Assembly (NCBI RefSeq): GCF_006345805.1
Contig: NC_043020.1
Span: 27,652,001 to 27,716,000 of the forward strand
Source: Octopus sinensis
Taxonomy: Eukaryota
DNA length: 64,000 bases
Reading direction: 5' to 3'
In this document: piece by piece, positions 1-64,000 of the stretch
Numbering within the stretch: position 1 is the stretch's first letter
How the letters are laid out: each line of letters begins with the position of its first letter
Position numbers and translations under genes: made by a program
The notes under the pieces: model-generated
Databases searched by the model: none
The model's input: only the letters and a program-made list of their open reading frames with translations
Told to the model about the DNA's origin: nothing

Positions 1-200
1 CTTAGCATTGCTTGACAACCGATGCTGTGTTGTTTATATCCACGTCACTTAGCGGTTCGGCAAAGAGAGACCGATAGAATAAGTATTGGGCTTCCAAAGA
101 ATAAGTCTTGGGGTCGATTTGCTCGACTAAAGGCGGTGCTCCAGCATGTCCCGCAGTCAAAATGACTGAAACAAGTAAAAGAGTAAAAGAGAGAGAGTAA
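1..200 (+). mobile_element. SINE family A, 3' part
   Basis: Near-identical to 50974-51160. Confidence 0.85.
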
Positions 201-238
201 GAGTATAGTAATAATGACAATAATAATGTTGATAATGG

Positions 239-273
<35 letters not shown>

Positions 274-520
274 GAAAAATTTGGGAAATCAGAGCAAGTT
301 CAAAGTATCAAGGTTAACAATGTACAACAATTATTACGTCATTCTTCCCTCCCCACCCCAACGTTTCCATACATACACATACACATGCACTCCCTCTATC
401 ACACACACACACATACATGGGCTCATACATTTATAACACAGACTCATACACATATACTCACACTCACACACACATAAGCACATGTTACACACCCACAAAC
501 ATATACAAATATACCCGGTC

Positions 521-571
<51 letters not shown>

Positions 572-593
572 TATATATATATATATATTATAT

Positions 594-672
<79 letters not shown>

Positions 673-743
673 TATATATATATATATATATACATACATA
701 CATATATATATATACACACACACAAAAATGCACACAAACGCAG

Positions 744-776
<33 letters not shown>

Positions 777-1135
777 CACACACTCACATATACACTCAGA
801 AACATATACATATAATCACACACACATATACATACATATAAATAATATCTGCTTTTCCTTTCTCCCTATGTCGTGTGTCTCAAGGCCATCCGTCCACCCC
901 CCTCGATAAAACCACAACAGCAGCAGCAGCAGCGATTATGAAAAACATGGGTTTAGACATGTTCCTCACGCCTATAACACGAACCGATCTACCCGGGGTG
1001 CACTTGACATCAGCGGCACACCATAAACTGTGAAACGTTTTGATACTACTAACAGAGACACGAACCTCTGCATGGTCGTTCGACCTGCTAAAAATAGCAG
1101 CCACAGCTCCCTCAAAACGCACACACTACTTGTGC

Positions 1136-1175
<40 letters not shown>

Positions 1176-1842
1176 GTTATTATTATTATTATTATTGTCT
1201 TTTGAAGACTTTTGTTTTTGGATAATGTACAAATAGGAGTTAATTGCCTGAGTAAAAAAAAATCAAAAAAATCAGCGGCATGGTCATGCATGGAGAGCCT
1301 ATGTTTATATGTCTGTTCGATCAGACAGGATCAAGACAGCAACAGTAACAACAACAACAACAACAACAACAACGAAAATAACTAACAATAGCAACAAAAT
1401 ACAACCAGAACACCAACAGCAACAACAACAACAAAATCAACAACGTCGACAACTCGTTGAACTAAAAAAGGGGAGCCTTTACACGAACGTTTGACCTGCT
1501 AGAAAAAACAACCAAAAACCTACCTCAAATTTACACGTCCCTTTACAACAAACTCTTTAAAAAAATACGTATTGAAATTACAATTTTAGCGGATTTAGAT
1601 ACACTAAACTACTTTTGTTTGAGAATATACCATGAGATGGTCACGAGTGGAGAGCTTTAGGCCTAGATCTTAAAGTGAGTAGACTTAGGAGTGGCGGTTG
1701 TGCTGGTGGGGAAATCCTCAAGCAACATCATGAGATAAATACTTAACAAGAGTAAGTAATTTTGCAAGCCTCTTCTTATCTCTCTTCTGAAATGAATCTG
1801 TTGTTTTATCTTCAATCTATAAACAATATCTTTACGCAACGA

Positions 1843-2424
1843 AGGCAGTGAGCTGGCGGAAACGTTAGCACGCCGGGCGAAATGCTCTGCGGTATTTCGT
1901 CTGCCGTTACGTTCTGAGTTCAAATTCCGCCGAGGTCGACTTTGCCTTTCATCCTTTCGGGGTCGATTAAATAAGTACCAGTTACGCACTGGGGTTGATG
2001 TAATCGACTTAATACCTTTGTCTGTCCTTGTTTGTCCCCTCTGTGTTTAACCCCTTGTGGGTAATAAAGAATTAAGAATCGTTAGCACGCCGGATAAGTA
2101 AAGGGTAGTAAAGAAATAGGTATTTCGTCTGCCGTTATGTTCTGAGTTCAAATTCTGCCGAGGTCGACTTTCATCCTTTCATCCTTTCGGGGTCGATTAA
2201 ATAAGTACCAGTTACGCACTGGGGTTGATGTAATAGACTTAATCCGTTTGTCTGTCCTTGTTTGTCCTCTCTGTGTTTAGCCCCTTCGTGGGTAGTAAAG
2301 AAATAGGTATTTCGTCAGCCGCTACGTTCTGAGTTCAAATATCGCCGAGGTCGACTTTGCCTTTCATCCTTTCGGGGTCGATTAAATAAGTATCAGTTAC
2401 GCACTGGGGTCGATATAATCGACT
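1843..2424 (+). mobile_element. tRNA-derived SINE family B, internally triplicated
   Basis: A-box gagctggcggaaacgttag and B-box gagttcaaattcc. The body gcctttcatcctttcggggtcgat..aagtaccag resembles the Meta/Sauria SINE core and is repeated three times. Confidence 0.85.
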
Positions 2425-3459
2425 AAATGATGGTGTAGATCACAATTATATCGAAATTTAAGGTAAAAAAAAAGAAAAAAACTATCTGTATTATAATATA
2501 CTGAATGTCTTTTTTTTTTAAGCTGTGCTGTGTTGCGTCATATCTATGTTGAAAGACAATCAGAAACACACAGACACACACAGAGGAATAAACACACACA
2601 CAAGGAATGCACAAACACACACACACGCAAAGGAATGCATGGACTCATACATACAACCTACATACAAACAAAAAAATTATCTCTATATTGTTACATAATG
2701 AAAGATCTTTTGAAGCTGTGAAGCGGTATGTTGACAGACTTGCACATGAAATTAACGCGTTTTAATCAAAACTTGTTAGATACTATGGTGACAATATTAC
2801 CCACCCATCTGCCTGCCTACCTACCTACCTACTACCTACCTACCTACCTACCTACCTACATACCTACTTACTTACCTACCTACCTACACACACATCACAC
2901 ATATATATATACATACATATATATATATATATATATATGTGTGTATATATATATATGTATATATATATATGTATATATGTGTGTATATATATGTTGTCAT
3001 TTTTGTTGAATCTATCCAGTAAACTAGAGTTTCGTTGAAAGGAAAATGACGACGTTATTCAAACGAAGGTTTGCATTTTCGAGCTCAGAGCTGAGAAAAG
3101 TCATAAGGAGGATACAGGAGGCAGTCGAAAAAGCCATCTTCTATATATGGCTGAAGCGGGAAGACTAAAAATGGTTCGAAGGTTTGTACCACCAAACAGT
3201 TGCTCGGCTCTGGCTGCCAGAACTGAAACTAACACGACACTGCTGAAAGGCAGGTTTAAGATTACACGCCCTTCTCCTCCTTTGGCCAGTTGAAGTTTAG
3301 ACAGTGTCACGTGATAACTAGCTGGTGCTGCCTGCTGGAGCCTACCGAAGAGTTTTTAAGGGGAATTTGGCTGGATGGTCAGTCACCCGCTGTCACTCGA
3401 AGAGGCCAGGGAACAGAAGAAAGAAGAGAGAATACTGGAATGACAGACACTCTCCTCAT

Positions 3460-3688
3460 AGTCCACATTCTTGCAAGATCGTCTTTTAGTAGTCTGTACT
3501 TTTCAATCTCTTCCAGTTCTTTGCCACTTGCGCGTGCATCTCCAGGTGTTGCAATATCTATGATCTTGGTCTCCTTTTTTTTCCTTTATCTACCACAACA
3601 ATACCTGGTCTCGAAGTATCGATTAGGAAGTCACACTGGATTGTTATTATTATTATTATTAAAAAATTTTTTTAATTAAAAAAAAGAA

Positions 3689-3731
<43 letters not shown>

Positions 3732-3857
3732 TATTATTATTATTAGTTTTTCTCCTTTCATTTTGTTTCCCTTTTTCCTTTCTTGCCAATTGTCCCCCAA
3801 CTCGTTGGGCAAAGAAACTCACTGTATACATTGATGGGTCATTAAACTAAACACAAA

Positions 3858-3860
<3 letters not shown>
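3460..3860 (-). mobile_element. RLE-type (R4/Dong-like) LINE endonuclease fragment and a 3' tail at (TAA)n
   Basis: The minus strand translates as RPGIVVVDK..TKIIDIATPGDARASGKELEEIEKYRLLKDDLARMW. The tail at 3745-3860 is homologous to 11251-11360, and both abut (TTA)n. Confidence 0.75.
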
Positions 3861-3930
<70 letters not shown>

Positions 3931-4299
3931 ATATATGTATGTATATGTATAATATACAAATATCTAAGATTGGAAAAAGATTTTTTTCAAAAGTTGTTAC
4001 CTATTTAATCTGTTGCAGTCAGTCGTTATCTTCCACGTCGTTACCTGAGAACATTCCTGCCGGACGTTAGCAGCCAGGTGTCAAGAACCAGGAATCTTAG
4101 CCTTTTTGACACTCAACAACAACAACAACAACGATACAGCCAACTGGATGTACGTTTGCATTGTGGTGTCTGGTGATTGGTGGTGCCAACGGATTGCTTG
4201 ATTCGTCAGAAGTTTACAGGTAAGACGCATCTCTAGTATTGCAGCTGCTGCTACTACTACTACTACTACTGCGTGTCCGCTTGCCAATGCTGTCTGTCG

Positions 4300-4800
4300 T
4301 TTTTGTCCATTTCTTTAATGCGCGTTTCTTCGTACATCTGCGTTCATACCACACACCTGGTCATTAATGTGGGGTGCTGACCGAACAGGTACGATTGCGA
4401 ATACGAACAACCGGAATGGCGTTTCTGCGAAGAGTCACTGAAGTAATGTCATTGGACAGGATGTGTCGCTTGGTGATCAGAGAATTTGGCCAGGTCGAGT
4501 AGAAACTTTTCCACAATTGAGTGGTCACGGAACCGGCACATCTGTCATGTAATTAGATCATTGGCGAATGCAGAAGTGTTACCTCAGTTGCCCTGGCGAC
4601 ACCCTTTCTAGCCGAGCCGACATTTAAAAAATCGGGACCAAGATTTATTTCCATCAGTTTCACCCTTTCATTTGCATCTAGTCTGCTACAACAAAGTTAG
4701 AAGACATAAACATGGGTCCATTTGTTACGAATTCCGATTCCCACATTATATAGTATTTGTTTTCGAAACTTTTGGGCAACACCAAAAAGAATAAAATCTA
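4300..4800 (-). mobile_element. Highly decayed LINE RT fragment
   Basis: KGCRQG and AFANDLI motifs on the minus strand. Confidence 0.45.
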
Positions 4801-5698
4801 GGACCCCCCTCTGTTAAATTGTCGCCGGAAAGACTCGCATGACGGATACTTCAAACCCAGCCAACCAGTAGGAGACCCAGTGGTAGACCAAGAAAGAGAA
4901 CTCTACCCCCACAACCTTCTCAGGGACGTAGTAGTCTGTCGTTAATCGATATCACTTGTGTCTCATACTGCTAAACGACACAAAAAAAAAAAAAAAAAAA
5001 AACCTGATATCTCTTGAGCCTGAAGATGAGGCAGTGGAGATCTAGAAAAATAGATTATATTTTATGGAGATTTGTTTTTTAAATTAATTGCCAGAAACTC
5101 ATTGGAAATATACATATATTGTAAAATACAAATAAGATGCTATTTTTTCGAACGCACAAGTGCCGTTAGAACAACTGTTCTAATTCTGCTTTAAAAAGCA
5201 TCTTTTTTTGGGTCGTACAATACACATTTCGACGCTTATAAAAAATCAAATGTTTGTGTGTATTTATATAGACGTATTTGTATATGTGTGTGTGTATACA
5301 CATGCATATGTATATGTTAAATGTATTTATGGATGTGTCTATATATGTATTTGTATGCATGTATTTATTCATTTATGTATGTATGTATGTTTTTCTTTCA
5401 GAATAATTTGGGTTTTTTCTTCTTGAAGAATTCAAAGCTGGTCACATAACAAAATGACCAAAGTTTGGAGTCTGTAAGAGAAGTCTATTGGTTTTTGTGT
5501 GTGCGTATACGCATGTATGTGAGTGTATGTGTGTGTGGATAAACTTCCGCCCATGCAGTCGACATACATGTTACTTTAGTGCGCAATTTGCGTACACTTC
5601 ATTGCTGTTTGTGTGTGTGTCTGTATGTGTGAGTGTGGGTGCGTGTGGGCGCGCGCATGCGCGTGTCTGTGTGCGTTCGTGTCTACGTGTGTGCGCGC

Positions 5699-5742
<44 letters not shown>

Positions 5743-5759
5743 CTGTCTCTACGTATTCT

Positions 5760-7710
5760 CTATATATATGTGATAACATATACTTTTAGCCCAGGAACCA
5801 CAAATGGAGAATCCCTGGAATGTTTTGAAATTTTTACTCTTCATCTACTCAATTGTATTTGGCGAATACAAATTAGTTTGTTCTCTTCTTTCTTGGATAC
5901 TCCAGCATTTCTCAGCTTCCATCCAAATTTCTTATAACTTAGTCCAGTGCCTTGCTTCAAAGGGTACTAGACTATGCAAGGTACTAAAGAAAAAATCTAC
6001 CAATTCGATATAAAACCTGTAAATATTTTACAAAGTTTTTATAGATGTTCACCTTTCCTCCAATTTTTTTACAGAACATTCTCATCAGCCAAGGGACTTT
6101 TCCCGACCGTTGTGTATGATGTTTGCTCCTTGTCCCCACCCTACATATGTATGTATGTATTATTTTTATCTTTTAGTATTCTTTCTAAAAGAAAGGAGCC
6201 GGTTTCTTACGAAGAAAAAAATGCTGGCTCTCTGGAGTTTGGATAACCGCGATAAACAGCGATAAACAGCGATAACAGATACACATCAAATATACTGATG
6301 TAAGTCTTGCATATTTCTATTGTTTCGCTTACAGATTGCATCTGTAAAGTTCGTGTTAGCCGATCTTTTATCTGCTTGAATGTAGCAGCTTCTCCTGATT
6401 GTCGCTTAGTTACGGATGTATGTATGCATGTCATTATTCAGCTTTATTTCAAGATTTCTAGCCAGTAGAGAAAGAGCCGGTTTCTAATTTAGATCCAAGG
6501 CTCCTTCATTGGAATTTCAACATCAACAACAGGGTATTTTTGTATGTATGTATGTTTGTATTTATACGTGCATATTTGTATGTTTTGCTTTAAGTATGTC
6601 TTCGCATGCATATAGTTGCACATCTAGACATGTTCATATATACTTAAATTATAAACTTTTGGAAAGTTTTACAGATTTTTACAGTTCCAGTGATGGATTG
6701 GATCTGTAGTCTTTGAGTATGTATGTATGTATGTATGCATGTATATATGTATGTATGTGTGTATGTATGTATGTATGCATGTATGTATGTATGTATGTAT
6801 GTATGTATGTATGTATGTATGTACGTATGTATGTATGTATGTATGTATGTATGTATGTATGTATGTATGTATGTATGTATGAATGTATGTATGTATGTAT
6901 GTATGAATGTATGTATGTATGTATGTACGCATGTGCAGATTTGTATGCTTTATGTATGCATTCTCATGCATATAGTTGCATATCTAGACATGCTCATATA
7001 TATATTCAAATGATAAACTTCTGGAAAGTTTTACAGGAGGTAGTAATCCGGCTACTCATTCATGATAAACTGCCTTGATGATCGATGCTACTATCATCAC
7101 GGGACTTTCTACTGATATATCCATGAATAGTCTTCTGCTCATACAGGCTCATCCCATCATCTGATGATACATTGCGGTAGAGTCGTGAGACTTCTTTGGG
7201 CATGTATTCTAGGTTATCAGACAAAGGACGTTGCTCAAGGAGCTGCCTTCTAAGTCTTATGATGTTATCAGTTTCATGCATGTAAACTCTCTGCATGCTA
7301 ATTTCAGGTTTCAGTGGAAAATCACTACGATCGGGAATAAAAGGTTCCCTCAGTTAATTCCCCTGAGAATTAACCAGTTATTTAACAAGGCTGATAGTTG
7401 TGGCTCCAAAACTGGAGATAGTATTCATCGTATGTTCGATAAATTGTCTCTGGCACCAAATACGCGACCTTTCGCTTCGTGTTCGTTATGCATTTTTGTA
7501 TGTTTCTTCTATTTTTTTTAATTATTACAAATCCTCCACTGAAGAGGGAGTCGGTTTCCAACCAAGATACAAGGCTCCATCCTTGTGATGTAGCTAACAC
7601 AGGCAAATTCACATTTGGAACTTGAGAAAAATCTTGCATAGTTTTACTGTTCCACTCACAGATTGCACTTGTAATGTACGAATTAGCTGGTCAATGTTTC
7701 TTTCTGAAAA
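5760..7710 (-). mobile_element. Stack of about five 3'-terminal fragments of RLE-type LINEs in (TACA)n/(CA)n
   Basis: Repeated C-terminal peptide L.R.LQ.QS.SGTVKICKTF.KF at about 5820, 6300, 6650, 7020 and 7620, with a shared 3' UTR motif (gagccggtttc..aaggctcc). Confidence 0.7.
6717..6927. repeat. (GTAT)n microsatellite
   Basis: Read directly from the sequence. Confidence 0.97.
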
Positions 7711-7806
7711 TCCATAGACACACACGCACATAGACACATAGACACACACGCGCGCAAATATACACACACATGCGCACAAATATACATACACACGTATATA
7801 TTTATA

Positions 7807-7881
<75 letters not shown>

Positions 7882-8595
7882 TATATACATATATTTATAT
7901 CGTTACGACCGTCGCTCAACTCAACTCAGGACCCTAAGTCGGCGACGACGACTACGCTCAGTCAAACGGAAATCCACCACAGAAAGCGGAAGTAGACAGC
8001 GAACGCAAGCCAGTAACCGAAAACAACAACAACAACAACAACAACAAAGGAGAGAGACAGCGGAGGCGGTTGCTTACATTTAACAACAATTTATATAATT
8101 CACAACATCAATTGAAACATTTCAAATACATTTAAAAAACAAGGTTAACAGACATTTAACAATTTCTAACTTTACAAAATCAATCAAACGTAATACAGAG
8201 TTAAAAACAATCAAAACAATCAATGTCATTTAGCAAAATGACAACGTCCGACTTTTCAAAACAATCAATTGGTTGACATGCCACACAATACAGAATCAAA
8301 TAGTCTTTCTCTTTTCCTAATTTTCTTTTCTTACACAGAGAGTTCGTTCTCAAAGATTCCTTCTTTTTACAGTTTCTTTTTTTTCTTAAACAGATTACGT
8401 CACAGAGTCGTCTTTCTTTTACATTCAACATCAAAGTCCAAAACACAACTCGAAACATAAACAACAATATCGAATGTTTCTGAACCCACAATAGTAGTCC
8501 AGCTTCTTCGCGTGTGTCTCTCAGCTCCTTCGCTGTCACTAAAAATTAAAAAGTTTAATAAAACCAGTAAACTTATGAAATAGATATATAAACAA

Positions 8596-9192
8596 CTAGC
8601 AGTATCGCCCGGCGTTGCTCGGGTTTGTAAGGGAAATAACTATATAAGCATTTTTAGAGAGTTATAGCCAAAAAATAGCAAAAAATGCATTAAAAATGGA
8701 AAAAAAGATGATGGTAAATGTTTTTAAATCGTTGACTCATCGTAGACATTTTTAGAGAGTTACTTCCCTTATATAATAGCGAAAAAAATGCATTAAAATG
8801 GAAAAAATGATGGTAATTTTTTTTTAAATCGTAGACTCATCGTAGACATTTTTAGACAGTTACTTCCCTTATATAATAGCGAAAAAATGCATTAAAATGG
8901 AAAAAAAATGATGGTAAATTTTTTTTTAATCGTTGACTCATCGTAGACATTTTTAGAGAGTTACTTCCTTTATATAATAGCGAAAAAAATGCATTAAAGT
9001 GGAAAAAAATGATGGTAATTTTTTTTTTAATCGTAGACTCATCGTAGACGCACGCTAATACCCAGAAGGGCTCGATATGAATCACGACTATAAGATACCC
9101 GCTTTTGGTTACACTGCACCGCAAAATGTGGGAGTAGTTAGGAATCTAAATCGTAGGAGACAGACACACAACGTCACTTTTATATATAAAGA
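8596..9192 (-). mobile_element. Non-autonomous Helitron with four internal repeats of about 100 bp
   Basis: The minus strand starts TCTTTATATATAAAA and ends CCCGAGCAACGCCGGG hairpin...CTAG. It is inserted at A|T with no TSD and is absent from the paralogous site near 14440. Confidence 0.85.
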
Positions 9193-9632
9193 TTATAAGC
9201 ACATAGAGAGACGATGTATATGATAACGAAGATGAGAAATGATTTCATGTACGCTGTTTTTATAGCTCTACGTTTTATCTCTCTGTTCAGGTTAACGGAA
9301 ACAGACGATGAAAGGAACACACCAACTTCCGGTGACTCTGTATTATAGGATATCGCAATGTAAAGGATGCATGTGAAAACCTGAAAGCAGCTTCTAACAT
9401 ACAGGCGCCAAACATGAGAATATCAATAAAAACTGAAATATATTTATACTAAGATAGATAAATATACAGAAACAAAGAAAAAACTCCCCCCCCACACACA
9501 CACAAACAGGAACAAATATCTACGCATACACACTCATATAAAGAAAAGAAGAAAAACAGTTCCAATTTCGCATTTGATTAACGAAAATCAAAGGAGAGTA
9601 AGAATTAGAGGTTATCTGAATATCAGTCAACA

Positions 9633-11126
9633 ATGGCGAAGTTTAGCAGCTGTTTCGGTCGATATTGTTCATACCGATGGAAGTTATGCTATATATGTTC
9701 GATTGCGATATTTCTCCTGCAGACGATGAGGGTCGATTTAAGTATGGCCTTTGTTTGTATGTTGAAGACACCAAATCGCACGGCTAACGACGCCAACAAC
9801 ACTCAGAGTACCCAACAGTGTTCTGGCCTTGATACTCACAATCAGTCCTCACACGAAACATACAATGGAGATATCACCTGGAGCAACAATCTTCAAGCGA
9901 ATGTATTAGCCGGTTATTACTACGGTTACATTCTAACAAATATTCTTGGAGGCATTTTAGCAGATAAATATGGCGCTAAAAATATTCTAGGCTTTTCTCT
10001 CGTTTCAGCATCGGCTCTGACTTTGCTCTACCCGAGTTTATCTCGAATAAGTGGTTACTTTACACTTGTCTTAAGGATATTAACTGGGTTAGTATCTGGC
10101 CCGATGTTTCCAACGGTGCAATCTTTATTTGGTCGGTGGGCTCCACCTCTTGAAAGTAGCACATTGATTGGTCTTGTATGTTCTGGTCAACTCATAGGTA
10201 GTATTGTATGTTATTCTATATCGGGTTTCCTCTGTGTGTATGGATTTGACAACGGGTGGGGTTCTATATTTTATATATTTGGGGGAATGTCACTGTTGTT
10301 CAGTTCTGCTTGGTTCTATTTTGTTTACGATCGTCCAGAGCTCCATCCGTCTCTTGGTCAAGAAGAACGCTCGTACTTGAATAAAACTGTAAGGTGTAAA
10401 AGTAGAGTTAAAAACATACCCTGGAAAAACATTTGGAGTTCGTCTGCTGTTTGGGCCATCGTTGTTGCCCACACTTGCTATAACTGGACTGATCTTACCC
10501 TTACCTTATTACTACCACTCTACATGAAAGAAGCCTTAAACGTCGAAACAGAATCAAATGGTTTAATGTCATCTGCTCCTTGGATAGGGCAAGCCATTTC
10601 CTTGCCCTTGTTCGGAAGACTTGCAGATTTTATACGCTCAAAGAACTGTCTGTCAACCCGTTCGATCCGAGTGCTTTTCCAAACTGTGTGTTTCGTTTTC
10701 TCGGCGATTCTATTCATTTCTGTAGGTTTTCTGAAATGTGACCAAGTCCCATTGGCTGGTTTTCTCTTTCTTTTTTCTGGTGTCATCTGGTCTCTCTATA
10801 TAGGCGGTTTTAATGTGAACCACGTTGACATTGCTCCGAAATACGCTGGTGTATTGTATGGTATTACGAATACATTTAGTTCCCTACCAGGATTTGTGGC
10901 TCCAATAACAGCTAGAATACTTACACCGAATGGAACGCAAAAAGAATGGCAAATTGTGTTAGCTTTATGTGCAGGGTTTTCTGTGTTAGGGGCAATAGTA
11001 TATGCGATTATGGCGAAAGGGGAAATTCAAGATTGGGCCAAGTACGAAGATAGTTCTATAAATGAAAGAGAATCTCTGAAGTTAAAAGAGGGAAGAGCAA
11101 TTGACGGAGATTGTGAAACGGTTTAG
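9633..11126 (+). CDS. SLC17A5-like: SLC17/sialin-like MFS anion transporter, copy 1 (497 aa, intronless CDS)
   Basis: Uninterrupted ORF with SLC17 motifs: TM1 RVDLSMA, YYYGY, GGILADKYG, GRWAPPLE, GWGSIFYIFG, PWK..WAI, LPLYMKE, NHVDIAPKYAG, EIQDWA. Confidence 0.95.
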   Translation: MAKFSSCFGRYCSYRWKLCYICSIAIFLLQTMRVDLSMAFVCMLKTPNRTANDANNTQSTQQCSGLDTHNQSSHETYNGDITWSNNLQANVLAGYYYGYILTNILGGILADKYGAKNILGFSLVSASALTLLYPSLSRISGYFTLVLRILTGLVSGPMFPTVQSLFGRWAPPLESSTLIGLVCSGQLIGSIVCYSISGFLCVYGFDNGWGSIFYIFGGMSLLFSSAWFYFVYDRPELHPSLGQEERSYLNKTVRCKSRVKNIPWKNIWSSSAVWAIVVAHTCYNWTDLTLTLLLPLYMKEALNVETESNGLMSSAPWIGQAISLPLFGRLADFIRSKNCLSTRSIRVLFQTVCFVFSAILFISVGFLKCDQVPLAGFLFLFSGVIWSLYIGGFNVNHVDIAPKYAGVLYGITNTFSSLPGFVAPITARILTPNGTQKEWQIVLALCAGFSVLGAIVYAIMAKGEIQDWAKYEDSSINERESLKLKEGRAIDGDCETV

Positions 11127-11198
11127 TGTGTTATCTAGTCGCAAAGATTATTGTGGAAGCTTGGAAAATCAATAAAAACATGAATAACCAATGAAATA

Positions 11199-11251
<53 letters not shown>

Positions 11252-11799
11252 GTTTCATTTGTTTCAATACTGTTTTTGCTTCTTGCCGTGTGTCTTTTTG
11301 ACTCCTAGGGAAGAAACTCGCTGTATACATTGATAAGCCATTAAACTAAACACACCAGAATGCTTATTTTCAAAATGAAATGAAATAAAAAAGATGTGAA
11401 AAAAATGTGAGTGGAAATCGTTGTCATATCGACAAAGCTCTTTTCAGTACGTGTGATGTACCAGTTAATGCAATCTTTTGCACTTCTTTCACGGATGGTA
11501 AACCAGGGATCATTCTCAAATAATTTCCAGTTTCTAGTTTTTATGATTCTTAGTGCTGCTACAATCACTGGTATTGTAAACGTCTTGAGGTGCATGAAGT
11601 GATAACCAAGCCGCAATCCGGTCTTTGATGGATCGTGATCGGTTTGTATTACTCGACCCCCAACTAGATTCGTGGTGGTGGTCTTCAGTGAACGGCTGGC
11701 CGGATTGCAGGATGAACATCAATGACCATCTCAACGATCCATCACGACTTTTGGCAACACAGGTGGAGTAATAACACCACGGAGATACAGAAAGCAATT

Positions 11800-12320
11800 T
11801 TTAGCTGTGCACGATGCCTGATATGGATGGGCTGATATGGAGGGTCTGCCATACGGGCTTTGCGTTTGTATTCTACAAGTGTTGGGCGATATCTTGGCAG
11901 CGGAAATATGCTGCTGCTCGGATCAGAATGCAAGAATTCCCGTGGCTGTGAAACTAGGAGCCGTAACATTATTAAACAAAGACTCGAACGAAAGAGAAAA
12001 CATTGATAAATGTTGGGCCTTGCAAAATAACTCTGTCACTATTCTGCCTCCAGAAAACTTGTGTCCAAAAATTCAACGCTAGTCTTTGAAAAAACTAGAC
12101 GTCAATTTTATGTTGGACTTAAATCTATAATTTTTAGCATAACAGACACAGAAATGCAAGAAGTTCATTAAACTATCCTGTGATGTTTCCCAGACAAATA
12201 AGACGCCATCAATGAACCGTAACCAGAGTATAGGTTCATGACCATCAAGGGATTTGAATGTCTTCAGTAACTGTGCCTCGAATTTCGTCATGAAGACATT
12301 AGCGAAATTAACTACCATAA
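11800..12320 (-). mobile_element. Degenerate Penelope-like RT fragment
   Basis: FANVFMTKFE..PILWLRFIDGVLFVW, followed by an SVEFLD-like motif. Confidence 0.75.
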
Positions 12321-12354
12321 CAATGATAGGAATATCAATAATATTAATACTAGT

Positions 12355-13500
12355 AATGCTCCTGGCTGCAACTGTAGAGTTAAATCCCAGTGTCCTGTGT
12401 TATGTCGATGTTTAATCCCAAACGTAGTTTATAACTGTACAATCGTGACTGAGGCTGGTAACTTTATATATATAGGATGTTCGATAAATATGAAAAAACG
12501 TATCAATAACCATGCTATATGTTGTGGTATGTGGTGTGCTATATATAATACTATCCCATGATAACTCCTGCCTTGCTAGTCTAACTTCATCCTATTTTGG
12601 TGATTACACTATCTCCCTTTCTATGATGTTCTACCCTACTGATCATATAAGTCTCCTTTTGACTAAACCATACACCCCATAGAAACTATAAAATCATGCA
12701 TACAATAACAACCGGCAACATTATAACTTATAAAATCTTTTCTGCATGAAAAGCTTTAACTGCCTTCACTACTTCCATACCTATTACTCGCTCTTTTTGG
12801 ATTACCTTTATCTTTTCCCTGTTTCTAATTTTAAATCCCCGTCTCTTTATATGTAGGTTATATAGATTTAATATTATTTTCTATAAATTCTTATTATTTT
12901 GCTTTCTTACCTTCATACCCTTACTTACATACCTCTTATCTCTTACAAATTATTATTTTTCTTGTTCTTAAATTGATATTTTTCAGTTACTCAAGTCTAT
13001 ACGAGATATTTATACTATATCTATATAAGCGTATAAATATTTGTGTATGTGTATATATGCAAATATGCACATATATGTGTGTGCGTATCTGTATGCATTT
13101 TCACATTTTTCTGATTCACGGCTTAAAATTAATAGATAGTATGTATATCTTTCTAGTTCTTCCATATGGAAATGCCTTGAGCAGTCTTTATAGAAACCAC
13201 CTAATAAGTAATTAATTAAGTACATGTAATGTCTATGTAATCTATGTAATCTTCCTTTATAATATTTATAATTGATATATACCCTACGACCCCACTATGC
13301 TCAATGCTCCATGCTATTCTTAGAATTTGTAGTCTATTCTTAGCTACAACAGCGACAACATGAATTTCTTCCATCTTCTTGCTGTGTTAAGATATCTACG
13401 AAAAAACTATATTAATGTGTCCTACTTGTTGAAATTCCATTTATTTATTTGTGCAGCTGAAGATGGCATTGCATTTTAATTGATATAATGATTGCATTGT
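12355..13500 (+). mobile_element. Penelope-like GIY-YIG fragment and 3' UTR remnant
   Basis: 12361 onward translates as PGCNCRVKSQCPVLCRCLIPNVVYNCTI...YIGCSINMKKRINNH. A T-rich tail ends with a CTGAAGA half-core at about 13447. Confidence 0.7.
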
Positions 13501-15574
13501 TCAACTAAATGGAGCCGCTTGTGTTGTATGTCTTGTACTCTATTTTTTCGTTGTTTGAAAAATAGTTCGTTTCCGTGTTTTTGTTTTTATGTTTTCGTTT
13601 CTCAGTGTGTTCTACGTTTCTTTGATGTCCTGTACCAGTATATGCATGTATATATACATATAGTTGTAGGTATGTACATATATGTATATATGCATATATT
13701 TATATTATGTATATATATGATATGTGTATATATATGTATATATATACATATGTATATCTATATATATGCATATGTATATATAAATATGTATATATATGCA
13801 TGTATATATGTATGTATATATATATGTATATATATGTATGTATATATATATGAATATACATGCATATACCTGTGTATGTGTGTGTGTGTTTGTGTGTATA
13901 CACATACCTATATAGAAATGTTTACTTGTTAGTCGAATCTCGCCCCCCAATGACATAATGATGGAATTCCAAGCAAGGTTCGTGGTTTGCTACCTCAATA
14001 GCTCCTTTCTAGGATCCAGTGGCTAAGGACATCATCAGGAGGAACCACGTCCGGTTTCGGCCCCTACTTCTCTGCCGTTTTCGACGTGGTGACCCCCGCC
14101 CTTTCGGATGTGTCTTCAGCTCTGGTGCTGGATGCATTTCTTCTTTCTCCATCTTTCTTCTGTTCTCTGGCCTCTTTGATGCAGCATCAACGAGTGTCAG
14201 CGGGTGACTGACCATCCTGCCAAATTTCCCTCTAAATACTCGATGGTAGGCTCCAGCAGCCAGCACCAGCTAGTTGTCACGTGACACTGTCTAAACTTCT
14301 GATCGATAAGATTCATTTTATACTCAACTAAGAAGTTGGTTTTCGATGTGATCAGCAGAAATTCATGAAGGCGGTGGTCAGCCATGGGTGGAGACAGACG
14401 ACTGCAATCATTAAATTAATGGAATAAATATATAGACAAGTATAAGCACATAGAGAGACGAGGTAAATGATAATCAAGGTGAGAAATGATTTCATGTACG
14501 CTGTTTTTATAGTTCTCCATTTTATCTCTCTGTTCAGGTTAACGGAAACAGACGATGAAGGGAACATACCAACTTCCGGTGACTCTGTATTATAGGATAG
14601 CATAATGTACAGGATACATAAGAAAAACTGAATTATAAGGCACCAAACACGAGAATATCGATAAAAATGGAAATATAGTAAGATAAATATACATATACAA
14701 AAAACTTTACCCGTTCATATGTACTCACAGACACACATATACATAGAAAGAGACAAATACTGAAGTGTAAGAGACATCTTGACTCTGATTGATAAGAGCC
14801 ACAATAATCAAAGTTGGGCATATGAAATAAAACCCAATCGATGTTTGCGCTCATAATTATAAATACTGTACATATACACAGTTAGTATCTCACAAGTATC
14901 TCACAACCGGAATATACCAACTGATGGCCATCCATGCCCGTCATCAAATAACCAAAAGAAAAAGAATGAAAAATGGTCTAGGGAAGATAATAAAGAAGTT
15001 CTTACGGCCTTCTACCATGACATATATTTCCCCACAGATACTTGTATATATACACGGCTAGTATCTCACAAATATTTGCTTAATCCCTCTGATACCGAAG
15101 CGCCCGCGCCTACTCATTTTACTATATTTTAAAGTAATTTGAATTTAATTAAGATTCCATCAAAATTTCAGGTGAAATTATGGTTCAGACATTGGTTTTA
15201 TATGAAATTCTTTTTATATGAAATATTTTATGAAATTCTTTGTAATTTTTAAAATCCTTTGAGAGAAAGACAGTTTATTTTAACAGAAATATGGTATGAG
15301 AGGAACTGAATGCTTTCTGATAGTTTGGCTCTGGTTTATGTGAACTAAAACAATTTCGAATATATCACACAAACAAGTATTGATTTAGATACACTTCAAG
15401 AAATACAACCTGTACAATACACTTATCCCCACCTCACCCACCCACACAAACAGGAACAAATATCTACACATACACACTCATATAAAGTAAAAAAGAAAAA
15501 CTTCCAATTTCGCATTTGATTAACGAAAATCAAAGGAGAGTAAGAATTAGAGGTTATCTGAATATCAGTCAACA

Positions 15575-17061
15575 ATGGCGAAGTTTAGCAGCTGTTTCGG
15601 TCGATACTGTTCATACCGATGGAAGTTATGTTATATATGTTCGATTGCGATATTTCTCCTGCAGACGATGAGGGTCGATTTAAGTATGGCCTTTGTTTGT
15701 ATGTTGAAGACACCAAATCGCACGGCTAACGACGCCAACAGCACTCAGAGTACCCAACAGTGTTCTGGCCTTGATACTCACAATCAGTCCTCACACGAAA
15801 CATACAATGGAGAGATCACCTGGAGCAACAATCTTCAAGCGAATGTATTAGCCGGTTATTACTACGGTTACACTCTAACAAATATTCTTGGAGGCATTTT
15901 AGCAGACAAATATGGCGCTAAAAATATTCTAGGCTTTTCTCTCGTTTCAGCATCGGCTCTGACTTTGCTCTACCCGAGTTTATCTCGAATAAGTGGTTAC
16001 TTGCCTTAAGGATATTAACTGGGTTAGTATCTGGCCCGATGTTTCCATCGGTGCAATCTTTATTTGGTCGCTGGGCTCCACCTTTTGAAGATAGCGCATT
16101 GCTTGGTCTTGTATTTTCTGGTCAACTCATAGGTAGTATTGTATGTTATTCTATATCGGGTTTCCTCTGTGTGTATGGATTTGACAATGGGTGGGGTTCT
16201 ATATTTTATATATTTGGGGGAATGTCACTGTTGTTCAGTTCTGCTTGGTTCTATTTTGTCTATGATCGTCCAGAGCTCCATCCGTCTCTTGGTCAAGAAG
16301 AAAGCGCGTACTTGAATAAAACTGTAAGGTGTAAAAGTAGAGTTAAAAACATACCCTGGAAAAACATATGGAGTTCTTCTGCTGTTTGGGCCATCGTTGT
16401 TGCCCACACTTGCTATAACTGGACTGATCTTACCCTTACCTTATTACTACCACTCTACATGAAAGAAGCCTTGAACGTCGAAACAGAATCAAATGGTTTA
16501 ATGTCATCTGCTCCTTGGATAGGGCAAGCCATTTCCATGCCCTTGTTCGGAAGACTTGCAGATTTTATACGCTCAAAAGACTGTCTGTCAACTCGTTCGA
16601 TCCGAGTGCTTTTCCAAACTGTGTGTTTCGTTTTCTCGGCGATTCTATTCATTTCTGTAGGTTTTCTGAAATGTGACCAAGTCCCATTGGCTGGTTTTCT
16701 CTTTCTTTTTTCTGGTGTCATCTGGTCTCTCTATATAGGCGGTTTTAATGTGAACCACGTTGACATTGCTCCGAAATACGCTGGTGTATTGTATGGTATT
16801 ACGAATACATTTAGTTCCCTACCAGGATTTGTGGCTCCAATAACAGCTAGAATACTTACACCGAATGGAACGCAAAAAGAATGGCAAATTGTGTTAGCTT
16901 TATGTGCAGGGTTTTCTGTGTTAGGGGCAATAGTATATGCGATTATGGCGAAAGGGGAAATTCAAGATTGGGCCAAGTACGAAGATAGTTCTATAAATGA
17001 AAGAGAATCTCTGAATTTGAAAGAGAGAAGAGCAATTGACGGAGATTGTGAAACGGTTTAG
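15575..17061 (+). pseudogene. SLC17A5-like: SLC17/sialin-like copy 2, frameshifted near-identical duplicate of copy 1
   Basis: 1487 nt versus 1494 nt for copy 1. A 7-nt deletion near 16000 (ggttactttacacttg to ggttacttg) gives a stop at 16009, and the rest of the protein continues in ORF 16039-17061. Confidence 0.85.
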
Positions 17062-17086
17062 TGTGTTATCTAGTCGCAAAAATTAT

Positions 17087-18108
17087 TGTAGACGCTAGAT
17101 GTCACCCATGTTCCTAAAAGCTTTTCTCTTGGAAAATGAAGATATGCCGTACGACTTCCCGCCGTACTGTTATATCTGAACTGTTATCAACCGTTCCTGA
17201 TGTTCTCTTATTACTCTCCAACTGTGTATCTTCAACCAGCACTCCACGATGTCTCCATTGAATAATTCCTATGACCTGTACACTATGACTGCACATATGA
17301 CACTCTTCTCAAACTTTTATGCGCATGCTTATTTATACTAACCAGTACAGTTTACTTAGCCAATCACGAGTGTGTACACATTTCCCATACAACACCTCTT
17401 CCCTTTGAGATTGGCTTTCGCTTTATTTTCTTAATTTTTTTATTACTCCCACGGGGAGAAATCGGCATATTTTTTCGTTTATAAACAATCTCTAACATCT
17501 CCGTCCGCTTTCTCTTTCTAGTTGACATGCGCACTGGTTCAATCATTTCCTGCGGCGCCGGAATATCAAATATATCATATAACATTTCAATAAGCTCTTG
17601 CTGCCTTTTTCGTCCTTCTGTGTATCTCTTTTTTATTTGACTTACATGTCTCTTATGCTCACACGTCTTCCCTTTCACCATATATATTACTCTACCAAGA
17701 CGTTTGGTTATTCTTCCTTGTTCCTAACTTTGTTTTCCATATTTTTTTCTGACTTAGCCATTCGCTCTTTAATAATTTCAATCGACATATTTTTTTCGTA
17801 AGAGAAAAAAATGCAACAAATAATTTTTCGAAATTAACAGTTCATAAAAAAATGATCACACAGGTTCAAATCTTTCTCCTGGAGCGGGAAAGTACACACT
17901 TTCAACAAAAGCCTGATAAGCAATCAAGGAACAGAATGTAACAAGTAATCACAATAACAACACCTTCACGGTCCAATTAGCATAAAAAACTCCTCTAGAA
18001 ATTGGCGCATATGACACTCTTCTCACACTGTTCTGCGCATGCTCATTTATACTAACTAATATTGATCACTTAGCCAATCACGTGGATGTACAGATTCCAC
18101 ATAAAACA
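17087..18108 (-). mobile_element. LTR retrotransposon relic (Gypsy-like): LTR 17087-17394, PPT, integrase C-terminus and a second diverged LTR part ending at 18108
   Basis: TG..CA ends. Purine tract AAAGGGAAGAGG abuts TGTTG on the minus strand. ORF 17364-17681 reads KRHVSQIKKR...KGRGV. 17297-17394 is similar to 18010-18108. Absent behind copy 1. Confidence 0.75.
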
Positions 18109-18137
18109 CAATAAAAATATTAATAAACAATAAAATA

Positions 18138-18172
<35 letters not shown>

Positions 18173-18704
18173 TATTATTATTATCATCATCATCATCATC
18201 ATCATCATCCTCCTCCTCCTCATCATCATCATCATTATTATTACCATATTTAAAGGACAAGAATCACTTTCTATTGAAAGAACTGACCAGCTGCAAAGAT
18301 GTAAACACATTTTTTTCTTCTTCCTCTCTCCCTTCTTTCTTTCCTTCTCTTTTCCATTGACACTCCTTTCAGATACATAGACATGCACGCACACACACAC
18401 ACGCACAGGCACGCAATCTCTCTCACTTTCTCTCCGTTCATCACCCTCTCTTACTATCCTATATCTCTCTCCACACCTACACACTCAATAATACTATAAA
18501 AAGAGACAAATCTCCTGAAAAAATTCAATCTGAAGATTCCACTAGAGTGGATGCAAGCGCTAATATATGATTTGTAAAAGCATGTGACATATTAATAAAA
18601 AATCTCTCTATATAAAACCATCCGGATTTCTGAGTACCTTATTTCTTCTAATATATATATACACACACACACACACAAACATATATATATATAAGTGTGT
18701 GTGT

Positions 18705-18736
<32 letters not shown>

Positions 18737-18740
<4 letters not shown>

Positions 18741-18945
18741 CCGCGTGTGTAACTTTGGCGATTTTATTCCTCCATCTTCCGTTCCTTTGATCTTTCCTTT
18801 TCCTATGTTTCTGACGAAGAGCTCCGCTCGAAACATTAAATCCTCCTTCTTTCCTTCCTTTCCTGAGCGTCCAATAACACTATATTTGTTCCACGTCCTC
18901 CGGTTGTTGTGTTTTCTCTTTGTGTTTTCATGTTTGGATTAACTA
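18737..18945 (+). mobile_element. About 205-bp non-coding repeat carrying a minimal hammerhead core (PLE terminal-repeat or retrozyme-like)
   Basis: TGTGACCGC...CTGACGA-A-GAGC-tcc-GCTC-GAAAC...ttggattaactata. Further copies at 24802 and 58359. Confidence 0.7.
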
Positions 18946-18953
18946 TATATACA

Positions 18954-19033
<80 letters not shown>

Positions 19034-20527
19034 TGTGTGAGTTTTTGAGCTTGTCTTTGTACCCACTACCGCTTGTGTACCGGTGTTGGTTTGTTTACGT
19101 CACCGTAACATTAACGGTTCGACAAAAGAGACCGATAAAATAGATAGTAGGTTTAAAATTAAAATTTGTCCTGGTGTGTTGATTTGTTCGACTAAAACCC
19201 TTCAAACCAGTGCTTCGGCATGGCCGCAGTCAGTTTACTGAAACAAGTCAAAGATAGAAAGAGACACAGAAACCTACAAATGCCCAGAACAAAATATTCC
19301 TTTGACATTGGACATCACAAGAGAAAAAAGAAAAAAATGAGGGAAAAAGTCAAATCCTGTTGGAGAATCCTTATGAAGGAATCGCGTTCATTTGCCGAGA
19401 AAATTGCCCATCTCCAAAACATGATAACTTCTTTCCTCTTCTCCGACTGACATAGTCTTTCTTAAAATTTGATGCATAAATATACGAGATCTGAAGTTGG
19501 ATTTGAAGCAAGGTCATTTACTCAACGACCTCAGATCACTAGATATACATGTGTTGAGCATCAATAAACCCATGAATTAAACCCATGAATTGCACCAATA
19601 TCCGACACACCTTAATCGGCCTGGATCGCGAGACGGGCTGGCGGTGTTATTTCGGACTAGTTAAGTGGTTGTCGGTGGGGTCGGTTGTGAATAATCGACA
19701 GTGAAGTTGTCTGAAAAAGGGTGCTAAGGGAACAAAAATAGTGCCAAAGAAAAATAGATTAGGGAAGAAACAAATTAAAAGAGACAAATAGAAAAGCTAT
19801 TGCGACTGATATACCTAGCGTCAAGCAGAGTTGCCGACATTTTTTCATAGTGAAACACGAAAATGTCGCTGTTAGAACGAAGACACATTCGCAACAAAGC
19901 CACAATTCTTACATTGAGGGATCGATTCCAAATAGGGAGAACACAAACATGGTTTAAACAGCAAGCTTGGCAGGAAAGAAACGTGCCTTTAAGCAGTACA
20001 AAAACAGCAAAAAATGGAATGTGCAGTTATGTACAGGTTGACGGAAGAAAAGCAGGACACAAACGGCATTATCGATCGCATTCCAACCTGGAATCCATTT
20101 TTGTATTTTTTTCAAAACTTATACACGTCCTGATACCGTCGGTATCTACATATCGAATTTGAGCGCAATCGGATAGAGGATGCCCGAGATCCTAGAAGAC
20201 ACACACACAGACAGACAGAACCTCATATCGATACTTCCGGCATAGTAGACAATGAAGGTTTTGGGCTACTTTGTCGTGTCTGTGCTTGTACTTTTTCTGC
20301 CGTAGGACTTTCACAAATTGACAATGTGGGTCACGCTTTCGACCCTCTTTCCACACATTCTGCAGAGGTTCATTGCCCTTGTGTGGTTTATATTCTTTTT
20401 CACTGAGTTGGTGTTCAATGCCTGGTCCTGGGCAGCGATATCTTTTTAGGTCACCCTTGCTGAGCCCTTCCTATTATTATTGTTGTTGTTGCTGTGTTGT
20501 CGTTGCATTTATTTGTTGTTATCACCA

Positions 20528-20569
20528 TTATTATTATTACTATTATTATTACTATTATTATTATTATTA

Positions 20570-20620
<51 letters not shown>

Positions 20621-20849
20621 CATTATTATTATTATTATTTTTATTATTATTATTATTATTATTACTATATTATTATTATTATTATTTTTATTATTATTAT
20701 TATTATATATTATTATTATTATTACTACTACTATTATTATTACTATATTATTATTATTATACTACTACTACTATTATTATTATTATTATTATTACTACTA
20801 TTATTATTATTATTACTACTACTATTATTATTATTATTATTATTACTAC

Positions 20850-20882
<33 letters not shown>

Positions 20883-20920
20883 CATCATTTTTATTATTAC
20901 TATTATTATCATCATAATCA
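20528..20920. repeat. (TTA)n/(CTA)n microsatellite
   Basis: Read directly from the sequence. Confidence 0.98.
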
Positions 20921-20922
20921 TG

Positions 20923-21128
20923 GTGGCGAACTGGTAGAATGGTTAGCCAGGCAAAATACTTAGAGGTATTTCGTCCGTTGCCAACTTGAGTTCAAACTCT
21001 ACTGAGGTCGACTTTGCTTTCATCCTTTCTGGGTCGATAACTAAAGTACAAGTGGAGTACTAGGGTCGATGTAATCGACTTTACCCCTCACTCTAAATTT
21101 CAGGCATTGTGCCTATAATACAAAGGAT
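20923..21128 (+). mobile_element. SINE family B
   Basis: Same head and core, located between (TTA)n tracts. Confidence 0.8.
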
Positions 21129-21646
21129 TATTATTATTATTATTATTATTATTATCATTATTATCATTATTATTATTATTATTATCATTATTATTATTAT
21201 GATTGTTATTATTATTACTAGTATTGACTGAGAGAGCAGTGTATGCCATCAAAGTAACACTAGGGTACAAATATACGAAGCCCAGTACACCCATCATGAT
21301 TACTCGTCTGATAAGGGTGCGCCAGGCACATGCATCACAACCACATGTGATCTCATATCCAGATAAACAGTGAGTGACCTTGCAGGCGGGACCCAGTTAG
21401 AATTTTCCTTTGGTCCATCATATAAAAGAAAAAGTACTCCGTCGTTGCTCATGAAGAAAGCGATATGGTTTAGTGATGTGCTTAATGTGTTATTTTCGAT
21501 TCCAGATTGATCAACAAGCTGCCGACGGAAACACTAAATTCATCAAAACGAAGAGACAATACTTTATTCATTTTAATTTGAATATCGGAACGTCACAAAC
21601 AGTTCGAAAATCCACGAATCCAGCATAAAGAAAAAAGTCAAAGAAA

Positions 21647-23128
21647 ATGTCGAAGTTTAACGAATTTATCAGCCATTATGGTTCATGTCGATGGCGGCTG
21701 TGCTATGTCAGCTTTTTCGCTTTGCTTCTCATGCAGACTTTACGTGTAGACCTTAGTATGTCGTTAGTTTGCATGTTAAAAACACCCAATCGTACAATTG
21801 ATGAAGTCAACCTTACTCGAAATAACGAACACTGTTCTCGTTTAGACAATCGTACATCAAATGGAGAGGATTTTGAAGGAGAGTTCGAATGGAGCAACAT
21901 TCTGCAATCAAACATGCTGGCTGGATACTTTTATGGATACACAATTACTAACCTTCTTGGCGGTGTATTGGCTGACAAATATGGTGGAAAGAGAGTTATG
22001 GGGGCTTCCATATTCTCAGCTTCTCTCCTGACCCTTCTTCACCCAAGTCTAACTCGAATAAGTGGTTATTTTACTCTCGTATTAAGGACACTTACAGGTC
22101 TGGTTTCAGGGCCCATGTTTCCTGCAGTGCAGTCTTTGTGGGGTCGATGGGCTCCACCTAGTGAAAGTAGTACTTTGATAGGGATTTCATTTGCCGGTCA
22201 GATATTAGGTAGCATTGTAGGTCTGTCAGTTTCCGGTTTCCTTTGCGTTTATGGCTTTGATAATGGATGGGGTTCTATATTTTATATATTTGGTGGATTA
22301 TCGTTGGTGTTTAGCTTTGTGTGGATTTATGTTGTTTATGATAATCCAAACGTTCATCCAACTATAAGCGAAAAAGAACGTTCCTATTTAAACAAAACAA
22401 TAAAATGTAAAAGTAAAGTGAAGAACGTGCCTTGGAAAAGCATCATGTCTTCTACAGCCGTTTGGGCCATCATCATGGCGCATACACTAATTAACTGGAC
22501 CGTTATTTCTTTTCAAGTGATTCTTCCTTTGTATATGAAGGAAGCGTTAAATATTGATACGAAATCAAACGGTTTAATGTCTTCAGCTCCGTTTATTGGG
22601 CAAATAATTGCTATACCATTTTGTGGAAGATTCGCAGACTTCTTGCGTTCAAACAATTATCTTTCAACACGATCCGTTCGAGTTCTTTTCCAGTCAGTTT
22701 CTTACATTGGTTCAGCGTCTCTGATTACCGTAATCGGGTTCCTTAATTGCAATCACACGACATTGGCCGGAATTCTTTTCTTTATTACTGGAACCAGCTT
22801 AACATTCTATTATGCAGGCCTGAGTGTAAATCATGTTGACATTGCTCCTATATACGCTGGTATATTGTACGGAATTACAAATACTTTCGCATCGTTACCT
22901 GGCTTTGTGGTTCCTTTAACTACAAAAGCACTGACACCAAATGGAACACAGCAAGAATGGCAAGTAGTATTATCATTGTGTGCCATATTTTCTGTGTGTG
23001 GGACAATAATCTATGCGATATTCGCGAGAGGGGATGTACAAGATTGGGCTAAATCTGATGAAAAATCGATTAAAAATTCTTCGAATGAGGAAGAATCTAT
23101 ATATTTAAATGAGGTAAAACAAGGATAA
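21647..23128 (+). CDS. SLC17A5-like: SLC17/sialin-like transporter, copy 3 (493 aa)
   Basis: Full ORF with the same SLC17 motifs. Confidence 0.95.
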   Translation: MSKFNEFISHYGSCRWRLCYVSFFALLLMQTLRVDLSMSLVCMLKTPNRTIDEVNLTRNNEHCSRLDNRTSNGEDFEGEFEWSNILQSNMLAGYFYGYTITNLLGGVLADKYGGKRVMGASIFSASLLTLLHPSLTRISGYFTLVLRTLTGLVSGPMFPAVQSLWGRWAPPSESSTLIGISFAGQILGSIVGLSVSGFLCVYGFDNGWGSIFYIFGGLSLVFSFVWIYVVYDNPNVHPTISEKERSYLNKTIKCKSKVKNVPWKSIMSSTAVWAIIMAHTLINWTVISFQVILPLYMKEALNIDTKSNGLMSSAPFIGQIIAIPFCGRFADFLRSNNYLSTRSVRVLFQSVSYIGSASLITVIGFLNCNHTTLAGILFFITGTSLTFYYAGLSVNHVDIAPIYAGILYGITNTFASLPGFVVPLTTKALTPNGTQQEWQVVLSLCAIFSVCGTIIYAIFARGDVQDWAKSDEKSIKNSSNEEESIYLNEVKQG

Positions 23129-23165
23129 AACTCGCGCACGCACACACACACACACATACACACAC

Positions 23166-23210
<45 letters not shown>

Positions 23211-23505
23211 AACACAGAGGTATACACACGTACAAACACGGACATATATACATCATTCCCGTTGTAAAAAATAAACTTTCGTGGGAATGTGAAATAATTC
23301 TCCGTTGAAACAGTGGCCATCGAAGCACATCACAGAAAGCTACAAAATTATAGCACGTAAATAGTGGGTCGGAAAAAACCCCCCTTTTGAATAGAAAAGT
23401 CGAAGGGTGCCCTCAACATATCCAATCCAAAAACAGTTTTTTCAGCCCAATGTTTTCATGCTGTTTCGTTATGTACCGCGAGACACAATGTTTCCAAAAA
23501 CGATG

Positions 23506-23547
<42 letters not shown>

Positions 23548-23581
23548 CACACACACACGCACACACACACACACACACACA

Positions 23582-23643
<62 letters not shown>

Positions 23644-23705
23644 ACACACACACACACACACGCACACACACACACACACACACAGACACACACACACCAC
23701 ACACA

Positions 23706-23738
<33 letters not shown>

Positions 23739-23845
23739 CACACACACACACACACAGACACACAGACACACAGACACACAGACACAGACACACACACACA
23801 CACACACACACACAACACACACACACACACACACACACATACACA
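23506..23845. repeat. (CA)n microsatellite
   Basis: Read directly from the sequence. Confidence 0.98.
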
Positions 23846-23847
23846 GA

Positions 23848-24155
23848 AATGGTTTAATGTTTTCTGCTGCATTTATTGAACAAATCATTACTGTGTCATC
23901 TTGTGTCAAAGCCACAGGCATTTCCCGTTCAAAGAATTATTTTTACAACGCGTTCTGTTCGTGTTCTTCTTTTCCAATGAGTTTCTTATGTTGGTTCAGC
24001 GTCTCTGATGATCGCAATCGGATTGCTTAATTGCTTCCAATCTATTCTGGCCGGAATTCGTTTCTTTATCACTGGAATCAGCTTAACATTCTATGCTGTG
24101 GTTTTCATTGTTAATCATGCTGATATCTCGATATCCAAGATACTCTGCCAGCATT
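23848..24155 (+). pseudogene. Decayed SLC17 fragment (C-terminal-half TM region), an eighth copy
   Basis: Translates, with frameshifts and stops, as [59 protein letters not shown]...VNHADI. It is colinear with copies 3-6. Confidence 0.85.
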
Positions 24156-24801
24156 AATTCTTCCTGTATAGATGGCAACACAATTTTTTCTTCTTCCTCT
24201 CTCCCTTCTTTCTTTCCTTCTCTTTTCAATTGACACTCCCTTCAGATACACAGACACGCACACAACACACACACAAACAAAACAAGACATACACACTCTC
24301 TCTGAAACGAAATCCAGACAATTTTTTTAAAAAACAAGAACCCCTTGGAGTAGCCACCTGATTTTACCATATTTAAAAGACAAGAACCACTTTCTATTGA
24401 AAGAACTGACCAGCTGTATAGAAGTAAACACATTTTTCTTCCTTCTCTCTTCCTCCTTCCTTTCCTTCTTTTTTCCATTGACACTCCTTTCAGATACAAA
24501 GGCACACACACAGAGAGGCACACACTCTCTCTCACTTTCTCCCCGTTCCTCATCCTCTCTTACTATCCTATATCACTCTCCACCCCTACACACTCAATAA
24601 TACTAAAAAAAAGAGAAAAATCCCCTGAAAAATTCATCTGAAGATTCCACTAGAGTGGATGCAAGCGCTAATATATGATTTGTAAAAACATGTGACATAT
24701 TAATAAAAATCTCTATATATAAAACCATCCAGATTTCTGAGTACCTTATTTCTTCTAATATATGCGTGTGTGTGCGTGTGTGTGCGTGTGTGTGTGTGTG
24801 T

Positions 24802-25010
24802 GTGACCGCGTGTGTGCCGTTGGCGATTTTTTTTTCCGTCTTCCCTTCCTTGGATCTTTCCTTTTCCTATGTTTCTGACGAAGAGCTCCGCTCGAAACGT
24901 TAAGTCCTCCTTCTTTCTTTCCTTTCCTGATCGTCCAATAACACTATACTTGTTCCATGTCCTCGCGTTGTTGTGTTTTCTCTTTGTGTTTTCATGTTTG
25001 GATTAACTAT
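24802..25010 (+). mobile_element. Second copy of the 205-bp hammerhead-bearing repeat
   Basis: Same sequence; core at 24875-24902. Confidence 0.7.
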
Positions 25011-25180
25011 ATATAAAATGTAGAATAAAAGTTTTTCGAAAACCAATTCTATCAATGGCCAGCATGTTAAAAAATATCTTTAAAGGTTAAATTTATAAAC
25101 AATTTATAAGTAAGGGCAAATGAAAAAAATTCTAATGCCAAAATATGCCGAAAATAGACAACGTCAATAATCATGTAATT

Positions 25181-25300
25181 TATCACTAACAGGCACACAT
25201 TTCGAAGCCAGCCGATAGAAATTTCTAAAAACTCCCGTTATTACCATATCGGACCGATTTCAGAGTTAGTTCATAAGAACCTTCCCTTCATCAGTGATAA
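25181..25300 (-). ncRNA. Degenerate hammerhead motif in a PLE terminal remnant
   Basis: uuauca-CUGAUGA ... GAAA-ugugugccuguua-gugaua. Stem II is poorly defined. Confidence 0.45.
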
Positions 25301-25384
25301 ATGCGGTAAAAGAAATAAGTGAAATACTTACTCATACCCATGGAAGAAGCTAACACCAAGCCATGATCACAATTAAGTACTCCA

Positions 25385-25698
25385 TCTGCGGCTACGTTCT
25401 GAGTTCAAATTCCGCTGAGGTCGACTTTGCCTTTCATCCTTTCGGGGTCGATAAATTAAGTACCAGTTACGCACTGGAGTCAATGTAATCGACTTAATCC
25501 GTTTGTCTGTCCTTGTTTGTCCTCTCTGTGCTTAGCCCCTTGTGGGTAGTAAAGAAATAGGTATTTCGTCTGCAGCTACGTTCTGAGTTCAAACTCCGCC
25601 AAGGTCGACTTTGCCTTTCATCATAATTGATTTAATCCGTTTGTCTGTCCTTGTTCGTCCCCTCTATGTTTTGTCCCTTGTGGGCAATAAAGAAATAA
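25385..25698 (+). mobile_element. SINE family B (5'-truncated dimer)
   Basis: Homologous to 1900-2424. Confidence 0.8.
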
Positions 25699-26614
25699 AA
25701 TATTTAAAAAATGAAGCAGAAAGTCTTAGTCGGTGCGTTATATATTTATTGCCGATGTTGGTGTGCTTCCAAATAACTAGAGAAGAATTATTATTTCGTA
25801 AATTTCTCATTTTATTTTCATACATGTGTTTATTTCTACCGTCCGTAAAAAAGTTGTTTAGTTTCGATTTACCTTTTTTTTTCTTTGAGTGTCATTTTAT
25901 AGGAGAGATAAGATGATCTTCATGTCTTCTACGATTGCCATTTCGACTACAATTAAATATCGGGTTGCTAATTGCTTCAACTTCGAAAAGAAAACAAAAA
26001 TGAATGTTTGAACTTTATAAATGGATAACTGTGACATTTTATATGCACTTATTTCGCGTCATCATATCAAGCAATCTACTTCAGTTACGTGTTATTCTTA
26101 GAATCCTAGTTTCGGATCATACTGCTACATGCACTAAAATATAACTCTTATTTCTATATTCTGCAAATATCCATCTTCTCTGCCCACTCTTTCTACGGAG
26201 GTCGTGGGCATCAAAATCTTCAGGCATCTTCTCCATAGAATCCTCTTAGAAGCAACTGTCATTATACATTCCAACTGGATTATCAAGCACGACCAATCGA
26301 AACTATGGACAGTATCCAACCATTTCGTTCCAGGTCTACTCCTAGGTCTCCTACATGTTGACTCGGCTTGAAGGAAGAATTCGTCTTATGATTCTTCCCT
26401 GTCACATTCTTGTCACATGTCCATCGTTCCGGACCTCTCCATGCGGAGAGGTAGCGCGGTTCAAAATGGAGAGGCATCTTGATATTCGAGTTACGTACCC
26501 TCCGTCCCCCCTCGGGACCGTTACTTTAGAAATCTTTCAGAAGGATGCCATTCCAGCCTTTTGTATTCGCGATCGTAATCTTTATTGAATTTTTCTGTTA
26601 TACATTAAATACAT

Positions 26615-26791
<177 letters not shown>

Positions 26792-27270
26792 GAAAAGCTG
26801 AAATGCGAAACGTTTGTGTTTCATTTTGGAATTGGAACGGGTTTAAGGGGCACTAGATGGGGTCGGATTTGCTCCGACATATCCGAGTGTATGTGCATGT
26901 ATGCGTAGACATATATATGTAAATATGTGTGTTTGTATGTATATGTACACGCATGTGTGAGTATACATACAGATATATTTATACATACATGTGTGCGTGT
27001 CTACGTACATGTATGTGTGTGTATATGTATGCATATGCGGATTCTATGAACGAAGTATTACTTTCACCATGCCTATTGGAGTAATTTCCCTTTATTTTTT
27101 CCATAGACTTTTGTCTTAATATAACTGATGAAATGCCGGAGCAGTTTTCAACCCCGGGATCCGGAACTGAGTTTTATTATGGCAACCAACTAATTTTCAC
27201 ATATTATATTTATAGATAGATTCTTATATTTTACATACTATCGAGGCCTCATTCATTCTTTTATTCTATA

Positions 27271-27386
<116 letters not shown>

Positions 27387-27396
27387 ATATATAATG

Positions 27397-27445
<49 letters not shown>

Positions 27446-28787
27446 ATATATGTGTATATATATATATGTATATATATGTATGCATAAGTATATATATATG
27501 CATATATAATATATATATATAATATATACATATGATATACACATAATATATATATATATATATATATACATACATACATATATATACAAATGTCGTTATG
27601 TATATATACTATTCACCAATATGTAGGCCGTATTACATATAACATTAATCATCTTCATATACCACAAACACACGTCTGTTACGTTGAACTGTTGTTTATT
27701 TTTGCCTTTGTATCGCATGTTTTTATTGTTCGAATCCCAATATTCTTGTTGTTAATTTGAATAACAAATTAATCTTAATCATACGTACCAGCTGGTCTTC
27801 AGAATTTCGATTAAAATAATTGATGAGTATGAATAATTATACGTATATTAGGTTATTGCAATTATCTCACTTTCGAAGTTGTATAGTGGTTTGCTCTTTA
27901 CAAAATAGAACTCCCCCTTCCTTCACTTCAATCGTGATCAATGAAGCAGGGATGTGATATAAACTATGTGTGAACCGGCTCTTTCGGAATTTCTATGGTA
28001 GCTAAAGAAACGTATTTAGGCCTATTAGGACTTCCTAACGAATTTTAGACTAAAAAGATTTACCAGAACTTTCGCATAGATGACTGAGAGATTAAAGATT
28101 TGGGGGGAATAACATCGAATGATTAGTGAATTTTATGACTGGGAGGCGAAGAGATTTTAGTTCGTCCCGTAAAAATGTTCTTTTATGTAGATTAGTAAAA
28201 AGAGGAAAATATATCACCCAAGTTTTCATAAGGTGACGGGAAGGATATGATATCCACAGACCTGAGGGCTGCATATCTGCAACGTAGTGGACCCTTTACA
28301 GTCAACTGAAAAGCTGAACAGATAAATTAAGTGACAATATAAAGAAGTATGTAGATCGATGGATAAAATATTGTAAATTTTGTAAAGTACGGAATTTGTA
28401 TTTTGTCATGTTTATATAAATAAAAACAAGTTAATAATTTTCTCTAAGAAAACCATAAAATTATTTATTAATAATGCTACACATTTTTTTTTCTTTTAAA
28501 ATTACAGATTGACCAGCCCACAAAAAACAAAATAACTTCAAGTCTTGAAAATTTTCTGCTATAATACTACCCAATCGACAAAACTTACCGAGAATATATT
28601 TTCTATTATCTGAATGTCGTGATGTTGCACGCAGTCACCCGTCATTTTATGGTTCAAATCTTTTGAGACAATTACGGAATGTATGATATTGATAGTGTAT
28701 GAGATTTTGTTGTGTATAAGCCTTACTGAAGGAGAAGCGAAAAAACTTAAAAAAACTCCGAGAATACAGTTTAAACGCGCAGAGAAA

Positions 28788-30266
28788 ATGTCGAAGTTGA
28801 ACGAATTTATCAGCCATTATGGTTCATGTCGATGGCGGCTGTGCTTTGCCAGCTTTTTCGCTTTGCTTCTCATGCAGACTTTACGTGTAGACCTTAGTAT
28901 GTCGTTAGTTTGCATGTTAAAAACACCCAATCGTACAATTGATGAAGTCGACCTTACTCGAAATAACGAACACTGTTCTCGTTTAGACAATCGTACATCA
29001 AATGGAGAGGATTTTGAAGGAGAGTTCGAATGGAGCAACATTCTGCAATCAAACATGCTGGCTGGATACTTTTATGGATACATTATTACTAACCTTCTTG
29101 GCGGTGTATTAGCTGACAAATATGGTGGAAAGAGAGTTATGGGGGCTTCCATATTCTCAGCTTCCCTCCTGGCCATTCTTCACCCAAGTCTAACACGAAT
29201 AAGTGGTTATTTTACTCTTGTATTAAGGATTCTTACAGGGTTGGTCTCAGGTCCCATGTGCCCTTGTGTCCAATCCTTATGGGGGAGGTGGGCTCCACCT
29301 AGTGAAAGTAGTATTTTGATAGGGTTTTCAATGGGAGGTTTAGTAGTCGGGAGCGTTGTAGGACTGTCAACGTCCGGTTTCCTTTGCGTTTATGGCTTTG
29401 ATAATGGATGGGGTTCTATATTTTATGTATTTGGTGGATTATCGATGGTGTTTAGCTTTGTGTGGATTTATGTTGTTTATGATAATCCAAACGTCCATCC
29501 TACTATCAGCGAAAAAGAACGTTCCTACTTAAACAAAACAATAACATGTAAAAGTAAAGTTAAGAACGTGCCTTGGAAAAGCATCATGACTTCTACAGCC
29601 GTTTGGGCCATCATTATGGCGCATACATTTATCAACTGGACTACTTTTTCTTTTCAAGTGATTCTGCCTTTGTATATGAAAGAAGCGTTAAATATTGATA
29701 CGAAATCAAACGGTTTAATGTCTTCAGCTCCGTTTATTGGACAAATGATTGCTATACCATTTTGTGGAAGATTCGCAGACTTCTTGCGTTCAAACAATTA
29801 TCTTTCAACACGATCCGTTCGAGTTCTTTTCCAGTCAGTTTCTTACATTGGTTCAGCGTCTCTGATTATCGTAATCGGATTCCTTAATTGCAACCACACG
29901 ACATTGGCCGGAATTCTTTTCTTTTTCACCGGTGCCAGCCTAACTTTCTATGTTGGGGGCTTCATTGTGAATCATGTTGACATCGCTCCTAAATACGCTG
30001 GTATATTGTACGGAATTACAAATACTTTCGGGGCGTTGCCTGGCTTTCTGGCTCCTTTAACCACAAGAGCATTGACACCGAATGGAACACGGCAAGAATG
30101 GCAGATAGCTTTATCATTGTGTGCCATATTTTCTGTGTGTGGGACAATAATTTATGCGATTTTTGCGCGTGGGGATGTACAAGATTGGGCTAAATCTGAT
30201 GAAAAATCGATTAAAAATTCTTCAAACGAGGAAGAAACTATAAATCTAAAGGAGGTGATACAATAA
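28788..30266 (+). CDS. SLC17A5-like: SLC17/sialin-like transporter, copy 4 (492 aa from the conserved Met)
   Basis: ORF 28683-30266. Start placed at MSKLNEF by alignment with the paralogs. Confidence 0.93.
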   Translation: MSKLNEFISHYGSCRWRLCFASFFALLLMQTLRVDLSMSLVCMLKTPNRTIDEVDLTRNNEHCSRLDNRTSNGEDFEGEFEWSNILQSNMLAGYFYGYIITNLLGGVLADKYGGKRVMGASIFSASLLAILHPSLTRISGYFTLVLRILTGLVSGPMCPCVQSLWGRWAPPSESSILIGFSMGGLVVGSVVGLSTSGFLCVYGFDNGWGSIFYVFGGLSMVFSFVWIYVVYDNPNVHPTISEKERSYLNKTITCKSKVKNVPWKSIMTSTAVWAIIMAHTFINWTTFSFQVILPLYMKEALNIDTKSNGLMSSAPFIGQMIAIPFCGRFADFLRSNNYLSTRSVRVLFQSVSYIGSASLIIVIGFLNCNHTTLAGILFFFTGASLTFYVGGFIVNHVDIAPKYAGILYGITNTFGALPGFLAPLTTRALTPNGTRQEWQIALSLCAIFSVCGTIIYAIFARGDVQDWAKSDEKSIKNSSNEEETINLKEVIQ

Positions 30267-30379
30267 TATTTGTCATGTTTCCGTTAATAAGAAACAACAA
30301 TTCTTTGAGGGTTTCAAGGATTTTAGTATAACTATTGGTGTGGTTTTTATTAAAGGAATAATTTCTTTTATTTTTGCTA

Positions 30380-30745
30380 CAGGCACAAAGCCTGAAATTT
30401 TGGGTTAAGGGGCTAGTCGATATTGCCTAGTCTTCAACTGGTACTTATTTTATCGATCCTGAAATGAAATAAAAATGGGAAGTCGACCTCAGCGGAGTTG
30501 AAACTCCAAATATACGAAGTTGTAATAATAATAATGGGTTTCAAAGTTTGGCACAAGACCAGCGGTTTTTGGGGAGGGGGTTAGTCGATTACATTGACCC
30601 CAGTGTTCAACTGGTACTTATTTTATCAACCCCGGAAAGAGGAAAAGCAAACACGAATTCGGCCGAATTTGAACTCTGAACGTAAAGACAGACGAAAGGT
30701 CGCTAATAATTTTGCCTGGAGTGCTAACTATTCTACCAGCACGCA
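30380..30745 (-). mobile_element. Two SINE family B copies, antisense, just 3' of copy 4
   Basis: Reverse complement of the core (ctggtacttattttatcga..gaatttgaactc). Confidence 0.75.
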
Positions 30746-30789
30746 ATGATAGTAATATCCGAATCTGATTGCAAATTCAAAAGCCTCAT

Positions 30790-31115
30790 TTGAAATTCGT
30801 CATAGGTGGTGGCCACATCTATCTCCATAGAGGCTGAAAATAACTTTTTCATCAAGAGCAAGGAATCCTTGATGTCATCAAAACGGCATTCAAATTCGTC
30901 AGTCAAGTCAATAATGAATCTTTTGTACTTATTGTATGGTCCGTTGTCCTTGTATTTAGAAATTGAGGGGAAATGGGTCGCAGTGCCACGTGCAATTTAG
31001 TCTTCTAAAGGCGAAACTTTGCAATGAAAACATTATGGCGTTTGGAAGACACTGCTGTACAATTCATAGCAGAGCTTGTCCTCACCTTTTAGGGCACATT
31101 TCGAAGTCAAATGTT
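30790..31115 (-). mobile_element. hAT (Charlie/SPIN-like) transposase relic
   Basis: Minus strand LKGEDKLCYELYSSV..KFRL..HFP..IIDLTDEFECRFDDIK. Confidence 0.6.
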
Positions 31116-33523
31116 GCCGTTTGCCTTCATCTCCGTCTCCTTCACCATACATGTTTCACTGGTCCCAAGAAAACATATCCTGGGCGGCGAGTGTCATTGT
31201 CCTTTTTGTTCTGTTGTTTGGAGGCTTTCAGTTGCTCTGTTAGCTGCTGCATATGGTGTTACAGTTGCTTTCACTGTTGTCGCCACACTCTGCCGCCAGC
31301 ATCGCTCCTGATCACCTTGATCGTTGTTGCCGCTGTGATGGCGGCGTTCGCAGAAGCGGGAAGTCTTTATTCTTTCTATTGTTGTGGGCAGAATGCATTG
31401 AAGCGATTTCTGTCGCTCCCAAAGTGACACCGACTTTCTTCCTTCAACGGTCACATAGTTGTGAGCCGAATGGCAGATTTAATCCAAGATCGATTCCATG
31501 CTTTGGTAAACCTGTTTACATTAAGAACAGAATACTACATCCAGGACGTGTAAGTGATTCGAACGCACATCACATATATTTGATTTTACAATGTTTTTAA
31601 ATTCATACAAGAGCATGCTTATGTATATCTGTAACAAATTCGATTTCTACGTGATTTTTCGCGACTAATTAAGCCCTTCGATAATCAAATTTTCCAGTTA
31701 AAACTTCTCTTTTGTCAGTTTTTATTTCGTGTTGAAAGGTTTTGTAATATCCGTCGTCAAACTATCGGTTTCAAGATTTGAACCAGGATCGACAAATCTA
31801 TTTGAATTATAGGACAAAAAAATAATTTACTCCTAAAATGTAATGAAGCGAAAATGACTTATTCTTATAAAAGAGACAAAGGTGGCAGGCTGGCATCGGA
31901 CAAAATGCTTAGTTGACGTTTTATCAGGCTCTTTACTTTCTGAGTATATATTCCGTTGAGATCGACCTTGCGTTTCATCCTTCGGGGTCAATAAATTAAA
32001 ATACCAGTTAATCACCGCGGGCAGTTAATCGACTTACCACTCCGCTAAAATTTCTGGTCTTGTGCCAACATTTAAAGCCTTTATAGAAGAGACAACAGAG
32101 ACAATTCTTCGCTGCTTTTTTCTGCAAACAGCTGAATGCTGTCTCTTAAATCTATCCATTATTACATCACAAAACTCATCAACCCTGTCAAATACTTTAA
32201 AAAAAAAACATCCATATATCGATTAACATACACTCACTCTCCCTTTCTCTCGCATGCATAAACGCATATCCTCTTTGCTTTAAATCAAATGTTTTTGCGC
32301 TTTATAGTTTTCTAACACAGAACATTATCATATAACACAACATGAGCAGCTGTGATCAATATATAACACAGGCTGGCGTATGTGTTACATTGACAATTTA
32401 AAAAAGATATTTGCTTGAATCTCATTTTTTTATGGTTTATAACACTTTACTTTAATCATGAATCTCAATGATAACAAAAAAAAACAATATCATTTTATAG
32501 ATCTTTACAACTCCAGGTGATAGAGTTTAAAAAAATGAACAAATTGTGTATATAAATACTAATGTTGCAGTAATCTCGCTGAAGAAGATACTCAAGTTTA
32601 TTCTTTATAAAATGGTGACAGACTCACTTCGTCACGATCAAGCAGAGACGTGATATAACTATGCAGTGGTGCGTGAATCTCATCTTTGGAAAGTACGGTG
32701 ATAAATCGAAGTTTCGGTCTTATTCGGCCTTTTCAGCAAAGCATATTCTTACAAGATTTACCAGAACCCAGATATCTGAATGAAGATTTTCAGTGTAAAA
32801 TATTGAATTATAGGACAAAATAATAATTTACTACTAAAATGTAATGAAGCGAAAATGACTTATTCTTATAAAAGAGACAAAAGTGGCGTGCTGGCATCGG
32901 AAAAAATGCTGGGAACAAACTTTAGTAAAAATGTTTTCCTTTTCATGCCTCAGTCACTAGAGGAAAGAAAGCCGCTTGAATTTTATTTTGTGAAAATTTT
33001 ATTCTGTGATAAAGAAAAAAAAATTGATGGCATCCTCTAAGCTGAAACTCATTCCGTGTGTGTGCAACAGAGTGGACTCTGCTTAGGCCATTCAAATGTC
33101 CAAAAACATTTTCTTAATTTTTCCCCAAACGCCCGTGCTTGTTTTCAGTTTTACTCTTTGCTTCGTCCGTTTTGAGAAGTATAAAGATTTCCTTCCATAA
33201 ATCCCAAGATCCTCTGGTGCTTCAAAAAAAAATTTGTAAATGTGTAAAATACTCGGTCCATTTGGAAATATGAGCTGCATATCACGTGTGATGCACAAGG
33301 CAGGCAAAAAACTAAAGAAAGCAGCAGAAATCAATGTTATGAAGCAACTTTATTTGCAATAACTTAATTTAACTTAAAAGTTATGAAGTAACATAAATTG
33401 ATAGACTGTGGTAGTGGTTCCCATCTTGGAGTCTGCGGACACCTGGTGGTCTGCAAAGGTAGTACTGGGCTCCGTGAACTAAATTCAAAATTACGTATAC
33501 ATACATGCATACATACATGTACG

Positions 33524-33555
<32 letters not shown>

Positions 33556-33559
33556 GATA

Positions 33560-33590
<31 letters not shown>

Positions 33591-33623
33591 GTATGCATAT
33601 ATGTATGTATATATATATATATA

Positions 33624-33686
<63 letters not shown>

Positions 33687-33802
33687 CTTATAAACAAGGG
33701 CAAAAGAAAAAAATTCTAATGCCAAATATGCCGAAAATAGACAAATTGTCAATAACCATACAATTTATCACTACTGGCTATTGACAATTTGTCTATTTTC
33801 GG

Positions 33803-34016
33803 CATATTTGGCATTTATTTATTTTATTTTATTTTATTTTATCTAGTTTCAGCTCACGAGCTGTGGCCATGCTGGGGCATAGAATTTTTTTCTTTTGCCC
33901 GTGTTTATTAAGTTGTTTATAAATTTAACCATTAAAGGTATCTTTTAATATGCTTGCCATTGATAAAATTTTTTTCGAAAAATGTTATCCTATATCATAC
34001 ATACATATATATATAT

Positions 34017-34115
<99 letters not shown>

Positions 34116-34331
34116 ATATATATATATGTGTGTGTGTGTGTATGATATAGGATAACATTTTCGAAAAAAAATTTATCAATGGCAAGCATATTAAAAGATA
34201 CCTTTAATGGTTAAATTTATAAACAACTTAATAAACACGGGCAAAAGAAAAAAATTCTATGCCCCAGCATGGCCACAGCACGTGAGCTGAAACTAGATAT
34301 AATAAAATAAAATAAATAAAATAAATAAATG

Positions 34332-34337
<6 letters not shown>
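33803..34337. repeat. Near-perfect inverted repeat with arms of about 200 bp around a (TA)n spacer
   Basis: 33803-34000 is the reverse complement of 34139-34337. Confidence 0.9.
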
Positions 34338-34382
<45 letters not shown>

Positions 34383-34657
34383 CAACATGGACAAAAGAAT
34401 GTTTTTGAATTAAACTTTTGGTTAACCGTGTAAAAGATCCTGTTTAAAGCTTAAAGTAAAAATTTGAAAAATTTATTCATTGATCAAAACTGTATTCACT
34501 GTAGAGTCTGCTTTGATATACTACATGTGGTTGTAAAAGAGAGATAGGCATTCGACTTTACTGTGTAATTCTACGAGTGTGTGTATATATATTGCTGTAC
34601 GAAGTCGCTGCTCGTATACGTATGTGTAGGTACTCGTAAATATAGGCTATGGCATAT

Positions 34658-34724
34658 CGTTGCTGATGAGAGCAGTAAGTAATTTTTTTTTTTACTTTAA
34701 GCTTGAAACAGGATCTTGTACACG
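34658..34724 (+). ncRNA. Type I hammerhead ribozyme
   Basis: cguug-CUGAUGA-GAGC-aguaa..uuacu..GCUU-GAAA-CAGGAUCUUG-UA-cacg. Confidence 0.78.
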
Positions 34725-35015
34725 GTTAAACGAAAGTTTCATTCAGTATCTTTCTTTTGCCGGATTACAGCCCGTGTTTTATTTTTCGGATTTTTTTTTT
34801 GAGGTGGTATTAGCGTCTTTTGGCGTTTATTTTTTTAGCACGTGGAGAGGCTTATAGCCAATCTCTTGTTATAATTATGTATATAATCATTAAAATATTT
34901 GCAAAATTTACCTATAATGTTTTTATTTCCGCGCTGACCCCCCTGGTAAAATCATTAATGATTTTTGTCCCTTATTATATATAATATATATATAATATAT
35001 ATACATATATATATA

Positions 35016-35056
<41 letters not shown>

Positions 35057-35170
35057 TATAATATATATACGTATATACACATATATATATATATATACTT
35101 ACATACATGCATACATACATGCATATATACATACACACATACATACAAACATACATACATACATATATAT

Positions 35171-35257
<87 letters not shown>

Positions 35258-35489
35258 TATATACATATATATATATATACACATAAGAATAAGCAATAAT
35301 AAATGGTGTCCTTGGGAAAACTAATTTAAATATAAGGATTGGGAATCACTGTGAAAAGTTTGGGGACCACTGGTCTATGGTATTAATGTAAAATATTTGT
35401 ACTTTGCCATACTCCGTACTTTCCTGAATAAAATGATCTTTACTTTTTCCTACGACCGCAGTGTGATTCGATGATTTCTTTATAGTTTT

Positions 35490-35509
35490 ATATTTTCTTT
35501 CTATTTCAG
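35490..35509 (+). promoter_or_regulatory. Candidate 3' splice acceptor upstream of copy 5
   Basis: ttttctttctatttcag|g, conserved upstream of copy 6 (43929). Similar acceptors end at 9290, 14537, 21505, 28507 and 60775. Confidence 0.5.
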
Positions 35510-35751
35510 GTTGATGAATAAAAACTCAAAATGGAATCTTGGTGAAGGAATTTTTTCCGATGCAATGTCTTCTCATCACCAAACACAGCCAGCAGTATAT
35601 TATAAATATTAATCTGAATCGTTGAATGGTTCCAATTGTTCATCGCAAGTACGGAAAATAAATATTGGTTAGTGTAGAACATCTTGCCGTTCCTCAAACT
35701 CACTGAGCCAACAATGGGAAAAACAGATTAGAATAGAACCTGTCAAAGAAA

Positions 35752-37233
35752 ATGTCGAAGTTGAACGAATTTATCAGCCATTATTGTTCATGTCGATGGC
35801 GGCTGTGCTATGTCAGCTTTTTCGCTTTGCTTCTCATGCAGACTTTACGTGTAGACCTTAGTATGTCGTTAGTTTGCATGTTAAAAACACCCAATCGTAC
35901 AATTGATGAAGTCAACCTTACTCGAAATAACGAACACTGTTCTCGTTCAGACAATCGCACATCAAATGGAGAGGATTTTGAAGGAGAGTTCGAATGGAGC
36001 AACATTCTGCAATCAAACATGCTGGCTGGATACTTTTATGGATACACAATTACTAACCTTCTTGGCGGTGTATTAGCTGACAAATATGGTGGAAAGAGAG
36101 TTATGGGGGCTTCCATATTCTCAGCTTCCCTCCTGGCCATTCTTCACCCAAGTCTAACACGAATAAGTGGTTATTTCACTCTTGTATTGAGGATACTTAC
36201 AGGTCTGGTCTCAGCACCCATGCTACCCGCTGTCCAGTCCCTATGGGGGAGGTGGGCCCCACCAAGAGAAAGTAGTGTTTTGATAGGGATTACAATTGCC
36301 GGTCAAACAGTCGGTAGTATTGTCGGTCTGTCAGCTTCCGGTTTCCTTTGTGTTTATGGCTTTGATAATGGATGGGGTTCTATATTTTATATATTTGGTG
36401 GATTATCGTTGGTGTTTAGCTTTGTGTGGATTTATGTTGTTTATGATAATCCAAACGTCCATCCAACTATCAGCGAAAAAGAACGTTCCTACTTAAACAA
36501 AACAATAACATGTAAAAGTAAAGTGAAGAACGTGCCTTGGAAAAGCATCATGTCTTCTACAGCCGTTTGGGCCATCATTATGGGGCATACACTTATTAGC
36601 TGGACCGCTATTTCTTTTCAAGTGACTCTGCCTTTGTATATGAAAGAAGCGTTAAATATTGATACGAAATCAAACGGTTTAATGTCTTCAGCTCCGTTTA
36701 TTGGGCAAATGATCGCCATACCATTTTGTGGAAGGTTTGCAGACTTCTTGCGTTCAAACAATTATCTTTCAACACGATCCGTTCGAGTTCTTTTCCAGTC
36801 AGTTTCTTACATTGGTTCAGCGTCTCTGATTATCGTAATCGGATTCCTTAATTGCAACCAAACAACATTGGCCGGAATTCTTTTCTTTTTCGCCGGTGCC
36901 AGCCTAACTTTCTATGTTGGGGGTTTCGTTGTGAATCATGTTGACATTGCTCCTAAATACGCTGGTATATTGTTCGGAATTACAAATACCTTCGCATCGT
37001 TACCTGCCTTTCTGGCTCCTTTAACCACAAAATCACTAACACCAAACGGAACACGACAAGAATGGCAGATAGCTTTATCATTGTGTGCCATATCGTCTGT
37101 GTGTGGGACAATATTCTATGCAATATTCGCGAGAGGGGATGTACAAGATTGGGCTAAATCTGATGAAATATCGATTAAAAATTCTTCAAACGAGGAAGAA
37201 ACTATAAAACTAAATGAGGAAAAGCAAAGATAG
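35752..37233 (+). CDS. SLC17A5-like: SLC17/sialin-like transporter, copy 5 (493 aa)
   Basis: Full ORF with SLC17 motifs. Confidence 0.95.
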   Translation: MSKLNEFISHYCSCRWRLCYVSFFALLLMQTLRVDLSMSLVCMLKTPNRTIDEVNLTRNNEHCSRSDNRTSNGEDFEGEFEWSNILQSNMLAGYFYGYTITNLLGGVLADKYGGKRVMGASIFSASLLAILHPSLTRISGYFTLVLRILTGLVSAPMLPAVQSLWGRWAPPRESSVLIGITIAGQTVGSIVGLSASGFLCVYGFDNGWGSIFYIFGGLSLVFSFVWIYVVYDNPNVHPTISEKERSYLNKTITCKSKVKNVPWKSIMSSTAVWAIIMGHTLISWTAISFQVTLPLYMKEALNIDTKSNGLMSSAPFIGQMIAIPFCGRFADFLRSNNYLSTRSVRVLFQSVSYIGSASLIIVIGFLNCNQTTLAGILFFFAGASLTFYVGGFVVNHVDIAPKYAGILFGITNTFASLPAFLAPLTTKSLTPNGTRQEWQIALSLCAISSVCGTIFYAIFARGDVQDWAKSDEISIKNSSNEEETIKLNEEKQR

Positions 37234-37325
37234 TATTTGTCCTGTTTCTGTTAGTAACTAACAAACTTCGAAGAGGTTTTCGCCGTAGGATTTATATCTT
37301 CGAGTTGGCCTTGTTAAAATATTAT

Positions 37326-39080
37326 GAAGGTCGCGAGTTGTAAGAATAGTTAGAGTGCCGGATAACATGCTTAGCGGCATGTAATCTGTCTTTACGTTTT
37401 GAGTTAAAATTTTGCCGAGGTTGCTCTGCCTTTCACATTTTCTGGGTCGATGGAATATGTATCTGCTGAGCACTGATTGGATGTAATCGAACTTTCCCTT
37501 CTCAAGAACTTGCTGGCTTTGTGCCAAATTTGAAATCATCATCATGGCGACGAGCTGGCAGAATCGCTAGAATGCCGGATAAAATGCTTAGCGGCATCGC
37601 GTCCATCGAGTTCGAGAGTTCAAATTCCGCTGGGGACGACTCTGCCTTGCACTCTTTTGGGGAAGAAGAAATAGGTACCAGTTGAGCACCGGGTTCGATG
37701 CAATCCACTTAGTCCTTCCCCAAAATTCTAGACCATGTGCCTATAACAGAAAGGAGGATATTATTAAGGTGGTTAGCTGAGATGTAAGTTAGCACGCCGA
37801 TAAAAATGGCGGCAAGCTAGCAGGATAGTTAGCACGGCGTTAAAAATGGCGGTAAATTGGCAGGATAGTTAGCACGCCGTTAAAATTGGCGGCAAGCTAG
37901 TAGGATAATTAGCACGCCGATAAAAATGCTTAGCAGCGTCTCTTCCGGCTCTTTACATTCTAAGTTCAAATTCCGCTGAGGTTGACTTTGCCTTTCGTCC
38001 TTTCGGGGAACGGTAAAATAAGTAACATTTGACTATTGGGGTCGATGTTATCTTAACATTTCTCCTCCCTCCAATTTTTAGGCCTTGTGCCCTTGTAGAA
38101 CAGATTATTACGAAGGCCTCAAGCTGGCGGAATTTTTAGCATGCTGGGCAAAATACTTAGCGACATTTCGGCCGTCTTTATGTTCCGAGATCAAATACCA
38201 CGGGGATCAGCTTTGCCTTCCATCTTTTCGGGGTCGATGAAATATGCACCAGTTACACACTGGAGTCGATGTAATCGACTTCCCTACCCACAATTTCCGA
38301 TTTTTTGCTTATATTTTAGGTATTTTGCTTATAATGGGAGGGATTATTAGCAAGGCGGCGGGTTGGCAGAGTCGGTAACACTCTGGACCAATACTTAGCA
38401 GTATTTCGTCAGTCTTAACGATCTGAGTTCAAACTCCGCGTTCCGCCAAATTTCAACCCTTATGTCTATTACAGAAAAGTTTAATACCAAGGCCGAATAT
38501 GCCTTTAGCAGTCGACCAAATAAGTACCAGTTAAATATGGAGGGCGATGTACTTGTAACAGAAAGAAAGAAATTTGTTAAGGCGTGGAACTGGTAGAATC
38601 GTTTTCAAGCCAGACAAAAATACTTAATGGTATTTCTTCCGGCTTTTAACATTCTGGGTTCTAATTTCGCCGAGGCCGACTTTGCTTTTTACCGTTTCTG
38701 GGTCGATGAAATAAATACCAGTCGACTTACACGCTCCCTTTAAAAGACTGTTTTTGTGTCAAAATTCAAATTATTATTATTATTATTATTACCTATGCCT
38801 CTCATTCTTTTAGTGTCAGTAAAATTAAACCCCGGTCAAAAACTGTATTTAATGCTATTGATTGTGCTGTTTCTCAGATTTAGAGCGTTTTGCCAATGAG
38901 AGAAATATTAAGGGCGGTGAATTGGCAGCCATTGGAGTGTCGGACAGAAGTCCTTGCGGTTTTTCTTCCAGATCTTTATGCTCTGGGTTCAAATCCTGCC
39001 GATGAGAAATTTGCTTTTTAACCCACTCAGGGTCGATAAAACGAAATATCAGTCAAATACTAATATCGGGGTCATCGATG
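37326..39080 (+). mobile_element. Head-to-tail cluster of about seven diverged SINE family B copies
   Basis: Repeated head, B-box and core. The head is tandemly repeated in units of about 40 bp at 37790-37930. Confidence 0.8.
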
Positions 39081-39425
39081 GGCCCCAACCGCTCAAAGCT
39101 GTTGTCCTTCAGCGCTTTTCATATAATTTGTTTCTATGTTTTTTTTCTTATTTTGTCTTTCAGTTTCATTTTTAATGTGCATTTTCAGAGGACCAAAGAG
39201 CGCAGCTCTGTGTACCTTGGGTACGTGCAAAATTTAATTCGGGATTTGTACTTTCTACTGCATTACAGATACGTAACATATACATTTACAAGGAGATGTA
39301 TGATAGTGACCTCGAAGTTTCAGCCTGGTGGACACAAACACACGCACACCGAAAATCAAGTCATGGAACCATGAAAGAAAGCGATTAAAACCTGTTAAAG
39401 AAAGATTATATTAAGATTAAGGGAT

Positions 39426-39532
<107 letters not shown>

Positions 39533-39586
39533 TTATATATATATATAATATATATATATATGTATTATATATATATATAATAATAT

Positions 39587-39618
<32 letters not shown>

Positions 39619-40069
39619 ATATATATATATACACAGATCAATAAATGGTGGGGTTGTGTTGACCGCACGTGGAGAAATGATAAGCAAGGAAAAATTGTAA
39701 AAATGCAGAATGCTGAAATGAAAGAAAATTTTAATGAAATGAGAAATTGATAAAATATATAAATATATATTTATTCAAACCGGTTTTCGTCATTGTTTGA
39801 CTTGTCAAGAATATTTAGGTTAAAAAGTTTTTTAAAAATTAGAAAGGGGAAAAAAGAAAATTACATTGTTTTTTGCAAAAGAATAATAATAAATATGTAC
39901 AAAAATTTAAAAAAAAGTACTCCGATACATTGTGAGTTCGTTGTGTATCTTGAGTTTAGTGATTGTTATATATATATATACATACACACACGCACATATA
40001 TATATACATACATACATACATACATACATACATACATACATACATACATACACATATATATATATAAAA

Positions 40070-40680
40070 TACTTTTTTGCGTAATAAGATAAAAAAACCA
40101 AGGCTGTTTTTGAGCATTTATAGATAAAAGGTCTTACAGCTGTTTCTAGGATATTTATTTATTATATTCCTTCATCGGAGACGGTGTGAGAGAATAGTTA
40201 AGTCATAGTTAGTTTAGATGTGATACGAAATGGAGAGTGAGGTGGAGGAAAGAAAATAGATGAAAAAAGCCTTCCATCGCATTCTTCAGATGAGGTCCTT
40301 AGCTTTGGAAAGGAGGAGTAAGAGGAAAGTCTTTTGTGAAGGAATAGGTGTGTCCTTAAGAGAGATGCCAAGGAATCGTTTATCCATTACTGAAGCGTTA
40401 CTTGGGATAACTGCTTATAATAGCGAAGTTGAGGTTATAATAGATAATGGTGACATTGAGACCCAGAGGTGTCAGGTGATGCTGAATAGGTGTTATAGAC
40501 AGATCATAGTTCAGTTCCAGATTTGGTAATATTGCGAATAAAGGGCTCAAAGTTGGTTCTATGTCAGCGTGTGTATATAAGAATTCTTTTCGTAATAAGA
40601 TAAAAAAACCAAGGCTGTGTAGATATTAGAGCATTTATAGATAGAAGGTCTTACAGCTGTTTCTAGGATATTTATTAATT
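40070..40680 (-). mobile_element. PLE remnant with partial tandem terminal repeats
   Basis: 40073-40157 is repeated at about 40587-40675, and the first copy holds the full hammerhead. Confidence 0.6.
40131..40182 (-). ncRNA. Hammerhead ribozyme, same family as 51349 (core U4C variant)
   Basis: gucu-CCGAUGA-aggaauau..auauccu-a-GAAA-CAGCUG-UA-agac. Confidence 0.72.
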
Positions 40681-40699
40681 CGTTTCAGCTATGCGGCTG

Positions 40700-41600
40700 T
40701 AGTTATGCTGGAGCACCACCTGATTTTGCATCTTTATCTATGACTCTTCTTTGGCTGATTTCTTCATGATGGTAGGGTTTTACGTCAATAATTCCGTATG
40801 TGTTTTTGTCCAGGTTGTTGGCCCATTTAGAGCATGAGAGAGTTTGACACCGCTGCTCTCATCTGTACCTCATGCCGGTTGTTGTTTCACCCGGTATTGA
40901 GGAGAAAGTCAAGTTCTCTTTTGAAGACATCTACATGCACAAGTGTAGGTTTCTTAATTTGTGTGACAGGGCATTGAACCTAAGCTATTTCGGAACCTGG
41001 TCTTGAATTTAGGATGGAATTCATGGTACCTCTGGTATATAACAACGACTTCCAATTCGGGCATTTGTATAACATTCAGTGCCTATATCTGCTTCTAGCC
41101 CTCCCAGAATTTCCCATATGTAGATTATTACAAATCTGTCTCGCCTTTGCTCCAGGGATTAAATATGTAGTTTATTCAGCTCCTACCCGTCGCTCATCTG
41201 CTGCACTGTTCAAATTATGTTAGCGTAGTGATGTTGGACCGCTTCAGGCTTCGCTGTTAGTTTGGTACTATGCGGTGACCATAGTTTGATACTATATAGT
41301 AGTGCTATGTAGTGTCCCTATGAAGGACAAAGGCCCTTCACATGGTTAACATAACTTCATGATCTCTTCTCTTGAAGGGCCTTAGTATCCATCATGCCAG
41401 TTGTTTGTACTTTGTTGCTGTCTTGGTGATGTGCATATGAAGTAATGCCTCATCGCACATACCGGTCTCCAAGACTCACATTGCTTACGACGCTGGGCTT
41501 GCAGTGCCTTCGGGACATGTATATGCAAGTAGCGGTGCATTTAGCTGAAATTTTCCAACTGCATATTGTTTAGTTCAGCCCACTTGTATATTAGAATCAG
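40700..41600 (-). mobile_element. CR1/L2-like LINE 3' relic
   Basis: Minus strand WAELNNMQ..FQL..HITK..WILRPFKR. Confidence 0.6.
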
Positions 41601-42049
41601 GTGGTAGTAAAAATTCCTAAAATTTTTTTTACACTAATATTATTAATTATGTATAATAATTTCTGGTAGATTCGTTCGAAGATTTTTCCGGCCATTTTCC
41701 TGCTGCCGACAAAAAAGACTGCGATTGCGCACTGGATTTGAAAATATTTTACATATACAAACAATGAGACGCATGCTGGATTGGTCTCGTTGTATGCGTA
41801 TTCAATCTATGGTGTCGCTCTTGATAACGACTTCGCCCAGTGAATAATATACACAATGTAACACATGTTTTGCTTATTTGTATTTTTTAATGTTCAGATA
41901 AGCATTTTGTTTTGCTTCAAATTGAAAAATCACATTCGTTTTGACGTAACATCGATAGTCATTTATTTATTCCTAATTTCATATTTGCTCGTTATATTTG
42001 TAACTTTTCTCTACAGCACTTTGTTGGTTCAATCTATTCTTGTATTGTA

Positions 42050-43205
42050 AGGATAATTACACAACATTTAGTACTTTTTCATTTATTGAAAGGTATTTAG
42101 GAAGTATAATATTAGTTACAACAAAAAGAAACAATAAAACTCTGCACTGTAAATGCCTTGATAACGTTTTTTTTAACATGAGAAGTGCTTTGACAATCGA
42201 GATTTTCTGGAGTGTATACCTTCATATCTTCTGACTAGAGACCATATATAATCTCCCATCATAGCAGTATCCCATCGGCCTTGGTATCTTCTTTTCATTG
42301 TTGTGACGTCCTGATTAAATCTCTCACCATGATCTTCACTTAATGGCGTTTCCAGTACACAGATGTCTTGCAGTCTCCCCCAAGTAGATTCCATGCCTTC
42401 AACCTTCCTGAAAGTTCAGCTCCTGACTTAGTAAGACCCAGATCCCTGATTAAATCATCTAGCTCACTCTGATTTGGAAAGTGAGGCTCCGAAGTCGTTC
42501 ATGGTACGAAAGCTTCCTCCAATTCTTGGCTGCTGCTACTTGTTGATTCTTCAGATGAAATATTTTCTGGTGATAGTGATACTCATAAACTGGCAGGTTC
42601 TCTAGATGATGGCATGTCTGGATTCTGAAGAGCTTGTCTTCTTTTCAGTTTTCTGTACTTTGTCACATCGATCATACAAAAGTAACAGTCATCGTGATGG
42701 TTCTTTGGCTCTGTCCATACCCTTGGAATGGCAAAAGGCATTGACCTTCCTGTACCTCTTAACCATCATTCTAGAGTAGGCTGACAGCTTCCACATATCA
42801 TATGTGGGGGCCCATGGTTTGTCCTGGTCACCCACCGGCATTCCGAAATAGTCTGTACGCTATTCACAATTTAGCACCTTTCACGATCTTATGTAATACC
42901 TGTTTTTTTCCAATATAATAACCACAAACATAGCAAAATGTATCTGGAGAATTTTTACATACTCTAGTAGCCATCCTGAAAGTAGCACAACTTAGTAATT
43001 GGTCTGAAGGAGAAAATTAGACACACATTTAGTAGCGGAACATTATAACAATACCGAATATGTAATAAGATTGAAAGTCAACATATTTTTATAACTGTTG
43101 TTGATACACAAAAAATAATTTCAGTTTTGGAATCAGCGGAAAAAATTGATTGATAAACAATAAAATAAATGCAATAAAAAATTTTATTTTTGGTTACGTT
43201 GAGTA
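42050..43205 (-). mobile_element. Internally deleted DNA transposon (probably Sola-type)
   Basis: N-terminal SPDTFCYVCG..GDQDKPW..EPKNHHDDCYFCM and C-terminal HGERFNQDV..M.RRYQGRW..MMGDYIWSL. The superfamily label is from memory. Confidence 0.7.
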
Positions 43206-44450
43206 ATTTTTATTTACTAAAATAGGTTAGAAATCATTGTCCAGGATTAGATGGTAAATTTTTCATTCCCGTCGAGAATTTATCTCTAATCAGTGGTTTG
43301 GACTTTAACTGTTTTTTCTGGCGTAATGGATTCCTATGATGGAAAATCACAGAGAATGAACAACTTGTACAACCACACACACACGTCATGACTAGTTATC
43401 TCCCTTGCAAAGCTACATAAAGGTTAAAATCTACAAAATGGCGACAGTCTCACTCCGTTGTGATTAAGAGGGGAGTACAGTGTGTCTGAATCGGACTTTT
43501 TCAGCTCATCATATTTACTAGAACCAAGAAGATTAAAAGGATAAAGATTTTGAGTCAAAAACATTGAATGATTCGTTTGGAGCAAACTTCATTTCTTTCT
43601 GCAAAACTGTTCTGTTTATAGCTACGTCAGAAAAAGAAAGAAAACTGCTCGTGTGTGAAAAGTGAAGAGTAATCTGGACATCCCTAGATGTAAAGCATCG
43701 TTTGTATGTTTGCAAACAGAGTGGGTCTTCCTGAATTCTTTCAAGAGCCAAATGGTTAAACTATACAACGATGTTTTATAGTAATTCAAACAGAATAGTG
43801 TAACTAGATCATATTTGTATTTTGCCATACTCTGTTTTCCTGAATAAAAGAAGAATCTTTATTTCCTGACGTAAACTATGTGATATAATGATTCCTTTAT
43901 AGTTTTAAGGTTTTTGTTTTCTATTTCAGGTCGATGGACAGAGACTGAAAACGAAATATACTAAATTTTGACCAAGAAAATCTCAGCAAATCCTACTAAC
44001 AATTGTCTATCACAAAAGAGGAGTTGTTCACCGTCTGTTTGTCCATCACAACATCTATTAGAGGGAGGGAAGAAGGGAAGGGATCAAAAAGTGAGATAAC
44101 CCCTGTCACGGCGTTCTTTTTAGAAGCAAAGGAGGGGGTGTTGTTGGGGAAAAAATCAGGGAGAGAGAATGTGAAAGAGGTAAATAAGACTGATAGATTA
44201 ATTTTAAGTTTAAGTCTTTCAACGCAACATAGACCTCTATATATAGACTGGGTCGTTACCCGGAAGCATAGCGACAAGAAGTCATTAGTATATTATTAAT
44301 ATTAATTTGGATCACAAGACACTGATGTTTCAAATTTTACGTCGTAAATACGGGAATTAGATTATAGTTAGTGTATAGGATCTTGCCGTTCCTCAAACTC
44401 ACTGAGCCAACATTGGGAAAAACAGATTAGAATAGAACCTGTCAAAGAAA

Positions 44451-45923
44451 ATGTCGAAGTTTAACGAATTTATCAGCCATTATGGTTCATGTCGATGGCG
44501 GCTGTGTTATGTCAGCTTTTTCGCTTTGCTTCTCATGCAGACTTTACGTGTAGACCTTAGTATGTCGTTAGTTTGCATGTTAAAAACACCCAATCGTACA
44601 ATTGATGAAGTCGACCTTACTCGAAATAACGAACACTGTTCTCGTTCAGACAATCGCACATCAAATGGAGAGGATTTTGAAGGAGAGTTCGAATGGGGCA
44701 ATACTCTACAATCAAACATGTTAGCTGGATACTATTATGGATACATTATTACTAACCTTCTTGGCGGTGTATTAGCAGACAAATATGGTGGAAAGAGAGT
44801 TATGGGGGCTTCCATATTCTCGGCTTCTCTCCTGACCATTCTTCACCCAAGTCTAACACGAATAAGTGGTTATTTTACTCTCGTATTAAGGATACTTACA
44901 GGTCTGGTTTCAGGGCCCATGTGCCCTGCTGTCTTATCTCTGTGGGGACGGTGGGCTCCGCCATTAGAAAACAGCGTGTTGGTTGCAGTCTCTTTTTCTG
45001 GTTTATTGATCGGTAGCATTCTGGGTTTGTCAATTTCCGGTTTCCTTTGCGTTTATGGCTTTGACAATGGATGGGGTTCTATATTCTATATATTTGGTGG
45101 AATATCGTTGGTGTTTAGTTGTGTGTGGTTTTATGTCATTTATGATACCCCAGATGTCCATCCGACTATCAGCGACAAAGAACGTTCCTATTTAAACAAA
45201 ACTATAATACACAAGGGCCAAGTGAAGAGCGTTCCATGGAAGAGAATCATGTGTACTCCCGCTGTTTGGGCTCTTATAATTGCTCACACATTCTACAATT
45301 GGACGATTATTTCTTTCCAGCTGCTTCTGCCTTTGTATATGAAAGAAGCATTAAATATCGATACGAAATCAAATGGTTTAATGTCTTCTGCTCCGTTCAT
45401 TGGACAGTTCGCGGCTGTGCAATTCTGTGGAAGGTTTGCAGATATTTTGCGTTCAAAGAATTATCTTTCAACGCGTTCTGTACGAGTTCTCTTCCAGAGT
45501 GTTTGTTTCCTTGGCTCAGCATCACTGCTGATTGCCATAGGATTCCTTGACTGTGAACAAACAACCCTGGCCGGCATTCTGTTCCTCTTCACGGGTATCT
45601 GCTTAGCATTTTACATTGGCGGCTTCAATGTCAACCACGTGGACATTGCTCCTAGATACGCTGGTGTATTGATCGGCATTACCAACACTTTTGGTTCATT
45701 ACCCGGATTCTTGGCTCCATTATCATCCAAAGCTCTTACACCAAATGGGACACAAGAAGAATGGCAAATTGTCTTAGCTTTGTGTGCGGCACTTTCTGTA
45801 TTCGGAACGATAATGTTCGCGATATTGGCAAGTGGAGATGTACAGGAATGGGCAAAATCTCAAGAAATGCCAAATAGTTCTTCTAAAGCGGAAGAATCAG
45901 AGAATCTAAGGCAGTCTGCATAA
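44451..45923 (+). CDS. SLC17A5-like: SLC17/sialin-like transporter, copy 6 (490 aa)
   Basis: Full ORF with SLC17 motifs. Confidence 0.95.
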   Translation: MSKFNEFISHYGSCRWRLCYVSFFALLLMQTLRVDLSMSLVCMLKTPNRTIDEVDLTRNNEHCSRSDNRTSNGEDFEGEFEWGNTLQSNMLAGYYYGYIITNLLGGVLADKYGGKRVMGASIFSASLLTILHPSLTRISGYFTLVLRILTGLVSGPMCPAVLSLWGRWAPPLENSVLVAVSFSGLLIGSILGLSISGFLCVYGFDNGWGSIFYIFGGISLVFSCVWFYVIYDTPDVHPTISDKERSYLNKTIIHKGQVKSVPWKRIMCTPAVWALIIAHTFYNWTIISFQLLLPLYMKEALNIDTKSNGLMSSAPFIGQFAAVQFCGRFADILRSKNYLSTRSVRVLFQSVCFLGSASLLIAIGFLDCEQTTLAGILFLFTGICLAFYIGGFNVNHVDIAPRYAGVLIGITNTFGSLPGFLAPLSSKALTPNGTQEEWQIVLALCAALSVFGTIMFAILASGDVQEWAKSQEMPNSSSKAEESENLRQSA

Positions 45924-46276
45924 AAGTTATTTCCATGTATTCCATTTTCTGTAACTTTTTTCGTTTTGAATTTTATCAGACATAAAATTGTATTACTGCA
46001 TCACATTTACCATTTTTAGTCTTGCTAGAATGATTAAGCCGGCGAGCTGGCAGAATCGTTTGCACGCCGGACAAAATGCTTAGCGGCATTTCGTCCGTCT
46101 CTACTTTTTTCCTTTCGTCTGTCTTACTATTATTATTACTGTTATTTTTCTCCTTTTAAAACTTGCTTGCAAATATCCAATTTTTTTTTTACCCCACTTG
46201 TATTCTCCCTTATTGTATCTTATTTTAATTTACTTTATTTTATGAAACCTTTTTGATGTTCTTACAAAACTTCTCC

Positions 46277-46374
46277 ACACTGATGAAAATGGCAATGCAT
46301 AAATTTAATTATAATTACTGTGGTTATAATTTTTTTCATACATATTTGTATTGTCCTTTGAAACATGCGTATGT
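46277..46374 (+). ncRNA. Type I hammerhead ribozyme
   Basis: aca-CUGAUGA-..ggcaaugca/uguauuguc..-GAAAC-augc-GUA-ugu. Confidence 0.68.
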
Positions 46375-46844
46375 ATTGAATCCTATTTTGTATTTAATCT
46401 AATTTTGATTCAACATATTTTTCTCCTCCATTTTGCTATAATTGTTTATAGTATTTTTATACCTATAACGATATTTTTCAACTACAATTTTCATATTCTT
46501 ATTCTTGCTCTGGCTGTTTTTTTATGAATACGATGAATCTTTATTAGAAATCATTCTCTCTCTCTTTTCTGACCTCTCAAAAAGTTTGAATTGTTCTCCG
46601 CCCCCCAAACAATAAAAATAAGTACCAGTTGTATAGTGGGGTCGATATCATCGACTTAAGCCCACCCCCCGAGCATTCTGGCCATTAGCCAAAATTTAAA
46701 ACCAATATTACATGAAAGCGCATCAGGAAGTATACTTACTGTATGTATGTATATGTATATATCAATCTATCTATCTACCTATATTTATATATATATATAC
46801 AGACCGGTACAGAACGGTCTGTACATCTAGGATTATGAAGGCTC

Positions 46845-46916
46845 CCTACTGATGATTCTTGACTTGGCAGATAAATTCTGTTTGTTTGCCAAAAATAGAT
46901 GAAACGTCGGTCTGGG
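46845..46916 (+). ncRNA. Type I hammerhead ribozyme
   Basis: ccua-CUGAUGA-..uuggcagauaaa/uuuguuugccaa..-GAAAC-gucg-GUC-uggg. Confidence 0.8.
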
Positions 46917-47974
46917 ATATAGCTGAGATGGTAAACGTTTTTAATTTTCATTCCTTTCATGAATTTATCCATTTTTGTGTGTCTAGCCCAGCGCTTCTTT
47001 ATTTGGAAGCCCTTTATTGTATTTCTATATGAATAATATATAGTCTAATGACTAATTCGTCTTTTGTGCTGGGTCACTGGTAATAATAATTTATTTTTTA
47101 TTACCCTATTTACTATATATATATAGGTTAGAGATAAGTGGCCACTATATAGAATACAGCTCGAAGGGTAAATTGGAGCGGGTAGATGAGTAAATGAAAG
47201 CAAGTTAGATAAATCGATTTACACAGAATATTAAATACATTTAATTAAAAAAACATGTACATGTGTATGGATATAAAATAGTCCGACTTACAGAATATAA
47301 ATGATATCAGGAGTTAAATGGGTAGGGTTTGAGCTGTTGGACACTCGTAAAACTCTACCTATTTATATATACATTATGGAAGGGGCCTTATGATCAAGAA
47401 ATAATTTATGATTAAAAAAATAAACGTAATTGCGCTTTGCTTAAATATAGAATTTCCAACTACGAACGAAATTTGGGACGCTATATGCATGCAAGAATAC
47501 AACAATGGATGGTGTTCAGAGGAATCGAAAACAGATCTGATAAAAACCATGTAGATATAATGCTTTATATTCGATAAAATATTAATCTCAACCATCTTGT
47601 TCTGTTTTTCTTTGTTTTTTTTTTATATTTTTTTTTCTTATGCATTTGTCTGCTTCCTTCACCATGAAGGTTGGAGGCGCGTGGCTTTGTGGTTAAGGTG
47701 TTGGACTCATGATCGACAGATTGTAGTTTCAATTCCTGGATCGAGCAATCCGTTCTGTTCTTCATTTCACCTTGCTCCAGTTCACACAGCAGGCAGAAAC
47801 GAGTAATCCGACAACGGACTGGATTTATATACGCCATGGAAACTGCAGTCTCACTCATTTTTCAGTCTTCTTTCTCAATTAAACATATTCCATCGTCATT
47901 AAGCCGATGTTTAGAACATAAATTAACGTGGTTTATATTATAGAACCAATGGCGGTCTCAGGCGAGTCGGTGCC

Positions 47975-48890
47975 AGAATGGTTGATCATATCTATGCCTA
48001 ACCTCGTAAAAGCTTGGACACAGGTTTCAAATTTTGGCGCAAGGCCAGCAAGATCAGGCGAGGGGATAAGACGTTTACATGGACCCCAGTACTCCACTGG
48101 TACTTATTTTATTGACCACAAAAGGATAAAAGGATCTCGGTGGAATTTGAACTCAGGATGTAAAGGCAGAGGAAATGTTGCTAAGCATTTCGCCCGGTTT
48201 GCTAACAATGCACCCGTGTCACCGTCTTAAGTGAAAGCTGTTGATTTTTTTTTTTTAGTAAAGACACAAAGCCTGAAATTTGCGGGGAGGGGATAAGTCG
48301 ACTACATCGACCCCAGTGTTTAACTGGTACTTATTTTATCGAGCCCGAAAGGATGAAAGACAAAGTCAACCTCGGTGGAATTTGAACTCAGAACGTAGCG
48401 ACGAGCGAAATACCTATTTCTTCACTACCCCCAAGGGGCTAAACACAGAGAGGACAAACAAGGATAGACAAACGGATTAAGTCGATTATATCGACCCCAG
48501 TGCGTAACTGGTACGTATTTTATCGAGCCCGAAAGGATGAAAGGCAAAGTTGACCTCGACGGAATTTGAACTCAGAACGTAACGGCAGACGAAATACCGC
48601 TAAGCATTTCGGTCGGTGTGCTAACGATACTGCCGAGTCACCGTTTTAAGTGAAACCTTTGGATATTAAAAAAAAGAAAAAAGAAAGGAGTCCGGCTAGC
48701 AAACTAGCTAGCATGCCGGTCAAAACGCTTAGCGGCATTTCTTCCGGCTTTTTCTTTCTGAGTTCAAATTCCGCCGAGGTGTACAGTGCCTTGCTTTCTT
48801 ACGTTGTCGATAAAGCGATTCCCAGTCTACCACCGGAGTCGATATAATCGATTAGCTCTCAACTTCCCCCATAACATGTTTCAGGCCTTG
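47975..48890. mobile_element. SINE family B cluster (minus copies 47975-48640, plus copy 48690-48890)
   Basis: Core sequence present in both orientations. Confidence 0.8.
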
Positions 48891-49595
48891 ATATTACCAA
48901 ACAGGAGAGAGAAGTTATAACAAGTTTATCTTTTTATTATCATGGCCAATAATTGCTATTGTAAAGTCATTGTTTTTACATTGTAAAATCATTGTTTTAT
49001 AAACACTTCAGAATGAAACTTTCCATTCTCTTACATAATCTGTATAATACACTTTCCAACCACTAGAATCGCTTTCTGTTTATATTTTCATTTAGCCTAT
49101 TTCCTCTCCAGCTCATATTATAAGCTCCCAAATTTCCCTCGCTCTCCCACTATCCCTCCTCTATTTTAAGCTCATGCCAGTAGGCGTTTGATTTAGTATA
49201 CGTTTAGATGCGTGTGTGTAAGTGTGCGCGTGTCTGTAACTAATTACTAACTTGTGTGTACGTGTGTGTTTGTGTGTTTGTGTGCTAGTTCATGTGTCGA
49301 TAATGTTAACAGAGCCCCGCCACGGTGAGTGTACATACGTCACCAAATGCAAAAAGCTACGATTAACAAACATATCAGATCTAGTAATCTGCGGTAACAG
49401 CTGGATTCTGCAAAACTGTAAACACTCGGCCAAACAGTAGGTATAAAAATGATTTACTTTTCAATTTTTAAGAAGAAGCATGTACAACGTATTACCCTTC
49501 TGTTATGAATGCGTGGAGAACCTCTTCAGCATTATTACGTTAGCCGAAAAGAAATCCGAAGTCGGAATGCTTCGTTTCTCAGAACCAATGTCATA

Positions 49596-50558
<963 letters not shown>

Positions 50559-50767
50559 GTGTGAGTGTGTATGCGCACAATTCCAATATTTACTTTTGAG
50601 TAGTCGCAATGACTAGAGAAATGTAATATCTTGGGTAGTTTGAAAGGAAGCGTCGGTTACGAATATGTAATATGTATATATGTATGTATAAGAATGTATG
50701 TATATATGGCCACAGCTCGTGAGCTGAAACTAGTTAAAATAAAAAAAAAATTAAAAATATACATACA

Positions 50768-51160
50768 TAGGCGCAGGAGTAGCTTGAATACCAACCACAT
50801 GGTCCCGAGTTCAGTTCCACTGCGTGGCACCTTGGACAAGTGTCTTCTACTATAGCCTCGGGCCGACCAAAGCCTTGTGAGTGGATTTGGTAGACGGAAA
50901 CTGAAAAAAGCTCGTCGTATATATGTATATATATATATGTGTGTGTGTGTTTGTGTGTCTGTGTTTGTCCCCCTAGCATTGCTTGACAACCGATGCTGGT
51001 GTGTTTATGTCCCCGTCACTTAGCGGTTCGGCAAAAGAGAACGATAGAATAAGTACTGGGCTTACAAAGAATAAGTCCCGGGTCGAGTTGCTCGATTAAA
51101 GGCGATGCTCCAGCATGGCCGCAGTCAAATGACTGAAACAAGTAAAAGAGTAAAAGAGAG
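50768..51160 (+). mobile_element. tRNA-derived SINE family A, near full length
   Basis: B-box-like gagttcagttcc, ccttggacaagtg body and (gtaaaaga)n tail. Other copies at 1-200, 19035-19260 and 62935-63105 (minus). Confidence 0.85.
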
Positions 51161-51163
51161 CGA

Positions 51164-51248
<85 letters not shown>

Positions 51249-51348
51249 GTTTGTATGTATGTATATATATATATGTATGTATATATGTTTAACAGATTGA
51301 TATAAAAAATCCAAGGCTGTGAATAGTTTTCAGAACATTTATAAATAA

Positions 51349-51396
51349 GACTTACAGCTGTTTCCGGGATATTTTATATATCCCTTCATCAGAGAC
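51349..51396 (-). ncRNA. Type I hammerhead ribozyme (minimal, dimer-type)
   Basis: gucu-CUGAUGA-a-GGGAUAU-auaaa-AUAUCCC-g-GAAA-CAGCUG-UA-aguc. Confidence 0.85.
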
Positions 51397-51470
51397 GGTG
51401 TGAGAAAATGTTTTAGTAATGGTTATTGTAGAGAAGATATGAAATACAGAAGGAAGTGAAGGATTGAAAA

Positions 51471-51757
51471 GAGCTGGCGGAATCGTTAGCACGCCGGGCG
51501 AAATGCGTAGCCGCTACGTTCTGAGTTCAAATTCCGCCGAGGTCGATTTTGCCTTTCATCCTTTCGGGGTTGATTAAATAAGTACCAATTATGCACTGGG
51601 GTCGATATAATCGACTTAATCCGTTTGCCTGTCCTTGTTTGTTCCCTCTGTGTTTGTTCCCTCTGTGTTTAACCCCTTGTGGGTAGTAAAGAAATAGGTA
51701 TTTCGTCTGCCGTTACGTTCTGAATTCAAATTCCGCCCCTCGTGGGCAATAAAGAAA
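51471..51757 (+). mobile_element. SINE family B
   Basis: Near-identical to 1849-2160. Confidence 0.85.
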
Positions 51758-52290
51758 TATGAAACCTCTGGAGCGGCAAGGAATCGAGGCGCAGTAAAAC
51801 AAACAAATTACATAATATTCAAAATTACAAAATAGCGTTAATTTGAAATTACACAAAATATTTAGGTTAATTTGGGCCATTTTATTAACGAGGAGCTTCA
51901 GTGAAGGAATTTTTCGCTTCGAAGGACAATAATGGATATCAACGTGAGTTCAAAACCTGGCAGAAAGGTAGCTTCAAATGGAGCAACCCCATGGCCTCTG
52001 CTGTGAATACTAGGATGCTTTTGTTGTAACAGATTACAGCAAACAACTTACCAAAATTTCGCAAAACTTTTGCCTCAACACAATATTAGACAAAAGCCAA
52101 CACTTACTGATCTTCGTGTTACAAAAACAGCATCCATCGACGTCTGCCTCGTGTAAAATTCCCATTAAAATTAAGTAGTGGTTACATAGCAATCTACGTA
52201 ATTTACGTCCTAAATTAACTGGAATATTTTGTAGCCATGAATATTTTGTAATGTAGGTAATTTAGAATGTAATGTTGGTAATTTAGAAAA

Positions 52291-55026
52291 TTGACAGGGA
52301 ATGACAGGGACCAACAGACAGACATAAAACCCAACACTAATATCAACAACACATATACCAGAAACAGGAACAATGAATATATCACTAGCGATGATAGTAA
52401 TAATGGCAATGGTAGGAATAAAGGTAATAACAATAATAGTGGTAGTAGTAGTGGTGATGGTAACAGTAGAAGTAGTAATGAGGATAGTAGTGATAGTTGT
52501 GGTGGTAATAGGAATAATAGTAGTAGTGGTAATGGTGATAATAATAATAGGAAGGCTGATGTTGGAAACAGTAACGATAATGAAGATAACCCTAGAAAGA
52601 CCATTGACATGTATACCCATCCCTTTGACACTCAATTCTTCGACGTATGCGATAAAACTTACTGCATGAACCGAATTTATCCAACAACATTACCCTTCAA
52701 CAAAAGAGTATACATCCCAAGACGTACTAATGACCATGACCATATGGAAGCACAGTTCACTATAGCTAGGACCAAACTTAGACAGATTTTAGGATTATAC
52801 ATTAAGAGACAGAGACAGAATAAGACAGATGCCCAACAACTCGGGATTAAACCTGCATGTGGCCTACAGAAGCTCATTCAGCGCACGAGGAACGGAGAGG
52901 TGATATGCCTTCCCACGGATAAGTCCGGCAGGATGTCAATAGACAGCTTACCGAACTACATCCAGGCAATGCAACCTCATATCGCCAATACAAAAATAAC
53001 AACTGTACAGGCGCATGAGGAGAGAGAAAAGGTCCTCAATGCCCACATGATGATATGGACAATTGTTGTGGGACCCCAGAAACGTACTGCAAAGAATTTC
53101 CAAGCCTGGAACAATGATATCCCGGTACTGTATGGACTTCGCAAGGACCATAAAGTTTTTACTGACCCTATAGCAGGACCACCAACAAGACCAGTCTGTG
53201 GAGCGAATATCGCTAGCAATTACAGAATCTCCTACTTCCTCTCAATGATCATACGCCCTATAATCAGGATGTCACCTGATGTGTGTGACAGCACAGAAGA
53301 TCTCCTAAGCAGGATCAGTGACTGTAACAAAACTTGTGACTTGACAGGATGTATAGTAGGTAGCATGGATGTGGTATCCCTATACCCATCGATTGACGTG
53401 GATTTTGCAGTGGAGAAGTGCGTGGAGATGATCAACGAGAGCCAGGTGGAGTTCTGTAATATCAACACAGAAGAACTGGGCCTCCTACTTAGACTGACAT
53501 ATAATAATGAATACTTAGATAAACATAATCTTAGTAGTTTCTGCCCCAGTAGATGTTTAAGAGGTAGACCGCCTACAATTACTTCTATGGCTAGGAAGAC
53601 ACATATAGAAAGATGGCGCGGATGGACCAGAGCCATACGGAGCCCCGCAAATGTCCATCAGGTAAAGAAAATGATCGCACATGCACTAGGAGCTAGTATA
53701 AGAGTTACCCTAAAAGGCCACACATTTAAATTTAATAATAAAATATATGCCCAGGACGAGGGGGCAGCCATCGGTGTTAGTATCGCTGGTGATGTGGCCA
53801 ACATTTTCATGGTATGGTGGGACAGAAGGCTTAAAGAACGCCTACTGCAGAAATCCATACTCGTAAACATGTACTCTTGCTATGTTGATGATATCAACAT
53901 AGTGGTAAAGGCACCCCCACAAGAGAGTAATGTTGATATAGTAATAGAAACTAATACTATGGAGATCATCCAGCAAATAGCTAACTCCATCCACCAGAGT
54001 ATTAAAGTCACAATAGACTACCCCACTAAACACCCCAACCATAGACTACCAGTACTAGACACTGAACTCTGGCTAGAAATTGTGAAAAATAAAACCCAAA
54101 TCCTTCATTCATACTATGCAAAACCTATGGCCTCAAAATACCTGATCCACCGGAACTCAGCCATTGCGGGCAATGCCAAATTCAATATTTTGATGGCAGA
54201 CCTCGTCAGAATAATGAGAAATGTGTCACGCATGTGCGAGCCTACAGAATTAAAGAGACACATACAGTATTTCATTCACCGCATGCAGTTCTCAGGTTAC
54301 AGCCATAAAGAAAGGATCAGAGTATACAAAGGAGCCATGAAGAAATTTGATAATATATTATGTAATGATAGGAATGGTATTTGCCCACTCTATAGGAACA
54401 AGTCATGGAACACTATAGAAAGGACAAAAAAAAAAAAAAAGAAAATAGGGAAGGCCAACTCCTGGTACGATAGCCATAAATACCAGAGTGTCATGTTCGT
54501 TGACACCACCCTTGGAGGTGAACTGGCGTACCGCTTTAGAAGGACCCTAGATAAACTTAAACTAAGAATTAAGGTTGTTGAAAAGCCAGGCAACCCTATC
54601 AAATCTATAATTGGTAGAACCTATCCTTTTAGTAGAACCCTCTGTACGGATAACTATTGCACCGTATGTAGATTTAGCCCACAAACAAACTGTAAAGCCA
54701 GAAATGTAGTCTATAGTATAAGATGTATAGAGGGACGATGCAGTAACAAGACAATAACATACGTAGGGGAAACGGCAAGAAGCATAGGAGAGCGGGTGAA
54801 TGTACATTGGAGACAGCTCAAGGAAGGTAAAAGCTCATCGATTCTGTACCAACACGCCGAACAGGAACACGGGGGATCAATCAATAACATAGAGATTAAG
54901 ATATTGTCCACACATAGAACAGATGCAACAATTAGACAAATTACAGAAGCTACACATATAATAGAAAATAAACCTAGCCTGAATAGAAAACTAGAATGGA
55001 GCAATAGCACACACCACAACATATGA
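52291..55026 (+). CDS. Penelope-like element polyprotein: reverse transcriptase, Cys-rich linker and C-terminal GIY-YIG endonuclease
   Basis: Motifs TDKSG, YGLRKDHK, RPV, SMDVVSLYPSI, GAAIG, YVDD, PVLD, KPMAS; CxxxxCxxC linker; NVVYSIRC..YVGET..ERVNVH..EATHI..PSLN. The true start is uncertain (the ORF opens at TTG; first ATG at 52609). Confidence 0.92.
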   Translation: MTGNDRDQQTDIKPNTNINNTYTRNRNNEYITSDDSNNGNGRNKGNNNNSGSSSGDGNSRSSNEDSSDSCGGNRNNSSSGNGDNNNRKADVGNSNDNEDNPRKTIDMYTHPFDTQFFDVCDKTYCMNRIYPTTLPFNKRVYIPRRTNDHDHMEAQFTIARTKLRQILGLYIKRQRQNKTDAQQLGIKPACGLQKLIQRTRNGEVICLPTDKSGRMSIDSLPNYIQAMQPHIANTKITTVQAHEEREKVLNAHMMIWTIVVGPQKRTAKNFQAWNNDIPVLYGLRKDHKVFTDPIAGPPTRPVCGANIASNYRISYFLSMIIRPIIRMSPDVCDSTEDLLSRISDCNKTCDLTGCIVGSMDVVSLYPSIDVDFAVEKCVEMINESQVEFCNINTEELGLLLRLTYNNEYLDKHNLSSFCPSRCLRGRPPTITSMARKTHIERWRGWTRAIRSPANVHQVKKMIAHALGASIRVTLKGHTFKFNNKIYAQDEGAAIGVSIAGDVANIFMVWWDRRLKERLLQKSILVNMYSCYVDDINIVVKAPPQESNVDIVIETNTMEIIQQIANSIHQSIKVTIDYPTKHPNHRLPVLDTELWLEIVKNKTQILHSYYAKPMASKYLIHRNSAIAGNAKFNILMADLVRIMRNVSRMCEPTELKRHIQYFIHRMQFSGYSHKERIRVYKGAMKKFDNILCNDRNGICPLYRNKSWNTIERTKKKKKKIGKANSWYDSHKYQSVMFVDTTLGGELAYRFRRTLDKLKLRIKVVEKPGNPIKSIIGRTYPFSRTLCTDNYCTVCRFSPQTNCKARNVVYSIRCIEGRCSNKTITYVGETARSIGERVNVHWRQLKEGKSSSILYQHAEQEHGGSINNIEIKILSTHRTDATIRQITEATHIIENKPSLNRKLEWSNSTHHNI

Positions 55027-55130
55027 CGATAGAGGATCCCGAAAACATAATAAATAAATACACAGATAAATAAACAAATAGAAATGAATAACTATATATA
55101 TGTATATATGTCTATGTATGTATATGTATG

Positions 55131-55193
<63 letters not shown>

Positions 55194-55199
55194 ATATAA

Positions 55200-57012
55200 A
55201 TTCGGGGTGAGTACTTGATAATTATAAGCACCTGTATATACCGTTTGGTGGTGTAGGTGGTGGAGTAAATTGATCAAAATAAAAACATGATGCCAAGGAT
55301 TCAGCGGTACATATGTTTCGGGCCTTTATTAGACAGATTTATAACAATGCATAATGTATGTCTGTGGCCTTCTTCAGCCGCGCACAACAGCTTCCACAAG
55401 GACATGTGTTACATCAAAAATTCTTGGTTGGGGATGCAAATCCTCTCATTCGCGTACGACATAATGCGGCAACAGCATAGAATTGAAGCGTCCATCTCTT
55501 TCTTCTCTCAATGTAGAATGAGGAAATTTGGATGTTGAAGTAATGTAAATAAATTAATAAATAAATACATATATAGACGTGAAGGAACCTGGTAATAAGA
55601 GTAAATAGGGGTAAAGATGGAGGGGCGAGAATTCAGGACGAAGATATAAAAAAATATATAAAAAGTGTAAGTATAGAAAAATATAAAAATGTAGAGTATA
55701 AAGATATAAAGAGATATAAGGAGATATAAAGGGGATATAAAGAATATAAAAAAATATAAATGAATATAAAGGCATAAAGTTATAAAGTAAAAATAGAAAT
55801 AGAAATAAAAGTAAAAAAATAAAAATAGGAATAAAAATGATAAAAATGTAAAAAAATGTAAAAAATATAAAGATAAGGGATGTATAGAGGTTACGGACCA
55901 AACATGGTGGTCAGGAAATTGACAAAGTTTAGTTGTAGAAGCTTTGGGTGTCAATAAATCAACAGGGACGTCTGGGGACCTAGTGTATTGTAAATCAGAG
56001 CTGTTGAGCGGTTAATCTAGTTCTTTGAATTACGTGGTCATCTTGTACATACATACCAGCATGGATACATACACCCATATACATGCGCACATATACGCGC
56101 GCATACACAGCTCTAAGCATATAAGCATATATACGCACTCACGTGTAAACATGTACATAAACATATATACACCCACACACATGCGCATACATACATACAT
56201 ACAACAGAATATGCGCACATATACACGGACATTATACGTGTACACACCCATATATATACATACGTACGTCCCTCTTTACATACACATACACAGATGCCGA
56301 CACGTCCAGGTTTAGATATAAGATATTAAAGGATGTATATAAGAACGCATGTAAAGAATCACGCACTCACGTCTACACGTGCACGCACACACGGCTGTGT
56401 GTCCATATGTGCGTGCACATATACACTTACATACACACACAGAGACATACGCGCGTATAGGTATAGCTATAAGATATTAAAAGATGTATACAAATAGGTG
56501 TAAACGTATGCATATAAGAAATCTGCGAAAAAATGTAAAAAAATGTAAAGAAATACGTAAGAAATTTTAAAAAATTATTAAAGAAAATTATTAGAGATGA
56601 GTAACGGGGTATGCACATCCAGACGTAGATGTTTACTCGTACATATGTACACATATGTATACGTATACATACGTACACGGACGCGCGTATAATCATAAAG
56701 CGGATCCGTAGATAAGTAAATAAGGGATAAGCAAAAAAATAGACATATATAGAGATATAAAGCGATAAGTTAGGGGTAAGAATGAGGGTAAGAATAAAAA
56801 TTAGAAATAAAAGTAAGAAATACAATATAAAAGTTAGAAATGAAAAATAAAAATTATAAGAGCTATAAGAATTAAAATAAGGGATGAAAATAAAAATAAG
56901 AATAAAGGTAAAGCGAAATAGAATAGGATAAAGTAAAATAAAAATATAATCTGGTAAAGTTTAACATGAGATGAAGGTGGTTGAAAGTTAAAGGTGTGTG
57001 CTAAAGGTGCCC
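55200..57012 (-). mobile_element. Probable 3' tail of a second Penelope-like element, inserted antisense in (TA)n
   Basis: On the minus strand it reads as a T-rich UTR-like tract followed by a clean hammerhead about 100 nt before (TA)n. Microsatellite flanks it on both sides. Confidence 0.5.
55304..55381 (-). ncRNA. Type I hammerhead ribozyme
   Basis: Minus strand: gcgg-CUGAAGA-a-GGCC..GGCC-c-GAAA-CAUAUG-UA-ccgc. Stems I and II are perfect and stem III is palindromic. Confidence 0.88.
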
Positions 57013-57015
57013 ACG

Positions 57016-57063
<48 letters not shown>

Positions 57064-57444
57064 GTGTATATATGTGTGTATATGTATATATGTATATGTA
57101 TATGTATATATATATATATTTTTGTTTTTCGATTAGATTTATTATTATTATTACTAATATTGTTGTTATACATACATACAAGCATATGTAATAATAATAA
57201 TGGGTGGATGTAAACACATGAACAAAATTAGAACAAAAGCAACAACAACAAAAACAAAATACAAATTACATGAATGTATATAAACAGAAGATACAAATAT
57301 TACAGGCATCCCCCCCACACACACTAAATAAACATAGACGCACATAGAGATATAAGCATGCGCAAATGAAGACATACAATAGAAATACAAAATGGTTGAC
57401 GGTTAGTAAGGAGAGACACAAATACGAAAGAAGAAAACAAAGGA

Positions 57445-57484
57445 CCACTGATGCGGTCACAGGAGTGTGACGAAAGAACTCTGG
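57445..57484 (+). ncRNA. Minimal hammerhead variant (A9C)
   Basis: cca-CUGAUGC-g-GUCAC-aggagu-GUGAC-GAAA-gaac-UC-ugg. Confidence 0.62.
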
Positions 57485-57672
57485 CCGAAATAAGATTAAG
57501 ATTAATGTAAAATATAAATATCACTGAAGCCAAATAACACCAAATATATAGTGCGTGTGTTTTTATTGGCTAAACTGGCAATATGACCATTCCGAAATAT
57601 AACAATATCTGTTTCAACACACGACTTCACATAAAAAATCTTGCACAACAAATATTCAAACGTATATATATG

Positions 57673-57764
<92 letters not shown>

Positions 57765-58259
57765 ATATATTGCAGATGGAAGTGTTCAGGTAACACTGAG
57801 ACGAAAGGAAAAACAAATTGAAAGATATGATGACTAAACGCTCTAACTGGTCAAAACAACTTTATAACATTCCTACTTTATCATAAATCGAACATAAATT
57901 TATATTAAGCCATCAAGTCGTCTAATGGAAAATGTCAATAGTATAAAGTATACACATATATACGAATAAAAGGCGATAAAACCTGAAAGGGTAATACGAG
58001 TGAGGTCGAATGAAAAAAATATATGGATTAAATTGATGCATAATAAAAGGGGCTAAAAATTTAAGACAATGAAACTAAAATAATATAATGCATAGCAAAG
58101 GCGTTGCAAATGGTCGAAAAGGAGCGGGAAGCGATGAAATCGAGAAATTATATCCACCAAAACGCTGTTGAGTACTCTTATTCATCGATCGCCATTTACG
58201 TATATATATATATATATATTATATATATATATATATATTATATATATATATATTATATA

Positions 58260-58335
<76 letters not shown>

Positions 58336-58358
58336 TCAAAATATATATTCATTCAAAA

Positions 58359-58565
58359 TGTGACCGCTTGTGTACCGTTGGCGATTTTTTTCTTCCGTAT
58401 TCCCTTCCTTGGATCTTTCCTTTTCCTATGTTTCTGACGAAGAGCTTCGCTCGAAACGTTAAATCCTCCTTCTTTCTTTCCTTTCCTGAGCGTCCAATAA
58501 CACTATACTTGTTCCAGGTCCTCGCGTTGTGTTTTCTCTTTGTGTTTTCATGTTTGGATTAACTA
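58359..58565 (+). mobile_element. Third copy of the 205-bp hammerhead-bearing repeat
   Basis: Same sequence with different flanks; core at 58434-58460 (uuu-CUGACGA-a-GAGC-uuc-GCUC-GAAA-CG-UU-aaa). Confidence 0.72.
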
Positions 58566-58569
58566 TATA

Positions 58570-58605
<36 letters not shown>

Positions 58606-58635
58606 TGTATGTATGTATGTATATGTATATATATA

Positions 58636-58668
<33 letters not shown>

Positions 58669-59221
58669 AATTAAATTAGAGATAAAACCACTATTAGGCA
58701 AATCAAACAATGAAAAACATAAACCAAAACATAAAAAAAACATAATTAATATAGAATATATAAAATATAAAATTTATAACCTAAATTATTTAAATTTAAA
58801 GTTTTTAATTTATATTTATAAATTTTTATATTTTTTAAATTTTAAATTAATAAATTTTTAAATTTTTAAATCTAATTTTTTTTTTAAAAATATATATAAC
58901 TATCAAAAGGTTTAATATAAGATAATAAATAATAAATAATAAATAAATATATAAGGACTTATATAGCAGACACAAATAGCGTTATTCATTTCGATAAATG
59001 ACACCGGATATCATTACCAGGTGTAACTCTTTCGACTAACACCGTCGGTCAACTGGTCATCTTCCCACTTACTGCTCTATTCATCTACTTGAAAAAATAC
59101 AAACACGCGTGCAACCTTTAAAGGGCACAAAAATATAAACCTTAAGGCTTAACAAACTTTTCTTTCTTTCCTTTTTCTTTTTTTTTTCTCCTGTTAATAT
59201 TCCTCTGATAAAACTCTAAAT

Positions 59222-59302
59222 CCTTCTGACGATATTTGTTGGATGGAACGAGATAAATGCAAATTTACCCTAAAAAATAACAAACTGAAACAGCTGTAAA
59301 TG
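59222..59302 (+). ncRNA. Type I hammerhead ribozyme
   Basis: ccuu-CUGACGA-ua-UUUGUU..AACAAA-cu-GAAA-CAGCUG-UA-aaug. Confidence 0.72.
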
Positions 59303-59404
59303 TTATTTTAACTACAATTAAAATTATGACCATTTAATACCAATGAGCAACTTCTAATTGTTAATTGCTGCTCCATTTCCTTTCTTATCTATCTATCTAT
59401 CTAC

Positions 59405-59481
<77 letters not shown>

Positions 59482-59556
59482 CGCCATGTTAGATCGTTAG
59501 CCCCTACACGCAATTTTTTTCTCTACTTGTTTCTCTCCTTGTTTCTTTTCTGTGTA

Positions 59557-59594
59557 TCTTTCTGTCGAAGAGCGTCGGCTCGAAACGTAAAAGA
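59557..59594 (+). ncRNA. Minimal hammerhead variant (A6U)
   Basis: ucuuu-CUGUCGA-a-GAGC-gucg-GCUC-GAAA-CG-UA-aaaga, with a 5-bp stem I. It lies in an approximately 210-bp element (59480-59692) between (TA)n tracts. Confidence 0.68.
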
Positions 59595-59691
59595 CTTGTT
59601 CTATTTCTATTCCTCAGCGCCATACTAATACATTTGTTTGTTTGTACTCCACCTGCCTTCGTCTTTTGTTTATTCTCGTAAACTTTCCCTT

Positions 59692-59783
<92 letters not shown>

Positions 59784-59887
59784 AATCCATTAAACCCAAC
59801 ATTAATATACTACAATTTATTGCACTCTCTACCAGTTCCACTGGTAAATACGACTTTTTGCATGCCACTCAAAGCTTCTAAACTGCG

Positions 59888-60001
<114 letters not shown>

Positions 60002-60826
60002 ATATATATATATATAAACAAATGAGTTAATATCGATTCCTTATATTGACACAGGGCCATGCAAGTCAGTGAATGCACAATCGATAGATTTTTGCCTGAA
60101 CAGAAGACATTTTAAAAGACGTAAAGTAACACTGGAGAAAAACGTTTTCCTTAGTTTCACCCATTCCGTCCACCGACATTTATCAGTGAACGAAAATTTT
60201 CTAAAGATGGATCTTCACTTTTCGCCACTCTTTTGAAACAAAGAGTAAATTACACAGGAAATGAATCAGCATTTTTTTTTTGTTTTGGTAAGTGTAAAGC
60301 TTCAGATAAACGGTGGACAGAAAAGGAATTAGGAAGTTCCATTTTTGGATTTTCTATAAAATTACAGCGCACAAAAAAATCCATGAACCTATTAATTTAC
60401 CTTATTACATTTTTGTCTTGATCCGATGATTTTAATGTGAAATTAAGGCAGAAAGGAACACCAACTCTAGCATATCGATACGTGTCTTTACATTGAGTGG
60501 TAAATGGCAGGCGTGTTTATCGATTGAAAATAGAGCGAAATGACTGCGAAATATAACTGTACCAAAGAGATTCTGACCATAGTTTTGGAAGAACATATTC
60601 TGTGAAGAAAATATAATTTAGAGATCAAGCAAACATCTTTTATATAATGAAATTATTTTTAAATAGATCAAGGTGACCAAATCAATGAAATAATTTGTTA
60701 ATTGTCGAACGCTACCTTTCAGGGTTTATTTCAGCAGACAGAACGTACACCACTCAGGAATTGATATCCTTTCAGATTCGAAACCTCAACCAAGACCTCG
60801 TGAGGATCCGTGGAAAAGATACAACA

Positions 60827-62290
60827 ATGTCTCGATTTACGAATTGTATTCAGCGCTATTGCTCGTGTCGATGGAGATTATGCTATATTTGTGCAATAGC
60901 TTCTCTTGTTATGCAAACATTAAGAGTCGATATAAGTATGGCGTTTGTTTGTATGTTGAAAACCCCGAATCGTACGAGCGAAGAAGTTAACGTTACTACA
61001 AACAACCAACATTGTTCCGGATTCGATAACCGTTCAATGATCGAAAACTATGAAGGAGAGTTTGAATGGAGCGACACGTTACAATCGAACATACTGGCTG
61101 GGTACTTCTATGGATATATAGCAACTAATTATTTGGGTGGTTTATTGGCCGATAAATACGGTGCGAAAAGAGTTGTCGGAGGTTCAATATTCTCAGCATC
61201 CATTCTGACCATTCTTCACCCAAGTCTGTCTCGAATTAGTGGTTACTTGACCCTCGTTCTAAGGATATTAACAGGTATGGCATCAGGACCAATATACCCA
61301 GCGTTTCAATCCTTATATGGACGTTGGGCGCCTCCGCAAGAAATTGGTTCGTTGGTTGGGCTTACATTCGCTGGTCTGTATTTAGGTAATATTGTAGGAC
61401 TTTCAATATCAGGTTATCTTTGTCTTTATGGATTTGACAATGGATGGGGTTCTATATTTTATATATTTGGTGGATTATCGTTGGTGTTTAGTTGTGTGTG
61501 GTTTTATATTGTCTACGATACTCCAGATGCCCATCCAACCATTAGCGAAAAAGAACGTTCTTATTTAAACAAAACTATAATAAGTAAAAAAGTGGTGAAA
61601 AATGTACCATGGAGACGACTAATTTCTTCTCCTGCTGTATGGGCCATTAGCATTGGCTGGTTTGCTAAAAGTTGGACTGGTTTGTCTTTCCAGGTGTTGC
61701 TACCCCTTTATATGAAAGAAGCCTTAAACGTTAATACGACCTCTAATGGTTTAATGTCATCTGCTCCTTCGGTTGGACAAATCATTGCACTACCACTGTG
61801 CGGCAAGTTAGCTGATTTTGTACGTTTAAAGAAATACATATCAACTCGTTGTGTTCGCATTTTATTCCAAACCTTTGCGCTGATTGCTTCAGCATGTCTG
61901 TTGATAGTCATAGGATTCCTCAGATGTGACCAAACCATTCTAATAACTATCTTATTGTTTCTCATTGGTATAACTCTATCATTTTCCAGTGGTGGTGTTC
62001 TTGTCAACAACAATGATATTGCTCCAAGTTATGCTGGTATTATATTTGGAATTGCAAATACAATCGCAGCAACCTCGGGAAGTATTTCTCCCTTATCTGC
62101 AAAAGCTCTCACCCCAAACGGTACACAAGAAGAATGGCAGATCGTGTTTGCTTTGTGTGCTGCTATATGTGTTGTTGGTACAATATTATATGCAATATTA
62201 GCAAGAGGAGAAATTCAAGATTGGGCGATTTCGGAAGACCCTGGGCCATCTGTTCCCCTTAATGACATGAACACCAATGAATCGGCTTAA
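60827..62290 (+). CDS. SLC17A5-like: SLC17/sialin-like transporter, copy 7 (487 aa from the conserved Met), most divergent in TM7
   Basis: ORF 60695-62290. Start placed at MSRFTNC by alignment (acaacaATG context, as in copy 1). Confidence 0.93.
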   Translation: MSRFTNCIQRYCSCRWRLCYICAIASLVMQTLRVDISMAFVCMLKTPNRTSEEVNVTTNNQHCSGFDNRSMIENYEGEFEWSDTLQSNILAGYFYGYIATNYLGGLLADKYGAKRVVGGSIFSASILTILHPSLSRISGYLTLVLRILTGMASGPIYPAFQSLYGRWAPPQEIGSLVGLTFAGLYLGNIVGLSISGYLCLYGFDNGWGSIFYIFGGLSLVFSCVWFYIVYDTPDAHPTISEKERSYLNKTIISKKVVKNVPWRRLISSPAVWAISIGWFAKSWTGLSFQVLLPLYMKEALNVNTTSNGLMSSAPSVGQIIALPLCGKLADFVRLKKYISTRCVRILFQTFALIASACLLIVIGFLRCDQTILITILLFLIGITLSFSSGGVLVNNNDIAPSYAGIIFGIANTIAATSGSISPLSAKALTPNGTQEEWQIVFALCAAICVVGTILYAILARGEIQDWAISEDPGPSVPLNDMNTNESA

Positions 62291-63179
62291 CTAGCTTACT
62301 GAAATTTTAGCAGAACCAAACACATTATCAACTAGAATGCATAGTTCTCTTTATTTCAGTGATTCCGTAATATATGTATGTATACATGTGTGTATGTAAG
62401 TGTGTATGTAGGTATGTGTGTAAGTATGTTATACATACACACATAAAAATTTCATAAAAATTGTAGCTATAAAATTAACATAGAATTATATACTACTACA
62501 TTTTAAGTACAAAATCAGAAAATAATATTGCTGTATATACATCTTTCGCTTCCTTTCCCGATCTCTCTCTGTCTTTCTCTCTGTCACATCTATTTATCTA
62601 TCAATCTATTTACAATTTGGCAATCTAGATTTTATAACCTTTCTTCTTCATTTAAGTTTAGAAGAACACGTAATTCCACGAACCTTAGTAATTGTAATTG
62701 GAATTTGAAAGAGAGGAAGATTAATTAAGATACAGAGTGGTCCAATATGAGTTACGCTCCATTGAATAATACTCATATTTTTAAATGTGATTCTTGTCCA
62801 GAAAAATCTATTATATAATTACTTCAAGATTAAAATTCTAAAATTCTAGAACCAATCTCATGTTGAAATGTTCCCATAAATATGAAAGTGCATTTATATA
62901 GTTCAATAGAAATAACACCTTAATTGTTTAGTCTCTTAATTGTTTCAGTCATTAGACTGCGGCCATGCTGTGGCAGTGCCTTGAAGAATGTTTGTACTTT
63001 TTTATCTGTATAAGGCATCCTACTTGTTTTATCTCTTTGCTGAACCGCTAAGTTACGGGGACGTATAGACACCACCACTTATTGTCAAGCGGTGATGGGG
63101 GAACAAAATTATCGATGCAATCAAATTTGAAGAAAAATTTTCATAAAATATATTTTATATAAAAAAACATTTTTTAAAA

Positions 63180-64000
63180 ATCAGAATGACACGAACTTTT
63201 CAGGATCGAACTTTTCGTTTTGTGCATCTACACTTTCACCGTGTATTTTCTCTTGAACGTTGGGGGTTATCCATAAAGTGGAAGATATTTCTAGTAACGG
63301 TGCTATTTCAAGTTTTGTTCATCATTTAAACATCTAAAGTATTTTCCTTTTGCCTTTCGCAGTAACTCATCTTCTTTTTCCTTTACTTTGAAAAAAAAAA
63401 TGTGTATTTTCTATTCGTACACATAATTATTAATGCATGTTCACTTCATATTTCTAAGAGATGAAATTTTGATTTGATGTTTATGTACCCTGAGCGTTGT
63501 ATTAATTTCGACCCGGTTTGGCCGACGTAATTTTTATTGGACTCACTGTTTGTGGTGCAGTTAATGTGATTTTTTGTCTTACAAGTCATAGTTGCATTAA
63601 CCTTTAATTCCTTCATAATCTTGAATTTTTTTGTCCTTTCTTCTTCAATTGTTTCACAAGTTCCACAGCGAAGGTCTCCACAGTATGTTACTTGCATTAT
63701 TTCTCTTTCGGATCTGAATTTCCTCATTGTTTATAGACTTTCAAGATTGCGTACGTTTGCATATACATGCATATGCGAACGGTGTGAGCATGTGATGCAC
63801 TGAACGTCGGACAAAGTAACAACTCGACATATTAAAACCTTCTTTGACTGTCAGAGTGGGTCAATGAAATTGTTAGCAATTTTGAATAATAAGAAGAAGT
63901 AATTTCAAAGCATAGACAATTGAATAGTTGCTTACCGTTTGAAATATAGTTGTGGGACCAGTGTTTCGGCCTTGAAGTGTCCTCATCAGAGAACCTTTGT
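63180..64000 (-). mobile_element. 5'-truncated Penelope-like remnant (Cys linker plus GIY-YIG)
   Basis: CGDLRCGTC...NHINCTT...YVGQTGSKLIQR, with an adjacent hammerhead-like motif. Confidence 0.75.
63951..63993 (-). ncRNA. Hammerhead-like motif upstream of a GIY-YIG fragment
   Basis: CUGAUGA-GGAC-acuucaa-GGCC-GAAAC-acug-GUC. Stem I is not complementary. Confidence 0.55.

Follow-up and report, generated by a model that had tools for sequence, protein, structure and literature searches.

The 64-kb window analysed here (the whole stretch of Octopus sinensis DNA presented above) carries an array of seven intronless SLC17 coding regions, all on the + strand, of which six are intact (487–497 aa) and one is frameshifted. 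The intact members are the SLC17/MFS gene copy 1 (9633..11126, 497 aa, P0001), copy 3 (21647..23128, 493 aa, P0002), copy 4 (28788..30266, 492 aa, P0003; counted from the ATG homologous to that of the other copies, the ORF itself opening at 28683), copy 5 (35752..37233, 493 aa, P0004), copy 6 (44451..45923, 490 aa, P0005) and copy 7 (60827..62290, 487 aa, P0006). Copy 6 is near-identical to copies 3–5 over the 5′ third, and the remainder is 13–36% diverged per block. Copy 2 (15575..17061), 97% identical to copy 1, lacks 7 nt near 15998 and is thereby frameshifted directly upstream of TM4; it is either a pseudogene or an assembly error. The remaining coding changes that set it apart from copy 1 are concentrated in TM4–TM5: the core segments hold 7 coding and 1 silent differences, versus 10 and 12 elsewhere. 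Between copies 6 and 7 lies an 805-aa ORF (52609–55026) with a weak, below-cutoff match to RVT_1 (E 3.5e-4) and a C-terminal stretch that resembles a GIY-YIG nuclease; it is probably a Penelope-like retroelement.

The array members belong to SLC17 (ACS family of the MFS) and share a 12-TM MFS fold nearest to that of sialin and VGLUT. Copy 1 matches Pfam MFS_1 (E 1.2e-43) and, in phmmer searches, human sialin (8dwi, E 1.9e-98) and VGLUT2 (E 7e-76). Its AlphaFold model (pLDDT 91, from a 148-row alignment) finds sialin as the best Foldseek match in the PDB (8u3f, TM 0.82/0.93), with VGLUT2 also among the top matches. The closest proteins are Octopus and Argonauta 'sialin-like' paralogues, dozens of which make up the top matches, the best at 88%. 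Sialins are named among the expanded gene families of octopus in two reviews that cite Albertin et al. 2015 (PMC6110919, PMC6062618). The array is likewise an enlarged octopus family labelled sialin, and the window is presumably part of that expansion; the cluster may already be described in Albertin et al. In the literature collection searched, we found no residue-level or functional account of the octopus sialin-like family.

Copy 1 looks to be transcribed and spliced, the runs concerned being RNA by our guess only. RNA-like contigs cover its coding sequence, with no change listed in TM4, and its likely spliced 5′ UTR (9291..9632) follows a pyrimidine-rich AG acceptor at 9289–9290. In three RNA-like runs from three studies, contigs begin at 9288 with a leader of 24 unmatched letters and depth is 0 at 9208–9284; contigs of the run X18 span the 9288 site. 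Directly upstream of this acceptor, at 8900–9200, lies a high-copy dispersed repeat, where contig depth is very high in each of the four runs. Similar acceptors in a pyrimidine-AG context precede copies 1–6 (at 9291, 14538, 21506, 28508, 35510 and 43930), 140–1040 nt upstream of the ATG, the acceptor-to-ATG stretch being ~700 nt longer in copy 2 than in copy 1. Dispersed repeats aside, the homology between copies 1/2 and 5/6 begins only ~110 nt before the acceptor.

These observations make it possible that the copies are whole-CDS cassette exons sharing a 5′ non-coding first exon. The 24 unmatched letters plus CAG plus GTT add up to 30, as expected if a 31-mer assembly graph branches after GTT, and the exon of copy 5 likewise begins with GTT. 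In RefSeq, the isoform labels X1, X2 and X3 are attached to different O. bimaculoides paralogues, and two such paralogues with consecutive accessions fall into different 90% clusters. Since an unspliced intron starting with GTT would yield the same pattern, the shared first exon is a candidate only.

The residues of interest lie in TM4 and at the start of TM5 (copy 1, 10071..10190). The phmmer alignment of copy 1 to human sialin (8dwi) is gap-free over query positions 112–205 (TM3–TM5) at an offset of +20, which confirms the register against a sequence of solved structure and rules out a misregistered motif. By this alignment R148 (codon at 10074) corresponds to sialin R168, T151 (10083) to E171, S155 (10095) to E175, P157 (10101) to V177, Q163 (10119) to H183, S175 (10155) to R195 and T177 to K197, L147 being encoded at 10071. 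Among the six intact copies, position 171 is Thr in 6/6, 175 is Ser in 6/6, 183 is Gln in five and Leu in one, and 195 is Ser in four, Asn in one and Ile in one; the Pro at the V177 position accompanies the Thr/Ser pair. The earlier note had reported that all copies lack both TM4 glutamates, the His and the Arg, and this was borne out: 6/6 intact copies lack all four, and the motif is present in 7/7 copies of the window, in copy 2 in the shifted frame. Extended to the octopod family, 'all copies' is true of the glutamates (0/42 paralogues have E171 and E175) but not of the other two residues, H183 being retained in 8/42 and R/K195 in 7/42. The note was also right that the anion-binding TM1 Arg is kept: R33 (= sialin R57; TM1 segment 9729..9737) is present in 6/6 intact copies, as is the R168 equivalent, the two being found in 32/34 and 42/42 octopod paralogues, respectively. 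The VGLUT2 sequence that it quoted agrees with a salmon VGLUT2 match, which reads Gln/Glu at the two positions. Restoration of the glutamates by A-to-I editing can be rejected, because no A>G change turns ACN or TCN into a Glu codon; the contigs list no difference over 9889–10253.

Residues were counted on a single profile alignment of the retrieved proteins, in which only the rows covering TM4 were scored; this left 42 of 45 octopod paralogues (3 without TM4 coverage), 31 of 32 molluscs and 140 of 145 representatives, and the sets of relatives over-sample the query's own lineage, because they were ranked by likeness to the query. Both glutamates are missing from 31/31 named non-cephalopod molluscs, from 17/22 other named animals and from 97 of the 140 non-cephalopod 50%-cluster representatives, 29 of which keep one and 14 both; as a control, 116/120 matches to an insect sialin keep both. 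The earlier note had itself held that its reading would be refuted if ordinary invertebrate SLC17s commonly carried these substitutions, and that is largely what the counts show. The missing TM4 glutamates are no peculiarity of the octopus array but the rule among its relatives. The statement in PMC9858498 that both glutamates are absolutely conserved across SLC17 is contradicted by these counts and by Gln187 of VGLUT2 (PMC11116495). Our literature search found no paper that tabulates the TM4 glutamates across SLC17.

The other flagged residues are distributed differently. H183 is kept in only 11/31 non-cephalopod molluscs, 14/31 having Gln, and is missing from 54/54 fish proteins that retain both glutamates. 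Loss of R195 is more restricted than the other losses, because R/K195 is kept in 27/31 molluscs and 129/140 representatives. Joint loss of all four residues is seen in 27/42 octopod paralogues, compared with 3/31 molluscs and 8/140 representatives, and the Thr/Ser pair itself is nearly restricted to cephalopods (39/42 octopod paralogues, 2/140 representatives).

Trees were built after removing the trait columns (LG+G4, subsets chosen by us: 98 rows for a quick tree and 55 rows for a bootstrapped, VGLUT-rooted one). The octopod paralogues (support 100/100) have as their sister group a set of cephalopod proteins, among them one from a cuttlefish and one each from Octopus and Argonauta, in which Ser175 and Pro177 are already present and H183 and R195 are kept (5/5). 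All 15 cephalopod rows fall within a 27-row mollusc clade (99/97), itself included in a 33-row lophotrochozoan clade (91/98), and every row of both clades lacks both glutamates. AU tests reject joining the cephalopods with the Glu/Glu sialins (p 0.00016 and 0.00014 for two groupings, named after the first tree had been inspected), and one gastropod has two distinct proteins (P0069, P0148), one devoid of the glutamates and the other with the Glu/Glu pair and a dileucine motif. Together, the trees and this gastropod place the Glu loss before the diversification of molluscs and make 'sialin' a best-hit name for the array. NPT-like rows are placed with vertebrate sialins (support 100/99), so the array is not an NPT1-4 orthologue either. 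By these trees, the array is part of an old glutamate-less lophotrochozoan SLC17 lineage, orthologous to neither sialin nor NPT.

A comparison with named transporters sharpens the picture. Relative to human sialin (SLC17A5; PDB 8dwi, 8u3f, 9ayb), the array is similar in fold, with ~36% identity, and retains R39, R57, Y119, R168, N430 and the gate acids; it differs in having Thr/Ser for E171/E175, in altered H183, R195, K197, Y54 and Q123, in lacking the N-terminal lysosomal dileucine and, by the AU test above, in not being an orthologue. E. coli DgoT and VGLUT2 retain the TM1 Arg and the TM4 Arg, as does the array. At the E171 position DgoT has, by offset, Thr129, the same residue as in the array, and VGLUT2 has Gln; the Glu equivalent to E175 (E133 in DgoT, E191 in VGLUT2) is missing from the array. 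Of the VGLUT residues (SLC17A6-8), E191, H128 and the TM7 R322 are replaced by S155, L92 and Tyr, Ile or Lys at 283. Mammalian NPT1-4 (SLC17A1-4) resemble the array in lacking the TM4 glutamates, but their loss is separate, with Gln/Leu in place of the array's Thr/Ser. Our NPT comparison draws on reptile, bird, marsupial and monotreme matches and published descriptions: the marsupial and monotreme matches lack both glutamates (5/5), most of those from reptiles and birds retain E175 (38/50 NPT-like matches keep one acid), R195 is kept in 45/50 and H183 in 0/50. The reptile and bird proteins (P0165, P0424–P0486) have Gln at the R168 position, mostly together with E175. With these and the fish 'sialin' matches, which retain both glutamates but not H183, TM4 charges prove much more variable across SLC17 than the structural papers suggest.

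What is specific to the octopus and cephalopod genes is an Asp/His pair, the loss of R195/K197, fast change of the pocket amid gene conversion and a hint of the shared 5′ exon described above. Asp at the position of sialin N59 is typical of cephalopods (copy 1, D35, 9735–9737), and the TM3 position of sialin T153 (10029..10031) is His in five intact copies and Tyr in copy 1. The two occur together in 5/6 intact copies, 23/34 octopod paralogues and 3/5 cephalopod sister proteins, and in 0/22 other molluscs, 0/110 representatives, 0/117 insects, 0/54 fish and 0/46 NPT-like proteins; 3/34 octopod paralogues have neither, including the O. bimaculoides counterpart of copy 1 (P0007, Asn/Gln). In sialin, N59 and T153 line the N-domain lumen tunnel that leads to E171 (PMC9858498). 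The pair could either give R148 a new counter-charge or act as a relocated pH site, and since cephalopods gained it in the very tunnel from which the glutamates were lost, the absence of Glu does not exclude pH sensing.

The basic residues at 195 and 197, which in sialin are part of the cytosolic seal (PMC11116495; bioRxiv 10.1101/2022.07.26.501550), are both lost in 35/42 octopod paralogues versus 0/31 other molluscs, and their partner acids stay; gate residues R39, E194, E262, D350, R353 and D416 are retained in 6/6 intact copies. Sixteen pocket sites change at 1.41 times the TM mean in 31 octopod rows, compared with 0.79 in 31 other molluscs and 0.42 in 28 insects, the sites having been taken from the sialin papers after the alignment had been seen and octopod paralogues being set against largely orthologous proteins. 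The octopod rate differs from a matched null (0.77 ± 0.17, p 0.0004); within octopods alone, pocket sites compared with other TM sites give p 0.083. One such site is Asp287 (10491–10493) in the TM7 pocket at sialin F305, which is Asp in 15/31 octopod rows and variable in the others.

The array genes are under purifying selection: in copies 3–5 pN is 0.042–0.047 versus a pS of 0.14–0.18. With pN far below pS, death or decay of the six intact copies can be ruled out. Positive selection on the pocket is not established (pN 0.18–0.23 versus pS 0.11–0.25, on only 8–9 synonymous sites). When copies 3–6 are compared in blocks of 30 codons, codons 1–150 differ by 0–9%, with long identical runs, and codons 151–180 (TM4b–TM5) by 18–30%, the latter at both silent and coding sites. 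This heterogeneity is strong (p < 1e-9 in 6/6 pairs among copies 3–6), and silent-site tests for conversion tracts give p 0.004–0.024 for 6 pairs among these copies, values that are only suggestive alone because they are uncorrected for 15 pairs. The pattern is consistent with gene conversion that homogenises copies 3–6 yet spares the TM4–TM5 pocket segment. At the margin of the diverged segment T151, S155 and P157 do not vary, and position 175 falls within the segment itself.

What, then, might these proteins do? In sialin, E171Q and E175Q each abolish ~95% of transport (PMC9858498), and, as far as the glutamates are concerned, it is therefore reasonable to propose, as the earlier note did, that the array departs from the canonical H+ coupling of sialin. 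H183 is a cytosolic constriction residue predicted to be neutral (PMC9858498), and it and R195 are gate residues rather than proton carriers. Mammalian NPT1-4 are described as plasma-membrane transporters that have no TM4 Glu and are independent of low pH (PMC6532931). Since relatives of the array and mammalian NPT also lack the glutamates, the array likely consists of pH-independent, voltage-driven carriers and not of a new kind of protein; we put at roughly 0.55 the probability that its members are NPT1-4-like carriers of organic anions driven by the membrane potential, each copy likely tuned to a different anion. Such an alternating-access carrier would take an organic anion at R33 with no need for prior protonation of a glutamate, Cl- or the new D35 would supply the lost counter-charge to R148, and the membrane potential would drive transport, probably at the plasma membrane. 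That location is predicted from tails that hold neither [DE]xxxL[LI] nor YxxO motifs in 6/6 intact copies, the N-tail being 14 residues long. The scan is crude: it found the dileucine of the Glu/Glu Babylonia sialin-like protein but missed that of Polyodon sialin, where it returned only a Yxx-hydrophobic motif, which makes the absence of motifs weak evidence.

Several observations count against this voltage-driven reading. D35 and a His at the T153 position could form a new proton site, and sialin double Glu mutants retained some activity in HEK cells (PMC11116495), so other residues can contribute to coupling. Cephalopods might, then, have rebuilt pH sensing or H+ coupling around this pair in the tunnel emptied of glutamates, a reading in keeping with the confinement of the pair to cephalopods and with DgoT, where Asn49, at the same TM1 position as sialin N59, lies in a buried polar pocket and a TM1 Asp relays protons (PMC6532931). 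We regard it as doubtful: the pair is not invariant, copy 1 having Tyr for His and P0007 neither residue, and no Glu remains to release R57. Also at odds with net uniport is DgoT E133Q, in which neutralising the TM4 Glu leaves robust exchange and no net flux (PMC10149257). By analogy, a carrier deprived of a deprotonatable TM4 Glu might be unable to return empty and would swap anion for anion, the more so as R57 and R168 are uncompensated unless paired with D35. An obligate exchanger is nevertheless unlikely, given that NPT1-4 function independently of low pH without the same Glu, that SLC17 includes organic-anion uniporters (PMC11649914) and that an engineered point mutant need not predict the behaviour of a long-evolved lineage.

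The earlier note had further entertained a channel or a non-transporting sensor, and we found nothing that supports either. The features that could be read as those of an anion channel or a chemosensor array are the loss of both N-domain gate charges in most octopod paralogues and in none of the other molluscs, the diversifying pocket residues and a clustering of the genes like that of receptor families. Set against these are a gate network that is otherwise intact, the wild-type behaviour of VGLUT2 R213S (the counterpart of sialin K197; bioRxiv 10.1101/2022.07.26.501550) and short tails devoid of any signalling domain, and carriers of multiple substrates would be equally expected to diversify their pockets, all of which makes such a function very improbable. 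The boldest combination of these elements would have cephalopods re-arming a glutamate-less SLC17 with an Asp/His proton site and octopods expanding it into whole-CDS cassettes on a shared non-coding first exon, each with its own pocket kept distinct against gene conversion, so as to form a repertoire resembling that of receptors, in which alternative splicing would select among pH-gated anion carriers or sensors; we consider this a long shot.

In this study we have found that the absence of the TM4 glutamates is, by itself, an ordinary feature, and the label of the octopus 'sialin' expansion is corrected accordingly. This expansion counts among the cephalopod novelties cited in the literature; its members are not to be taken for lysosomal sialic-acid/H+ symporters, nor should a role as vesicular neurotransmitter carriers be assumed. 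Should the shared first exon prove true, it would be an unusual way of choosing among transporter paralogues. Finally, the family offers a natural series, from the Glu-less mollusc protein through a single-copy cephalopod gene with the Asp/His pair and an intact gate to octopod paralogues without the gate charges, that is well suited to studying how SLC17 proteins switch among H+ symport, allostery and voltage-driven uniport.
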